Shown here: positions 1-64,000 of the stretch, in pieces
Layout of the letters: each line of letters starts with the position of its first letter
Position numbering within the stretch: the stretch's first letter is position 1
Source of the DNA: Candidatus Methanomethylophilaceae archaeon
GTDB lineage: Archaea; Thermoplasmatota; Thermoplasmata; Methanomassiliicoccales; Methanomethylophilaceae
Length of the DNA: 64,000 bases
NCBI GenBank assembly: GCA_944320495.1
Contig: CALUHR010000005.1
Location: 128,001-192,000, forward strand
Reading direction: 5' to 3'
Position numbers and translations under genes: made by a program
The notes under the pieces: generated by a model
Told to the model about the DNA's origin: nothing
Databases searched by the model: none
Seen by the model: the letters and a program-made list of their open reading frames with translations, nothing else

Positions 1-47
1 GCGTCCTTCTTGGAGACGACCTTGGGCTTAGCTGCTGCCTTTGCCAT
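1..47 (-). CDS. rps27ae: 30S ribosomal protein S27ae, N-terminal fragment (runs off window)
   Basis: ATG at 47 reads MAKAAAKPKVVSKKDA; assignment rests on conserved position directly downstream of rps24e. Confidence 0.6.
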   Translation of the reverse strand, partial: MAKAAAKPKVVSKKD

Positions 48-52
48 TCGAA

Positions 53-370
53 TCACTCCTCTGCGGGGGCCTCAGGCTCAGCCTTGGGGGCCTCGATTCC
101 GTTCCTCTTGAGAAGGTACTCCCTCTCGAGCTTCAGGGCGTCCTCTTTGGAGTCGTAGACCTTGGCGTATCCCTTGGACATGCCGGTTCCGTAGACGGAC
201 TCCACGGATGCGACGACGACGCAGTCCCTCTTGCTCTTGGTCAGCTTCGCGACCTCCTCGGCCACGGCGTTCCTTCCGGGGGTTGCCTCACCGGTGTGGT
301 CGATGGTGAAGCAGACCTCGGCCCTCTTGTAGAGGGGGTTCTTCTTGTTCTCGATGATCTCCATCTTCAT
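53..370 (-). CDS. rps24e: 30S ribosomal protein S24e
   Basis: MKMEIIENKKNPLYKRAEV...GMSKGYAKVYDS, typical S24e; conserved operon. Confidence 0.95.
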   Translation of the reverse strand: MKMEIIENKKNPLYKRAEVCFTIDHTGEATPGRNAVAEEVAKLTKSKRDCVVVASVESVYGTGMSKGYAKVYDSKEDALKLEREYLLKRNGIEAPKAEPEAPAEE

Positions 371-867
371 TCCATTTCCTCCATTCTGGACAGGAGCTCC
401 TCCGCCCTGCCCCTGGATTCGCCGTTGACGGCGATCTCCATCATGCATCTTCCGGGCATCCCGTACACGATGCGCGACCCCTCTGGGGCCATGACGAGGC
501 ACGGGAGGACCGCCAGGTCCTCCTCCCCGTCCACGCGCACCAGCGCGGTCTCCCCGCCGATGCCCCTGCGCAGAGCCTCGGCCAGTCCGGCCGATATCCT
601 CCCCGCGGGGTTGACGACGTCGATCCGCGGCTCGTCCTCGACGAGCCTCGCGAAGTCCGTCATCTCGCGGCGTTCGGTCAGGCCGTCGTACACCGACAGC
701 ACCGGCCTGGCGCCGCATCTCCTGAGCACGAGGGAGACCACGTCCCCCACGGCTATGTAAGTCGTTTCTCCTGTGGTATCGACGAGGGACTCGGGAAGCT
801 CGGAACCCAGCGGGGACTTGAACGCCTCGCGCTCCGATTCCGGCAGTACCAGATCCCTCTCGAACAT
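367..867 (-). CDS. GTP-dependent dephospho-CoA kinase (DUF359 family)
   Basis: IAVGDVVS, NPAGRIS, VDGEEDLAVLP, VYGMP motifs; lies between spt4 and rps24e. Confidence 0.9.
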   Translation of the reverse strand: MFERDLVLPESEREAFKSPLGSELPESLVDTTGETTYIAVGDVVSLVLRRCGARPVLSVYDGLTERREMTDFARLVEDEPRIDVVNPAGRISAGLAEALRRGIGGETALVRVDGEEDLAVLPCLVMAPEGSRIVYGMPGRCMMEIAVNGESRGRAEELLSRMEEME

Positions 868-872
868 CAGCT

Positions 873-1064
873 TCAGCGCACCTTGAGGGCGTACTTCCCG
901 TTGGACGAGATGCCCATCCTCTTGGCGATCTCGGACTTCTCGAAGTCCGTGACGACGAGGAAACCCTGCCACTCTTTGGAGGTCTGTCCGCCGCAGACGG
1001 GGCACGTGTCGGCCTCGCTCAGGCGGCTGCACTGCTTGCAGGCCCTGTAGTTGGGTCCGGCCAT
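873..1064 (-). CDS. spt4: Transcription elongation factor Spt4 (RpoE'')
   Basis: ACKQC...CPVCG zinc ribbon, WQGFLVV, C-terminal GKYALKVR. Confidence 0.95.
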   Translation of the reverse strand: MAGPNYRACKQCSRLSEADTCPVCGGQTSKEWQGFLVVTDFEKSEIAKRMGISSNGKYALKVR

Positions 1065-1642
1065 CAGGCATCACCCTCGGCCTTGTCCGCGTGCTTCTTG
1101 CTGTCCTCCGCGAGCCACTCCAGCTTGCCGAGCCCGGGCTGGCGCATGGTCAGTCCGATCTTGCTGTCCTGGGGGTTCTTCTCGTTGAGGTCGATGCTGA
1201 CGACCCTGGCCCTGACGATGTCACCGACGGCGAGGAACCTTCCGGTCTCCTTGCCGACGAGCCTCTGGTTTGCCTCGTCGATGTCGACGCGATCGTCCAT
1301 GATCTGGCTCACGTGGAGCAGACCGTCGAGGGGACCGAACCTGACGAATGCGCCGAACTTGAGGATCTCGACGACGACGCCCTCGATGACCTCGTTGTCC
1401 CTCGGCTTGAAGACCACCTGCTCGAACTTCACGGACTGGTACACGGCGCCGTCCCCGTGGACGATGCGTCCGGGACCGACTGCCCTGACGTTCTTGATCA
1501 GGAGTGTGAAGCTCTTGTCGCCCTCCGCGAGGCGTCCCTCGTACGTCTCCCAGGTGAGGTTGTCGACGACCTTGTCGGGATCGTCCCCCAGCTCGGAGGG
1601 AGGGATGCGGATGACCTTCTCGACCTCGTTTAGTATATACAT
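1064..1642 (-). CDS. rpoE1: DNA-directed RNA polymerase subunit E' (Rpo7)
   Basis: IRIPP, IVHGDGAVY, S1 domain FGAFVRFGPLDGLLHVSQI, KIGLTMRQPGLGKLEW. Confidence 0.97.
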   Translation of the reverse strand: MYILNEVEKVIRIPPSELGDDPDKVVDNLTWETYEGRLAEGDKSFTLLIKNVRAVGPGRIVHGDGAVYQSVKFEQVVFKPRDNEVIEGVVVEILKFGAFVRFGPLDGLLHVSQIMDDRVDIDEANQRLVGKETGRFLAVGDIVRARVVSIDLNEKNPQDSKIGLTMRQPGLGKLEWLAEDSKKHADKAEGDA

Positions 1643-1666
1643 GGCGGGTCCTCTCGAATGACCCGA

Positions 1667-2179
1667 CTAACGCGGACTCATATATAACACTAATCGGCCC
1701 CTAATACGCGCATGAGAACGTCGGAAGGGACCCTCTTGGCACCCGCTCCTGACGGCCGCCTCGGAAAGGGGCTCGTCGACCACCGTGTGACCGCACACGA
1801 CGGATGCGATGCGGGGTGCGCCACCGTCATCGAGGTACCCGGGGCCGAACGTAACGACGGGGTTCAGCACATCGCGCTCGGTGGCCTCGGAGGCGTTCCT
1901 GGCGCCCATGTCGCAGCACAGTGCCAGCACGATATCGTATCCATCGGCGGACGCTGCCATCTCCCTCGCCTTGCGCATGAAACAGCACGCCGAGGAGCGG
2001 ACCACGCCGGCAACCTCGATGCCGTCCGACGACAGGCGGGAGGCGAGATCCTCCGCCCTGTCCCTACCGCCGATCCCGCAGAATCTGGCACATGTGTCGC
2101 AGGTCCACACGAGCACCGACCTGCCGCGGAGATCCCCGACCAGGTCGCCGTAGTCCCTGTCGCGCGCCATCACCTGCAT
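1667..2179 (-). CDS. Cys-rich protein resembling the MTHFR C-terminal-domain-associated family
   Basis: CDTCARFCGIGG motif, further Cys pairs, NPVVTFG. Confidence 0.5.
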   Translation of the reverse strand: MQVMARDRDYGDLVGDLRGRSVLVWTCDTCARFCGIGGRDRAEDLASRLSSDGIEVAGVVRSSACCFMRKAREMAASADGYDIVLALCCDMGARNASEATERDVLNPVVTFGPGYLDDGGAPRIASVVCGHTVVDEPLSEAAVRSGCQEGPFRRSHARIRGRLVLYMSPR

Positions 2180-2203
2180 GCTTCGGACATCGCGGCCCCG
2201 GTT

Positions 2204-2764
2204 TTAACAGTCTCGGAACCTCGTCCCGATCTGGAACGCACGGTCCAGGACATCAGGGTCCATCGGCATGTCCAGCGGCATGAACCATGTGCAGTACGAT
2301 ATCCTCCCGACGGACTGGCAGTAGAAGTGCTGCTCCATGATCTTCTCCAGCTCGACGGACACCCTCTCGGCGCTGGTGTCGTCGGCCCCGGCGGTGACGA
2401 TGACGGCCACCTTCTTGCCCTTCGGCATCGCCGAGCAGGAGTTCATGTCCAGGAAGCTGTACAGACGGTCGAAGACGAGCTTGAACAGCCCGTTGGTGTC
2501 GTTGAAGTTGATCGATGTGCAGAGGATCAGGCCCTCGGCATCGCGTATCTCCTCCAGGATCGGGGTGATGTCGTCCTTCAGGACGCAGTGGCACCCGTTG
2601 TTCTTGCATCCTCCGCAGTTCTGGCACTGGCGATAGGACGTCATGTCATTGAGGCGGTGAATGCTTACGGCCTTCCCCACGGACTCCGCTCCCTCGACGG
2701 CTTTCGCCGCTATCATCGAGCCGAACCCGTTGGCGCGCGGACTGGAAATCAGGCATGTGATCAT
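2204..2764 (-). CDS. Flavodoxin-like iron-sulfur flavoprotein / NADPH-dependent FMN reductase
   Basis: SSPRANG, CQNCGGC...CVLKDD, KLVFDRLYS, GKKVAVIVT. Confidence 0.85.
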   Translation of the reverse strand: MITCLISSPRANGFGSMIAAKAVEGAESVGKAVSIHRLNDMTSYRQCQNCGGCKNNGCHCVLKDDITPILEEIRDAEGLILCTSINFNDTNGLFKLVFDRLYSFLDMNSCSAMPKGKKVAVIVTAGADDTSAERVSVELEKIMEQHFYCQSVGRISYCTWFMPLDMPMDPDVLDRAFQIGTRFRDC

Positions 2765-2969
2765 TTCAGACTACCCCTTTTCGGAATCCCCTGCGGCTAC
2801 GATAAAGCCAGCAGTTACAGCCAGGTAATGAGGTGCCGCGTGGGCCGCGGACCACCACTCGACCGCGCCCGGATGCGCCCGGATGCGCCCGTGGCCCGGA
2901 CGTGTAATCTGTACGCCCGACAGCATCGTATTTATGGAAGGGGCATCTAGCGATGCACAGTGAGTCAAT

Positions 2970-3923
2970 ATGACTGCGAAAGACGAGCTTGAACTGATCG
3001 CCGTTGAGGACATCAAAGTGAAGAAGGGGATGACCGTCGAGGAGATGCTCCAGGCCATGGGACGCGCCGGAGGATTCACCGCCCAGAAGCTGGCGGACGC
3101 CACCGACATCGCCGAGGCCATGGTCAAGGACAAGGACTGCCTCAAGATCCTGTCCTTCCCGGCCTGCATCATGGCCACCGGAACCCGCGGCGTCATCGTC
3201 GACATGGTCAAGAACCACATGGTCGACCTCATCATCACCACCTGCGGAACCCTGGACCACGACCTCTCCAGGACCTTCGCCGCCTACTACAAGGGCGACT
3301 TCCAGATGGACGACGCCATGCTGAGGGAGAAGTACGAGATCAGCAGGCTCGGCAACGTCCTGGTCCCCGACGAGTGCTACGGAATCGTCCTCGAGGACGA
3401 GCTCCTGCCCATGTTCGACGAGATCTTCGAGGGAAAGGACTCCATGTCCACCCACGAGATCATCGACGCCGTCGGCGCCAGGCTGGACAACGAGGACTCC
3501 CTCCTGTACCAGTGCCACAAGAACAACGTCCCCATCGTGGTCCCCGGCATCACCGACGGATCCTTCGGATGCCAGCTCTGGATGTACTACCAGACCCACA
3601 GGAAGTTCAGGATCGACCTCTTCGCCGACGAGCAGATGCTCTCCGAGATGACCAACCACGCCGAGAAGACCGGCGCCATCGCCATCGGCGGAGGCATCTC
3701 CAAGCACCACGTCATCTGGTGGAACCAGTTCCGCGGCGGACTGGACTACTGCATCTACCTGACCACTGCCCAGGAGTACGACGGTTCCCTCTCCGGTGCC
3801 CGCATCAGGGAGGCCGTGTCCTGGGGCAAGGTCAGGTCCGGAGCCAAGAAGATGACCGTCGAGGGCGATGCCACCATCCACCTCCCGATTATCTACGCCG
3901 GCCTCGTCGAGAGGCTGCTCTGA
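2970..3923 (+). CDS. dys: Deoxyhypusine synthase
   Basis: GGFTA, MATGTRG, RLGNVLVP, PGITDGSFG, IGGGISKHH, DGSLSGARIREAVSWGK. Confidence 0.97.
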   Translation: MTAKDELELIAVEDIKVKKGMTVEEMLQAMGRAGGFTAQKLADATDIAEAMVKDKDCLKILSFPACIMATGTRGVIVDMVKNHMVDLIITTCGTLDHDLSRTFAAYYKGDFQMDDAMLREKYEISRLGNVLVPDECYGIVLEDELLPMFDEIFEGKDSMSTHEIIDAVGARLDNEDSLLYQCHKNNVPIVVPGITDGSFGCQLWMYYQTHRKFRIDLFADEQMLSEMTNHAEKTGAIAIGGGISKHHVIWWNQFRGGLDYCIYLTTAQEYDGSLSGARIREAVSWGKVRSGAKKMTVEGDATIHLPIIYAGLVERLL

Positions 3924-3924
3924 T

Positions 3925-4914
3925 ATGGAGCGCATACTCTTCCTGCCCGGAGACGGGCAGGGACCCGCCTCCGTCGACGCCGCCATGCGGATAGTCTCCG
4001 CGGTGGACGGCGGCGTGGAGGCGGCGACCGGCGACATCGGCTCGGCCGCCTACGAGAGGTACGGGGCGTCCCTCCCCTACGAGACCCTCGACCTCGTCGG
4101 CGGCTGCCCGGTGATCGTCAGCGGCCCCACCCAGGAATCCATCGACGGCCGCGACCCGCTGGCCGACCTGATGGGCCAGATGGACCTCTACGGACGCCGC
4201 AGGAGGTTCGTCACCCTGGCGGACGGCCTCGGCGTCCCCGGCACCGACGTCACCATCTGGGGCACCAGCGCCAGCGGCCGCGCCGGCATATCCGAGACCA
4301 GGGACGTGGACGGCGTCACCATCTCGAAGCACATAGGCACGGCCGTGTACGCCAGGATCATGGCGGCCGCCATGACCGACATGGAGCTCCGCGGGGCCAG
4401 CAGGGCGGAGTGCATCGCGAGGGAGGACCTCTTCCCGGAGGCAAGCGGCTCCATCTACGAGTCCTTCGACCTCCTCTTCCAGAGGGAGGGCATCGAGTCC
4501 CACCGCTGCAACGTGACGGACTGGGTCCCTCGCTTCGTGTCCAACCCCGCCTCCTTCGGGTTCATCGTGGCCTCCGACCTCTACGCGATCATAGCGGAGA
4601 GATTGGCCGCGTCATTCACGGGGGGCATCTCCATGTCGCCGCTGAAGCTCGTCGGAGGGGACAGCACGCTCATCCTCCCCTGCGGCGAGTCCAGGACGGG
4701 CGACTCCGTGTCCGCCGCCATGACGGCGGTCTACGCCCTGGAGGACATCGGCCACCGCGAGGAGGCCGCGAGGGCCGAGGAGGCGATCCGCCGCGCACTG
4801 GCGGAGGAGCCGGAATCCGGCAGGATAGAGCCCGGGGACTTCGCCGACCTCGTCGTGTCGATGCTCCGACGGGCACGACCCTCAATAGTCATTTTCTATC
4901 GGCTCCCCGATTAA
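3925..4914 (+). CDS. Isocitrate/isopropylmalate dehydrogenase family protein (divergent)
   Basis: N-terminal ILFLPGDGQGP, IVASDLYAII...ASFTGG region; start reassigned to ATG 3925. Confidence 0.7.
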   Translation: MERILFLPGDGQGPASVDAAMRIVSAVDGGVEAATGDIGSAAYERYGASLPYETLDLVGGCPVIVSGPTQESIDGRDPLADLMGQMDLYGRRRRFVTLADGLGVPGTDVTIWGTSASGRAGISETRDVDGVTISKHIGTAVYARIMAAAMTDMELRGASRAECIAREDLFPEASGSIYESFDLLFQREGIESHRCNVTDWVPRFVSNPASFGFIVASDLYAIIAERLAASFTGGISMSPLKLVGGDSTLILPCGESRTGDSVSAAMTAVYALEDIGHREEAARAEEAIRRALAEEPESGRIEPGDFADLVVSMLRRARPSIVIFYRLPD

Positions 4915-4920
4915 GCGGGC

Positions 4921-5964
4921 ATGAAGGATGCTGGACACAGGACGGCCGTCGAGGCCGCCCTGAACTTCGAGGACTGCGGCAGGACTCCGGTCAACAACTT
5001 CGAGGTCGTCACCGCCGCGCGCTACGCCGGCGTCACCGTGGACCAGGCCCGCAGGGACCCGAAACTCTCCGCCCGCGTCGCGGTCGACTACTGCATGAGG
5101 ACCGAGTCCGACTTCGTGAAGCCGGTCCTGGACTCGCAGATCCCCCTGGCGGACATCGGCATGGAGGTCAGGTTCCCGGAGGACGACTACGGCAGCGTCC
5201 CAGGACACCTGGTGGACACCCCCGAGGACATCGACAGGCTGCACATCTTCGACCCGGACAACGCATCGGAGTGCCCCGGCTTCACCACCGTCAGGCAGGC
5301 GCTGACCGAGACCGAGAGCCTCCTGGAGGAGGACCTGCACATCTGCGGGCTCTCCTGGGGCCCTATCACCACCGCCGGCTATCTCATGGGAGCGGAGAAC
5401 ATGATGTTCGCCATGCTGACCGACGAGGACCTCGTCAAGAGCCTCGTGGACAAGGCGTCGGAGCTCGTCTCCGTGATGGAGAGGGCCATGGTCGCCAGCG
5501 GTGCGTCCCTGATGTGGATGGCCGACCCCACGTCGTCCGAGGACCTGATCTCCCCGGAGATGTTCGACACGTTCTCCAAGGCGGGCATCAAGCGCGTGAT
5601 CGACGACGTGAAGCGCGAGTACGACGTGCCGAACTTCGTCCACATCTGCGGCAACACCGTGGACACGATCGCCCACCTCAAGGGGACGGGCGCGGACTGC
5701 CTGAGCTTCGACCACGCCGTCGACCCCGCCAAGGCCAGGAGGGCTGCCGGGAAGGACCTGGCGCTCATGGGCAACGTGGACCCAGTGAAGTACGTCATGC
5801 TAGGGACCCCCGAGCAGGTCGCACAGAAGTCCTACGAGGTCATCGAGGCCGCCGGACGCGAGGGCGGGCTCATCCTCGCCCCCGGATGCGAGACGCCCAT
5901 ATCCAGCCCCTTCGAGAACGTCCTGGCCATGGGACGCGCCGGAAGGGAGTACTGGACCCGCTGA
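4921..5964 (+). CDS. Methylcobamide:CoM methyltransferase MtaA/MtbA-like (uroporphyrinogen decarboxylase superfamily)
   Basis: WGPITTAG, ADPTSSEDLISPEMF, FVHICGN, MGNVDPV, LAPGCE metal-binding motifs. Confidence 0.9.
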   Translation: MKDAGHRTAVEAALNFEDCGRTPVNNFEVVTAARYAGVTVDQARRDPKLSARVAVDYCMRTESDFVKPVLDSQIPLADIGMEVRFPEDDYGSVPGHLVDTPEDIDRLHIFDPDNASECPGFTTVRQALTETESLLEEDLHICGLSWGPITTAGYLMGAENMMFAMLTDEDLVKSLVDKASELVSVMERAMVASGASLMWMADPTSSEDLISPEMFDTFSKAGIKRVIDDVKREYDVPNFVHICGNTVDTIAHLKGTGADCLSFDHAVDPAKARRAAGKDLALMGNVDPVKYVMLGTPEQVAQKSYEVIEAAGREGGLILAPGCETPISSPFENVLAMGRAGREYWTR

Positions 5965-6008
5965 CAATCGAAATCATTTTAAAGGGGGAATATTTCCCCC
6001 GTTTCACT

Positions 6009-6095
6009 GCAAGGGTAGTCAAGCCTGGCCAACGACGCTAGCTTGAGGGGCTAGTCCTTAGTGGTCCGCGAGTTCAAATCTCGTCCCTTGCACCA
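6009..6095 (+). tRNA. tRNA-Leu(GAG)
   Basis: Acceptor stem GCAAGGG/CCCTTGC, anticodon arm CTAGC-TTGAGGG-GCTAG, long variable arm, T-loop GTTCAAATC, encoded ACCA end. Confidence 0.95.
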
Positions 6096-6208
6096 CTTCC
6101 CTTTTTCCGACAGTCTTTGGGAACGCTGGTGAATGTTACGAATCATCCGTCACCGTTTCGACGGATGCACCTGGTCCGAGGAGACCCGTCTCCGCGAAGA
6201 CACCTTCG

Positions 6209-6412
6209 GTGTCCACCGAGGAGGAACTCCTTTTCTGGAGTTCCATCCCGGATGATGATGTCGTCCTCATCGACATCCGCACCTGCCCGCTCACCCTGAG
6301 TGGTGTGATGGACTGGATTGGGGAGGCTGTCAGACGCCTCCCCCGCCACGAGGTCTTCATGGACGGCGACCGCTACGCCGTCGTCGCCCGCCCGAGGAGG
6401 GATGCGGCATGA
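6209..6412 (+). CDS. Hypothetical protein
   Basis: First ORF after tRNA; its stop overlaps the next ATG; start uncertain. Confidence 0.5.
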   Translation: MSTEEELLFWSSIPDDDVVLIDIRTCPLTLSGVMDWIGEAVRRLPRHEVFMDGDRYAVVARPRRDAA

Positions 6413-6816
6413 GCCGTGTGTTCAGCGGTGAGGGTGTCGTCCCCGACTCCGTCCGCATAGGCGGACTGCAGGACGGGCTCGCCGAGTCCATCCTGTCCGT
6501 ATGGAAGGGCTTCGACATGCCCTTTGATCCGGATTTCGACGGGGCCTTTTGGAACTCCGTCCCCGTCGTGCCGTGCGTCGAGGAGGTCTGCAACCTCCCC
6601 GACGGGGACGCTCTCGTCTACCGCGGATGGCAGACCGACGCCTACGGACCGCTAACCGCCGTTTCCGAGCTCTGGTACGTCGCCGACGACGGCACTTGGG
6701 TTCGCGTCCGCGACGTCCGTTCCGAGGCCTTCAGGTCCATCACTCTCATCCTCAGGGAGGCCCAGCGATGGCCCAGAGGTTCGACGTCGGGGACGCCTCC
6801 TATGACGGCCAGATAA
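6409..6816 (+). CDS. Hypothetical protein
   Basis: ATGA overlap, SD-like GGAGG upstream. Confidence 0.6.
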   Translation: MSRVFSGEGVVPDSVRIGGLQDGLAESILSVWKGFDMPFDPDFDGAFWNSVPVVPCVEEVCNLPDGDALVYRGWQTDAYGPLTAVSELWYVADDGTWVRVRDVRSEAFRSITLILREAQRWPRGSTSGTPPMTAR

Positions 6817-7238
6817 TATGCCCCGTCTGCGGGGGATACGTCCCGAGGGGACACATCTTCCGCTATCTCAGGGGCCCTGGGTGCCGCTACGTCGAGCTCA
6901 GCACCTGCCCGTGCGGGACCGAGGTTCTCTGCACCAGGCCGTTCGGCATATACGACTCGGAAGGCAATCCTTCCGAGATTGAATGGGTCTCGGATGACGG
7001 TCATTGGGCGATTCTCGGCGTCGGCCCGACCTCCTACGGCATCGCGGTCGAGATGGAGCACCCTGTCGCCATGATGGAGTATCTCTGGCCGGAGGACGAC
7101 TCCGTCTGCTACGTCTTCATGGACGCCGACGGGAACATGGAGTGGGTAGTCGGCCCCGACGAGGTTGAGATGCCCCAGGACTTCATTGATGAGGTCCGCG
7201 CCCGCCTGGACGCTGTCCGCAGGGAGGTGTCCGCATGA
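6768..7238 (+). CDS. Hypothetical zinc-finger protein
   Basis: CPVCGG ... CPCG; GGAGG upstream. Confidence 0.6.
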   Translation: MAQRFDVGDASYDGQIICPVCGGYVPRGHIFRYLRGPGCRYVELSTCPCGTEVLCTRPFGIYDSEGNPSEIEWVSDDGHWAILGVGPTSYGIAVEMEHPVAMMEYLWPEDDSVCYVFMDADGNMEWVVGPDEVEMPQDFIDEVRARLDAVRREVSA

Positions 7239-7654
7239 TGTCCCCGAAGGACCTGCTCTACGCATCGGCCTTCGCGGACATCGTCCGCCTCTGGCCGAAC
7301 GCCCCCGTGGCGTCCGTCGTGAGATTCCTGGACTCCAACAGGGAGAGGGCTTCGAAGGCCCTCTCCTCCATGGAGGACCCCTTCATGATCCTCACCGTCA
7401 TCGAGACGGAGTACGACGAAGAAGGCAACCTGATCTCCGCCCGTCCCCGCACGGGCGGTGCCGACTGGGCCCGCGCCCGCATCGAGGACCCGGAGACCGT
7501 CGCCCGCGAGAGGAACAACCTCCGCCGCGTCGTAGAGTACTTCGACTGCGTGATGGAGCTCAACGAGCTCACGGGCCTGCTCGAACGTCACAAGTACGGC
7601 AAGGCCGAGAAGTTCATCGCCAGGAGGACCCGCCGATGGCCGTCTCCATCCTGA
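7235..7654 (+). CDS. Hypothetical protein
   Basis: GGAGGTG SD and ATGA overlap. Confidence 0.6.
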   Translation: MMSPKDLLYASAFADIVRLWPNAPVASVVRFLDSNRERASKALSSMEDPFMILTVIETEYDEEGNLISARPRTGGADWARARIEDPETVARERNNLRRVVEYFDCVMELNELTGLLERHKYGKAEKFIARRTRRWPSPS

Positions 7655-8184
7655 GATGCCCCGGCGGCTCCCGCACGGCGGCCGCCATCGCCCGCGCCTG
7701 GGACACGAGGGACCGCGACGACGTCTGCCTCGATGCGGACGTCTGGAAGGTCACCTCCCCCGGATCGAGGATCGCCGTCCTCTCCGAGGCCAACCCCCGC
7801 ATCACCCTCCAGCTGGCCCACCGCACGCAGGAGATGGGGCCGGTGACTGAGCGCTACGTCTCCTTCGTCCTTTGGAGGGAGAATCTCGGCTACCGCGCCG
7901 TGACGGACATCCGCACGTCCGGCGGGGACGTCGTCGTCGAGTACGACGAGTCCCCGGACGTCCCCGTCATCGGGGGGAACGACCTCCCGTCCTACTACGA
8001 GACCCGGATCTCGTCCCCCCGCCCCGACGCCGTCTGCACCACGTCCTACATCGTCTGCTTCGGGTGCGTCGTCACCAGGGCGAAGAACGGATGGAGGGTC
8101 ACCATCAACGGGAACACCATCCCCGTCGACCGCTTCACCGTCTGCGGGGACAGGGTCGTCTTCCACAGGGAGGGGTCGGCATGA
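7636..8184 (+). CDS. Hypothetical protein
   Basis: GGAGG upstream; C-ending codon bias. Confidence 0.6.
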   Translation: MAVSILRCPGGSRTAAAIARAWDTRDRDDVCLDADVWKVTSPGSRIAVLSEANPRITLQLAHRTQEMGPVTERYVSFVLWRENLGYRAVTDIRTSGGDVVVEYDESPDVPVIGGNDLPSYYETRISSPRPDAVCTTSYIVCFGCVVTRAKNGWRVTINGNTIPVDRFTVCGDRVVFHREGSA

Positions 8185-8456
8185 ACGGCACCCGCCGTCC
8201 CATCGCGGACGTCAGGAGGTCCCTCCGCCTTCTCGGGTACGAGGAGGTCACGCTCTACTACTCGAAGTACAGCGACTTCCTCGACTACTACAAGGACGAC
8301 CGTCACGTCGTCCTCAACGCTCACAGCTACCGCTTCAGGGTCTCCGACAGGGAGTCCTCGGCCTTCATCGCCGACGAATGCACCCCGTCCCCGGAGCCGT
8401 GGTACTCTGAGATCGTGGCCGCGCTCTACGCGGAACCGAGGGAGGTATCGGCCTGA
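8181..8456 (+). CDS. Hypothetical protein
   Basis: SD plus ATGA overlap. Confidence 0.6.
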   Translation: MNGTRRPIADVRRSLRLLGYEEVTLYYSKYSDFLDYYKDDRHVVLNAHSYRFRVSDRESSAFIADECTPSPEPWYSEIVAALYAEPREVSA

Positions 8457-8651
8457 ACGGATGCGGCTTCGCAGCATCCGGACCGTCCGATTTCCACGCA
8501 ATTTCTGAACTGGGAGTGACCGAAATGTTTATGAATGAATTCGTAGACAATTTCGTACATAGTTCATCTCAGTTCACGCATCTGGCTGTACCCCATTTCA
8601 GGTCTTTGAGTTCGATTAATGGAACCGACCTGAACCAGGCTGTGTGAGTGC

Positions 8652-9920
8652 ATGTCCCGCCCCCGCTCGGACAGGCTCGGCGACAACCGCATCATGGTCG
8701 CCATCTCGATCCTCGGATTGGACGAGAACGGCAGGCTGAGGACCCAGTCCGAGGTCGCTTCCGACCTCGCGATGGGCAAGTCCACCGTGAATGCGTGCGT
8801 CCGCGACCTTATTTCGGGCGGATACATCGTCGAGGTGGGCAAGTCCCGCCGCGACAAGTACTACGGAAGGGGTCCCCGCTGGGCCCTCCTCGAATCCCAG
8901 ATCTCCGACGAGATCAGGGACAAGATGAGGAATCTCAGGTCGGTTCGGAAAACCAGACCCCCTGCCTCTCAGCGGAACCGTTCCGAGGTCCCCGAGGACG
9001 ACGATTCGGCTTCACAGGGCTTAACCGCCGAGAACGGCGGAAACCCCCCGCAGATCGCGTGGGAGGTCCACCGTCCCGGCGGCGGGTACGTCTTCGGAGT
9101 CGAGAGGGAGGGCATCATCGACAGGGTGCCCCTCAAGGTGACCGACCCCTCCTCGAAGAAGGAGAGGACCGTCATGCAGTCCCTCTTCTCCCAGCCCTCC
9201 TACGAGGTCGACGGGGGCGTCTGCTGGTCCGACAGGTTCATCCTCCCGGGCAACAGCAAGGGCAACAGGTTCGCCATCCGCTATCACAGGACGGCGTCCA
9301 AGAGGCTGTTCTACGTCATCCCCGACTTCGAGGTCCTCGTATCCACCGAGGAGGCCACCTCCAAGGAGGCCCTCGTACGCGCCTTCGTCGCCGCCTGCAC
9401 GCCGATGCTGATGTGGCTCGAGCGCTACGCGGGATGGGTCTTCCTCAAGGACGACAGGGGCGTCTACGTCCTCCTTTCGGACATCAAGGTCACCCAGATC
9501 CACCGCGCCATGCGCGGGGAGCTGAACACCCTGATTACCGACCTCACCGACGGTGCCTTCGTCGGCAACGGCGAGGTCTGGACGGACTGCTCCCCTGGTT
9601 CCCCCGAGTTCGAGACGAACAGCGTCGACTACGTCGAGGCCATCGTCGCCCTCCCGGAGACCCGCGCCAAGGCGGACTTCGCGTGCAGGGAGATCCCCGT
9701 CATCAAGCAGGACCTCGCGTCGCTCCACCGCGACGTCGAGGAGCTCACGGACATCTCCCGCCGTCTCTACGACGTCTCGCTCAACATCGTCCGCACGGAG
9801 TCCAACACCCTCCGCATCATCTCCAACAGCCAGACCACCTTCGATCGCTTCGCTCCCGACGGCGTCACCGTCACCGACGCCGACGGGGCGGAATCGCAAC
9901 CTCCGAGGGGATACCAGTGA
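8652..9920 (+). CDS. N-terminal HTH protein with C-terminal coiled coil; candidate replication initiator
   Basis: TQSEVASDLAMGKSTVNACVRDLISGGYI helix-turn-helix; follows an AT-rich intergenic gap; the Rep role is inferred only. Confidence 0.55.
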   Translation: MSRPRSDRLGDNRIMVAISILGLDENGRLRTQSEVASDLAMGKSTVNACVRDLISGGYIVEVGKSRRDKYYGRGPRWALLESQISDEIRDKMRNLRSVRKTRPPASQRNRSEVPEDDDSASQGLTAENGGNPPQIAWEVHRPGGGYVFGVEREGIIDRVPLKVTDPSSKKERTVMQSLFSQPSYEVDGGVCWSDRFILPGNSKGNRFAIRYHRTASKRLFYVIPDFEVLVSTEEATSKEALVRAFVAACTPMLMWLERYAGWVFLKDDRGVYVLLSDIKVTQIHRAMRGELNTLITDLTDGAFVGNGEVWTDCSPGSPEFETNSVDYVEAIVALPETRAKADFACREIPVIKQDLASLHRDVEELTDISRRLYDVSLNIVRTESNTLRIISNSQTTFDRFAPDGVTVTDADGAESQPPRGYQ

Positions 9921-9967
9921 GCCAATCCCTCGGCGGGTTCAGCCCCAAGACTTCTGGGGGTGTTTCT

Positions 9968-10285
9968 TTGGTTCTCATTCAGGATAAGATAAATGATATT
10001 CTGGAATCCGCGGAGGATCAGCTCCGCGACATGGAGCTCCCGCGCGACCTCAAGCGCGAGAACCCCATGGACAGGCTCAAGACCCTGTCCCGTCTGATAG
10101 ACTACAAGTCATCCTCGATGGCGTTCGAGTTCTCCTCCCTGGAGACCTGCGTCAAGCACAACAGGATCATGCTCGAGGCCCAGCTGGACTCCTACGCCCA
10201 GCTTGTCCGCGACGTCCTCCTGCTGTCCCTCGAGGCCGAGCACAATCTGATGCTCCTTGCCGGCCGCATGGAGGTGGAGGGATGA
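9968..10285 (+). CDS. Hypothetical helical protein
   Basis: TTG start inferred; stop overlaps the next ATG. Confidence 0.5.
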   Translation: MVLIQDKINDILESAEDQLRDMELPRDLKRENPMDRLKTLSRLIDYKSSSMAFEFSSLETCVKHNRIMLEAQLDSYAQLVRDVLLLSLEAEHNLMLLAGRMEVEG

Positions 10286-10494
10286 CCCTCTTCGTCATGG
10301 GCTTCGACGTCGACCTCAAGGGCGTCCTTGTCGAGGCCGACTCCGCCATCGAGGCCATGGAGAAGGCACCGAACGCCGTCATCTCCCGCATCTTCTCCGT
10401 GATAGATGCGGACGGCGTGGGGGCCGAGGTCAGCAAGATCGATACCTACTGCGAGGAGCTCGTCGGCGACGAGGACATCCTGGAGGTGGACTGA
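10282..10494 (+). CDS. Hypothetical protein
   Basis: SD plus ATGA overlap. Confidence 0.55.
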   Translation: MTLFVMGFDVDLKGVLVEADSAIEAMEKAPNAVISRIFSVIDADGVGAEVSKIDTYCEELVGDEDILEVD

Positions 10495-10886
10495 TGGCCG
10501 ACCCAGTCATCATCCCCGTCACCATCCCCATAGGGGTCGCCAGGGAGATCCTCGGACTCTTCCGCGCCGGCCGTTCCAACGTCCGCGTGGAACCCGAACT
10601 CTCGCCCCGCGGTACCCCGCTCAGATGGTACCGCGAGAACGACGGCTACCCCGACCTCTATCTCGATCTCACCGACGACACCTGCCTCCGCTACGGCCCC
10701 TACAACCCGGCCGTCGTCGGCGGCGACTCCCGCTTCGTCGTCGAGCTCGTCGTGGACGACTGGGCCGTCGGCACAGTCGAGGATGCGTCCATCGAGGACG
10801 CGGAGATCGAACGCCAGCTCGTCCTCGTTCTCTCCACCGGACACGAGTACCACATCTGCATCGACCCCGAGGAGGTGTCCGCATGA
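10494..10886 (+). CDS. Hypothetical protein
   Basis: GGAGGTG SD, TGATG overlap. Confidence 0.55.
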   Translation: MADPVIIPVTIPIGVAREILGLFRAGRSNVRVEPELSPRGTPLRWYRENDGYPDLYLDLTDDTCLRYGPYNPAVVGGDSRFVVELVVDDWAVGTVEDASIEDAEIERQLVLVLSTGHEYHICIDPEEVSA

Positions 10887-11080
10887 GCTGCCGTGACGTG
10901 CTCGCCACGCTCCGCACCGAGGGACCCCTCACCTCCCGCCAGATCAGCGAGAGGAGCAGATGCTCCATGTCCTCCACCCAGAAGAGCGTCAGGACGCTCA
11001 GCGACGAGGGCCGCATCCGCGTCCACTCGTCCACCACGGTCCGCGGGAACGTCATCATCACCTGGGAGGTGGTGGCTTGA
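10883..11080 (+). CDS. Winged-helix DNA-binding protein
   Basis: LRTEGPLTSRQISERSRCSMSSTQKSVRTLSDEGRI. Confidence 0.75.
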   Translation: MSCRDVLATLRTEGPLTSRQISERSRCSMSSTQKSVRTLSDEGRIRVHSSTTVRGNVIITWEVVA

Positions 11081-11388
11081 ACAACATCTTCGCCCGCATC
11101 GTCGACCACACGGTGATGGCCGCCCTCTCCGCGATCCGCGAGGAGCCCGGCATAACCCTCACCGCCCTGAGCGACCGTCGCATCCCGTCCGTCAGGCAGA
11201 ACGTGAGGATGCTCTCCGAGTACGGCTACATCTCCCAGGAGACCAAGGGCCATGCGAACCATCTCACCCTCTCCGACAGGGGGAACTTCCTGCTGGACAT
11301 GATGCAGACCGTCAACGCCTACGTCGAGGTGGACGCGGCCGCTGTATCCCGCAGGATGGCCGAGATAGGGGGTGCCGCCGTTGAGTGA
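11077..11388 (+). CDS. Winged-helix DNA-binding protein
   Basis: IREEPGITLTAL...VRMLSEYGYI...LTLSDRG. Confidence 0.7.
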   Translation: MNNIFARIVDHTVMAALSAIREEPGITLTALSDRRIPSVRQNVRMLSEYGYISQETKGHANHLTLSDRGNFLLDMMQTVNAYVEVDAAAVSRRMAEIGGAAVE

Positions 11389-11701
11389 CTACAACCCCTA
11401 CAGCAGGATCGTCTCCCGTACCGTCTACCGCGTGCTCAGGCTGATCCACGACGCCCCCGGAACCACGAAGACGCAGCTCAACTGGAGGAACGACGCCCAC
11501 GGACGCCGGACCATCGACACGCTCGTCAGGGACGGCTACATCGACGCGGTTCCCACGGATGACCGGAGGGGCAACCGTCTGACTCTGTCCCCCAAGGGGA
11601 CGGAGCTCCTGTCCCTCATGGAGAGCATCACCGTCCTCACGCTGGACGACTGCCGTCGCTTCGACGGGCTCGACATCGTCGGAGGTGGACAGCTTGACTG
11701 A
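11372..11701 (+). CDS. Winged-helix DNA-binding protein
   Basis: IHDAPGTTKTQL...IDTLVRDGYI...LTLSPKGTELL; paralogous to the preceding gene. Confidence 0.7.
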   Translation: MPPLSDYNPYSRIVSRTVYRVLRLIHDAPGTTKTQLNWRNDAHGRRTIDTLVRDGYIDAVPTDDRRGNRLTLSPKGTELLSLMESITVLTLDDCRRFDGLDIVGGGQLD

Positions 11702-12149
11702 TTCCGCATCCGTCGGCAGGACTGCCGTCCTCTACGTCCGTATGTCGCGGTACAGCACCGTCGACGAGGTTGAGCAGATCGGCAAGATGCTCGAGTGGTG
11801 CGCCGAACACGACGTCGCCGTCGCGAGGATCTTCCGCGACGACGAGGCGTCCGGTGCAGAGGGGCGTGTCGGACTCGACGAGCTCATCGGATACGCCATG
11901 AGGCGCAGGCCCGACATTCTGCTTGCATGGTCCGTTGACACGCTCTACGACGGTTGCTCCGAGAACGCGGGACTGAACTCGCTTTGCCGTGACTGCGGGA
12001 TGTCCATCGTCCTCGCATCGTCCGATCTCGAGTTCGACAATCCCGATGGCAGGATAATCGCGATGGTCGTCGCTCTGCTCTCGGATACCGCCTTCAGGCA
12101 TGATCTGCTCGCCAACATGCGTCAGTGCGGGGGTGTCTGCCATGAGTGA
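11685..12149 (+). CDS. Serine recombinase catalytic-domain protein, degenerate
   Basis: VLYVRMS, RVGLDELI, DILLAWS; the canonical (D/S)RLxR motif is replaced by DTLYD; no C-terminal DNA-binding domain. Confidence 0.75.
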   Translation: MDSLTDSASVGRTAVLYVRMSRYSTVDEVEQIGKMLEWCAEHDVAVARIFRDDEASGAEGRVGLDELIGYAMRRRPDILLAWSVDTLYDGCSENAGLNSLCRDCGMSIVLASSDLEFDNPDGRIIAMVVALLSDTAFRHDLLANMRQCGGVCHE

Positions 12150-12942
12150 CTCCCCGTACAACGGCATGACGGCGGTTCTCTACGCCCGCGTATCCACCGA
12201 CGACAAGGGACAGACCACCGAATCTCAGGTAAGGGAGATGAAGAAGTGGTGCGAGGCCAATGGCGTCGAGATCCTCGGAATCTATCAGGAGGAGCAGTCC
12301 GCCAAGGACCTGGACCGCCATGAGCTCGATTCGGTTCTCGGGCGCATCGCAAGGGGAGGTGTCAACATCCTCCTGGCGTGGTCGGAGTCTCGTCTGTCGC
12401 GTGACACCAAAGACATGGAGTACATCGTCGCGCAGACGAATCAGTACCACACCGTCATACGCTACGTTACCAACTCGGCCACCGCGCCGGAGGACGCCAA
12501 CGGCAAGCTGCTGAACAACATCGGCACATGGCAGGCGCAGGTTGAGCGTGAGAAGCTCTCCATCAACACCAAGAACGGGATGCTCACAGCGAAGCTCGAC
12601 GGCAAGCACTGCGGTCGCATGCTCGCGTTCTGCTTCTCCCACAGGGTTGCGGAGAACAGGCCGATGGTGCAGACTTCCCCCGATGCGAAGAAGCGCACCG
12701 TCATCATGTCGCTTGACAGCGTCATGGACCTTGCCCGTCAGGGCTATACGGTGAACTATGCGGCGAAGATGATCATAGGCATCGACCCTAAGACGCTCCG
12801 CAACGCACTGAAGAAGGAAGGTGTCCTCGAAGAGTATGAAAATCTCTCGGAAATGGCCCGTCTGAGACGGGAACAAGGGGTTGCGGGAACAAGGGTATCG
12901 GAACCCCCCGAAACAACGGGAACAAGGGGTGATGCCCTATGA
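12142..12942 (+). CDS. Serine recombinase (resolvase/invertase family)
   Basis: VLYARVSTDDKGQ...Q, DRHEL, ESRLSR, helix E (QVEREKLSINTKNGM...GKHCGR), C-terminal HTH-like region. Confidence 0.92.
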   Translation: MSDSPYNGMTAVLYARVSTDDKGQTTESQVREMKKWCEANGVEILGIYQEEQSAKDLDRHELDSVLGRIARGGVNILLAWSESRLSRDTKDMEYIVAQTNQYHTVIRYVTNSATAPEDANGKLLNNIGTWQAQVEREKLSINTKNGMLTAKLDGKHCGRMLAFCFSHRVAENRPMVQTSPDAKKRTVIMSLDSVMDLARQGYTVNYAAKMIIGIDPKTLRNALKKEGVLEEYENLSEMARLRREQGVAGTRVSEPPETTGTRGDAL

Positions 12943-12989
12943 CGGGAACAAGGGAACCCTTGTTCACGCTCGATGAACCCTTGTTCACG
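12868..12989. repeat. Array of four direct CGGGAACAAGGG copies and two inverted CCCTTGTTC copies
   Basis: Direct copies start at 12868, 12884, 12917, 12943; inverted copies at 12957 and 12978. Confidence 0.9.
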
Positions 12990-13406
12990 ACTGAAGGACC
13001 CAAGGAGGACGTTTCCGCGCCCACTTCGGTGCGTGCCTACGTCATGATGCCTCCGAGCGTCGTCGGTCGCTTCAAGGAGATCGTCGTCGCAGAGCGTCGC
13101 ACGACGTCCGTCGTGATGCAGAGATGCGTAGAGGACTTCCTCTCCAAGGCGAACAACGAACCCCGCCCGTACATACCGTACCCTCTCCACGACGAGAAGA
13201 ACGTGAAGATGTACTACACGCTCCCATCGTCGCTCAATGAGTCGTTGAGACGCAGATCGAAAGAGGAAGGACGCGATGTTGCGACTCTCCTTCTCCGCGC
13301 ACTGCTCGACTACTGCGAGGGGAGTCCGGACGATCCCGTCAAGCTGAGATTCGGCGGATCGCAGATTTCGGGCGACTCGAGTTCGAACGGAGGGATGGTC
13401 GGATGA
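12939..13406 (+). CDS. Tandem ribbon-helix-helix (CopG-like) regulator
   Basis: Two RHH-like units: VRAYVMMPPSVVGRFKEI...VMQRCVEDFL and VKMYYTLPSSLNESL...LLLRALLDY. Confidence 0.7.
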   Translation: MTGTREPLFTLDEPLFTTEGPKEDVSAPTSVRAYVMMPPSVVGRFKEIVVAERRTTSVVMQRCVEDFLSKANNEPRPYIPYPLHDEKNVKMYYTLPSSLNESLRRRSKEEGRDVATLLLRALLDYCEGSPDDPVKLRFGGSQISGDSSSNGGMVG

Positions 13407-13768
13407 CTGACCATCCTTGGGATGAACTCGGTCGTCCCGATGACAACGGGTGCGAGGGACAGCAGGAGGTCACACCTTCCGCAGACGAGTACGAAGTACC
13501 CATCGTCATCTCCTCGAAGACGGCGGACCTCCTCGAGACTGCGATCCGCACGTTCGGGCTCGACGCCGACTCGACGATCCGCGCGCTGCTCGAGTCTCTC
13601 GACTGCTGCGGATTCGAGACGCCGTCCCTCCTCCCTCCCCATATAGATTCTATTATAGGGGAGAGGGTCGGGGACGGGAACTTCCACAGCAGGGACGAGG
13701 CCATCCGCCACTACGTCCTGCTCGGGCTCTACCACGAGCAGTCCGCGACAGGGGGGTGCTTCCTCTGA
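13403..13768 (+). CDS. Ribbon-helix-helix regulator
   Basis: LPPHIDSIIGERVGDGNFHSRDEAIRHYV resembles the CopG/antitoxin RHH pattern. Confidence 0.65.
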   Translation: MTDHPWDELGRPDDNGCEGQQEVTPSADEYEVPIVISSKTADLLETAIRTFGLDADSTIRALLESLDCCGFETPSLLPPHIDSIIGERVGDGNFHSRDEAIRHYVLLGLYHEQSATGGCFL

Positions 13769-14367
13769 ACACCATCTACCGCAAGACCGCGGACAGCACC
13801 CTCAGGTGCGTGGAGGAGCGCGCCCGCACCGTCAACACCGACGACAGCTTCGTGATGGGCGTAACCGACCTCTTCGTCTACGGCGAGTACACCGGCGGAA
13901 GGGGACCCTACGGGAGCCTCGATGTCGGCGTCCGCCTCTCCTGCAAGTGGGAGGGCGAGACCGCCCGCTACCTCATGGAGCTCAAGCGCGACGAGCACCG
14001 CTACAAGGACGGCAAGGACCGCCAGAACTGGCCGGCCCTCGAGGTCCTCAAGTACCTCAGGAGCCGCCGCACCGTGACGATCCGTCTCTTCGGGGACGAG
14101 CCCACGCCGAGGGACGCCATACCCCTCGCGCTGGTGCCCGTCACGATCCAGAACGAGCAGCCCCCCACCGTGAGGCGCTGCGACTGCGGATGCAGGGCCA
14201 GGCTGAACAAGGTGTCCGAGAACGGGTTCACCACCTACTCCGTCGGATGCTGGGGCTGCAAGAGGTTCACGAAGCCGAGGGCGACCCTCGTTGAGGCCGT
14301 CAGGGATTGGAACGGGGGTGACTGCTATTACCTCCGATCTCGGACCCCGCATACCCACCGAGGATGA
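13756..14367 (+). CDS. Degenerate nucleotidyltransferase-like domain fused to a Lar-like zinc finger
   Basis: DLFVYGEY...GSLDVGV resembles the FGS...DxD motif; C-terminal CDCG...CWGC...AVRDWN; start uncertain. Confidence 0.45.
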   Translation: MLPLNTIYRKTADSTLRCVEERARTVNTDDSFVMGVTDLFVYGEYTGGRGPYGSLDVGVRLSCKWEGETARYLMELKRDEHRYKDGKDRQNWPALEVLKYLRSRRTVTIRLFGDEPTPRDAIPLALVPVTIQNEQPPTVRRCDCGCRARLNKVSENGFTTYSVGCWGCKRFTKPRATLVEAVRDWNGGDCYYLRSRTPHTHRG

Positions 14368-15940
14368 CCCGCTCCGCGTCGTAGAGCTGTTCTCCGGCAT
14401 AGGCAGTCAGGCCATGGCCCTGAAGAGGCTCGGCGTACCCTACACGGTCGTCGGCACCTCCGAGATAGACGGACCCGCCATGAGGAGCTACGAGGCCATC
14501 CACGGCCCCGTCAACCAGCTCGGCGACATCACCAAGCTGGAATCGCTCCCCGAGTGCGATCTCGTCACCTACTCGTTCCCGTGCCTGACGGGCGACATGC
14601 CCGTCCTGACGTCCAAGGGCTACATGCCCATCCGCTCCATCGAGCCGGGCGACTGCGTGTACTCCCTGGACGGGAAGTACCACCGCGTACTGGCCAGCGG
14701 ATGCACCGGCACGAAGCCCACGTACCGCCTGAAGGTCAAGGGACACAAGGAGGTCAGATGCACCGCCGACCACTCCTTCCGCGTCCGGTACGCGGACGGG
14801 GGCATCGGCTGGGTGTCCGCCACCATGCTGGACCGCCTCGGGGAGGCCAGGGTCGTCGCGTGCGACGGCGAGGCGGAGGACAGGCCGGTCCTCTCCCTCT
14901 GGGAGGTGGAGTCGGTGACACCCACCAACTACGCCGAGAACGTCTACGACATCACCGTCGAAGGCTCCCAGAGCTTCGTCGTCAACGGACTCGTCACCCA
15001 CAACTGCCAGGATCTCTCCGTGGCGGGGATGCAGAGGGGTATGGAGCTCGGCTCCGGCACCCGCTCGTCCCTTCTCTGGGAGGTCGGCAGGCTCATCGGC
15101 AAGGCGGTCGAGGACGGACACCCGCCCCAGTGCCTGCTGATGGAGAACGTGGACGCGATCCTCAACCAGCTGAACATCGACGCCTTCGAGGCGTGGATCC
15201 GCGTCCTCGAGAAGCTCGGGTACACGTCCACCTACCGGGTCCTCAACGCCGTCAACTACGGCGTCCCCCAGAACAGGAGGAGGTGCTTCATGGTGTCCTA
15301 CTACGGGAACCTGAAATATGTCTTCCCCGAGGGGCACCCGACCGACAGGCGTCTCCGTGACGTGCTGGAGGACGACGTCCCCGAGAGCTTCTACCTCTCG
15401 GACGATAAGATCGCCAAGTACGAGGCCCACAAGCGCCGCCACGACGCCAAGGGCCACGGACTCGGCTGGAAGCCCGTCACTCCCGACGGGATCGGCCACC
15501 CGACCACCACCAAGCCCGACCGTCAGTCCCAGAACTTCCTCATCACCCAGGGCTCCCTCGCGGAGTACCGCGCGGAGCACAAGGACGATTCCGAGTCCGC
15601 CGACGGGGCGAGCATCGTGATCGCCGGCAAGATCGACTGCGGCTACGACTACCGCGGACGCGTCTACGGCGACGAGGGGATCTCCCCCGCACTCAACGCC
15701 TGCGGAGGAGGGGACCTCATGCCCAAGATTGAGGTCGAGGGACACGGGGAGGTCGCACCATCCGACGGACCCCACGATGCATCCCTGGCATTCAAGGGCA
15801 ACATCACGTCCACGGGCGTCCAGTCCGGCCGCGTCTACGGGGACGACGGAATCGCTCCGACCATCCCGTCCCAGCCCTTCCAGGGCCCCACGCCCCCCGT
15901 GATGGAGGACGGCCACACCAGAGGTGACGTCGATGAGTGA
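14318..15940 (+). CDS. DNA (cytosine-5) methyltransferase, N-terminal part (motifs I-VIII and TRD repeats), with mini-intein
   Basis: ELFSGIG (I), FP-intein-CQDLS (IV), MENV (VI), GVPQNRRRCF (VIII); motifs IX-X absent. Confidence 0.92.
   Translation: MTAITSDLGPRIPTEDDPLRVVELFSGIGSQAMALKRLGVPYTVVGTSEIDGPAMRSYEAIHGPVNQLGDITKLESLPECDLVTYSFPCLTGDMPVLTSKGYMPIRSIEPGDCVYSLDGKYHRVLASGCTGTKPTYRLKVKGHKEVRCTADHSFRVRYADGGIGWVSATMLDRLGEARVVACDGEAEDRPVLSLWEVESVTPTNYAENVYDITVEGSQSFVVNGLVTHNCQDLSVAGMQRGMELGSGTRSSLLWEVGRLIGKAVEDGHPPQCLLMENVDAILNQLNIDAFEAWIRVLEKLGYTSTYRVLNAVNYGVPQNRRRCFMVSYYGNLKYVFPEGHPTDRRLRDVLEDDVPESFYLSDDKIAKYEAHKRRHDAKGHGLGWKPVTPDGIGHPTTTKPDRQSQNFLITQGSLAEYRAEHKDDSESADGASIVIAGKIDCGYDYRGRVYGDEGISPALNACGGGDLMPKIEVEGHGEVAPSDGPHDASLAFKGNITSTGVQSGRVYGDDGIAPTIPSQPFQGPTPPVMEDGHTRGDVDE
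14582..15004 (+). other. Mini-intein (141 aa Hint domain, no homing endonuclease)
   Basis: Begins CLTGD, contains TADH block B, ends VYDITVEGSQSFVVNGLVTHN followed by the catalytic Cys. Confidence 0.95.
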
Positions 15941-16159
15941 CGACACAGTGGTCTACCCCTGCAACACGAGGAAGGGCTACATGGTGGCCAGCGAGGGCGA
16001 CGGACTCGTCACGATGCGTCCCGAGAAGGCCCGTGGCACCGTACAGCCCCAGAAGGCGCCCACCCTCACCACGGGTGCCGCCTGCGGATGCGGTGTCGTC
16101 GTCCGCGACGGACCCGAATCCCCGGAGTGCGAGGGACACGGGGAGGTCGCACCCTCCGA
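15737..16159 (+). repeat. 29-bp direct repeat (1 mismatch), copies at 15737-15765 and 16131-16159
   Basis: GAGGGACACGGGGAGGTCGCACC(A/C)TCCGA; encodes EGHGEVAPS in both MTase ORFs. Confidence 0.9.
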
Positions 16160-16418
16160 GAACCCCCACGGCAAGCTGAGGATCCGCTACCTCACTCCCC
16201 GCGAATGCTGGAGGCTGATGGGACAGCCCGACTGGGCGTACGACAGGGCCGTCGAGGCGGGGACCGCCAAGACCCAGCTCTACCGTCAGGCGGGCAACTC
16301 GATCGTCGTGGACATCCTGATGGCCATCTTCAAGGGCATGTACGTGGACCGCACCTGGGAGAAGCGCAAGTTCAAGCCAGTCTCCCTGGACGATTTCACG
16401 AAGGGGGGATCGGAGTGA
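15924..16418 (+). CDS. DNA (cytosine-5) methyltransferase, C-terminal part (motifs IX-X)
   Basis: RYLTPRECWRLMG (IX), LYRQAGNSIVV (X). Confidence 0.92.
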   Translation: MTSMSDDTVVYPCNTRKGYMVASEGDGLVTMRPEKARGTVQPQKAPTLTTGAACGCGVVVRDGPESPECEGHGEVAPSENPHGKLRIRYLTPRECWRLMGQPDWAYDRAVEAGTAKTQLYRQAGNSIVVDILMAIFKGMYVDRTWEKRKFKPVSLDDFTKGGSE

Positions 16419-16528
16419 TCGGCCCCTACAGCTGTCCCAAGTGCGGGACCACGTTCTACAGCCAGGACGAGGCCATCGAGCACTTCGCCGTCTGCGGCGG
16501 CTACGTCACCGAGGAGGGGTCGGAATGA
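16415..16528 (+). CDS. Small C2H2/C2HC-like zinc-finger protein
   Basis: YSCPKCGTTFYSQDEAIEHFAVC. Confidence 0.6.
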   Translation: MIGPYSCPKCGTTFYSQDEAIEHFAVCGGYVTEEGSE

Positions 16529-17067
16529 GCGACACCCGTATCCGCATCCCCCTCCCCGAGGGATTCACCGTCCGCGACCTCTGCTGGCTCCTAGAGAGGG
16601 CGGAGGCGCTCAGGGACTGGGACTGGAGGGACGACGGCTACCCGGACGACATCTGGGACGACAAAGCCCTCACCCTCTACGCCGACGACAAGTTCGGACG
16701 CGAGGACGTCAGGAGGTTCAGGGACCAGCTCCGCTACCACAAGTGGGATGTCGAGCCCGACTACGAGCCGACGCTCGCTTGGATCGACGGCACCGCCATC
16801 CCCTTCCCAGAGGGCTTCACGGTCCGCGACCTCGCATGGCTGGAGGAGGAGGTTGCGAGGATACTGCGCGACTGCAACATCATCCCGCACCCCGAGACCA
16901 GCACCGACGCGGACATCGTCTGGTACCCCGACTGCCTCCGCATCTACATCGAGATCGACGAGGGACACGCCAGGGAGCTCAGGCAGGCGCTCCGCGACCG
17001 CGAGTGGGACGTGAAACCCGACTTCGAGCCAGTGTTCGCATGGGCCGACGGGGGTGAGTCCCCATGA
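16525..17067 (+). CDS. Hypothetical protein with internal tandem duplication
   Basis: IP(L/F)PEGFTVRDL...WDV(E/K)PD(Y/F)EP...AW occurs twice. Confidence 0.65.
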   Translation: MSDTRIRIPLPEGFTVRDLCWLLERAEALRDWDWRDDGYPDDIWDDKALTLYADDKFGREDVRRFRDQLRYHKWDVEPDYEPTLAWIDGTAIPFPEGFTVRDLAWLEEEVARILRDCNIIPHPETSTDADIVWYPDCLRIYIEIDEGHARELRQALRDREWDVKPDFEPVFAWADGGESP

Positions 17068-17426
17068 CCGTCAAGATGTACGTCGAGATGAGGGAGAACT
17101 ACCCATGCACCGACGTAGAGGTGGAGATGACCCTCTCCGACGGCGACAGATCCGCCTGGTACGACTTCATGAAGTGCCGCGGACCCGTGTCCCTCTTCTG
17201 GGACGCCAAGGCCCACAGACTCATCATCCAGACGCCCAAGGTCTACGAGACGAAGGAGTTCCTTGAGTGCCGCAACTGCCACGCGTGGCTCCTCGGTTCC
17301 GAGATCTCCGAGGACAGGGATGGGTACGACGGCGACTGCTTCAAGAGGTGCCCGTGGTGCATGGGCCCGTCCGCCTTCGATCTCATGATGCCTGTCAGGT
17401 TCGAACCGGGGGGGGGTCGTCCTTGA
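17064..17426 (+). CDS. Hypothetical zinc-binding protein
   Basis: CRNC...CPWC; ends inside a G9 tract. Confidence 0.6.
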   Translation: MTVKMYVEMRENYPCTDVEVEMTLSDGDRSAWYDFMKCRGPVSLFWDAKAHRLIIQTPKVYETKEFLECRNCHAWLLGSEISEDRDGYDGDCFKRCPWCMGPSAFDLMMPVRFEPGGGRP

Positions 17427-17643
17427 CCCTTTCCTCGGCTCCGGCACAACAGCCGTCGCCGCCAGGCAGCTCGGCTACGACTGGATCGGCATCGAGATCG
17501 ACCCCGCGTTCTGCGAGGTCGCCCGCCGGCGCATCGCTGGTTCAGCACCGTCCCTCACGGGACTTGAGCGTTTCGCAACCGTTGGTTCAGCGGACGCTCT
17601 CGAAACCCTACGCACAAACCGCTCAACACCCAGAGGAGAATGA
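17417..17643 (+). pseudogene. C-terminal (SAM-binding) fragment of a beta-class N4/N6 DNA methyltransferase
   Basis: Manual translation: [40 protein letters not shown]; no ATG; absent from the ORF track. Confidence 0.85.
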
Positions 17644-17647
17644 AACA

Positions 17648-18103
17648 ATGGATGGGAAGAACAACAAGAACCACGACATGACCGAACTCGCGGCCGCCCT
17701 CGTGGACGCCGTCAGGACCGCCCGCGACCAGGGATGGGAGATCAAGGCCGTCAGGGTCAGCAAGATCACCGATCCCGACATCCCCGAGGACGAGGACGAG
17801 ACCCCCTGGGGCCAGGTCGAGGCCATGCTGGACGCCTGCGAGGACTCGAAGGAGGACGGAACGGACGACGGACGCTTCGACGGCGACGACGTCTGCATGA
17901 TCGTGAACGTCGCGGCCATCGCCACCGCGGTGGAGATCATGGGGTCCGCCCTCAAGCTCCTCGAGAACCCCTGCTCGGGGGACGATGAGTTCGACGCCAA
18001 GGTGAAGACGGCGGCGGGGGTCATCGGAAGCACCCTTGACATGGTCTACAATACCTGCGAGGAGGCCAGGGAGTCCATCTTCGACGACGGGGGTGAGGAG
18101 TGA
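17648..18103 (+). CDS. Hypothetical acidic protein
   Basis: GAGGAG SD upstream of ATG 17648. Confidence 0.6.
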   Translation: MDGKNNKNHDMTELAAALVDAVRTARDQGWEIKAVRVSKITDPDIPEDEDETPWGQVEAMLDACEDSKEDGTDDGRFDGDDVCMIVNVAAIATAVEIMGSALKLLENPCSGDDEFDAKVKTAAGVIGSTLDMVYNTCEEARESIFDDGGEE

Positions 18104-18360
18104 TGTCCTCCGGGGCAGCCGTCATCAGCACCGCCGTGTTCGGAGGCAACGACCACACCCTGGACGTCATCCAGAGGATGAGGCCCTTAGTCACCGTCAT
18201 GAAGGCGGGCTCCGAGGAGCTCCGCAAGCAGGTCTACGACCTCGATGAGGACGTGGCGCCCCGTCTCGGGACACCGCTGTCCTCCATCATGACCGACCTC
18301 CTCAACTTGGAGCGCGAGATGGACGCCATCGCCGACGGGATCGTCTGGGGGGATGAGTGA
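18100..18360 (+). CDS. Hypothetical protein
   Basis: Overlapping start/stop chain. Confidence 0.55.
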   Translation: MMSSGAAVISTAVFGGNDHTLDVIQRMRPLVTVMKAGSEELRKQVYDLDEDVAPRLGTPLSSIMTDLLNLEREMDAIADGIVWGDE

Positions 18361-19085
18361 TGGCAGCCGTCACCACCATCAGCAAGGCCAACCTCGTGAC
18401 CCTCCTCGGCCAGATCCAGACCGTCGTCCGCGAGGACATGTGCATCGAGTACACCCCCGACGGATGGAGGATCAAGGCCGTGGACACCGCCCACGTGGCC
18501 ATGATCGACATCATGGTCTGGAGCCAGACCGCGATGGAGGCATACCAGCCGGACCCCAACATCCCCGAGGTGTACCTCCCGATCAAGAAGCTGTCCGACG
18601 CCCTCACCATCTTCCCCGACGACAGCCCCGTCACCCTCACCGACGACGGCACCACCACCAGGCTGGACTGCGGGAAGATGCACCGTGTCCTCCGCAACAT
18701 CGCAGTCCCCGGGACGCCCAAGCCGAAGATCCCCGCTCTGGAGCTCACCTGCATCTTCGAGCTGGACACCTCGGAGATCGGCAGGATGATGCAGAAGGGA
18801 CTGTCCGTCTCGGACCACTTCCGCATCACCTGCGGACCCGAGGGCCTGAGCATCGTCATCGTCAACGACGACGGGGAGGAGGTGGCCTACGACGACCCCG
18901 AGAAGAAGTCCGCCGACGGAACCACATACTCCGCCATGTTCCCACTGGACTACTTCGTGTCCGCCCTGAACGGACTGAAGGGTTCCATCCTCGTGAACAT
19001 GGAGACGGACTTCCCCATCGCGCTGAACAGCCAGGCCCCGTTCACGACCAAGTACCTCCTGGCCCCCAGGATCGAGGAGGAGTGA
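18357..19085 (+). CDS. pcn: DNA polymerase sliding clamp (PCNA) homolog, element-encoded
   Basis: GWRIKAVDTAHVAMI, PKIPALE, MFPLDYF, TDFPI, C-terminal YLLAPRIEEE; 242 aa. Confidence 0.93.
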   Translation: MMAAVTTISKANLVTLLGQIQTVVREDMCIEYTPDGWRIKAVDTAHVAMIDIMVWSQTAMEAYQPDPNIPEVYLPIKKLSDALTIFPDDSPVTLTDDGTTTRLDCGKMHRVLRNIAVPGTPKPKIPALELTCIFELDTSEIGRMMQKGLSVSDHFRITCGPEGLSIVIVNDDGEEVAYDDPEKKSADGTTYSAMFPLDYFVSALNGLKGSILVNMETDFPIALNSQAPFTTKYLLAPRIEEE

Positions 19086-19098
19086 GGGGGCGGTTCCG

Positions 19099-19614
19099 TT
19101 GATCGTCACTCTGGACGAGATCTTCGAGCGCGTCAGGCAGGGGCAGACGCCCCGCCAGGTCGCCTCGGATCTCGGCATAACCATGAGCGCCATCCGCAAC
19201 AGGATGCGCGAAGCCGGCCGCTGGGACGAGTTCCTGGCGGTGGCCGCCATGACCACCGCGGACCTCGTGGCCGCGGTGGACGTGGGGGCCCTCATGGCCA
19301 AGGCGTCCGAGGGTGTCAGCCTCAACCGCGCATGCGTGGAGCTGGGCTACACCCGCGCGGTGGCCGAGGAGGCCCTCGAGTCCGTGGGCAGGACGGCGGA
19401 GTACCACGTGCGCCGCCAGGCGGCCAGGATGGGGATCCCCGTCCCCTCCCTGGACGCCATGTCCTACCACAGGGGTCCGAGGACCGCGATCACCACCGTC
19501 ATCCCACTGCTGGACGACGAGCGGAGGGCCTCTGTCCTGGAGGCCCTGACCGCCATCGACGGCATGATCCGCGACGGTGCGACGCTGTCCCGTATCTGCG
19601 GGGGATCCCCATGA
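19099..19614 (+). CDS. HTH-domain protein
   Basis: GQTPRQVASDLGITMSAIRNRM. Confidence 0.65.
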   Translation: MIVTLDEIFERVRQGQTPRQVASDLGITMSAIRNRMREAGRWDEFLAVAAMTTADLVAAVDVGALMAKASEGVSLNRACVELGYTRAVAEEALESVGRTAEYHVRRQAARMGIPVPSLDAMSYHRGPRTAITTVIPLLDDERRASVLEALTAIDGMIRDGATLSRICGGSP

Positions 19615-20000
19615 AGCAGACAATCGTCATGAGGATCCTCCCGGACTACGAGATCCGTCTCTCCAAGGACGTCGGCGGTGCGGAGCTCTACAATGTCTAC
19701 GACAAGACGCTGAACCGCATAGTCGGCCACTCCAAGCGCTACGAGACGGCCCTCACCTTCGCCCTCACCCGCCAGGAGCCCATAATCGTCGGGACCCCTC
19801 CCGAGGGGTTCCACCGCGAACAGCTCTGCACCTACGGCCCCTACACCATCATCAGGACCGTCCGCAAGGACGGCGAGGACAGCGGGCTGAGATGGGTGTA
19901 CGAGGCCGTGGACCGCGACGGGACCGTCATGGCCACGTCGTCGAGCTTCATCGACATCAGCCAGAGGGCCGTCCGCATGGCCGCGGAGGTGAGGAGATGA
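19611..20000 (+). CDS. Hypothetical protein
   Basis: ATGA overlap chain. Confidence 0.55.
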   Translation: MKQTIVMRILPDYEIRLSKDVGGAELYNVYDKTLNRIVGHSKRYETALTFALTRQEPIIVGTPPEGFHREQLCTYGPYTIIRTVRKDGEDSGLRWVYEAVDRDGTVMATSSSFIDISQRAVRMAAEVRR

Positions 20001-20392
20001 CCGTCGCCGAGACGTCCGTGCAGGCGTACTACGGCGCGGAGCGTCTCTCCCGCCAGAGGTGCATCCAGGTCCGCGAGTTCATCGAGGCCAACCCCGACGT
20101 CTGCAACGAGGACATCTCCCGCGGGCTCCGCATGCCCATCCAGACCGTCACGCCCCGCGTGAAGGAATTGAAGGAGAACGGGGTCGTCTGGGTCACCGGA
20201 CGCAAGAAGACGTCCACGGGGGCGGGTGCCAAGACCTACAGGGTCGCCTGCTGTCCCAAGTGCCTCTCTGCCCGTCTGGAGGCCACAAGGATCGACAGCC
20301 AGAGGTTCCGCTATTACTGCTGGAGCTGCGGACACACGTTCATCGCCCGCCTCGGGGAGCGCTCCGAGGACGTCGTGGAGGTGCTGGCATGA
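19997..20392 (+). CDS. Winged-helix plus zinc-ribbon protein
   Basis: ISRGLRMPIQTVTPRVKELKENG; CPKC...CWSCG. Confidence 0.7.
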   Translation: MTVAETSVQAYYGAERLSRQRCIQVREFIEANPDVCNEDISRGLRMPIQTVTPRVKELKENGVVWVTGRKKTSTGAGAKTYRVACCPKCLSARLEATRIDSQRFRYYCWSCGHTFIARLGERSEDVVEVLA

Positions 20393-20745
20393 CCCGCGTC
20401 CTCGATCAGAGGGAGAGGCTCAGGCCGATCCCCAAGTGCAGGATCTGCGGGGGGAACTTCTGCGTCTGCGGACGCCGCATCTCCAAGGACGGCACCGTCC
20501 TCATGGAACTCGACTGCATCTGCGGGAACCGTCTCACGGTCCTCCGCAGCCTGAGAGGCGTATCCCATGCCCGAGGACGACTGGAGGAGCATCTCCGGCA
20601 GGACCTACCTCATGGGTACCCGCGCCAAGGCCGTGATGGACAACCTGTCCGTCATGCTCCCCGGCATCAGCAAGAGCCAGATCCTCAACGTGGCCCTGTT
20701 CTACACGGCGAACTCGATCCGCGAGCGCCGCGGGGACAACCATGA
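20389..20745 (+). CDS. Hypothetical Cys-rich protein
   Basis: CRICGG...CVCG...CICG; 3' end overlaps the next ORF and is uncertain. Confidence 0.45.
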   Translation: MTRVLDQRERLRPIPKCRICGGNFCVCGRRISKDGTVLMELDCICGNRLTVLRSLRGVSHARGRLEEHLRQDLPHGYPRQGRDGQPVRHAPRHQQEPDPQRGPVLHGELDPRAPRGQP

Positions 20746-21019
20746 CGTCCCCGTGCGCAAGGCGTTCGACGAGATCGTCGACGAGCTCACCGAGGTCGGC
20801 TACAAGGACCTTCTCACCAGCGTCCTGCCCTTCAGCTCGAAGAACCAGACGCGCCTGGACAACTTCCTCGGCTCCAAGATAGACGTGGACCTCGATGCCG
20901 AAGGCTTCGACCCCCTGGAATCCGCCGAGTACGAAACCGATTTCGAAACGACTTCCCGGGATGGGATGGAAATGGATGGGAACGACGAGAACGTCGGTGA
21001 AGAGGGGGGATCGGAATGA
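20567..21019 (+). CDS. Hypothetical protein
   Basis: Stop overlaps next ATG via a GGATCGGAATGA junction. Confidence 0.55.
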   Translation: MPEDDWRSISGRTYLMGTRAKAVMDNLSVMLPGISKSQILNVALFYTANSIRERRGDNHDVPVRKAFDEIVDELTEVGYKDLLTSVLPFSSKNQTRLDNFLGSKIDVDLDAEGFDPLESAEYETDFETTSRDGMEMDGNDENVGEEGGSE

Positions 21020-21396
21020 CGATGTCGTTCCGCAGGACCCCCGAGCCCAGGACGCCGAAGGTGACCCGGGCCATGATGGGTGTGGACGACGATGCCGCGG
21101 AGCCGAAGGCCCCCTTCGAGCGCAAGCGGAACATCTCCAAGGAGATCGCGAACCCCCCGAAGAAGCAGTTCGACTACCTGATCATCAAGCAGGACGGGGA
21201 CATGATGTTCGTCGTGGACGGCACCATGCCCGCGGAGAAGGCCGCCAAGGTCTATCTCCGCCACATGCCGAACGCCCAGGTGTTCGACGCCTACGAGCCC
21301 GGATTCGCCCGGTTCAACGTCGTCACCCAGGCGTACGAGGTGTGCCCCGAGGGCAAGGGGACGTTCCGCGTCCACATCTTCCACATGGGGGTGTGA
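21016..21396 (+). CDS. Hypothetical protein
   Basis: SD plus overlap chain. Confidence 0.55.
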   Translation: MTMSFRRTPEPRTPKVTRAMMGVDDDAAEPKAPFERKRNISKEIANPPKKQFDYLIIKQDGDMMFVVDGTMPAEKAAKVYLRHMPNAQVFDAYEPGFARFNVVTQAYEVCPEGKGTFRVHIFHMGV

Positions 21397-21773
21397 GCAC
21401 GGAGACCGTCAGAGAGACGTTCTACAGGTGCGAGGTCTGCGGACAGAGGTTCAGGGTCCTCTCCGAGGCGTCCGCCCACGAGGTCGTCTGCCGCGAGAAC
21501 GAGTTCCGCGCGAGATCCCTCATCGGGAAGTGGGTGTTCTACGGCACCAGGGCCGGATTCGTCTTCGACGCGGCCGACAACGGTTCGTGCGTCAGGCTCT
21601 ACGTCCCCCTCGAGGCCCTCATCCACATCACCCCCGCCGATCAGTGCAGGGTCACCGACGAGGAGACGGCCATCGGGGACATCAGGAAGGCCCTGGAGGA
21701 CAACATCGCCCTCACCTCCCTCTACAAGAGGATGGCCCCCGCCAACGCCGAGATCGAGGGGGCGGTAGAGTGA
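21393..21773 (+). CDS. C2H2/C2HC-like zinc-finger protein
   Basis: YRCEVCGQRFRVLSEASAHEVVC. Confidence 0.65.
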   Translation: MSTETVRETFYRCEVCGQRFRVLSEASAHEVVCRENEFRARSLIGKWVFYGTRAGFVFDAADNGSCVRLYVPLEALIHITPADQCRVTDEETAIGDIRKALEDNIALTSLYKRMAPANAEIEGAVE

Positions 21774-22009
21774 GCGGCCGCGAGTACCACTCGTGCAGGA
21801 TTTTCTCCAACGAGTGGACATCCGAGGGGCGTGCCATAAGCAACATCGTCCACGGGTCCGTCGGGGCCGCCCTCGAGGAGGGTCTGGACGACGCGGAGAG
21901 CGAGGTCGCCTTCCGCGAGTCCTACACCGTCGTCGAGTACGTCGGCGGACGCTACGTCCGCGTCCCGGACGAGACCGTGGACGAGCTGAAGAGGGTGATG
22001 CTGGCATGA
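21770..22009 (+). CDS. Hypothetical protein
   Basis: GTGA overlap. Confidence 0.5.
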   Translation: MSGREYHSCRIFSNEWTSEGRAISNIVHGSVGAALEEGLDDAESEVAFRESYTVVEYVGGRYVRVPDETVDELKRVMLA

Positions 22010-22608
22010 GGGCCGAGACCCACTTCGTCTGCGAGCTCTGCGGCGAGAGGTTCGACTCCAGCACCGACTGCCTGGAGCACGAGTCCACCATGCACCGCGC
22101 CCCCGCCCCCGGATTCTACACCTCGGGGGACAGGCTCATCCACGTGACGCCCACGGACCACAGCTTCGTGGACTCCGACCTGCACGTGAGACACGACACG
22201 AACGACAGCTTCCGCTTCACCGAGGTCGTCGAGATCTCCGAGTGGGAGGCGTACAAGATGATGAGCGGATGGAGCTCGGACAGGTTCCGCAACCTCCTGG
22301 CCACGATGGGCATCCGCGAGCAGGGCGTAGGGGGGAGGAGGCGATGGCCTTCGAGTACCGCGAGTGCAGGGACTGCGCCCACCACGTCCTGGCCGAGTCC
22401 ATCGAGATGGGCCCGGAGGGGATCATGGGCAAGACCGTCGTCCCGATCTGCACCCTCAAGGGCATCACCATCGGGGAGGTCGGCCGCGGGGCCGGCTACT
22501 GCTCCTACTTCGAGGAGGGGGAACACCCTCCGAGGGAGACCTGCCATGGATGCTCCCACAGCTTCAAGGTCGAGACGTTCGAGATGGACCCCTCCGGTAT
22601 CCTCCTGA
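22006..22608 (+). CDS. C2H2-like zinc-finger protein (3' end uncertain)
   Basis: FVCELCGERFDSSTDCLEHESTMH; reads through into the next gene. Confidence 0.55.
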   Translation: MRAETHFVCELCGERFDSSTDCLEHESTMHRAPAPGFYTSGDRLIHVTPTDHSFVDSDLHVRHDTNDSFRFTEVVEISEWEAYKMMSGWSSDRFRNLLATMGIREQGVGGRRRWPSSTASAGTAPTTSWPSPSRWARRGSWARPSSRSAPSRASPSGRSAAGPATAPTSRRGNTLRGRPAMDAPTASRSRRSRWTPPVSS

Positions 22609-23183
22609 AGGTCGAGAGGGAGTTCTGCGATCTCAAGCGCCTCCCCCTCTCGGACATCAACCGCCCCGCTGGGGACTGCCGCCACTTTGACGACGAGTCC
22701 GAGGAGGAGAAGGACGAGCGCGGGAGCTACTACGTCGTCCTCACCGGGACGCAGACTATGAAGATCTACGACGCCCGGAACATCCGCGACGCCATCAGCC
22801 AGGCACTGGACCAGACCTGGCTCGAGGACCCCGAGGTGGAATCCGTGGAGGCGTTCCGATGCCGGCCGTTTCTCACAACCTTTCAGACGCCCCCGTCAGC
22901 CGGGGGCATCCAAACCACACGATCCGGACAGGAGATGATGACAGGATGGGATACATGTTCGTCAGACGCAGGGACGGCTCCGCCGCCCTCTACAAGGAGG
23001 CCATCGGACGGGGCTGGATCCTCTGCGACCCCGATACGGGGAAGGAATCGGACGTCGCCGTGGGATACGACGTCGCCACGAAGGACTGGAACCTCATGGA
23101 GGTCCTGGACGACTGGCAGGACGCGGTGGACACCTACCGCGTCAACGCCGTCGCCCTGCCCCGCTCGCCCTACACCGGCATGA
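22344..23183 (+). CDS. Cys-rich protein with internal duplication (3' end uncertain)
   Basis: CxxCxH...EM(G/D)PxGI...C...AGxCx(Y/H)F unit occurs twice. Confidence 0.5.
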   Translation: MAFEYRECRDCAHHVLAESIEMGPEGIMGKTVVPICTLKGITIGEVGRGAGYCSYFEEGEHPPRETCHGCSHSFKVETFEMDPSGILLKVEREFCDLKRLPLSDINRPAGDCRHFDDESEEEKDERGSYYVVLTGTQTMKIYDARNIRDAISQALDQTWLEDPEVESVEAFRCRPFLTTFQTPPSAGGIQTTRSGQEMMTGWDTCSSDAGTAPPPSTRRPSDGAGSSATPIRGRNRTSPWDTTSPRRTGTSWRSWTTGRTRWTPTASTPSPCPARPTPA

Positions 23184-23395
23184 GGGGGATCTACGTCGGC
23201 AACGTCGTGGACGGGGGGCTAGGGGAGTCCTATGCAGTCTGCACCACCGGCGACGGCCGCGTGGTCGTCGGCCACGGCGACGGCGAGAGCGCCATCTGCC
23301 CGAACGAGGCGATGGACCTCTCGCTGATGATCGCCAGGGCCGCCACCTACGCCGAGAGGGAGTGGGTCCGCATGACCGAGGGGGGATTGCTTTGA
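22946..23395 (+). CDS. Hypothetical protein
   Basis: SD upstream; stop overlaps the next TTG. Confidence 0.55.
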   Translation: MGYMFVRRRDGSAALYKEAIGRGWILCDPDTGKESDVAVGYDVATKDWNLMEVLDDWQDAVDTYRVNAVALPRSPYTGMRGIYVGNVVDGGLGESYAVCTTGDGRVVVGHGDGESAICPNEAMDLSLMIARAATYAEREWVRMTEGGLL

Positions 23396-23667
23396 ACCCC
23401 GAGACAGTAGGCATCATGACCGTCGAGTTCTCCCCCTCCGCGCCCGTGGAGTACCTCCTGGACCTCATGGACGCCTTCGAGGGGCTCGTCGGCTTGGACA
23501 TGAACATGAGGATGGTCCGCTACCGCGTGGAGGTGGGGAACGTCACCGCCTCCGTGTACGAGGGCATCTCCGACGCCATCGCCGAGCGCATCGGCCCCGA
23601 CGGCTTCACGGGCGTCCAGTGGGTCCCGAACGACGGTACCACGGCAGTCAGGGAGGTGAACGCATGA
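23392..23667 (+). CDS. Hypothetical protein
   Basis: Overlap chain. Confidence 0.5.
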   Translation: MNPETVGIMTVEFSPSAPVEYLLDLMDAFEGLVGLDMNMRMVRYRVEVGNVTASVYEGISDAIAERIGPDGFTGVQWVPNDGTTAVREVNA

Positions 23668-24299
23668 TCGCCCCCGAGGGACTCATGCCCAGGAGGGCCA
23701 CCCTCTCCTCCGCGGGATATGACTTCTACGCGCCCGAGGACATCCGCCTCGAACCCGGGAAGTGGACCGAGGTTGACACCCAGGTCCGCTTCGACGGCTC
23801 CGAGACCGTCGAGGGATGCCCCAGATGGTTCATGCTGATGGCCCCCCGCTCCGGACTCGGATTCAGGCACGGCGTCCGTCTGGCCAACACCGTCGGCGTC
23901 ATCGACCAGGACTACAGGCAGAACATCAGAGCCAAGCTCACCAGCGACACCCCGTGCGAGATCCCCGCCGGGAAGGCGTTCATGCAGGGGATAGTCATCC
24001 CCTACGCGACCTTCTCCGAGGAGATCGAGCCCGTCGCGGAGCGCGTGGGCGGGTTCGGATCCACCGAATCCCGCTCCGAGGCCACGGCCATCCCCATCGG
24101 ATGCCCCTGGTGCGCCGACGCCCAGCTCACCGCCTCCGGCAACCCGAAGGACGGTCCCGTGACCCTCAGATGCCCGCACTGCGGACGCTCCGCCACCGCG
24201 GACACCGTCTTCGGCGCGATGCTCACCCTCGCGGACATCTACAAGGACGGCACCGACTCCGGACCCCTCGAGGTCTTCGTGAAGGAGGCGGCCCGATGA
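23664..24299 (+). CDS. dut: Trimeric dUTPase with C-terminal zinc-finger extension
   Basis: SAGYDF, APRSG, NTVGVIDQDY, QGIV, RVGGFGST motifs, then CPWC...CPHCG. Confidence 0.9.
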   Translation: MIAPEGLMPRRATLSSAGYDFYAPEDIRLEPGKWTEVDTQVRFDGSETVEGCPRWFMLMAPRSGLGFRHGVRLANTVGVIDQDYRQNIRAKLTSDTPCEIPAGKAFMQGIVIPYATFSEEIEPVAERVGGFGSTESRSEATAIPIGCPWCADAQLTASGNPKDGPVTLRCPHCGRSATADTVFGAMLTLADIYKDGTDSGPLEVFVKEAAR

Positions 24300-24601
24300 T
24301 CCACTACGAGAGATGCACCGTCTCCTCCGGCAGAAGGCTCGACATCAACAGGGAGATGTGCCAATCGGTCCTGATCCCCGTCGGACCCCAGATCCTCCGC
24401 TTCTACGTCCCCGAGAGCGACAAGGACGCGGTGAAGCAGCTCCTGAAGGTCCTCGGCGTCGAGAAGATCAGGGAGGCTCGCGGGCAGGTTGTGTCCGTCA
24501 CCGTCACGGGGAACACCGCCGTGCTGAAGAACCCCGTGACCGAGGAGTCCGTCAGCGTCTTCGAGCACACCTACACCTACAGGCCGGGGGTGTACGTATG
24601 A
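24296..24601 (+). CDS. Hypothetical protein
   Basis: Overlap chain. Confidence 0.55.
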   Translation: MIHYERCTVSSGRRLDINREMCQSVLIPVGPQILRFYVPESDKDAVKQLLKVLGVEKIREARGQVVSVTVTGNTAVLKNPVTEESVSVFEHTYTYRPGVYV

Positions 24602-24852
24602 CCTCCAGAACCATGTCGTTTGTGTGCGACATCACCTCCGGCCCCAAGCGGGACCCGTGCGCCAGATGCGGCATCGCCCACCCGAGGATCGTCTTCCAGG
24701 AGAAGGACGGCGAGAACAGGTTCTGGTTCGGATGCAGGGGATGCGGCTCGTCCACCGACGAGTACCCCCTCCTCTCCGAGGCCCTGGCCGCCTGGAACGA
24801 GGGAAGGCTCATCGAGCCCCCCGAGGAACCCGCATGGGAGGGATACCGATGA
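24598..24852 (+). CDS. Lar-like (restriction alleviation) zinc-finger protein
   Basis: PCARCG...FGCRGCGSST...ALAAWN. Confidence 0.65.
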   Translation: MTSRTMSFVCDITSGPKRDPCARCGIAHPRIVFQEKDGENRFWFGCRGCGSSTDEYPLLSEALAAWNEGRLIEPPEEPAWEGYR

Positions 24853-25034
24853 TCACTGGCAAGCACGGCATCACCGACGCCCGCAGCGTCAGATGCGTCC
24901 TCTGCGGAGCGATCCTCGACCTCCCGGGGGAGATCCCCCTGTCCCAGCTGGGCTCCGCCGTCCACTCGATGGGCTGGAGGATGTCCGGGGACCGCTTCGT
25001 CTGCCCCAAGCACAAGGACGGTGGTTCCAGATGA
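24849..25034 (+). CDS. Small zinc-finger protein
   Basis: CVLCG...GWRM...VCPKH. Confidence 0.55.
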   Translation: MITGKHGITDARSVRCVLCGAILDLPGEIPLSQLGSAVHSMGWRMSGDRFVCPKHKDGGSR

Positions 25035-25213
25035 GCGGATTCACCCGCATGGACCTCATCCTCGGGATGGAGTCCTCGCGCTGCTGTCTGAGGGACTGGT
25101 TCGCGCCCATGGCCGAGAACATCGGCATGGACGACGTCGCCGGGCGCCTCAGGGAGATCTCCGAGGAAGTCGCCGAGCTCGTCGCCCGCGTATCCGAGGG
25201 GGTGGAGGCATGA
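25031..25213 (+). CDS. Hypothetical protein
   Basis: Overlap chain. Confidence 0.45.
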   Translation: MSGFTRMDLILGMESSRCCLRDWFAPMAENIGMDDVAGRLREISEEVAELVARVSEGVEA

Positions 25214-25437
25214 GCGAGGTCATGGCATCGTCCGACCTGCGCCCCTGCCCCTTCTGCGGATGCGCCCGCATCCTGTCGAAGGCCACGTCCCCGATCCCGT
25301 TCGTCACCCATTGGAAGGTCACCTGCCTCTCGTGCGGTGCTTCCACCGACGGCGACGTGGACTTCGGCAAGGCCGGGACCCCCGAGGAGATGAAGGCGCG
25401 CGCCGAGGAGCGCTGGAACAGGAGGGCGAGGGCATGA
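25210..25437 (+). CDS. Lar family restriction alleviation protein
   Basis: DLRPCPFCG...VTCLSCGAST...AEERWNRRA. Confidence 0.85.
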   Translation: MSEVMASSDLRPCPFCGCARILSKATSPIPFVTHWKVTCLSCGASTDGDVDFGKAGTPEEMKARAEERWNRRARA

Positions 25438-25949
25438 CCGTCTTCCACTTCCGCTACGGCGGACGCGAGGAACCCCTCCTGACCGCCACCAACTACCATA
25501 CCGCCCGCATCAAGGCGTTCAACTTGCTCATACTCTCCCCCGAGGACGTGAGGTACGGCCTCCTGCTCCGTTCCAACGGCAAGAGGATGACCGAGGTGGG
25601 CGTGATGTTCCGCGAGTACCGCTACCTCGCCCTCAACGGCGACTCGTTCTCCGACTTTCTGGAGCATCCAGAGCGCTTCGAAGACAGGATCGTGGACGAG
25701 TACCCCCGCTTCCTGAGGAGGGTCATCACCTCCGTGGACGGCGGGATGGAGCTCGCCTTTGACGCCGGCGTCTTCCAGAGGGAGACCTCCGACGAGCTCT
25801 ACCGCAGGAGGTTCGGCGTGGAACCACCCGAACCCCGCGACACCTGGTGCAGGAAGTCCCGCGGATACTACCGCGAGAGCAGGACCCGCACCAACGGATC
25901 CTGCCCCGTCAGATGCTACGCCTTCCCCGCGAAGGAGGTGGCGGAATGA
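25434..25949 (+). CDS. Hypothetical protein
   Basis: Ends FPAKEVAE; similar to the ORF at 28904. Confidence 0.55.
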   Translation: MTVFHFRYGGREEPLLTATNYHTARIKAFNLLILSPEDVRYGLLLRSNGKRMTEVGVMFREYRYLALNGDSFSDFLEHPERFEDRIVDEYPRFLRRVITSVDGGMELAFDAGVFQRETSDELYRRRFGVEPPEPRDTWCRKSRGYYRESRTRTNGSCPVRCYAFPAKEVAE

Positions 25950-26185
25950 CCCGGGCGCTGGACATCCGCATGTCCGACGGGAAGGTGTGGAGCCTACCGT
26001 TCGACTATGAGTGCGAGGCACGCATGACGATGAACCGCATCCGCTGTTCCGTATCCAGCTACAGCTTCACGGTAGACCGTAACGGTTGCATCCCGGGGCT
26101 GTATCTGGAGGACTATGGCTTGCCGGACGTGATCCCGTTCGTGTCGCACACAACGTCCCTGGAGCTCAGGGAGGTGGTGTCGTGA
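25946..26185 (+). CDS. Hypothetical protein
   Basis: Overlap chain. Confidence 0.5.
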   Translation: MTRALDIRMSDGKVWSLPFDYECEARMTMNRIRCSVSSYSFTVDRNGCIPGLYLEDYGLPDVIPFVSHTTSLELREVVS

Positions 26186-26568
26186 CCGAGCCCGTGACGA
26201 CCTACTCCTGCCCGAACTGCGGGAAGACCTACGAGACCGAGGATGAATGCAAGGCGCACATCGCCTTCTGCGACAGGACCCGCGCCGAGAGGGAGTCCCT
26301 CATCGGACGCTGGGCGGAGGGCAACCACGGCGGGATCACCGCCATCGGACGCATAGACTCTGTCACCGGCAACGGCGTCTGGATACGGGGACTCGTCGTC
26401 AGCGAGTGCTTCGGACGCTTCAGCCTCGACAAGATGCCCCAGGTGTTCGCCTATGAAGACGTCCGGGTCTTCGATTCCGTCGCAGATGCCAGGGAGAGAT
26501 GGCATCTGGCGGTCAAGGACGTCGCCGACCATCTGCTGGAGACCTCCATCCCGGGGGTGGATGAATGA
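26182..26568 (+). CDS. C2H2/C2HC-like zinc-finger protein
   Basis: YSCPNCGKTYETEDECKAHIAFC...RESLIGRW. Confidence 0.65.
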   Translation: MTEPVTTYSCPNCGKTYETEDECKAHIAFCDRTRAERESLIGRWAEGNHGGITAIGRIDSVTGNGVWIRGLVVSECFGRFSLDKMPQVFAYEDVRVFDSVADARERWHLAVKDVADHLLETSIPGVDE

Positions 26569-26957
26569 ACAGGACCAACGGGCTGTTCGCCCCGTACCGC
26601 TGTCTCGTCTGCTACCGCGAGTTCGCCGACAGGGACGAGCGCGACGCACACTCCGCGGAGTGCCAGGCCCTCGCCGACAGGGCGAAGGCTCTCGTCGGAT
26701 GCTGGGTCCGTGCTCGCCACGGCGATGTGGACGTCGTGGGGAAGGTCAGGGGTGTCGACGGCCCCGACCCCATCATTGAGGGGCTCGAGATCAGCGGAGG
26801 CTACATGGTCGTCGACACCTGCATCCAGATCGGTGCGGTGGAGGCCGACGAGCTCGTCGCCCTCGAGTCCGAGGACATGGCCGCCGAGGTATGGCACGAC
26901 ATCGTGGCCGATCACGCCGAGAGGATCTGGAACGACGCCAGGGGGGCGATGGAATGA
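26565..26957 (+). CDS. C2H2/C2HC-like zinc-finger protein
   Basis: YRCLVCYREFADRDERDAHSAEC...AKALVGCW. Confidence 0.65.
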   Translation: MNRTNGLFAPYRCLVCYREFADRDERDAHSAECQALADRAKALVGCWVRARHGDVDVVGKVRGVDGPDPIIEGLEISGGYMVVDTCIQIGAVEADELVALESEDMAAEVWHDIVADHAERIWNDARGAME

Positions 26958-27009
26958 CCTCCGCCAACCTCGAAGGGCGCGACCTGCTCACCAAGTGGAG
27001 GGAGTACCC

Positions 27010-27825
27010 ATGACGGACGGCCAGAAAATCCTGAGGCACATCGTCTGCGAGGACGGGGACTCCATGCTCGTTCTGGGCACCGTCCCGGGACCCGACGCAA
27101 CCATGCTCGTGACGCTGACGCACCGCATCGGCACCCATGAGGACGGCTACAAGCAGGCCGTCATGCTGGACAGGGGCCAGGCTGTCGCCCTCCGCGACGC
27201 CCTGGACGAGATACTGTCCGCACGGCGCGAGGGAGTCTTCGGCTTCCCGAGGATGGAGAAGGTTTGGTTCTACGTCTACAACGTCACGGACACTTACTGC
27301 GGACCCGCCGTCACCGTCCTCGGGAAGCTCCCCGACGGAAAGGGATTCGTCCACGCCATCGTGGACATGCTGGGCATCTCCTACCCCTTCGTCACCCCGA
27401 ACCGCCCCTCGATGGCCGGCCTCAAGCCGTACATCCTGCTGGAGACCCTTGGGGAAACGATGCCCTATCTCGACAGGGCGAGGAGGGAGTACATCGACAC
27501 CCGTCTCGCCGACGTCGGACTGATCCCCAAGATCCGCCCGTACAAGCCAGATGAGGGCTTCGTGGACGCCGTCCGCACCGACGATGGCATCACCGTCCTC
27601 TCCAGCCACATCATCCGCAACGTCGGGACCCAGTACACGCTGACGTCCCTCTCGGGGGAGTCCAGGCGTCTCAGGAAGGTCACCTCCGAGGAGAGAACCG
27701 ACGAGAGGCCCGCCCTCGAGGGCGAGCATCTCTCCGAGGACGAGTGCAGGAACATCCTGACCGTCAGGTACAACGGCATCTGGAACACCATCATCGACGA
27801 GATTAGGGGGTGGTGCGGATGCTGA
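27010..27825 (+). CDS. Hypothetical protein
   Basis: GGAGGGAG SD; typical codon usage. Confidence 0.55.
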   Translation: MTDGQKILRHIVCEDGDSMLVLGTVPGPDATMLVTLTHRIGTHEDGYKQAVMLDRGQAVALRDALDEILSARREGVFGFPRMEKVWFYVYNVTDTYCGPAVTVLGKLPDGKGFVHAIVDMLGISYPFVTPNRPSMAGLKPYILLETLGETMPYLDRARREYIDTRLADVGLIPKIRPYKPDEGFVDAVRTDDGITVLSSHIIRNVGTQYTLTSLSGESRRLRKVTSEERTDERPALEGEHLSEDECRNILTVRYNGIWNTIIDEIRGWCGC

Positions 27826-27910
27826 GGTATCTCATCGGCATGGCATCCGCCCTCACCGTGTCCGTCCTGTCGGGCATCCTCATAGGCATCGACATCAGGG
27901 AGGCGGAGAG

Positions 27911-28339
27911 ATGACCTCCGACAGGGGATCCAACGCCTACCTCCCCGACTTCGTCTACCTCGTGAAGGAGCGCGGGCTCCTGGGGAAGCTGGATGAGGGC
28001 ATGACCCTGACCGTCCCCCGCAGCGACACCGTCTACAGGAGGGAGGACGACGGCAGGATCGTCAGGTTCCGCGACGGCAGGTTCACCGACATGCCGGACA
28101 TGCTCAGGGACTTCATGAGGGGACGCTACGTCCACGACCGTCCCGAGTACCCCCTGACCTTCGATCAGGCCATGGGGGCCATGTCCAAGGGGCGCATCGT
28201 CGAATGCGACCTGGGATCCTGCAACCTCTTCGCCCTCAGGGACGGGGTGCTGATGTACGTCTCCCACGGCGAGGACAAGCTGACCAAGGCCACCCTGCAC
28301 GGCAAGCTGCTCACCGCGAAATGGAGGGTCGTCCTATGA
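27911..28339 (+). CDS. Hypothetical protein (paralog of the next gene)
   Basis: YPLTFDQAMGAMSKGRIV...WRVV. Confidence 0.6.
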   Translation: MTSDRGSNAYLPDFVYLVKERGLLGKLDEGMTLTVPRSDTVYRREDDGRIVRFRDGRFTDMPDMLRDFMRGRYVHDRPEYPLTFDQAMGAMSKGRIVECDLGSCNLFALRDGVLMYVSHGEDKLTKATLHGKLLTAKWRVVL

Positions 28340-28722
28340 ACTTCGAACACTTCCTGGGCGAGTTCAAGCGCGACATGGAGAGGGGCGTCCGCTTCAGGGA
28401 CCTCGATTCCGGTTACGTCTGGTACATGGTCGGCGGAACGCTCTACCGCGAAAGGAACGGCATCCTGGAAACGGCCCCGGACGGCCTGCTCTACTTCCTC
28501 AGGAGCGATGCCGTCGTCCACGACGGCACGAGGTACTCCCTGGACTTCCGCCAGGCCATGAAGGCCCTGGCCGACGGGAAGACCGTGGAGCGCAGGGGAC
28601 GCCCCGGCCAGCCGCTCATCCTGAAGGACGGCAGGATCGTCAACGTGACAAGCAGCAACCCCTCCATGGAGGAGGTGCTGTTCGAGGCGGACTTCCGCGA
28701 CGACTGGAGGGTGGTCAGATGA
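28336..28722 (+). CDS. Hypothetical protein (paralog of the previous gene)
   Basis: YSLDFRQAMKALADGKTVERRG...DDWRVV. Confidence 0.6.
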   Translation: MNFEHFLGEFKRDMERGVRFRDLDSGYVWYMVGGTLYRERNGILETAPDGLLYFLRSDAVVHDGTRYSLDFRQAMKALADGKTVERRGRPGQPLILKDGRIVNVTSSNPSMEEVLFEADFRDDWRVVR

Positions 28723-28922
28723 CCTTCGCCTTCACGGACGCCCGTCTCGACGCCGTCTGCGACGGCTGCGGGAAGGAGACCTCCATACCCATCAAGGGCA
28801 AGCGCTCCGGCGCGAAGCAGGCCCTCCGCTACCGCGGATGGTCCTTCCGCGACGATCACGCCTACTGCCCCGGATGCACCATGAGCCAGAGGAGGGAGGA
28901 CGGATGCCCTTCTGGTCAGTGA
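28719..28922 (+). CDS. Small zinc-finger protein
   Basis: CDGCG...RGWSF...YCPGC. Confidence 0.6.
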   Translation: MTFAFTDARLDAVCDGCGKETSIPIKGKRSGAKQALRYRGWSFRDDHAYCPGCTMSQRREDGCPSGQ

Positions 28923-29395
28923 TGCTGGACTGCGGGAGGCTCGTCGAGCTCGGGGCGGAGACGGTCCGCGAGGCCCGCATCGGGGCGTACAACGCCGTCC
29001 TGAGGGAGGACGGCTGCTGCACCGGCACGCTCAGGAGGAACGGGCAGCCCTTTGAGGAGATCGACGTCGAGGGCTACCGCTTCCCCGTGAGGGAGGACGG
29101 CCTGACCGTCTATTACCACCCCATCCTGGACGACGAGCTCATCATGGGCCCGACGGAGACGGGGAACGGGTTCGTCGTGAACGCCGACCTCTTCGAGTTC
29201 GACAACATCCCGATAGCGTGCTACGAGAGGGACGAGACCACCGAACCCTACGACATGGAGCACCCGATCGGGATGTGGGCCGTCCCGGGCATCGACGGCG
29301 AGACGGGCGGACCGTCCTGGGAGTTCGTAAAGGAGAGGGACGAGAGGGCGGTCTTCCCCGTCTGGTTCTTCCCCGCGAAGGAGGGGTCGGAATGA
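28904..29395 (+). CDS. Hypothetical protein
   Basis: Ends FPAKEGSE; similar to the ORF at 25434. Confidence 0.55.
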   Translation: MPFWSVMLDCGRLVELGAETVREARIGAYNAVLREDGCCTGTLRRNGQPFEEIDVEGYRFPVREDGLTVYYHPILDDELIMGPTETGNGFVVNADLFEFDNIPIACYERDETTEPYDMEHPIGMWAVPGIDGETGGPSWEFVKERDERAVFPVWFFPAKEGSE

Positions 29396-30006
29396 TCTCC
29401 GCGTGGATCGTCAACGACTCCGTCGGGAACCACGTGGGCATCATCCGCACGAACGACGCCGACGAGGCCGTCAGATGGGCGTTCCAGGCCCTTCTGAGGA
29501 TGGGAAAGGAGTGGGGCTCCGTCGTCCACGACGGACGCACCTACTGCACCGTGGACGTGCTGGGCGGGACGTTCTCTCCCGCCTTCCCGCCCGGCGCGGG
29601 CGGCGAGAGACGCCCGATCTCCCGCGAACCCGCGATCCTCAGGGGAAGGGACTGCGCCTACGTGGACGCGGGTCTCGTCTCCAGGGAGGACGTCCCCGCC
29701 TTCCTCCGCATGAACGGACTTGGTAATCTCACCCCCGAGAGGGGAGGGAGCATCGCGGGCGGCAACGCCCGCTACTCCCCCTCCGAGGGCTTCACCCTGA
29801 CCAAGGACAAGGATACGGACACCCGCCCCGTCTGGTTCTGCACCTCCATCGACTGGATCCCGGAGGACTGCCGATGGCCACCGAGGGCGAGGTCCGCCAC
29901 ATCATCGGCAGGCTCTGGCCGGTCTTCTGCGAGCGTCTCGACGAGATGGTCCAGGAGACGAGAACGAAGGAATACGACTCGGAGGACGAGAGGGAGGGCG
30001 TGCTGA
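29392..30006 (+). CDS. Hypothetical protein (3' end uncertain)
   Basis: SD plus ATGA overlap. Confidence 0.45.
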   Translation: MISAWIVNDSVGNHVGIIRTNDADEAVRWAFQALLRMGKEWGSVVHDGRTYCTVDVLGGTFSPAFPPGAGGERRPISREPAILRGRDCAYVDAGLVSREDVPAFLRMNGLGNLTPERGGSIAGGNARYSPSEGFTLTKDKDTDTRPVWFCTSIDWIPEDCRWPPRARSATSSAGSGRSSASVSTRWSRRRERRNTTRRTRGRAC

Positions 30007-30140
30007 AGGGCCTGGAGATGGCCCGCTCCGCCTTCCCTGGCTACTTCGAGGGGATCATGACCGACATGCCCGAACCAGAGGACGACGGGCGCCAAACCGC
30101 TTCGTGGAACCCCCTGCACAGGTTCAGGAGGACGATCTGA
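29874..30140 (+). CDS. Hypothetical protein
   Basis: GGAGG upstream. Confidence 0.5.
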   Translation: MATEGEVRHIIGRLWPVFCERLDEMVQETRTKEYDSEDEREGVLKGLEMARSAFPGYFEGIMTDMPEPEDDGRQTASWNPLHRFRRTI

Positions 30141-30368
30141 GATGGATGGAAAGAGACAGGATGGGATGACCTTCGACGATCTCGCACGCGACGTCGCGTG
30201 GATCGTCGGGGAGACGACCGCCCTCGCGGACTTCCGCGACAGGGCCGTCATCGGGCTCCGCCAGAGCGTGTCCGCGCTCAGGACGGAGGCCGCTGGGGAT
30301 ATGGATGCGATGCTCGCGCTGGACGACATCGAGAGGAGGCTGGACAGGCTGGACAGGAGGTGCCTCCG

Positions 30369-30962
30369 ATGGCACTCTCCTGGATGGCCGCCCGCATCTT
30401 CGACCACACCTTCCACTCGGGGGACTTCTCCGGGTGGGGACAGTGGAGGAGGATGGACGACGGCTCGTACGTCAACACCCTCATGCTGTCAGCCAACGGC
30501 AGGCGCAACCGCTACACAGCCCTGGCCAGGACGAGGGACCCCGCCTCGGGGGAATTCGTCTACATGCTCTGCGTGGACCAGGTGGATGAGAGGATGCAGC
30601 ACCTCTGCAACAAGTTCGGCATAATGGCCGTGGAGATGTCCGACGACGAGTCCAGGATCATCTTCAGGATCGACTTTGGCGAGCACATCGTCGTCGACCT
30701 TGTGGACGCCCCCGCATTGAGGGACATCTACGCAGACGAGCCCGAACCTACGAGGGGGATGCCCGAGTGCGGACCCGAGAAGGAGGAGTATGACGGAGAT
30801 GCCCCTCCATCGGAGGAGGATGAGGACGAGGGATCCCGCAGAGGCATCCTCGGGGCCGTGGGATCGCTCACCCAGAGACGCGGTGTGAAGAGGGAGAGGA
30901 AAGACCTCCGGCGCAAGGCCAGGGGCGGCATGCCCCCGAAGTCCAAGCTGGGGCTCCGCTGA
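30369..30962 (+). CDS. Hypothetical protein with acidic and basic tail
   Basis: GGAGGTG SD; last ORF before a hairpin. Confidence 0.55.
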   Translation: MALSWMAARIFDHTFHSGDFSGWGQWRRMDDGSYVNTLMLSANGRRNRYTALARTRDPASGEFVYMLCVDQVDERMQHLCNKFGIMAVEMSDDESRIIFRIDFGEHIVVDLVDAPALRDIYADEPEPTRGMPECGPEKEEYDGDAPPSEEDEDEGSRRGILGAVGSLTQRRGVKRERKDLRRKARGGMPPKSKLGLR

Positions 30963-30968
30963 GAACCA

Positions 30969-31000
30969 TTGCCCCCTCCGATGGATGGAGGGGGCGGCAA
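30969..31000 (+). terminator. GC-rich hairpin at the end of the long + strand ORF chain
   Basis: TTGCCCCCTCC-GATGGAT-GGAGGGGGCGGCAA. Confidence 0.45.
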
Positions 31001-31006
31001 ACCACA

Positions 31007-31504
31007 GTGATGACGATGAGAAATCTCCTTTCCGGCACGGCATCTTGGGTGTGGAGGACTCGCACCCGCATATTGGAATGGAACGAACGGTGTAGGATCC
31101 TCGGGGACGACGCGAAGTTCGACGGGGACGGCACACGGCTTTTGTGCGTCCTGTTCTCTTGTGCGATGACGCTGGAACTGGCATTGACCCCGTTCTTTTG
31201 CGAGAAATCGCCCCTCTTGGCGATCCCGGGGATGGCCATAGGCTTCCTGGCCCTGCTGTTATTCGTCGCCGCATACGTCTTGATAACCCGCGAGAGGCCA
31301 CATCCGGCCCCAGATACCTTCAGGTACGGTGCCTGGTTGGTTGGCATCGGGTCCGTCTTAGCACTCGCCGAGCTCTTGGTCCAGACCCTGATGACCTCCG
31401 CCGGAATGGGCGTCTCCGGTGCGTTGCCGTTCCTGTTCGTCCTCTTTTTCAGAGAGGACTTCGGACCCGCCTACCGCTCGTCAGAGACTCCCCGTGGGCC
31501 CTGA
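31007..31504 (+). CDS. Membrane protein
   Basis: Three to four hydrophobic segments. Confidence 0.5.
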   Translation: MMTMRNLLSGTASWVWRTRTRILEWNERCRILGDDAKFDGDGTRLLCVLFSCAMTLELALTPFFCEKSPLLAIPGMAIGFLALLLFVAAYVLITRERPHPAPDTFRYGAWLVGIGSVLALAELLVQTLMTSAGMGVSGALPFLFVLFFREDFGPAYRSSETPRGP

Positions 31505-31521
31505 TGCAACTAATCACCGCT

Positions 31522-31531
31522 GGGGGGGGGG
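31522..31531 (+). repeat. G10 homopolymer upstream of the RM genes
   Basis: Counted directly; ~108 nt upstream of ATG 31639. Confidence 0.85.
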
Positions 31532-31638
31532 ATTGTAGACATCATCGGAATTGTTCGTCGCAATGCCACACCCACGTTCACACATCGGCGAATCCAGGGA
31601 TCAGATTCTAATGGACCTATGTGTTTCTGGCCTTGGCC

Positions 31639-32805
31639 ATGTCAAACTCAACCCTTTCCGCGGCGAAGGTTGCCAAGAACGATGAGTTCTACACCCAGTA
31701 TTCCGACATCGAGTCTGAGATGAATGCCTATGTGGAATTCAATCCGGATGTGTTCCGTGACAAGACCATCCTTCTGCCATGCGATGATCCGGAGTGGTCG
31801 AATTTCACCAAATATTTCGCCTCGAACTTCGAGCGTTTCGGACTGAAGAAGCTTATTTCCACATCATTCGCCAAAGGTGCGTTCAACAAACAGACCACCT
31901 TACTGGAGTTCAATTCCCCTCTTTACGATAAGGATAAGCACGATTCACATGGCAAGCTGTTCATCGTGGACAGGGATTCCAACGGTTCTGGGAACGTAGA
32001 CATCGACGACATAGAGTTTTCTGGATACCTTCACGGGGACGGCGATTTCAGATCCGAGGAGGTATGCAGACTCAGAGATGAGGCCGACATAATCATAACC
32101 AATCCCCCGTTTTCGTTGTTCAAGGAATTCCTGGCATGGATAATGGAAGCTGACAAGAATTTCGTAATTCTCGGAAACATGAACGCGATACCTTACAAGG
32201 AGGTCTTCCCCTATCTGAAAAACAACCAGATATGGCTCGGATACAAGTCACTCAATCAGGAGATGTATTTCGAGATTAACGATGAATACCGTAAGTGGCT
32301 GTTGGAGAACAAGAAGGAAGGCTCAGCCTATAAGATAGTTGATGGTAGAGTTATGGGTAGGCTGGCCTCGGCTTGCTGGTTCACCAATCTAGATCATGGA
32401 AAACGCCATGAGAAGTTAATTCTCGACACGATGGAGCACAATCTGAAGTTTAACAAGAGACTTCGCAGCGAGTTGGAAAAACACTACGGCGAGATAAAGT
32501 ACCCGAAGTATGACAACTATGATGCCATCGAAGTTCCATTCGTCGAGTGCATACCATCCGATTATGATGGAGTAATGGGCGTTCCCATTACATTCTTGGA
32601 CAAATATTGCCCGGAACAGTTTGAAATCATCTGGCAAGCAAGCGGAAACGCCTATGCCAATGCTCCCAAAGAAATCATGGAGGAGCTGAAATTTGATCCG
32701 TCTGTGAAGTATGGCGGAGGCCTTGGAACGGGCGTGATTAACGGGAAGGCAAAATACAGTCGCATACTGATTCGGACCAGGAGGGATGAGGGGGCGATTG
32801 AATGA
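31639..32805 (+). CDS. Adenine-specific DNA methyltransferase, EcoRI family
   Basis: AKNDEFYTQY, LLPCDDPEWSNF, GDGDFRSEE, IITNPPFSLF, YPKYDNYDAIEV, GVMGVPITFL. Confidence 0.93.
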   Translation: MSNSTLSAAKVAKNDEFYTQYSDIESEMNAYVEFNPDVFRDKTILLPCDDPEWSNFTKYFASNFERFGLKKLISTSFAKGAFNKQTTLLEFNSPLYDKDKHDSHGKLFIVDRDSNGSGNVDIDDIEFSGYLHGDGDFRSEEVCRLRDEADIIITNPPFSLFKEFLAWIMEADKNFVILGNMNAIPYKEVFPYLKNNQIWLGYKSLNQEMYFEINDEYRKWLLENKKEGSAYKIVDGRVMGRLASACWFTNLDHGKRHEKLILDTMEHNLKFNKRLRSELEKHYGEIKYPKYDNYDAIEVPFVECIPSDYDGVMGVPITFLDKYCPEQFEIIWQASGNAYANAPKEIMEELKFDPSVKYGGGLGTGVINGKAKYSRILIRTRRDEGAIE

Positions 32806-33968
32806 AGACTACACTGCATACCGATTGGACCGTCGGGGACGTCTGTGAGGGATTCATCTTCGACAGGAATGAGAACAAGGGGCTGTTCGGACTGGATGGC
32901 AAGCTCATCATCCAGCCGGAATACCAGAGGAACTACATCTACGGCGACGGCAAGAGGGACGTCGCTGTCGTGGACTCCCTCCTCAAGGGGTACCCCCTGG
33001 GCCTGATATACTTCGTGAAGAACTCGGACGGGATATACGAGGTCCTTGATGGACAGCAGCGCATAACTTCATTCGCCAGGTTCGTCAACAAGTCATGGCC
33101 CTTCGCTGTCATCCGCAACGGGAAGCCGAGGTACTTCGACAGCTTGGACGACGACGAACGCGAACGCATCGTGGATGCCAGGCTGACGATCTATGTATGC
33201 GAGGGAGAGCCGTCCGAGATCCAGGAGTGGTTCGAGACCATAAACATCGCAGGGGTCCCGCTCGTCAAGCAGGAGTTACGCAACGCATCCTACCACGGTC
33301 CGTTCGTATCGCTGGCTCGTGCCGAGTTCTCCAACACATCCAATTCCAATATGACCCGCTGGCAGACCTACGTAAAAGGGGATCCCAAACGCCAGGCGAT
33401 TCTGGAAACGGCCCTCGATTGGGTCAGTGACGGAAACATCGACGATTACATGGCCAAGCACCGTTACGACACCGACATCAGGGAGCTGAAGGGCCATTTC
33501 GAGACCGTAGTCGACTGGGTGGATTCAATCTTCGACTATACTGGCAAGGAAATGTGCGGACGCGAGTGGGGCCGTCTGTACAGACAGTACCACTCGAATT
33601 CCTATTCCAAGTCCGAGGTAACAGCCGAGGTGGACAGACTCATGGATGATTCCCAGGTGCAGGACAAGAAGGGGATTTTCGAGTACATCCTCGGCGGTCA
33701 GAAGGAGACGAGTCTGCTCAACATACGCGTCTTCGACGAGAAGACGAAGAAAGCCGTCTATGCCACCCAGACGAAGGATGCGATGGCATCGGGCAAATCG
33801 AACTGCCCACTTTGTGCCTTGGGTCGTGGCAACAACTCCACGCGCATCTACAAGATGGGGGAGATGGATGCGGACCATGTGACGGCATGGAGCAGGGGCG
33901 GATCCACGGACATATCTAACTGCCAGATGCTCTGCAAAACCCACAACCAGGCAAAGGGAAACAGATGA
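32802..33968 (+). CDS. DUF262 (GmrSD-like) plus HNH endonuclease
   Basis: QPEYQRNYIY, EVLDGQQRITSF, FETIN; C-terminal CPLC...DADHVTAWSRGGSTDISNCQMLCKTHN. Confidence 0.92.
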   Translation: MKTTLHTDWTVGDVCEGFIFDRNENKGLFGLDGKLIIQPEYQRNYIYGDGKRDVAVVDSLLKGYPLGLIYFVKNSDGIYEVLDGQQRITSFARFVNKSWPFAVIRNGKPRYFDSLDDDERERIVDARLTIYVCEGEPSEIQEWFETINIAGVPLVKQELRNASYHGPFVSLARAEFSNTSNSNMTRWQTYVKGDPKRQAILETALDWVSDGNIDDYMAKHRYDTDIRELKGHFETVVDWVDSIFDYTGKEMCGREWGRLYRQYHSNSYSKSEVTAEVDRLMDDSQVQDKKGIFEYILGGQKETSLLNIRVFDEKTKKAVYATQTKDAMASGKSNCPLCALGRGNNSTRIYKMGEMDADHVTAWSRGGSTDISNCQMLCKTHNQAKGNR

Positions 33969-34055
33969 CTATGCGGACGAAAGGGCTCTGAACCAGAAAT
34001 GATCGGATCCCGGTGGCAATCGCACTTATCACCTCGAACCTCCGATGCACCCCGC

Positions 34056-34559
34056 ATGGAATTCGAAGAGGCGAAGGACAGACTCTACGCCGTGTTCCCG
34101 AGGCTCGTCATCGAGGACGGGCTGTCCGTGTACGAGGGCATGGCCTACGGGCTGGTGAGGGGGATCGGGATGAAGCCCGTCGAGGCGGCCGCGGTGATGT
34201 CGCGGCTCACGGGGAAGGACGTGACCAACCACGCCGTCTCCAAGTACGTCCAGAAGGCGAGGGAGAAGTACAGGGATGCGCCGCGGGCCGATGCCCCGCG
34301 AGATCGTCATGGGGTTCGAGGGCATCGAGGAACTGCAAGCATTGTCCGGATTTTCGGGATAATGCGGTGGGTCCTCCCGATCTACTATTTCAATCTTGGC
34401 CGATTGTACCGACGGATTGTGACAATCGGCTACCACAATCCCCTGCCCATCCCGAAATGTTCTAAAAATGAACATTTCACGAAATGTTTTTTTCTTGAAC
34501 ATTTGGGGAAAGGCATCGGAATCCGCACATCGGGCCATATTTCAACCCGGGTTTGTTGA
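34056..34559 (+). CDS. HTH-like DNA-binding protein (3' end uncertain)
   Basis: PVEAAAVMSRLTGKDVTNHAVSKYVQKAREK. Confidence 0.5.
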   Translation: MEFEEAKDRLYAVFPRLVIEDGLSVYEGMAYGLVRGIGMKPVEAAAVMSRLTGKDVTNHAVSKYVQKAREKYRDAPRADAPRDRHGVRGHRGTASIVRIFGIMRWVLPIYYFNLGRLYRRIVTIGYHNPLPIPKCSKNEHFTKCFFLEHLGKGIGIRTSGHISTRVC

Positions 34560-34588
34560 CATTTTATTCAACAAACATTTTTTGTTGA
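34454..34588. promoter_or_regulatory. AT-rich cluster of inverted repeats (candidate res/ori/operator)
   Basis: AAATGTT-N9-AACATTT twice, 27 bp apart; GTTTGTTGA-N8-TCAACAAAC and TCAACAAA-N5-TTTGTTGA. Confidence 0.6.
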
Positions 34589-34635
34589 GAAATCTGACAA
34601 CGAATCATCAGCGAAATCTCACGATTTCCAGAGAT

Positions 34636-35313
34636 TCATAGCGAATCGACCCACTCAGCCAGCTCCTCCGCGTACATCCTCAGGTCCCCCTCCGGGTCCC
34701 CGTCCCTCATGACGATGCAGCGGAACTCCCCCGCGGGTCCGGGGAACTCCCCGATGTACACCCTTAAGATACCCCTCAGGTCACCATCCAGGACGCCTTC
34801 CCTCTCAAGGGTGTCCAAGCACCCGTCGTACGCCTTCGTCCCTCTCAGGCCGTTCCTAGACGCCCACACGGCCCTTCCCCTGCCGAGCACGGGGATGCGG
34901 ATGTCCGGGAACCCCAATCCCTCCTCAGAATCCTCGGCGATGTCCCTCAGCATCCTTACCATCGAATCCCGGGGGACGTCCGAGAACAGGTCGGGGACGC
35001 CCACGGCGACCCAGTCCCCCATGCGGACACATCTGGGGTTCGGGTTCCACGACAGGACGTAGAACGCCCTCATGTCGATCCCGAGTTCATCCCCGATCCC
35101 GGCGGCGATGCCCGCCAGCTCCGCATCCGATATGCGCCCGTGCATCCTCGGAGGGAGCGGACACGTCCCGCATACGCGGGCTATATCATCCTCGGAGATC
35201 GGGAACGGCATCAGACGGGGAAGATCCTCCCTCTGTGCGCCTGCGGAGATCAGCATCTCCAAGGCATCGATCCTGTCCTTTTTGTTCCCCCAATCATACG
35301 TGCGGTTGTCCAT
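34636..35313 (-). CDS. Hypothetical protein
   Basis: Start reassigned to MDNRTYDWG. Confidence 0.55.
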   Translation of the reverse strand: MDNRTYDWGNKKDRIDALEMLISAGAQREDLPRLMPFPISEDDIARVCGTCPLPPRMHGRISDAELAGIAAGIGDELGIDMRAFYVLSWNPNPRCVRMGDWVAVGVPDLFSDVPRDSMVRMLRDIAEDSEEGLGFPDIRIPVLGRGRAVWASRNGLRGTKAYDGCLDTLEREGVLDGDLRGILRVYIGEFPGPAGEFRCIVMRDGDPEGDLRMYAEELAEWVDSL

Positions 35314-35363
35314 GGGGACGTCCGGATGGGACGGGGGTTTATAGAATCGCCAGAACCAAAATA

Positions 35364-35798
35364 TCAGAAAGCTCGTCTGCGACGGAACAGACCTCTCACG
35401 CTCTTGGAGGCCGTCACCCTGTGGTCGATTCCGTTGAGCAGTTCGATGGCGGTCGATTCTATCATGGGCAGTTCGTTGACCATGAAGTTCCATACAAGTT
35501 CGGGCTTGGTGCGCTCGTACTGATGGATGAAGAAGACTCTCATCTTCTTCACACCCTTCATGACATCCGTGAAATGCTGTCTGTAAATGGCGGGATAATG
35601 CTCCTCGATCCTGTTGACGCACTGTATGATCTGATTGATCTTCGAGTAGCAGCAGTCTTGGAACATCATGGACTCGACGAAATCCTCTCTCGAATGCCCG
35701 AAGTAGTTCATGTATGAATCCACACCCGAGCAGTATTCGACGATCCAGTGGAGGTTGTCCTCCAAGTCGGTCAAGTCAATCTCGTCACGTCCTCTCAT
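35364..35798 (-). CDS. HEPN/DUF86 (HepT-like) RNase toxin
   Basis: MRVFFIHQY Rx4H motif, ELVWNF; paired with the upstream MNT. Confidence 0.8.
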   Translation of the reverse strand: MRGRDEIDLTDLEDNLHWIVEYCSGVDSYMNYFGHSREDFVESMMFQDCCYSKINQIIQCVNRIEEHYPAIYRQHFTDVMKGVKKMRVFFIHQYERTKPELVWNFMVNELPMIESTAIELLNGIDHRVTASKSVRGLFRRRRAF

Positions 35799-36096
35799 AG
35801 ATCAACCTCAGATCACCGGATATGCGGTTCCTGAACCTATCGCCCATGTAGTCCTCGAACGCCAGGTCGACATCCCTTCCGAGGGCATCCTCGAGATCCT
35901 CCCTGTACGCCTCGACATCCAGGATGGACGCGTCATCCGTGGTCAGGATGCAGAAGTCATAGTCGCTGTCACGACGATTGTCGCCGCGTGAACGGGACCC
36001 GAAGATGGAGACGCGGATGATGGACTGGTGTCTCTCAGTGACCGACGACACCACTTGCCTGACATGTTCCAGGCTGTCCTTGCGTCTCCAGAACAT
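35785..36096 (-). CDS. Minimal nucleotidyltransferase (MNT antitoxin)
   Basis: SIFGSRSRGDNRRDSDYDF...LGRDVDL. Confidence 0.88.
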   Translation of the reverse strand: MFWRRKDSLEHVRQVVSSVTERHQSIIRVSIFGSRSRGDNRRDSDYDFCILTTDDASILDVEAYREDLEDALGRDVDLAFEDYMGDRFRNRISGDLRLIYERT

Positions 36097-36411
36097 GATA
36101 CGACATCGTCCCCTCGATAGATAATCGTTCTGGGACCACGTCGCGTGTCGCTTCCCGAACCCCAACCGATGCCCCCTAGCCCAATCCCTTGCCGACGTCC
36201 CGAACCGATTGCCGTCGGGGTTGCGAAGCGGTTTATCCCACCCCGCTCTCCACCGTCCCATGACCTGTCCGTTCTGCCACTGCGACATCCCCGACTTCTG
36301 TCCGTTCTCCCTCTGTCCCACCTGCGGACAGCCCATCGAATCGCGCCAAGCATGAATGGTTCGATTCATCCTTTTTGTGGATGAGTATGCCCATGAGGCA
36401 TTTGTCATCGG

Positions 36412-37599
36412 ATGTATTCTAATCCTCGAGGATTATACAGGATTGTGAGAATCCTACATAGAAAATCAAAGGATGACAGACTGACAGAATATCATCCGGA
36501 CACTTGGGAAGATATCAAAATCAATGGACTGCCACCTGGCGGCGTTCCGGGATATGTCGGACCATTTACCGCGAACATCGTTTTCAGAGGCAAGAGGTAC
36601 AAGATACCAGTAGGAATCGACGGATGTGTTCTGGCTGAGGATCTTGTGCGTAGATTCTACAAAATGGACGGCAAGAACAGAGACACTTCCAGAGACAAGG
36701 CGAGAGATGCTGAGAGGATTCTCAAAGGATACAATGGACTTAGGCCCGAGGATATTATCGAATGGTGGGCGGATCCCTCCAGTTGCGATATACTCGGAAT
36801 AGACGATAGCAAGCACTGGATAATCGCAAATGAGTATTATGACGATCCAGAACGCGCCGAAGTCAACGAATGGTTCTACATTTCGCCAAATTTCACTGAA
36901 TCTGAGAAGACAACCATTCGTGAAGCCCTCAACTCCTCATTCTCCCTCGATGAACTGAAGATGGTTGTTTCGGACGGAACTGTGAACATAGTTCCGGCCT
37001 TCACGATTGAACACGGTGCGGCTGGTGCGTTCAGCCCTATCAACAATGAAATCACGCTGAGGGTTGCGAAACGTAACGCAAAGAATCCTGAGGATACGCG
37101 CAACATCATCGATAAGAAGACTGTCATACACGAGGTTGTTCACGCCCTCAAATACCATGAGATTCGGCGCAAGCATCCGGTGACGAGAAGTCATTTTGAC
37201 GATTATTACTCACATCTCGACGATAACCTGGCAGAGGCGCATCGTTTCCAAGATTTGGAAGAATCCGAGACGGAACTTGAATCCATAAGCCGTCTGACAC
37301 CGTATAGTACGCCCTCGAATCCCGGGTATTATGCCCATCTTCCAGAATCGAGAGTTTATACAGACGATCCCCAGCAACGGTTCAGGGTTGCCAAGGATCT
37401 TATGATGGATGACAGGGACAAGATCGACAAAAAGAAGACACTGATCGGTCAAACCGGTAAAACTCTTTTGAACAGAATCGAACGCAAATACGAAAACACT
37501 CATATTTCCAGGTTGCAATACTTTGGTGACACCCCTGCCATTGAGACGGCCAGGAGAGTCAAGAAAAATGAAAAGGAGGAATCGAGACGGAAGAAATAA
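36412..37599 (+). CDS. Hypothetical protein with HEXXH (zincin-like) motif
   Basis: VIHEVVHAL; visibly AT-richer than its flanks. Confidence 0.6.
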   Translation: MYSNPRGLYRIVRILHRKSKDDRLTEYHPDTWEDIKINGLPPGGVPGYVGPFTANIVFRGKRYKIPVGIDGCVLAEDLVRRFYKMDGKNRDTSRDKARDAERILKGYNGLRPEDIIEWWADPSSCDILGIDDSKHWIIANEYYDDPERAEVNEWFYISPNFTESEKTTIREALNSSFSLDELKMVVSDGTVNIVPAFTIEHGAAGAFSPINNEITLRVAKRNAKNPEDTRNIIDKKTVIHEVVHALKYHEIRRKHPVTRSHFDDYYSHLDDNLAEAHRFQDLEESETELESISRLTPYSTPSNPGYYAHLPESRVYTDDPQQRFRVAKDLMMDDRDKIDKKKTLIGQTGKTLLNRIERKYENTHISRLQYFGDTPAIETARRVKKNEKEESRRKK

Positions 37600-37631
37600 C
37601 CTACATCGAGGGGTACGAAATCGATGCCCCC

Positions 37632-37889
37632 TTGGAGAACATGGTCCGCTATTACATGGACCTCGGCATGGATGTCCGCGAGGCAATTGCGGCCGCATAC
37701 GGCGTCAGACGCCCCGCTGTACTTGCGAGGATGCTCCGCATCTCCGAGAATGAGGCGTCTGGGGTCATAGACGCCACCTTCCGCAAGTTGGATGCCGTCG
37801 AATCGGATCTCGGCACCCCTAAGGATACGACGGGGTGTCTCGTCTACCCATCCTTCGGGGCACGATGTCCGCAGATCCACCATTCCTAG
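37632..37889 (+). CDS. Small HTH-like protein
   Basis: PAVLARMLRISENEASGVI. Confidence 0.45.
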   Translation: MENMVRYYMDLGMDVREAIAAAYGVRRPAVLARMLRISENEASGVIDATFRKLDAVESDLGTPKDTTGCLVYPSFGARCPQIHHS

Positions 37890-37952
37890 ATGGTATCCGA
37901 ATAGGCCGTTTCCCACGAAAGGTATAAATGCAACCGAAATCCCTTTTATATC

Positions 37953-38138
37953 ATGGACAGGAACACCGAGTGTCTGGACATATCCGGGGCCAAGGCGTCC
38001 GAGATCGTATCGATTGTGTCCACCGACGCGGGAATCCGCGTCACCCTCCGCGACGGCACCACCGGCATGGTCGGCGGCGGCATCGCCGAGTTCTACACCC
38101 TGAGGGACAGGTGCCCCTGGGCCGTCGCCGCGATGTGA
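37953..38138 (+). CDS. Hypothetical small protein
   Basis: Leaderless ATG after TATAAA/TTTTATA-like boxes. Confidence 0.5.
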   Translation: MDRNTECLDISGAKASEIVSIVSTDAGIRVTLRDGTTGMVGGGIAEFYTLRDRCPWAVAAM

Positions 38139-38189
38139 TGTGGAATCGGGAAAATGTGCGTGCTAACCGGGTTCCCCCGGCATGACACG

Positions 38190-38576
38190 CTACAATCGGA
38201 CATGATCTGGCCGATATATGGCGGTTTGCAGCCATCGAACCCTGTATGCCACGTATCCCGACTCCATTATCTCGTGGACGAACGAGGCGGGATCGCCCTT
38301 CGCCCTCTCGAACTCCTCGGGCGTCACCACCAGGACGTCCGTGTCCACGCGGAGTCTGCTCAGGGAGATGATGAGGGGTATGCGGCGGGAGATCCTGTCC
38401 CCCTCCGCATCCATGACCACGAGGATGTCGATGTCGCTGCCGTCCTCAGCCGTTCCCGAGGCGGCGGAACCGAAGATTACGACCTTCTGCGGATGGAACT
38501 CCGTGACGATCAGTTCGACGGCGTCGTCCACGAGACTGTAATCGAACATCGGATTCCCCCTTCCCCTGACCGGCAC
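38190..38576 (-). CDS. Nucleotidyltransferase (MNT) without adjacent HEPN
   Basis: KVVIFGSAASGTAEDGSDIDILVV...DTDVLV. Confidence 0.85.
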   Translation of the reverse strand: MPVRGRGNPMFDYSLVDDAVELIVTEFHPQKVVIFGSAASGTAEDGSDIDILVVMDAEGDRISRRIPLIISLSRLRVDTDVLVVTPEEFERAKGDPASFVHEIMESGYVAYRVRWLQTAIYRPDHVRL

Positions 38577-38683
38577 ACATTCCGAATCGGCCGGCGATAC
38601 TGGATGCGATCCCGGTGATTTAAGGGAGACATCGAAGACCTCCGTAGGTAACCCATATTACCGCATCCCGCATCCCCCTTCCC

Positions 38684-40009
38684 ATGAGGTTCTACGGCCG
38701 CGTATCGGAGATCGGCGTCATCCGCTCGCGCACCGACGACGGTCGCGGCGGATGCCGCATCACCGTCGTCACGTCCCCGAGACGCCACGGCCTCACAACC
38801 ACCGTCCTGAAGGCTATGGAGGACAGACACCACGTCTTCCTCCCCGTCACCCGCCAGTCGGACCCCGTCCTCGGCATGGACATGATGCGTCTCGCATCGG
38901 GGCAGGGATTCGAACTCCCCCCGTGCCGTTCCCTCCCGGACGTCCTCCGCGGCCTCATGCGGCTATCCCGGAAGGAACACCTCATCGCCGTCATCGACGA
39001 CATCGACGAGTCCTACTCCCAGTCCCCCGCCGTCCTCTCCGCCCTCGGAGAGGTTTGGAGGGATGAGGCGGCATCCTCGAACCTCGATCTCGTCGTCACC
39101 GGCCACACGGAATGGGTCCTCAGGGAGCTTTTCTCCGAGGAGGGGCCGATGGCCCACCCCGACACCGAATTCGTCCCCATCGGCCCGCTTTCCCTCAAAG
39201 AAATCAAAGCAATCCTCCATGACCACAACCCGGACTACCGTCCCGGAGACCTGATCGCCCTCTACGCCGTCGCGGGCGGCTCCCCCGCCCGCATCGGACT
39301 CCTCATGGACGGGGGATGCACCACAGAGGACTCCATCATCGGATCCGTCTCCGACCCTTCGTCCCCTCTGATCGCGGACATCCGCCTCACCATGGCCGAG
39401 ACCCTCGGCTACCGCTCCCGCGCCTACCGCACGATCCTCCGCTGCATCGCGCGGGGCGTCGACCGCAAGACGGAGATCGAGATGCACACGGGGATCCCGT
39501 CCGGGAAGTACCTGAGCCAGCTGGAGCTGGACTACGGGCTGATCCGCCCCGAGAGGTCCGTGTTCAGCCGCTTCGAGTTCGTCCGCTTCTCCATACCCGA
39601 CCCGTCGGTGCTGTTCCACTTCGCCGTCGTCGAACCCGTCGAGTGGAGGATCGCCATGGGCGACAGGGGCGCCCTGGCCGAGTCCGTCAAGGGGAACATC
39701 CAATCCTGCCTGGACAAGTCTCTGGTGTCCCTCCTGAGGATGGACATGGCCGAGCGGAACCCCGGATGCAGGGTCGGCGGGATGTGGAGCAGGGACGAGG
39801 ACACCGCCGCGGACGTCGTCGTGAGGGACGACGGGAACATGACGGGGAGGTTCTACTCCGTCGTCTCCCCTAAGGAGGAGCTGGAGGGGTCCGTGGAACG
39901 CCTCTCGAGGTTCTACGAGGGATACAGCGTGTCCTTCGGGACACTGGGGCCGGAGGATCTGCTCCATCCCGAGGACGACGTTCGTCGATGGTTTGAACTT
40001 GTGAAGTAA
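38684..40009 (+). CDS. Archaeal AAA ATPase family protein (DUF234-like), degenerate Walker A
   Basis: FYGRVSE, TSPRRHGLTT in place of GxRRxGKT, AVIDDID, YAVAGGSPA. Confidence 0.75.
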   Translation: MRFYGRVSEIGVIRSRTDDGRGGCRITVVTSPRRHGLTTTVLKAMEDRHHVFLPVTRQSDPVLGMDMMRLASGQGFELPPCRSLPDVLRGLMRLSRKEHLIAVIDDIDESYSQSPAVLSALGEVWRDEAASSNLDLVVTGHTEWVLRELFSEEGPMAHPDTEFVPIGPLSLKEIKAILHDHNPDYRPGDLIALYAVAGGSPARIGLLMDGGCTTEDSIIGSVSDPSSPLIADIRLTMAETLGYRSRAYRTILRCIARGVDRKTEIEMHTGIPSGKYLSQLELDYGLIRPERSVFSRFEFVRFSIPDPSVLFHFAVVEPVEWRIAMGDRGALAESVKGNIQSCLDKSLVSLLRMDMAERNPGCRVGGMWSRDEDTAADVVVRDDGNMTGRFYSVVSPKEELEGSVERLSRFYEGYSVSFGTLGPEDLLHPEDDVRRWFELVK

Positions 40010-40029
40010 CGATACGTCCCACCAGTGCG

Positions 40030-40097
40030 ATTGCACGCGGGGGGGGGGGTCCGCTGTCTTCGGCTGTCCTCCCCGTCCTCCGTTCGGAGGGAAAATG
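40030..40097 (+). promoter_or_regulatory. Shared adhesin 5' leader with G11 tract (40039-40049) and CCTCC/GGAGG hairpin
   Basis: Near-identical to 42875-42944. Confidence 0.75.
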
Positions 40098-42737
40098 AAC
40101 AAACAGATGATGACAGCCATCGTTCTGATGGCAATACTGTCTCTGACGGGAATTCTGGCCGTCGCTCCAGCGATTGATGCGGAGGATGTTGCTGACAATC
40201 AGGCCCATGACGTCCAGAAAACTGTTCTGGACAGCGAATACCTCGCATCCATCGGGGATTCGATGAACTATTACCGGTTGACTGGGGATTTCATTCTCCA
40301 GGACGATACTCTTGACCTAGGAGGCAAATCGATCCAGTTCCAAGGGGATTGCTCCCTTGACCTTAATGGGAAGAGGCTTCAGGCCAACGGTAACGTGATT
40401 TCGGTTCAGACCAAGGACTCTGCTGGAACCACGTACATATATGACAGTTCAACCGAGGGTAACGGCACGATTTACTCATCGATTACATCAACAAGTAGCG
40501 GTGCCATCGTGAATACGGGGAACCTTGTCATCCAGAGCGGTATCATCGAATCCACTGGAATCACCGTGTTCAACAACAACTATGGCGGAACGATCTCAAT
40601 ATCTGGGGGGACTCTGAAGGGGAGTACTGCACTTGCGATGTGGAAGGGCGATCTCACCGTCAACGGAGGAAACTTCGAAGGAACAAACTGCGGAATCGAG
40701 GTTAGAGGCTGGGGAAGCAACAACGCCTCGGCAACAATTAATGCTGGTACGATCGAGGCACCGGCCGCCATCGTAGTAGAAGGCGGAAGGGGTTCGACAG
40801 AGCTCCTCGTGAATGGCGGCACTATCACCGGCACCAACTACGGAATCTCCGGCAACGGAACCTATGACAATACGGACATTACAATTGCTGGAGGAACAAT
40901 ATCCAGCAGCAACGCACCCGCGATCTATCATCCCCAGAAGGGCAACCTGACCATCAAAGGGAACGACACTACCATCACCGGACCCACGGGAGTGTTGTTC
41001 TGCGGTAGCGGAAGCATCGACATATCCGGAGGTAAGATCACTGGAACTGGTGCATATAACATGGATGATGCAGAATCCAGCGGAAACCTCCAGACAGGTT
41101 CCGCGATTTCTGTGGTTACCCGCGACGGATACTACGAAGATGGTGATACAACCACGCTCACCATTACAGGAGGAGAATTCGTCAGCCAGCAATCCAGCGC
41201 CGTTTCCGAGATGAGATACAGCTACGACGAGACGGCCGGTGCCATCGTCGGTTCCGACAATTCCATGAGGTCCATCGTCTCCAGCATATCCATCGGGGCG
41301 GGAACCTTCAAGGGTGCCGAAGGCAGCGATGCCATCGATATTGACGATGCGGGCGATGAAACGAGCATCAGCGGGGGATCGTTCTCCAGCGATGTGAGGG
41401 ATTACTGCGAACCCGGATTCGCCCCCGCCCAGGACGTGAACGGCAACTACGTAGTCTCCGAGGATCCAGACTATGTTTATGGCGTCACCGCCGCCGAGTT
41501 CCTAGCCACCGGCTCGTACTCCGACGACGGAAAGACCGTCACCTTCTTCCTCGACAGGGACTACAGGATCACCGACGGCACCATCTACTTCGCCGATCTG
41601 GCCGAGCAGGGATACGAGTCCATCTCCATCGCCGGGAACGGACATACGATTTACGGCGGCCTAAGGTTCGATGCGGACTACGAGGACGGCGAGAGCCAGA
41701 GCTATTCCGTGACCATCTCCGACCTCAACCTGGATGGCAAGGAAATCGCTGACTGGGGATACGGCATCGTGATCCAGAACCAGAGCCCCGTCTCCAACCC
41801 CGCCCGCACCATAGACTTCACCATGACCGGCGGATCGGTCAGGAACTTCGATTCCAAGGGCATCTACCTGATCAACGTCCAGTCCGTGTACATCCAGGGT
41901 GCCGAGATCGAGAACTGCGCCACCGTCCCCCACTACCACGACGAGGCCAACGAGGACTTCAAGTACTACGTCAGAGGGGACTACGCGGTGGACATCGACG
42001 TCACCGGCATCGAAGGCGCGGAGATCAGGATCGACGACGTCGCCTTCTCCGGCAAGACCGGAGCGGTCGCCGCCCTCAAGATCGCCCAGCGCGGAGGCGC
42101 TGGCGACAATCCCGACACCTGGGGCGACGCCTCCATCTACGGCGTCATCCTGAACGGGCTGGACTTCTCCGCCTCCGAGGCACCGCGTGACATCATGCTC
42201 GGCAGCGAGCCCAACATCACCGGAGACGACGAGGAGGAGCTCAGGGACTACAACTCCGCCTTCACCGTCCTGCTCTCCGCCAGCGGCGAGACGGTCCTCT
42301 CCGTCTGGGGGGACGACAGGAACGGCGACAGGAACCTGGACGTGACCCTCTCCGACGGGTCCATGCTTGGCACCTCCTGCGAGACCAGCGGCGGGGAGCA
42401 CGGGAAGATCGGCTTGGAGCTTCTCTCCGGCTCCGCGAAGGTCTCCGGAGTGCTGGGGCCGAACATGTCACTGAAGGCCGACGAGGATGCGGTCACGTTC
42501 GAGGACTTCGCCGACGAGAGCGAGGGCGGACTCGAGATCGTCGAGCCCGAGCCGGAGCTCCCGCCCTTCATACCGTTCCCGCCCGAGCAGGGTGGGGACC
42601 CCGTGGAGGTCTACCCGAGCGGGGACAGCGGATCCTCCGACGACAGCGACGACACCCTGAAGGTCGTGGCCGTGGCCGCCGCAGCGGTCATCGCGGCCAT
42701 ACTGGCCATCGTCCTTGCGTCCACATACCGCAAGTGA
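40095..42737 (+). CDS. Adhesin-like surface protein (beta-helix-like repeats, C-terminal TM anchor)
   Basis: Signal peptide; G/T/I/N-rich repeats; tail LPPFIPFPPEQGGDPVEVYPS...VVAVAAAAVIAAILAIVLASTYRK. Confidence 0.88.
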   Translation: MNKQMMTAIVLMAILSLTGILAVAPAIDAEDVADNQAHDVQKTVLDSEYLASIGDSMNYYRLTGDFILQDDTLDLGGKSIQFQGDCSLDLNGKRLQANGNVISVQTKDSAGTTYIYDSSTEGNGTIYSSITSTSSGAIVNTGNLVIQSGIIESTGITVFNNNYGGTISISGGTLKGSTALAMWKGDLTVNGGNFEGTNCGIEVRGWGSNNASATINAGTIEAPAAIVVEGGRGSTELLVNGGTITGTNYGISGNGTYDNTDITIAGGTISSSNAPAIYHPQKGNLTIKGNDTTITGPTGVLFCGSGSIDISGGKITGTGAYNMDDAESSGNLQTGSAISVVTRDGYYEDGDTTTLTITGGEFVSQQSSAVSEMRYSYDETAGAIVGSDNSMRSIVSSISIGAGTFKGAEGSDAIDIDDAGDETSISGGSFSSDVRDYCEPGFAPAQDVNGNYVVSEDPDYVYGVTAAEFLATGSYSDDGKTVTFFLDRDYRITDGTIYFADLAEQGYESISIAGNGHTIYGGLRFDADYEDGESQSYSVTISDLNLDGKEIADWGYGIVIQNQSPVSNPARTIDFTMTGGSVRNFDSKGIYLINVQSVYIQGAEIENCATVPHYHDEANEDFKYYVRGDYAVDIDVTGIEGAEIRIDDVAFSGKTGAVAALKIAQRGGAGDNPDTWGDASIYGVILNGLDFSASEAPRDIMLGSEPNITGDDEEELRDYNSAFTVLLSASGETVLSVWGDDRNGDRNLDVTLSDGSMLGTSCETSGGEHGKIGLELLSGSAKVSGVLGPNMSLKADEDAVTFEDFADESEGGLEIVEPEPELPPFIPFPPEQGGDPVEVYPSGDSGSSDDSDDTLKVVAVAAAAVIAAILAIVLASTYRK

Positions 42738-42874
42738 TGACCAAACGAGGTCCACGAGACCTCACCTTACCGCCCCTCCGGGGGCGGACATCCTTCACGG
42801 TCTATGATTCTCTGACCATTCACCACAGATACCTTGTTTAACCCATACCGCGATGCGAACCCTCAGTGCTTCAG

Positions 42875-42944
42875 ATTGCACGCGGGGGGGGGGGGTCCGC
42901 TGTCTTCGGCTGTCCTCCCCGTCCTCCGTTCGGAGGGATAAATG
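42875..42944 (+). promoter_or_regulatory. Shared adhesin 5' leader with G12 tract (42884-42895) and CCTCC/GGAGG hairpin
   Basis: ATTGCACGC-Gn-TCCGCTGTCTTCGGCTGTCCTCCCCGTCCTCCGTTCGGAGGGA. Confidence 0.75.
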
Positions 42945-45900
42945 AATAGCAAGACAGTGGCCATCGTCGCTACAGCGGTGGCCTTCATTCTGGTGCTGTG
43001 CGTAGTGGTACCCGTTTCCGAGGAATCGGAGGCCGCCGACTACAACATCAATGATTCGCAGTCACTGAAAGATAATATCAGCACGATAACCAATGCGATA
43101 GCCTCGCAGTCCGCAACGAGCGCAACATATAACATCAAAATCACCAGCGACATCGAACTGGATTCTCTGAACCTGGATTTCAGTGGAAACAGGACTGAGG
43201 CGAAAAAATACACGATCAACCTCGACATCGGAACCAAAGAGGATCCGAAGACACTGACCCTTGCAGGAACGGAGACGGGGTCGGGGATCACAATCGCCAA
43301 CAACGGCCTCGACAGCATCACGATAAACATCAGATATGGCAACATCATCGACAACCGCACCCCGACGACGGGTCCGATGTCCACAATAACCGTGCAGGGG
43401 CCCGGTGATGGAACCGGCACCACCAATGCCACACTGCTCAACATGAGCGTCTCCTCCACCGTTCCGTCGACCTCCGAATCCAGTTGCATCCTGTCCGTCT
43501 CGGATGGGGCCTCCGTCACGCTCAACAGTGCCGTCCTCAAGACGAACGGGAATGACGGAACCGTAGGGGTATCGATGGAGCCAAACAACGGTTCCAAGAC
43601 CACGACACTGAAGACATACTTCGACACCCTGGTTGAATCGTCCGCCCAGGGAATCCTGACGGAAGTCGGAAAGACATCAATCTCAATGTCCGGCAACACG
43701 CATATCGTCAGCACCGGCTCCAATGCAATACAGCAGGACGGGGGAAAACTCACCGTCAGCAGTGCCAAAGTCGTGGTGGAAGGGGCTGATTACGCCATCT
43801 CCAAGAACGCAGGGGACCTCGCCGTCTCTGGCGGATTAATCAAGGGAACAATCGGTGCCATAGAGAACACCGGTACCAACAAGATCAGCACTACTCTGAG
43901 TCAAAGCGGAGGGGTGTTCAGCAGCGACATATCCGACGCATGCAACATAACCTCGGAATATTCCGTCGTACGGGTCGGAGACAGATTCTACGGATCCTAT
44001 GAGGGAGAAGAACCCGTCGCATCCATTGGAGATGCGAAATACTCGTCTATAAGCTATGTCAACGCCGCGCTCCACAGTTCAGATGCGGATTCGTTCGAAG
44101 TGACCCTGCTTTCCAATACGAGTAGCTCAACATTCACGCCCTTGAATGATGTTACCATCAATCTGAATGGATACAACCTCGCTCTGACCAGAAGCGATGC
44201 TCTCGTGGTGGACGGATTCTCCGTCGAAATCACAGGAACAGGCACTTTGAGTCTTTCCGCCCTCTCTATTCTCGGATCGGACGACCCGAACGCCGAGAAC
44301 TACAGCACGCTGAAGATCGGAGAAAACGTCACCGTCAAAGTGACCAACGCCATCATAATCGGCGAGGCCGACAGACCCCACGGATATGGGGTCGTCGTCG
44401 ATGTGAACGGAAAGATTGACGCTTCCACCGAACAGGGAAGCGAACCCCCTCAGGGAATCACCGTCAACGGAACCCTCAAGGACACCACCGGCAACACCCC
44501 AGTCATCAACGTCAACGGCGAGATTCTCGCGGTCAATAACAGCTACGCAATCTACGCCGCCGGATACGCCACATGGAACATCTACGGCAAGGTATCTGGC
44601 GGAACGGGAATCGAGATCCGCGCCGGAAACGTCAACGTCTACGATGGATCGACGATAACATCAACGGCTGAGGGGTTCACCGAGAAGAAGAACCCCGACG
44701 GCCCGACCATGATCGGTGCGGGAATCGCCGTCAGCCAGCACACCACCAACCTCCCGATCGCCCTGAACATCGAGGGCGGGGACATCTCCGGACCCTACGC
44801 GCTCTACGAGAAGGACCTCGAGGACGACACCGGAACGGAAGACATAGGCATGGAAGTCACCGGAGGTACATTCACCGGAACCACAGCATCCGTGTCCAGC
44901 GAGAACGTCAAGGACTTCCTCGCGGGAGGAACGTTCCTCAAGCAGAATGGCAACGAGACGCCCGTGGCGGACACCTCTCTGAACGAATCCGACCTCCTGG
45001 CGGGGGACCGCACCATCGACGAGGACGGAGGCGTCACCCTCGCGAACGCCGTCGCGAAGGTCGGCTCCGTGGAATACGGCACCATCGCCGACGCCGTCGC
45101 CGCGGCCAAGAACGGCCAGATTGTCACCCTGCTGAAGGATACTGCCGAATCCATAACCATTTCTGGCAAGGACATCACCCTCGACCTCGGGACCTACACG
45201 CTCACCAACACCGCCAATGAGCACACGATCACCGTCGAGTCCGGCGCGACCCTCACCATCCAGGGGAACGGTACCGTCGACAACATCTCCCATGCCAAGG
45301 CGGCCGTCTCCAACGAGGAGGGCGGCACCGTGACCCTGGAGGGCGGAAGCTACACCCGCAGCAAAGAGGCGGGGATGTCTAGCAACGACAACGGAGGCAA
45401 CTCCTACTACAACATCCTGAACCAGGGCACCATGACCATCAAGGCGGGGGTCACCGTATCCCAGAAGGGGGTCTACTCCAGCCTCATAGACAACGGCTGG
45501 TTCGATACCGACGGAATGACCGGCGACCATGAGGCCAAACTCACGATCGAGGGCGGAACGTTCACGGGCGGCAAGTACACGGTCAAGAACGACGACTACG
45601 GCACCGTCGAGATCTATGGCGGCACGTTCACCAACACGGCGCAGGCGACCGTCCTCAATTGGAACGAGATGACGATCGACGGAGGCACGTTCGACGGAAC
45701 TGGTGCTGGAGCGGTCATCGTGAACGGCCATTACGCTGACAGCAGTGTCGGTAGCCTGACCGTCAAGAAGGGACAGTTCAACGGCACAGTCGGAATCAAG
45801 GACGGCGGCTACGGTACTGGGACGACCATCCTCGTAGAGGGAGGTGATTTCGACGTCAGCGGCGACGTGTTCAGCTTCACCGGCGGCGAGCCCGACGTCT

Positions 45901-46652
45901 CCGTGTCCGGAGGTACCTTCAACAAGACCTTCGACAGCAAGTACATGGCACCCGGAGTCACCATGGCCCAGAACCCCGACGGCACCTACGGCGTGGTCGA
46001 ATCCATAACCATCACGTTCGTCGACATCGACGGAACCACCCTCAAGCAGGTAGACATACCCAAGGGATCCTCGGTCCCCGCCGAGGAGATCCCCGCGTTC
46101 GGCACCGCCCCCGAGAACTACGCGTACCACTGGAACAGCGAGGACGTGGTCGACGTCTATCCGGACATCGATGTGTTCTATACGGACACGACCCTCACCG
46201 CGGCCCTTCACATAGAGCCCTTCGAGATAACCGTCGAGGTCTCCGGAAACACCGCGACTGCGGTGTTCGATGTGCCCGTGGATGGCTGCACCGTCAACGG
46301 ATACCTCTGGTTCTACGTGAACGGGGAATCGTTCGAGGATGTCGGATCCGACGCCTCCGTCACCCTTGACAGGGACGGACTGTACTATGTCCAGGTGGAG
46401 GTGGAGGATTCCGAAGGCATCGTCGGCTACGGTATAGGCTACACAGAGTACACCGCCGGATCGGAGCTTCCGCCCTTCATCCCCTTCCCGCCCGAGCAGG
46501 GAGGGGACCCGGTCGAGGTGTATCCGAGCGGAGACAGTAGTTCGTCGTCCGACGATGGAGACGGCACCCTGAAGGTCGTGGCCGTTGCGGCCGCGGCCGT
46601 CATCGCGGCCATTCTCGCCATCGTCCTCGCGTCCACCTACCGCAAGGACTGA
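42942..46652 (+). CDS. Large adhesin-like surface protein
   Basis: Signal peptide; beta-helix-like repeats (xxIxGGxF); same C-terminal tail and anchor. Confidence 0.88.
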   Translation: MNSKTVAIVATAVAFILVLCVVVPVSEESEAADYNINDSQSLKDNISTITNAIASQSATSATYNIKITSDIELDSLNLDFSGNRTEAKKYTINLDIGTKEDPKTLTLAGTETGSGITIANNGLDSITINIRYGNIIDNRTPTTGPMSTITVQGPGDGTGTTNATLLNMSVSSTVPSTSESSCILSVSDGASVTLNSAVLKTNGNDGTVGVSMEPNNGSKTTTLKTYFDTLVESSAQGILTEVGKTSISMSGNTHIVSTGSNAIQQDGGKLTVSSAKVVVEGADYAISKNAGDLAVSGGLIKGTIGAIENTGTNKISTTLSQSGGVFSSDISDACNITSEYSVVRVGDRFYGSYEGEEPVASIGDAKYSSISYVNAALHSSDADSFEVTLLSNTSSSTFTPLNDVTINLNGYNLALTRSDALVVDGFSVEITGTGTLSLSALSILGSDDPNAENYSTLKIGENVTVKVTNAIIIGEADRPHGYGVVVDVNGKIDASTEQGSEPPQGITVNGTLKDTTGNTPVINVNGEILAVNNSYAIYAAGYATWNIYGKVSGGTGIEIRAGNVNVYDGSTITSTAEGFTEKKNPDGPTMIGAGIAVSQHTTNLPIALNIEGGDISGPYALYEKDLEDDTGTEDIGMEVTGGTFTGTTASVSSENVKDFLAGGTFLKQNGNETPVADTSLNESDLLAGDRTIDEDGGVTLANAVAKVGSVEYGTIADAVAAAKNGQIVTLLKDTAESITISGKDITLDLGTYTLTNTANEHTITVESGATLTIQGNGTVDNISHAKAAVSNEEGGTVTLEGGSYTRSKEAGMSSNDNGGNSYYNILNQGTMTIKAGVTVSQKGVYSSLIDNGWFDTDGMTGDHEAKLTIEGGTFTGGKYTVKNDDYGTVEIYGGTFTNTAQATVLNWNEMTIDGGTFDGTGAGAVIVNGHYADSSVGSLTVKKGQFNGTVGIKDGGYGTGTTILVEGGDFDVSGDVFSFTGGEPDVSVSGGTFNKTFDSKYMAPGVTMAQNPDGTYGVVESITITFVDIDGTTLKQVDIPKGSSVPAEEIPAFGTAPENYAYHWNSEDVVDVYPDIDVFYTDTTLTAALHIEPFEITVEVSGNTATAVFDVPVDGCTVNGYLWFYVNGESFEDVGSDASVTLDRDGLYYVQVEVEDSEGIVGYGIGYTEYTAGSELPPFIPFPPEQGGDPVEVYPSGDSSSSSDDGDGTLKVVAVAAAAVIAAILAIVLASTYRKD

Positions 46653-46754
46653 TGGATAAACGAGGTTCTCCGAACCTCCCTTACCGCCCCTTCGGGGCGG
46701 TTTCTCACCATACCCTCTTAAGACCCCATAGCACGATTCTCCCCCCGCATGAAA

Positions 46755-55941: not shown

Positions 55942-57323
55942 ACGCATCCAACCGCGCGGTCGCCATCCTGGCAATCGTCGTCACCCTTCTCTCGGCATCG
56001 TTCGTGGGAATCGTATTCTCCGACGATGCCGACGCCAGCAGCACTCCGACGGAGCTCATCCACATGGGCACTGCCTCGGACAACATCACATCCGACAACC
56101 CCGCCGTCATCGAATACGGCGGAGAACCCGCAGTGGAGGTCTACGTCAACAGCAACCTCTCCGACGGCGAATCCGCCGAATCCTGGGACAAGACCGTCTA
56201 CTTCCGCTTCGTTTCCGACGCGCTGAAGGGCTACAACATCTACATCTACGACACGTGGTACTTCACGGACGGTTCCTCGGACGAGTACAACGGGAACAAC
56301 GCTCTCAACAGGAGCAACGAGTACTGGAACACCAACGCGTGGTCCTCGCTCAGGCCCGTCAACCTGACGATGGACAGCGGGGTCAACCGCATCGTCATTC
56401 ACGCCTACATCAACGACCAGGACAGCGGCTACTCGGGGAAACCCGACAGGCTCTCCGGGACCAACGAGGTCACCTTCGACTTCACCCTGGGCAGGACTGA
56501 CGGGTACACCTACGTCACGAAGGTGTCCTACGACATCAACTACTCCGGGGGTTCCAACCCCAACGCGACCTCCACCGATCCCGTGTACCGGCCCTCCGCG
56601 TCCACGGAGAATGTGAAGGTCAAGATCGCGGGCGAGCAGACGAGGTCGGGTTACACCCACGTGGGATGGAACACCTCCTCGTCCGGGAACGGCACCCACT
56701 ACGACGTCGGAGCCACCATCGACGTGAGGATCGGCTCCGAGATCACCCTCTACGCAGAGTGGCAGATCGACAGCCACTCGATAGCACTGTACACGACTGA
56801 CGACTCCAACCCGTGGAAGACGGTATCCGTCCAGCACGGACAGCATCTCTCGATAGAGGATCCGACGGCCCCCGAAGGGAAGCTGTTCGCGGGCTGGTAC
56901 ACGGACAACACCAGGACGCAGCCCTACGACTATCCGAGCGTGACGGCGGACGATTCGCTGTATGCTTTGTTCGTCGACGAGCTGGCGTTCACCACCACGC
57001 CGACGGCGTCCCAGAACGTGACTCCCATCGAGCCCGAGGGGACGTTCATGTTCAGCTCGCTCGAATCCGAATCCGCTGCGAAGGTTCTCTGGGAGTTCCC
57101 CGACGGGACGACTTCTACCGACAGGGTGACGACCCATTGGTTCGAACCCGGTTCCTACAAGGTAAAGCTGACCGTCTGGAACAGTCTCGGAGAAGCATCC
57201 ACCACGGAGATTCAGGTCGAGGTCGGAGAGGAACCCGACGAGGATTCGAACGTCCTGATCTGGGTTACCGCTGGGATCGCGGTCGTGATCGTCGCCGTCG
57301 TCGTGGCGAGGAGGTTCATATGA
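55938..57323 (+). CDS. Surface protein, paralog of the previous gene
   Basis: Same repeat-PKD-anchor scaffold, unrelated N-terminal domain; no poly-G. Confidence 0.87.
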   Translation: MNASNRAVAILAIVVTLLSASFVGIVFSDDADASSTPTELIHMGTASDNITSDNPAVIEYGGEPAVEVYVNSNLSDGESAESWDKTVYFRFVSDALKGYNIYIYDTWYFTDGSSDEYNGNNALNRSNEYWNTNAWSSLRPVNLTMDSGVNRIVIHAYINDQDSGYSGKPDRLSGTNEVTFDFTLGRTDGYTYVTKVSYDINYSGGSNPNATSTDPVYRPSASTENVKVKIAGEQTRSGYTHVGWNTSSSGNGTHYDVGATIDVRIGSEITLYAEWQIDSHSIALYTTDDSNPWKTVSVQHGQHLSIEDPTAPEGKLFAGWYTDNTRTQPYDYPSVTADDSLYALFVDELAFTTTPTASQNVTPIEPEGTFMFSSLESESAAKVLWEFPDGTTSTDRVTTHWFEPGSYKVKLTVWNSLGEASTTEIQVEVGEEPDEDSNVLIWVTAGIAVVIVAVVVARRFI

Positions 57324-58645
57324 ACATGACTAAAACCCGCGACATCAGCGGGAGATCGGCCGCCATCGGCATCGTCGTGCTGATGGCGGTCGCCGCCCTG
57401 GCGATCGTGCCGATGTGCTCGGACGATTCCGAGGCCGTGACGGATCTCGGAGTTTACACCGGCGGAACCAATCTGAGCAGTAAGGACGCCGCATATTCTG
57501 GAATCGAGGTTGACATCTCCAGAATCAATGGGATGACACTCTTCGTCTCAATGGGCGCCCAAATCAAAGTGACATATGACAACTACGTCGACAAATATGA
57601 TGATAATTCGAATGGATTGGGAATGGGATGGAGCATCGGATCTGGCACAGTTTCCGAATACGGAAGTTGCAGATGGGAGGATGCAGCAATCAATTCCTTC
57701 AAACTCATCTGCCTCGATCCGAACAACATTACGAATCTGGGACCATACACTGGCGGAGAGAATCTGAGTTTTGAGAAAGCTGCATATTCTGGCGTAAACG
57801 CCAGTGTCACAGATGATGCTTTTCCAAACACTGGTGCGGGTCGTCCAAATGATATCTATGTGTTGCCTGGGGCCCATATACGCATTGTTGCAGAGGACAC
57901 GGGCCCTTCTTTCACATACTACCCGAATTGGTTCATCTCGTCTACCAATGGGAGAGGGTTGGAGGTGATTGATGGGACAGTCCCAGGCTACGGCGAATGG
58001 TTGGTGATGTGGGACGGTATCGTTCACATCGACATAGGGCTAGTGTGTCTGGGCCCCAGCCACACCGTAACCTTCAACTCGAACGGAGGTTCCGATGTCC
58101 CCAACCAGGTGACCGACTCCGACGGATACGTCATCGCCCCCGAGGACCCCGTCCTCGCGGGCCATGTGTTCGCGGGATGGTTCACCGACGACGGAGAGCC
58201 CTTCGACTTCTCCCAGCCCGTGACATCGGACATCACCCTCCACGCCCAATGGGTCGACGAGCTCGTGTTCACCACGACTCCCACATCCAACGGCACGGTC
58301 CAGTCCGTCCCGATGATGGAGGGCATGATCGTCTGCGACGCCACCCAATCTTCCGATTACACGTCCATCCTCTGGGACCTGGGGGACGGGACGTTCTCCA
58401 CCAACACATACGTCACCCACAGCTACGCCTCTCCGGGGCAGTACACGGTGACGCTCACGGTCTTCAACGAACATGGGAGTGATACCACGGAATTCACTGT
58501 GAACGTGCCCGAGGATGCCGGCAGGGGGGGGGGGGCAGTGACCTCTTGCCCTACGTTCTCGTCGCCATCCTGGCACTCGTATCGGGAGGTCTGGTCCTCA
58601 GACGTCTCCTGTGAACTGATGACAAATGAGGGGGTGTTCCAGTGA
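57320..58645 (+). CDS. Surface protein (passenger, InlB-like repeat, PKD); TM anchor out of frame at G12 tract
   Basis: Start ATG 57320; G12 at 58524-58535; anchor GSDLLPYVLVAILALVSGGLVLRRLL* encoded at 58534-58614 in another frame. Confidence 0.87.
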   Translation: MNMTKTRDISGRSAAIGIVVLMAVAALAIVPMCSDDSEAVTDLGVYTGGTNLSSKDAAYSGIEVDISRINGMTLFVSMGAQIKVTYDNYVDKYDDNSNGLGMGWSIGSGTVSEYGSCRWEDAAINSFKLICLDPNNITNLGPYTGGENLSFEKAAYSGVNASVTDDAFPNTGAGRPNDIYVLPGAHIRIVAEDTGPSFTYYPNWFISSTNGRGLEVIDGTVPGYGEWLVMWDGIVHIDIGLVCLGPSHTVTFNSNGGSDVPNQVTDSDGYVIAPEDPVLAGHVFAGWFTDDGEPFDFSQPVTSDITLHAQWVDELVFTTTPTSNGTVQSVPMMEGMIVCDATQSSDYTSILWDLGDGTFSTNTYVTHSYASPGQYTVTLTVFNEHGSDTTEFTVNVPEDAGRGGGAVTSCPTFSSPSWHSYREVWSSDVSCELMTNEGVFQ

Positions 58646-59964
58646 ACACCCTCTCGAACCTCAAAACCATAGCCGTGGCCGCAATCGCGATCGTCTCGGC
58701 GCTGATGTTCGTACCGATGATGTCGGACGATTCGGATGCGGTCACGGATCTCGGAGTTTACGCCCAAGAGGGGGAGAATGTCAGTTCTCCGACGGCGCTC
58801 TACTCCGGCATCAATGTATGGACAACCGTAGCATTCGTTGACAACAACGAGGTTTACTACGTCTCCCCCGGATCGGAGATCACTTTCGTCATGAACGACA
58901 TCGGGGGACTCACCATCGATTCGAAGGACAAACTCGGATTGAAGGAGGATTCGAGTGTTGGAATCTATGGCGGAATCAGCGGGACGATCACCGGCCAGGG
59001 GTATGTGGAGATCACAGCCGAGGGGGAGTTTTTCTCCAAGTTCTCGTTCTACGTCGCCTGCATCGACCCGAACGGCAGTTCCGATCTCGGAACATACGAT
59101 GGCGGACCCAACATGAGTTCGCCAGAGAAGACGTATTCCAAGATTGAAATACGTGGCTATACCGACTTTTGGAATTTGATCGACGGTTCGAATCTCGTCG
59201 TCTACGTCTCTGATGGGTCGGAGGTTTGGGTCCAGGGTGCCATAATGAGCACGAATCTGGAACGCAACGATCTGAATCTCTCCATTGCTGACATGGAGAT
59301 ATTGTATGGGACGGTCGAAGGCTATGGAACCACGATTTTCAGATCCGAGGCATCACTGTTCACGGTTGTGTGTATGGCCCCTACTCACACCGTCGTCTTT
59401 GACTCCGAAGGCGGTTCCAGTGTCCCCAATCAGGTAACCGACACAGACGGCATCGTCACCGCCCCCGAGGACCCCGTTCTCTCAGGATACATCTTCGGCG
59501 GCTGGTACACCGAGGACAACATCCCGTTCGACTTCTCCCAACCCATATCAGAGGACATAACGCTCCACGCCAAATGGATCGAGACACTCGTCTTCACCAC
59601 GGTTCCAACATCCAGCGGTACCGTCAAGGCCGTCCCGATGATGGCGGGAACCATCGTATGCGACGCATCCCAATCCAGCGACTACACGTCGATCCTCTGG
59701 GATCTCGGGGACGGGACCACATCCACCAACACGTATGTGACACACTACTACAGCCAGCCCGGGACCTATGAGGTAACCCTCACCGTCTTCAACGAACACG
59801 GAACGGATGTCACTACATACACTGTCGAGGTTCCCGAGAGCTCGACCGGGGGGGGGGGCATGACAACCTTCTCCTCTACATCGCAGTCGGACTGCTCGCA
59901 ACCATTCTCATCGCAGTCGTCGCATTGCGGTTGCTCTGACCACTCCATGGGGGCGGTCGCGTGA
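58642..59964 (+). CDS. Surface protein; TM anchor out of frame at G11 tract
   Basis: G11 at 59848-59858; anchor HDNLLLYIAVGLLATILIAVVALRLL* at 59859-59939 in another frame. Confidence 0.87.
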   Translation: MNTLSNLKTIAVAAIAIVSALMFVPMMSDDSDAVTDLGVYAQEGENVSSPTALYSGINVWTTVAFVDNNEVYYVSPGSEITFVMNDIGGLTIDSKDKLGLKEDSSVGIYGGISGTITGQGYVEITAEGEFFSKFSFYVACIDPNGSSDLGTYDGGPNMSSPEKTYSKIEIRGYTDFWNLIDGSNLVVYVSDGSEVWVQGAIMSTNLERNDLNLSIADMEILYGTVEGYGTTIFRSEASLFTVVCMAPTHTVVFDSEGGSSVPNQVTDTDGIVTAPEDPVLSGYIFGGWYTEDNIPFDFSQPISEDITLHAKWIETLVFTTVPTSSGTVKAVPMMAGTIVCDASQSSDYTSILWDLGDGTTSTNTYVTHYYSQPGTYEVTLTVFNEHGTDVTTYTVEVPESSTGGGGMTTFSSTSQSDCSQPFSSQSSHCGCSDHSMGAVA

Positions 59965-61247
59965 CCGCCCCTGTAAACCTCAAGACGGCCTTCGTGACGA
60001 TTCTCGCTTTGGCATCCGCGATGGCGTTCGTCCCATTGATTGCGGACGATTCCGACGCGGTTACCGATCTCGGGACGTACGCTGGCGGGGAGAATCTCAG
60101 CACCCCAGACGCCGCCTATTCTGGGATAGTTATAAACAGCGTGGGAACAACGCTTCCCAGCAACAAGGTGTTCTACGTAACCATTGGTGCGGACGTGAGT
60201 CTGTCCCTTGGAGATGAGAATCAGAGTTTCGATTGTGAGAATAACGACCTCGGCCTGTACAATGACGACTTGTACGGCGGTGTCGATGGAACCGTCTCCG
60301 GGTACGGATGTGCGGAGATTTTTGCGGATTACAGTTACAGCAGATTCTACATCCTGATTGTCAGTCTCGATCCGAATGGAGTGACCGATCTGGGATCGTA
60401 CGACGGTTCGGTGAACGTCAGCAGCCCCACCGCCACATATTCTGGCATTACGAAGCACGGGGACTGGTTCGAGACGATTTACGTCTCGCTTGGTGCGGTC
60501 ATAGACGTCAGGGAGGAGAATGAACCGCTTGTTCTCTCCCTGTCGAACGATGACATGGGCATCTATGTCTGGACGGACAACAGCATCGACCAGCTCGGAG
60601 GCACGGTTTCAGCCTATGGTTCAACCGATGTGATGATCTCCTACTCTACGGGCGGTTACAGCTATACCATAACATGTCTAGAACCCATCAAAACATACAC
60701 CGTCATCTTTGATTCCAACGGCGGTTCCACAGTGGACAACTTCGTCACCGATGCCGACGGACTCGTCAAGGAACCCGACGACCCGGTCCTGGCGAACCAC
60801 ATCTTCGCAGGCTGGTACACGGACGATGGCGAACCCTTCGACTTCTCGCAGCCGATCTCCGAGGACATAACCCTCTATGCCCAGTGGGTGGACGAGCTCG
60901 TCTTCACCACCATTCCCACATCGGATGGCATCGTCAAGGCTGTTTCCAGTCTCGCAGGCACGATCCTCTGCGACGCCACGCTGTCCTCCGACTACACCTC
61001 CCTTCTCTGGGATCTCGGTGACGGAACGACATCGACCAACACCTACGTCACACACTACTATGGCGAACCGGGCCGGTACAAGGTGACTCTAACTGTTTTT
61101 AACGAACACGGGAGTGATACCACGGAATTCACAGTCAATGTGCCCGAAGAGTCCGTCGGGGGGGGGGGCAATGAACTCCTTCTCTACGCCGCAGTCGGAC
61201 TGCTGGCACTCGTCGCGGGAGGTCTGGTCGTTAGAAGGTTCCTCTGA
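59961..61247 (+). CDS. Surface protein; TM anchor in frame through G11 tract
   Basis: G11 at 61158-61168; reads VGGGGNELLLYAAVGLLALVAGGLVVRRFL*. Confidence 0.9.
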   Translation: MTAPVNLKTAFVTILALASAMAFVPLIADDSDAVTDLGTYAGGENLSTPDAAYSGIVINSVGTTLPSNKVFYVTIGADVSLSLGDENQSFDCENNDLGLYNDDLYGGVDGTVSGYGCAEIFADYSYSRFYILIVSLDPNGVTDLGSYDGSVNVSSPTATYSGITKHGDWFETIYVSLGAVIDVREENEPLVLSLSNDDMGIYVWTDNSIDQLGGTVSAYGSTDVMISYSTGGYSYTITCLEPIKTYTVIFDSNGGSTVDNFVTDADGLVKEPDDPVLANHIFAGWYTDDGEPFDFSQPISEDITLYAQWVDELVFTTIPTSDGIVKAVSSLAGTILCDATLSSDYTSLLWDLGDGTTSTNTYVTHYYGEPGRYKVTLTVFNEHGSDTTEFTVNVPEESVGGGGNELLLYAAVGLLALVAGGLVVRRFL

Positions 61248-61274
61248 TCTTGCTATGGCCGAGGGGGCGGTCGA

Positions 61275-62186
61275 ATGACCGCCTCTACAAACCTAAACAA
61301 GGGGATGTGCGGAATCGCCATCCTGGCTATCATCATTTCATCGTTGTCTGGGATGATTATGGTTTTCTCAGAAGATGGAGAAGCCGCTACGAGAGGTGGT
61401 TCTGGAACCCCCGAAGATCCATACTGGGGAACATTCGGTGGTCTGACAATTTATCTTCAGTGTAATCAGCACGATGGTGCCTATTTCCTCGTCGGCACCG
61501 TGTTCAGGTATGGTGAGCCATCTAGTGGTGAGGGATTCTATGACATATCTCCTGGATTTGGCCTAATCAGTGATGACTATACCATCGTAGGCACTGTGAC
61601 AAAGTCTGGGCAGTTCGATGCCCACCTCAAGAATCCAGCACAGGCCGATGAAATAACTCCAGCACACTTCACGATTTATTTCATAGACGAACCAGTCACA
61701 CCAACATATACAGTCGTCTTCAACTCCAACGGCGGATCGGACGTCCCCAACGCCACCACCGATGCCAGCGGCCTTGTCAAGGAACCCGACGATCCAGTCC
61801 TTGCGGATCACGTCTTCGCGGGCTGGTACACCAGCGACGGCGAGCCCTTTGACTTCTCCCAGCCCGTTACGGAGGACATAACCCTCCATGCACAGTGGGT
61901 CGACGAACTCGTGTTCACGACCATACCTACATCCGATGGCACCGTAAAGGCCGTGTCCGGCCTTGCAGGTACCATCCTCTGCGACGCAACCCTGTCCTCG
62001 GACTACACATCCCTTCTCTGGGACCTGGGCGACGGCACCTTCTCCGACAACACCTATGTCACGCACTACTACTCCGAACCCGGAACGTACACCGTGACCC
62101 TCACCGCGTACAATAACTACGGCACCGACGTCACGAAATTTACTGTCGAAGTGCCCGAGAATCTCGCTGGGGGGGGGGGGCAATGA
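61275..62186 (+). CDS. Surface protein; truncated just before the TM anchor at G12 tract
   Basis: G12 at 62169-62180 gives GGGGQ*; anchor NDSILLWVPVILLAAILAAVVITRLL* at 62182-62262 in another frame. Confidence 0.87.
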   Translation: MTASTNLNKGMCGIAILAIIISSLSGMIMVFSEDGEAATRGGSGTPEDPYWGTFGGLTIYLQCNQHDGAYFLVGTVFRYGEPSSGEGFYDISPGFGLISDDYTIVGTVTKSGQFDAHLKNPAQADEITPAHFTIYFIDEPVTPTYTVVFNSNGGSDVPNATTDASGLVKEPDDPVLADHVFAGWYTSDGEPFDFSQPVTEDITLHAQWVDELVFTTIPTSDGTVKAVSGLAGTILCDATLSSDYTSLLWDLGDGTFSDNTYVTHYYSEPGTYTVTLTAYNNYGTDVTKFTVEVPENLAGGGGQ

Positions 62187-62283
62187 CAGCATATTGCTGT
62201 GGGTCCCCGTCATCCTCCTGGCAGCCATCCTCGCCGCCGTGGTCATCACTCGGCTGCTCTGAACCCATTGCGGAGGTGGTCTG

Positions 62284-64000
62284 ATGGCCACCTCCGTCAA
62301 ACATCTCAGGGAATTCGCCGTCCTTGCGGTGGCGATTTGCTTGATTTCGATCATCTCCTTCGATGACGTGTCGGCGGATTCGGACGACTACTATCGCTAT
62401 GTCATTCATACCGATGGCACCATTGAGGGAAACTACACACCCATCGGAACATCATCGTCCACTGGCAGCTACACCAGCGTGAATGGTACGAACAGCGGGT
62501 CCTGGGCGTTCGACGAGGATGGATATGGCCCCTTCGGCTCGTTCTACGCGGCATTCGATCCTGCACAGGACAACAAGATGATTGGCCATCTGGATCCCGA
62601 TGACCTGACCAGGCTTGTCGATGGTACAAGCATTGCCGGACAACGGTACAATGTGATGTGGTGTCTCCCGACAGTGTACTGGCTCACGGATTCGAACGGG
62701 AATCTGATTCTCACCGACGACCCAGATGCTGGCGGAACTGCCTACGCGCACACCATAGATGGACACGTCTACGGCTACATCGGGATAGGAGTTTATGAGG
62801 CTAGCACTTGGACTGTCAATGGTAAGGCAATCTTAACATCATTCACAGAGATGGACCCAAGAACAGCTACAACACCAATCATCATGCGCGGTTGGGCAAA
62901 CAATCAACTTGTCAACACCTCTAATGACGAAACAAACGGTTGCGCCATGTTATGGAACTTCTACCAGTGGCAGTTGTATCGTTTCTGCGCTGTATCGGTT
63001 ATGGGATCTTGGAATTCCCAATCGGTTGCTGGGACTGGTAGTTTCAATTACAATAGATTCGATGGATATGCGGAAACCACGGGACAACTCGACAGCTCTG
63101 GACCTTACGCTGGAGACAAAACAACTGGCTCTGCAGGATATTGTACCCCCGTCAAGGTTTTCATCGAAAACGCATGGGGATCCACCGAAGAGTATGTTGA
63201 CGGCGTGGTAATTGATTCGCTCGAATACTATATCGATCAATCCGCGGTACCAACAGGAACAACGTCTGGAACATACATAACCAATCCGAATGGAAAACTA
63301 CCTCTGGGTTTAACTGGAGTGTATGCAGGCAGCCCCTCAACCGAAACCCAGATATGGGGTATGCCGACATCGATGGCGTCGACGCCTTTGCTATATGACG
63401 CGGCCATAACCACAAATGATACGGGAACACGCATCATGCTGGTTGGAGGCGCCCCCACAACTACGGATTCAATAATATCTGTCGCACAGTTCGGAGGCAT
63501 TTCGGCTATTAATTGCTCATACGTCGGGACATCCAGCATATATGTGGGGTCCCGTCTCGCCTTCGTCTTCGACGACGACCCATTCCAGCCCCAGACACAC
63601 ACCGTAACCTTCTCCACCGGTTCCTCCACCACCATCCCCTCCCAGATCATCGAATCCGGCCAGACCGCCCTCACACCCTCCAACCCCACCCTCGAAGGCT
63701 ACGTCTTCGACTGCTGGAGCACTTCCCCGACATCCCGCGTCCCCTACGACTTCAACACCCCCGTGACGCAGGACATCACCCTCTACGCCTTCTGGGTCGA
63801 GACCCTCGTCTTCACCACCACGCCCACCTCGCAGGGAACCGTCTCCGCCGTCCCGCGGATGGCCGGCACGATCCTCTGCGACGCGACGGGTTCCAGGGAT
63901 TACACGTCCCTGCTCTGGGACCTCGGCGACGGGACGCTCTCGACCGACAACTACGTCACCCACTACTACTCCGATCCGGGGACCTACACGGTCACGCTGA
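62284..64000 (+). CDS. Surface protein with CLec/FGE-sulfatase-like passenger, InlB-like repeat and PKD (partial; not in the ORF track)
   Basis: Manually translated open frame from ATG 62284 to the window end: signal peptide, IGVYEAS, IENAWGSTEEYVDG, RIMLVGG...VGSRLAF, then WDLGDG PKD. Confidence 0.85.
   Translation, partial: MATSVKHLREFAVLAVAICLISIISFDDVSADSDDYYRYVIHTDGTIEGNYTPIGTSSSTGSYTSVNGTNSGSWAFDEDGYGPFGSFYAAFDPAQDNKMIGHLDPDDLTRLVDGTSIAGQRYNVMWCLPTVYWLTDSNGNLILTDDPDAGGTAYAHTIDGHVYGYIGIGVYEASTWTVNGKAILTSFTEMDPRTATTPIIMRGWANNQLVNTSNDETNGCAMLWNFYQWQLYRFCAVSVMGSWNSQSVAGTGSFNYNRFDGYAETTGQLDSSGPYAGDKTTGSAGYCTPVKVFIENAWGSTEEYVDGVVIDSLEYYIDQSAVPTGTTSGTYITNPNGKLPLGLTGVYAGSPSTETQIWGMPTSMASTPLLYDAAITTNDTGTRIMLVGGAPTTTDSIISVAQFGGISAINCSYVGTSSIYVGSRLAFVFDDDPFQPQTHTVTFSTGSSTTIPSQIIESGQTALTPSNPTLEGYVFDCWSTSPTSRVPYDFNTPVTQDITLYAFWVETLVFTTTPTSQGTVSAVPRMAGTILCDATGSRDYTSLLWDLGDGTLSTDNYVTHYYSDPGTYTVTL

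Follow-up and report, generated by a model that had tools for sequence, protein, structure and literature searches.

The window analysed here is a 64,000-nucleotide stretch of contig CALUHR010000005.1 from a chicken-gut methanogen. It holds a tandem array of surface-protein genes, four neighbouring members of which carry a run of 11 or 12 G directly 5' of the membrane anchor (Table 1). The array proteins match Flg_new (PF09479) and PKD (PF00801/PF18911) above the curated Pfam cut-off, and their hydrophobic termini suggest a signal-like segment at the N-terminus and a transmembrane helix at the C-terminus. On these features we class them as predicted Flg_new/PKD adhesin-like surface proteins. 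In the tract genes the C-terminus comprises 25-26 hydrophobic residues and finishes with R-x-L-L or R-R-F-L. An archaeosortase/exosortase C-terminal sorting signal (PGF-CTERM and relatives) was rejected for g3, P0049 and g5, as NCBIfam gave repeat and PKD matches only for these three and no sorting-domain model matched. At each of the three tract-free paralogs heading the array, the stop of the anchor frame and the start of the following gene share the sequence ATGA; the tract-free last paralog, g5, has the linker GGEGDGD. In-frame CGA codons are absent from all eight array genes and from the out-of-frame anchors. A protein search with the PKD-plus-anchor piece matched giant multi-PKD proteins only.

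Table 1. Genes, G tracts, anchor segments and predicted junction hairpins of the array, in window positions.
Feature	Position	Strand	Remarks
Three tract-free paralogs, array head (53096..57323)	53096-54634, 54631-55941, 55938-57323	+	each anchor in frame
g1, Flg_new + PKD adhesin-like gene	57320..58645	+	assembled state long tail; protein P0009
Tract 1, G12	58524-58535	+ (coding)	G10 or G13 anchor, G11 immediate stop, G12 tail
g1 anchor segment	58537..58614	+	out of frame as assembled (+2 frame); hidden TGA 58539-58541
Junction hairpin 1	58627..58656	+	13-bp stem, G-rich SD-like 5' arm; -21.2 kcal/mol
g2	58642..59964	+	assembled state long tail
Tract 2, G11	59848-59858	+ (coding)	G9 or G12 anchor, G10 stop, G11 tail
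g2 anchor segment	59859..59939	+	out of frame (+2); hidden TGA 59861-59863
Junction hairpin 2	59947..59974	+	12-bp stem around g3 start GTG 59961; TGA 59962; -23.0 kcal/mol
g3	59961..61247	+	sole tract gene assembled with anchor in frame; protein P0070
Tract 3, G11	61158-61168	+ (coding)	G11 anchor, G12 stop, G13 tail
g3 anchor segment	61170..61247	+	in frame; hidden TGA 61172-61174
Junction hairpin 3	61263..61286	+	10-bp stem around g4 start ATG 61275; TGA 61276; -19.1 kcal/mol
g4	61275..62186	+	assembled state immediate stop; protein P0060
Tract 4, G12	62169-62180	+ (coding)	G11 anchor, G12 stop, G10 or G13 tail
g4 anchor segment	62182..62262	+	out of frame (+1); hidden TGA 62184-62186, the stop used as assembled
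Junction hairpin 4	62270..62297	+	around g5 start ATG 62284; TGA 62282; -24.5 kcal/mol, z = -5.5
g5, tract-free last paralog	62284..64000, continues beyond window end	+	anchor in frame

A sequence-only reading of this DNA had placed G12, G11, G11 and G12 tracts between the PKD domain and the transmembrane anchor of four tandem genes. The coordinates and the Pfam matches confirm this, all four tracts lying 3' of the PKD domain and 5' of the hydrophobic C-terminus. As that reading also stated, only the gene starting at 59961 reads into its anchor as assembled, and the lengths that restore the anchor in the other three are exactly G10/13, G9/12 and G11/14. It had further claimed a hidden TGA after each tract, formed by T-ending codons, and we located all four: in the anchor frame they are encoded by AGT GAC, CAT GAC, AAT GAA and AAT GAC (tracts 1 to 4). 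In the array genes only 23-31% of the codons for these residues end in T, and the tract-free paralog indeed has AAC GAC at this site. Each tract has three outcomes, namely the anchor, an immediate TGA or a hydrophilic tail of 34-37 residues, and not the two that had been counted; the array therefore has 81 genotypes instead of 16 combinations. The off-frame tails were correctly said to stop at the start of the next gene, but this is not limited to two tails and GTGA: in 4/4 tract genes the TGA closing the tail frame overlaps the start of the following gene (GTGA, GTGA, ATGA and TGATG). The spacers between the anchor DNA and the next start measure 27, 21, 27 and 21 nt, and 30 nt in G066, another species of the genus; all are multiples of three. 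In synonymously recoded versions, the probability of obtaining both an open frame and an immediate stop was 0.08-0.16 per gene, and these per-gene figures are not independent because the paralogs share ancestry.

To compare alleles we used ENA, Logan and NCBI assemblies, with clusters at 90% identity or above. Tract lengths in other assemblies were inferred from protein ends, and were read as DNA only for G066 and the Logan contigs. At the array tract sites, orthologs of at least 90% identity in independent assemblies have runs of G9 to G13, with an upstream protein identity of 98-100% across this range, and the clusters for g1, g2, g3 and g4 each hold anchor, stop and tail endings. The tract 1 alleles P0049 (G10, anchor), P0045 (G11, stop) and P0009 (G12, tail) have a 100% identical upstream protein; P0013 is, like P0049, an allele with the g1 anchor in frame. 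At tract 2, P0065 (G9) and P0004 (G12) are anchor alleles, P0064 and P0066 (both G10) stop alleles, and P0001, P0002, P0003, P0063 and P0069 (all G11) tail alleles. Tract 3 is represented by a stop form, P0006, and by the tail forms P0011 and P0260. Tract 4 was G11 in five sequences, G13 in three, G12 in two and G10 in one, and the upstream protein is identical in P0057 (stop) and P0058 (anchor). In Logan contigs of four chicken-gut runs, which have a depth of 3-6x and of which many break at the tracts, we read G11 at tract 1, G11 at tract 2 and G12 (stop) at tract 3 (run X1), G11 at tract 2 and G10 at tract 4 (X2), G13 (tail) at tract 3 (X3) and G10 at tract 4 (X4).

The same three end states were seen in five further gene lineages. 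Among about 81 tract-bearing sequences (a tally of distinct sequences that includes the window copies, not of samples or cells, with four entries reclassified by eye), some 36 end in the anchor, 29 in the tail and 16 in the stop, and 18/18 tract-free relatives are anchored. All tail-state sequences reach the next start, save a few that finish at a contig end, and every stop state is immediate. The anchor-frame alleles make up only about 44% of the tract-bearing sequences, a low share that is odd if anchoring is the main selected state. Tract and hidden-stop conservation, for which the sequence-only reading had proposed a survey of orthologs, is supported by the G9-G13 alleles and by an immediate stop that is kept even in the second species. 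The slipped-strand phase variation of the anchor that it proposed is partly supported, its core to the extent that sequences can show it: tract length differs among near-identical alleles, and the anchor moves in and out of frame.

Our results suggest that the four poly-G runs are probably hypermutable contingency tracts selecting among three C-termini. Gain or loss of G, most likely by replication slippage, would set the C-terminus of each adhesin-like protein: a transmembrane anchor (outcome A), an immediate TGA that removes the anchor (outcome B), or a 34-37-residue hydrophilic tail read through the anchor DNA and the spacer and stopping on the next start codon (outcome C). Since the tract is at the extreme 3' end, all three states would yield the whole ectodomain and differ only in the anchor. 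We infer that slipped-strand mispairing would occur at high, reversible rates within one lineage, and that the anchorless products would leave the cell surface. Three hallmarks of a contingency locus are apparent in the sequences: a long, over-represented repeat (26 G9 matches in the window vs 3.06 expected), a length that differs with the same flanks and, by translation only, a predicted change of product.

The whole genome was also surveyed. Its G/C runs, both bases counted, are bimodal in length, with about 3,400, 365, 9, 4 and 1 at lengths 5, 6, 7, 8 and 9, and 4, 9, 6 and 1 at lengths 10, 11, 12 and 13. The remaining tracts are found 5' of genes that encode large surface proteins or an EcoRI-type methyltransferase. 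Runs of at least G10 were present in 59 of the 62 species of the genus, closed genomes among them, and the first poly-G locus in each of 30 other genomes had a 5' or leader context, never a 3' anchor context. Searches of this genome and of four closed relatives found neither MutS_V nor NucS_C. The 61 other species genomes of the genus gave no close ortholog of the array, and a related module only in G066. There (G066:C36) the whole module is present at the DNA level, and this second species has likewise kept the immediate stop, an open tail frame and the hairpin at the junction.

Other explanations for the three end states were considered. The tracts could act at the RNA level, polymerase slippage or ribosomal frameshifting on G-GGG-GGG mixing the C-termini while DNA length shifts only their ratios; we regard this as rather unlikely. 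Transcriptional slippage is favoured on long homopolymers, the sequence G-GGG-GGG fits the pattern of a slippery heptamer, and such an action would account for the commonness of the non-anchor alleles. However, variation in length is directly seen in the DNA, and a programmed site should hold one frame relationship. All three occur here among alleles with identical flanks, and a programmed ribosomal frameshift site was rejected on this ground. Slow, strain-fixed polymorphism or early gene decay, in place of a fast reversible switch, appears distinctly improbable. It is consistent with differences that are seen between assemblies only, but the differing states sit on 100% identical upstream sequences of 300-405 residues, even though these genes otherwise diverge quickly, the same gene being only 78% identical between two strains. 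As to decay, the out-of-frame anchors are stop-free, match the in-frame anchors of other alleles and are intact in every allele, and 80 of about 81 tract-bearing sequences lack a second lesion. Finally, it is very unlikely that all true tracts have the anchor in frame and that the other lengths are homopolymer miscounts from sequencing or assembly: although PCR and Illumina libraries are prone to errors in long G runs, G11 to G13 runs are difficult for PCR-based libraries, and the runs are shallow with contigs broken at the tracts, the range at each tract covers 4 nt (G9-G12 or G10-G13) and not +/-1 about a single value, the modal lengths of g1 (G12) and g2 (G11) are both tail states, identical non-anchor states turn up repeatedly, on several contigs and in assemblies made with different pipelines, the hidden stop, open tail frame and hairpin are sensible only where out-of-frame states get read, and the neighbouring long ORFs (880 and 1,236 aa) are unbroken.

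The putative contingency tracts may have a second effect, at the gene junctions. The hairpins predicted at the tract-gene junctions reach -19 to -24.5 kcal/mol, vs -4 to -10 kcal/mol at the tract-free junctions. The loop of hairpin 1 contains or adjoins the g2 start codon GTG (58642) and the TGA of the tail frame (58643). The 5' arm of hairpin 4 is GGAGGTGG, a near-consensus Shine-Dalgarno (SD) sequence; note that the assembly has no 16S rRNA gene, so the SD-like arms were judged without the host anti-SD sequence. In an alignment of only four sequences, 92% of the hairpin cells were paired, compared to 46-59% in slid controls, and 5/13 pairs change on both sides in these four. When the whole genome was scanned for hairpin loops containing a start codon, the output was too noisy for a clean statistic, with the four junction hairpins among the longest that have an SD-like arm. 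According to these predicted folds, the next start sits in the loop of a covarying hairpin that would hide the Shine-Dalgarno sequence. Moreover, at the four array junctions and in G066 the stop of the upstream frame overlaps or directly adjoins the start of the downstream gene, an arrangement that resembles termination-reinitiation coupling. The tail state looks designed, in that the tail frame alone ends in the hairpin loop hiding the next start, and for this reason the poly-G switch may also gate the downstream gene. In outcome C, ribosomes would unfold the hairpin and then reinitiate at the gene that follows.

Tentatively, the array might even be a tract-programmed translational relay, in which the four G runs pick one of five variable adhesins at a time, an idea we consider possible but doubtful. 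The tract-free head genes would hand ribosomes on via their ATGA overlaps, and at the tract genes only the tail state would bring the ribosome into the hairpin hiding the next start. Since only this state would pass the ribosome on, the first non-tail gene would be the one displayed (anchor) or released (stop), and the genes downstream of it would stay untranslated. The window state (tail, tail, anchor, stop) fits such a relay. The state combinations read along contigs, T,T,A,S; S,T,A,A; T,A; S,S,S; and A,T (T, tail; A, anchor; S, stop), speak neither for nor against it.

For bacteria, pathogens and commensals alike, phase variation driven by slippage is a concept of central importance, and intragenic poly-G/C contingency loci are known from the phasomes of Campylobacter, Neisseria and Helicobacter. 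Bordetella pertussis tcfA and bapC are further examples (PMC1891110). The array resembles these bacterial loci in its G8 to G13 runs within surface-protein genes, in a frameshift that truncates the protein, in the clustering of tracts at surface-protein and restriction-modification genes and in the bimodal homopolymer lengths of the genome. In the bacterial loci length varies between strains and within cultures, and in the array it is seen to vary between assemblies. Unlike them, the array belongs to a methanogenic archaeon, has its tract at the extreme 3' end, where only the anchor would change, has a conserved, defined outcome in all three frames, and comprises four genes in tandem. Gardnerella nanH3, with a poly-C tract (bioRxiv 10.1101/2020.09.16.300947), and Listeria inlA, with a poly-A tract (PMC2831843), are 5' homopolymer ON/OFF switches. 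They share with the array a homopolymer in a cell-surface protein gene and slippage-driven frame changes, presumed in our case; however, their tracts directly follow the signal peptide and prevent the protein from being made, whereas the array tract is predicted to change its localisation and not its presence. Translational coupling by a stop/start overlap, with the start hidden in a hairpin, is known from bacterial operons and RNA phages. The ATGA, GTGA or TGATG overlap is alike, as is, by prediction, an SD and start held in a stable hairpin opened only by an upstream ribosome; what differs in the array is that the length of a hypermutable tract would choose which upstream frame reaches the overlap, for which our literature search found no precedent.

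The Flg_new domain type (Listeria-Bacteroides repeat) is shared with the adhesin-like proteins of host-associated gut Methanomassiliicoccales (PMC10673518, PMC9723798). In the literature search, no paper linked Flg_new adhesin-like proteins to homopolymers or phase variation, or slippage phase variation to methanogen adhesin-like proteins, and no report of a poly-G anchor slippage switch in archaea was found, in agreement with the suggestion that the switch is apparently undescribed in this domain. A 2025 review left the archaeal distribution of slippage-driven phase variation as future work (PMC11868660).

Our analysis points to a host-associated methanogen genus that has a set of G10-G13 tracts at genes for surface proteins and methyltransferases. 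In at least one gene family the tract precedes the anchor and is predicted to change the destination of the protein, not its production, with all three reading frames giving distinct, conserved outcomes, one of them apparently wired to the hidden start codon of the next gene. The relay, if true, would represent mutually exclusive antigenic variation arising from slippage plus translational coupling. If confirmed, the switch would offer a concrete handle on surface variation in gut archaea and a compact natural means of choosing stochastically among genes in tandem, and would warn annotators not to take the "frameshifted" adhesin genes of such genomes for errors.

The genome under study (G000; 1.77 Mb, 14 contigs, 90.6% complete, approximately 62% GC) carries mcrA, and thus represents a methanogenic archaeon. 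The sequencing runs in which the window stretch (G000:C5:128001-192000) was found are chicken-gut metagenomes. Eight plus-strand genes lie head to tail from 53096 to just beyond the window end, with domains (Flg_new is the Listeria-Bacteroides repeat) called above the Pfam cut-offs. All eight encode a hydrophobic, signal-like N-terminus and, at the C-terminus, a hydrophobic helix with basic residues after it. In this array (window 53096-64000) none of the eight genes has an in-frame CGA, and every stop is TGA.

Coordinates of the array genes and of other G-tract features (window positions unless a contig is named)
Feature	Position	Strand	Description
g-3	53096-54634	+	Flg_new_2 and transglutaminase core (Pfam); no Flg_new/PKD pair
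g-2	54631-55941	+	Flg_new then PKD
g-1	55938-57323	+	Flg_new then PKD
g1	57320-58645	+	Flg_new then PKD
g2	58642-59964	+	Flg_new then PKD
g3	59961-61247	+	Flg_new then PKD
g4	61275-62186	+	Flg_new then PKD
g5	62284 onward	+	Flg_new then PKD
Second-class G10-G12 tract	40039-40049
Second-class G10-G12 tract	42884-42895
Second-class G10-G12 tract	46763-46772
Second-class G10-G12 tract	G000:C5:83098-83108
Second-class G10-G12 tract	G000:C5:105826-105836
G10 run	31522-31531		~90 nt upstream of the EcoRI-type adenine methyltransferase gene 31621-32802
G9 run	17408-17416		inside a 278-aa ORF without Pfam match

The tracts of g1 to g4 (G12, G11, G11 and G12) lie precisely where the PKD end (V-P-E...) gives way to the helix. 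Three-frame translation bore out the sequence-only reading that they share one position between PKD and anchor, with only the gene at 59961 in frame. Thus, g3 alone translates into its own anchor; as assembled, g1 and g2 run into a tail of 34-36 residues, and g4 stops two codons past the tract. Intact anchors are present out of frame in g1 (+2), g2 (+2) and g4 (+1). The Kyte-Doolittle peaks (2.5-3.1 for anchors, at most 0.12 for tails) confirmed the claim that the two long off-frame tails are hydrophilic, and both stop at a GTGA overlap as had been described. Equally correct was the claim of a hidden TGA: behind all four tracts one frame has a TGA, arising from Ser, His or Asn codons that end in T. 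Such endings make up only 23-31% in the array, and the equivalent site in the tract-free paralog g-2 reads AAC GAC.

All stop states are immediate, 1-2 residues beyond the Gly run, and all complete tails have 34-37 residues and reach the next gene's start. The spacer from the anchor stop to the next start measures 27, 21, 27 and 21 nt (30 nt in another species, G066), always a multiple of three, so that the tail-frame TGA falls on the next start (GTGA, GTGA, ATGA, TGATG and ATGA). The three tract-free head genes differ: there the anchor-frame stop overlaps the next start, as ATGA. When the anchors were recoded synonymously, the probability that one frame is open and the other stops at once was 0.08-0.16 per gene; these values cannot simply be multiplied because the paralogs are related.

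Tract lengths in Logan contigs from chicken-gut runs X1 to X4 differed from those of the window: G11 for tract 1 (X1), G11 for tract 2 (X1 and X2), G12 or G13 for tract 3 (X1 and X3, respectively) and G10 for tract 4 (X2, and a diverged strain in X4). These contigs, from four runs of two studies, frequently terminate at the tracts and, at only 3-6x depth, are a weak line of evidence by themselves. Many orthologs in the protein collection stem from independent assemblies (ENA, Logan and NCBI) and were also compared. Within clusters of at least 90% identity, g1, g2, g3 and g4 each show all three endings, with implied lengths of G10/11/12 for g1, G9/10/11/12 for g2 and G10/11/12/13 for g4. Proteins P0009 (tail), P0045 (stop) and P0049 (anchor) are 100% identical upstream of the tract, as are P0057 (stop) and P0058 (anchor). 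In X2, g4 occurs as a G10 tail form that equals protein P0053, so two data sources cross-check. The same three states recur in five more distant gene lineages. In a count of distinct sequences that includes the window copies (four entries were reassigned by eye), the tract-bearing members are roughly 36 with an anchor, 29 with a tail and 16 with a stop, and 18/18 tract-free relatives are anchored.

The differing run contigs, the different endings of near-identical orthologs and the recurrence of the states in five further lineages all indicate that the frame states are real. Judged from these sequences, the tracts are probably contingency tracts that toggle the C-terminus between three forms (anchor, truncation and tail). 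Slippage or frameshifting chiefly at the RNA level, which is compatible with such switching, seems unlikely; a fixed programmed frameshift is excluded because alleles with identical flanks differ in frame relationship. Slow, strain-fixed polymorphism or decay is quite improbable; no out-of-frame anchor shows degradation, and all match anchors that other alleles have in frame, which indicates that the anchor frame is still used. Pure miscounting of homopolymers is very improbable, since ±1 miscounts around an in-frame truth would not resemble four length values per tract, nor a tail state as the commonest length in g1 and g2.

P0236 and P0243 carry a second frame shift inside the anchor (after the conserved AGGL (GGAGGT) run in P0236, earlier, after DSDLLL, in P0243), which may be an assembly error or a second slippery spot. 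For P0231 and the cluster of P0021, the same N-terminal body is joined to a C-terminal cassette that has the tract in some proteins and lacks it in others, and the PKD-anchor module appears to have been swapped between genes through recombination.

The window holds 26 G9 matches versus 3.06 expected. Genome-wide, G/C runs of 7, 8 and 9 nt number 9, 4 and 1, and those of 10, 11, 12 and 13 nt number 4, 9, 6 and 1, a bimodal shape typical of selected contingency tracts. The remaining tracts precede large ORFs by 45-130 nt or lie upstream of the EcoRI-type methyltransferase gene. In the second class, the ATG of a large ORF (~500-1,350 aa) lies 45-55 nt downstream of the tract; these tracts share the motif TGCACGC-G(n)-C/U-rich-CCTCCG..CGGAGG, whose last part looks like a hairpin hiding the SD sequence; they are possibly leader-located contingency tracts. 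The methyltransferase, whose gene is followed by that of a GmrSD/HNH endonuclease, is a candidate phase-variable enzyme. Searches for MutS domain V and NucS gave no match in G000 or in the closed relatives G008, G015, G046 and G030 (three genomes of the genus, one of the order), with controls as expected. These two models revealed no known mismatch-repair system in the group, consistent with poor repair of slippage loops.

The genus offers no close ortholog of the array in its 61 other species genomes; one species, G066, has a related array. In its DNA the order is G11, CAATGAC and an in-frame anchor, with an immediate TGA in the second frame and the third open to an ATGA overlap, and its AUG is enclosed by a GGAGGUGGCG/CGCCAUCUCC hairpin. 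G10+ runs occur in 59/62 species, closed genomes among them, and those sampled in other species belong to surface-protein genes, at 5' coding or leader positions. Genomes G016, G074 and G077 have very many G10+ matches (~140-210 each), which may stem from very long runs of G or, at contig ends, from poly-G artefacts of the reads.

Homopolymeric tracts have been surveyed in 99 genomes, including 18 archaeal ones; that study reported poly-A/T enriched at 5' ends and no long poly-G class in archaea (PMC2831843). Phase-variable loci of archaea are listed among the tasks for future work in a 2025 review (PMC11868660). Our literature search on Methanomethylophilus/Methanomassiliicoccales and methanogen adhesin-like proteins with phase variation or homopolymers yielded no relevant paper. 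In bacteria, the closest analogues are the poly-G tracts of the Bordetella autotransporter genes tcfA and bapC (PMC1891110) and the Gardnerella nanH3 tract, which is of the 5' ON/OFF type.

Finally, the start codon after each tract gene is placed within or next to the 4-nt loop of a predicted hairpin (perfect, 10-13 bp), whose 5' arm is a G-rich Shine-Dalgarno-like sequence (e.g. GGAGGTGG before g5) and whose 3' arm comprises codons 2-5 of the next gene. Computed folding gave -19 to -24.5 kcal/mol for the isolated hairpins and -4 to -10 kcal/mol for the three tract-free junctions, which have plain GGAGG motifs. Across the four paralogs, only four sequences, 92% of cells pair and 5/13 pairs change both sides; slid controls pair at 46-59%. 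Past the g5 stop, just beyond the window (G000:C5:192159-192189), a perfect 13-bp hairpin (CCCGGGGGCGGGC / GCCCGCCCCCGGG) has an ATG adjoining its loop, followed by an ORF of just 18 codons. This hairpin is a junction module that has become vestigial, or else a terminal stabiliser.

The stem begins 7-13 nt downstream of the anchor-frame stop. With this geometry, most of the hairpin would stay closed when a ribosome terminates at that stop, and a ribosome in the tail frame would traverse the entire 5' arm. A translational relay, in which the next gene would be opened by the tail state only, is possible but rather doubtful.
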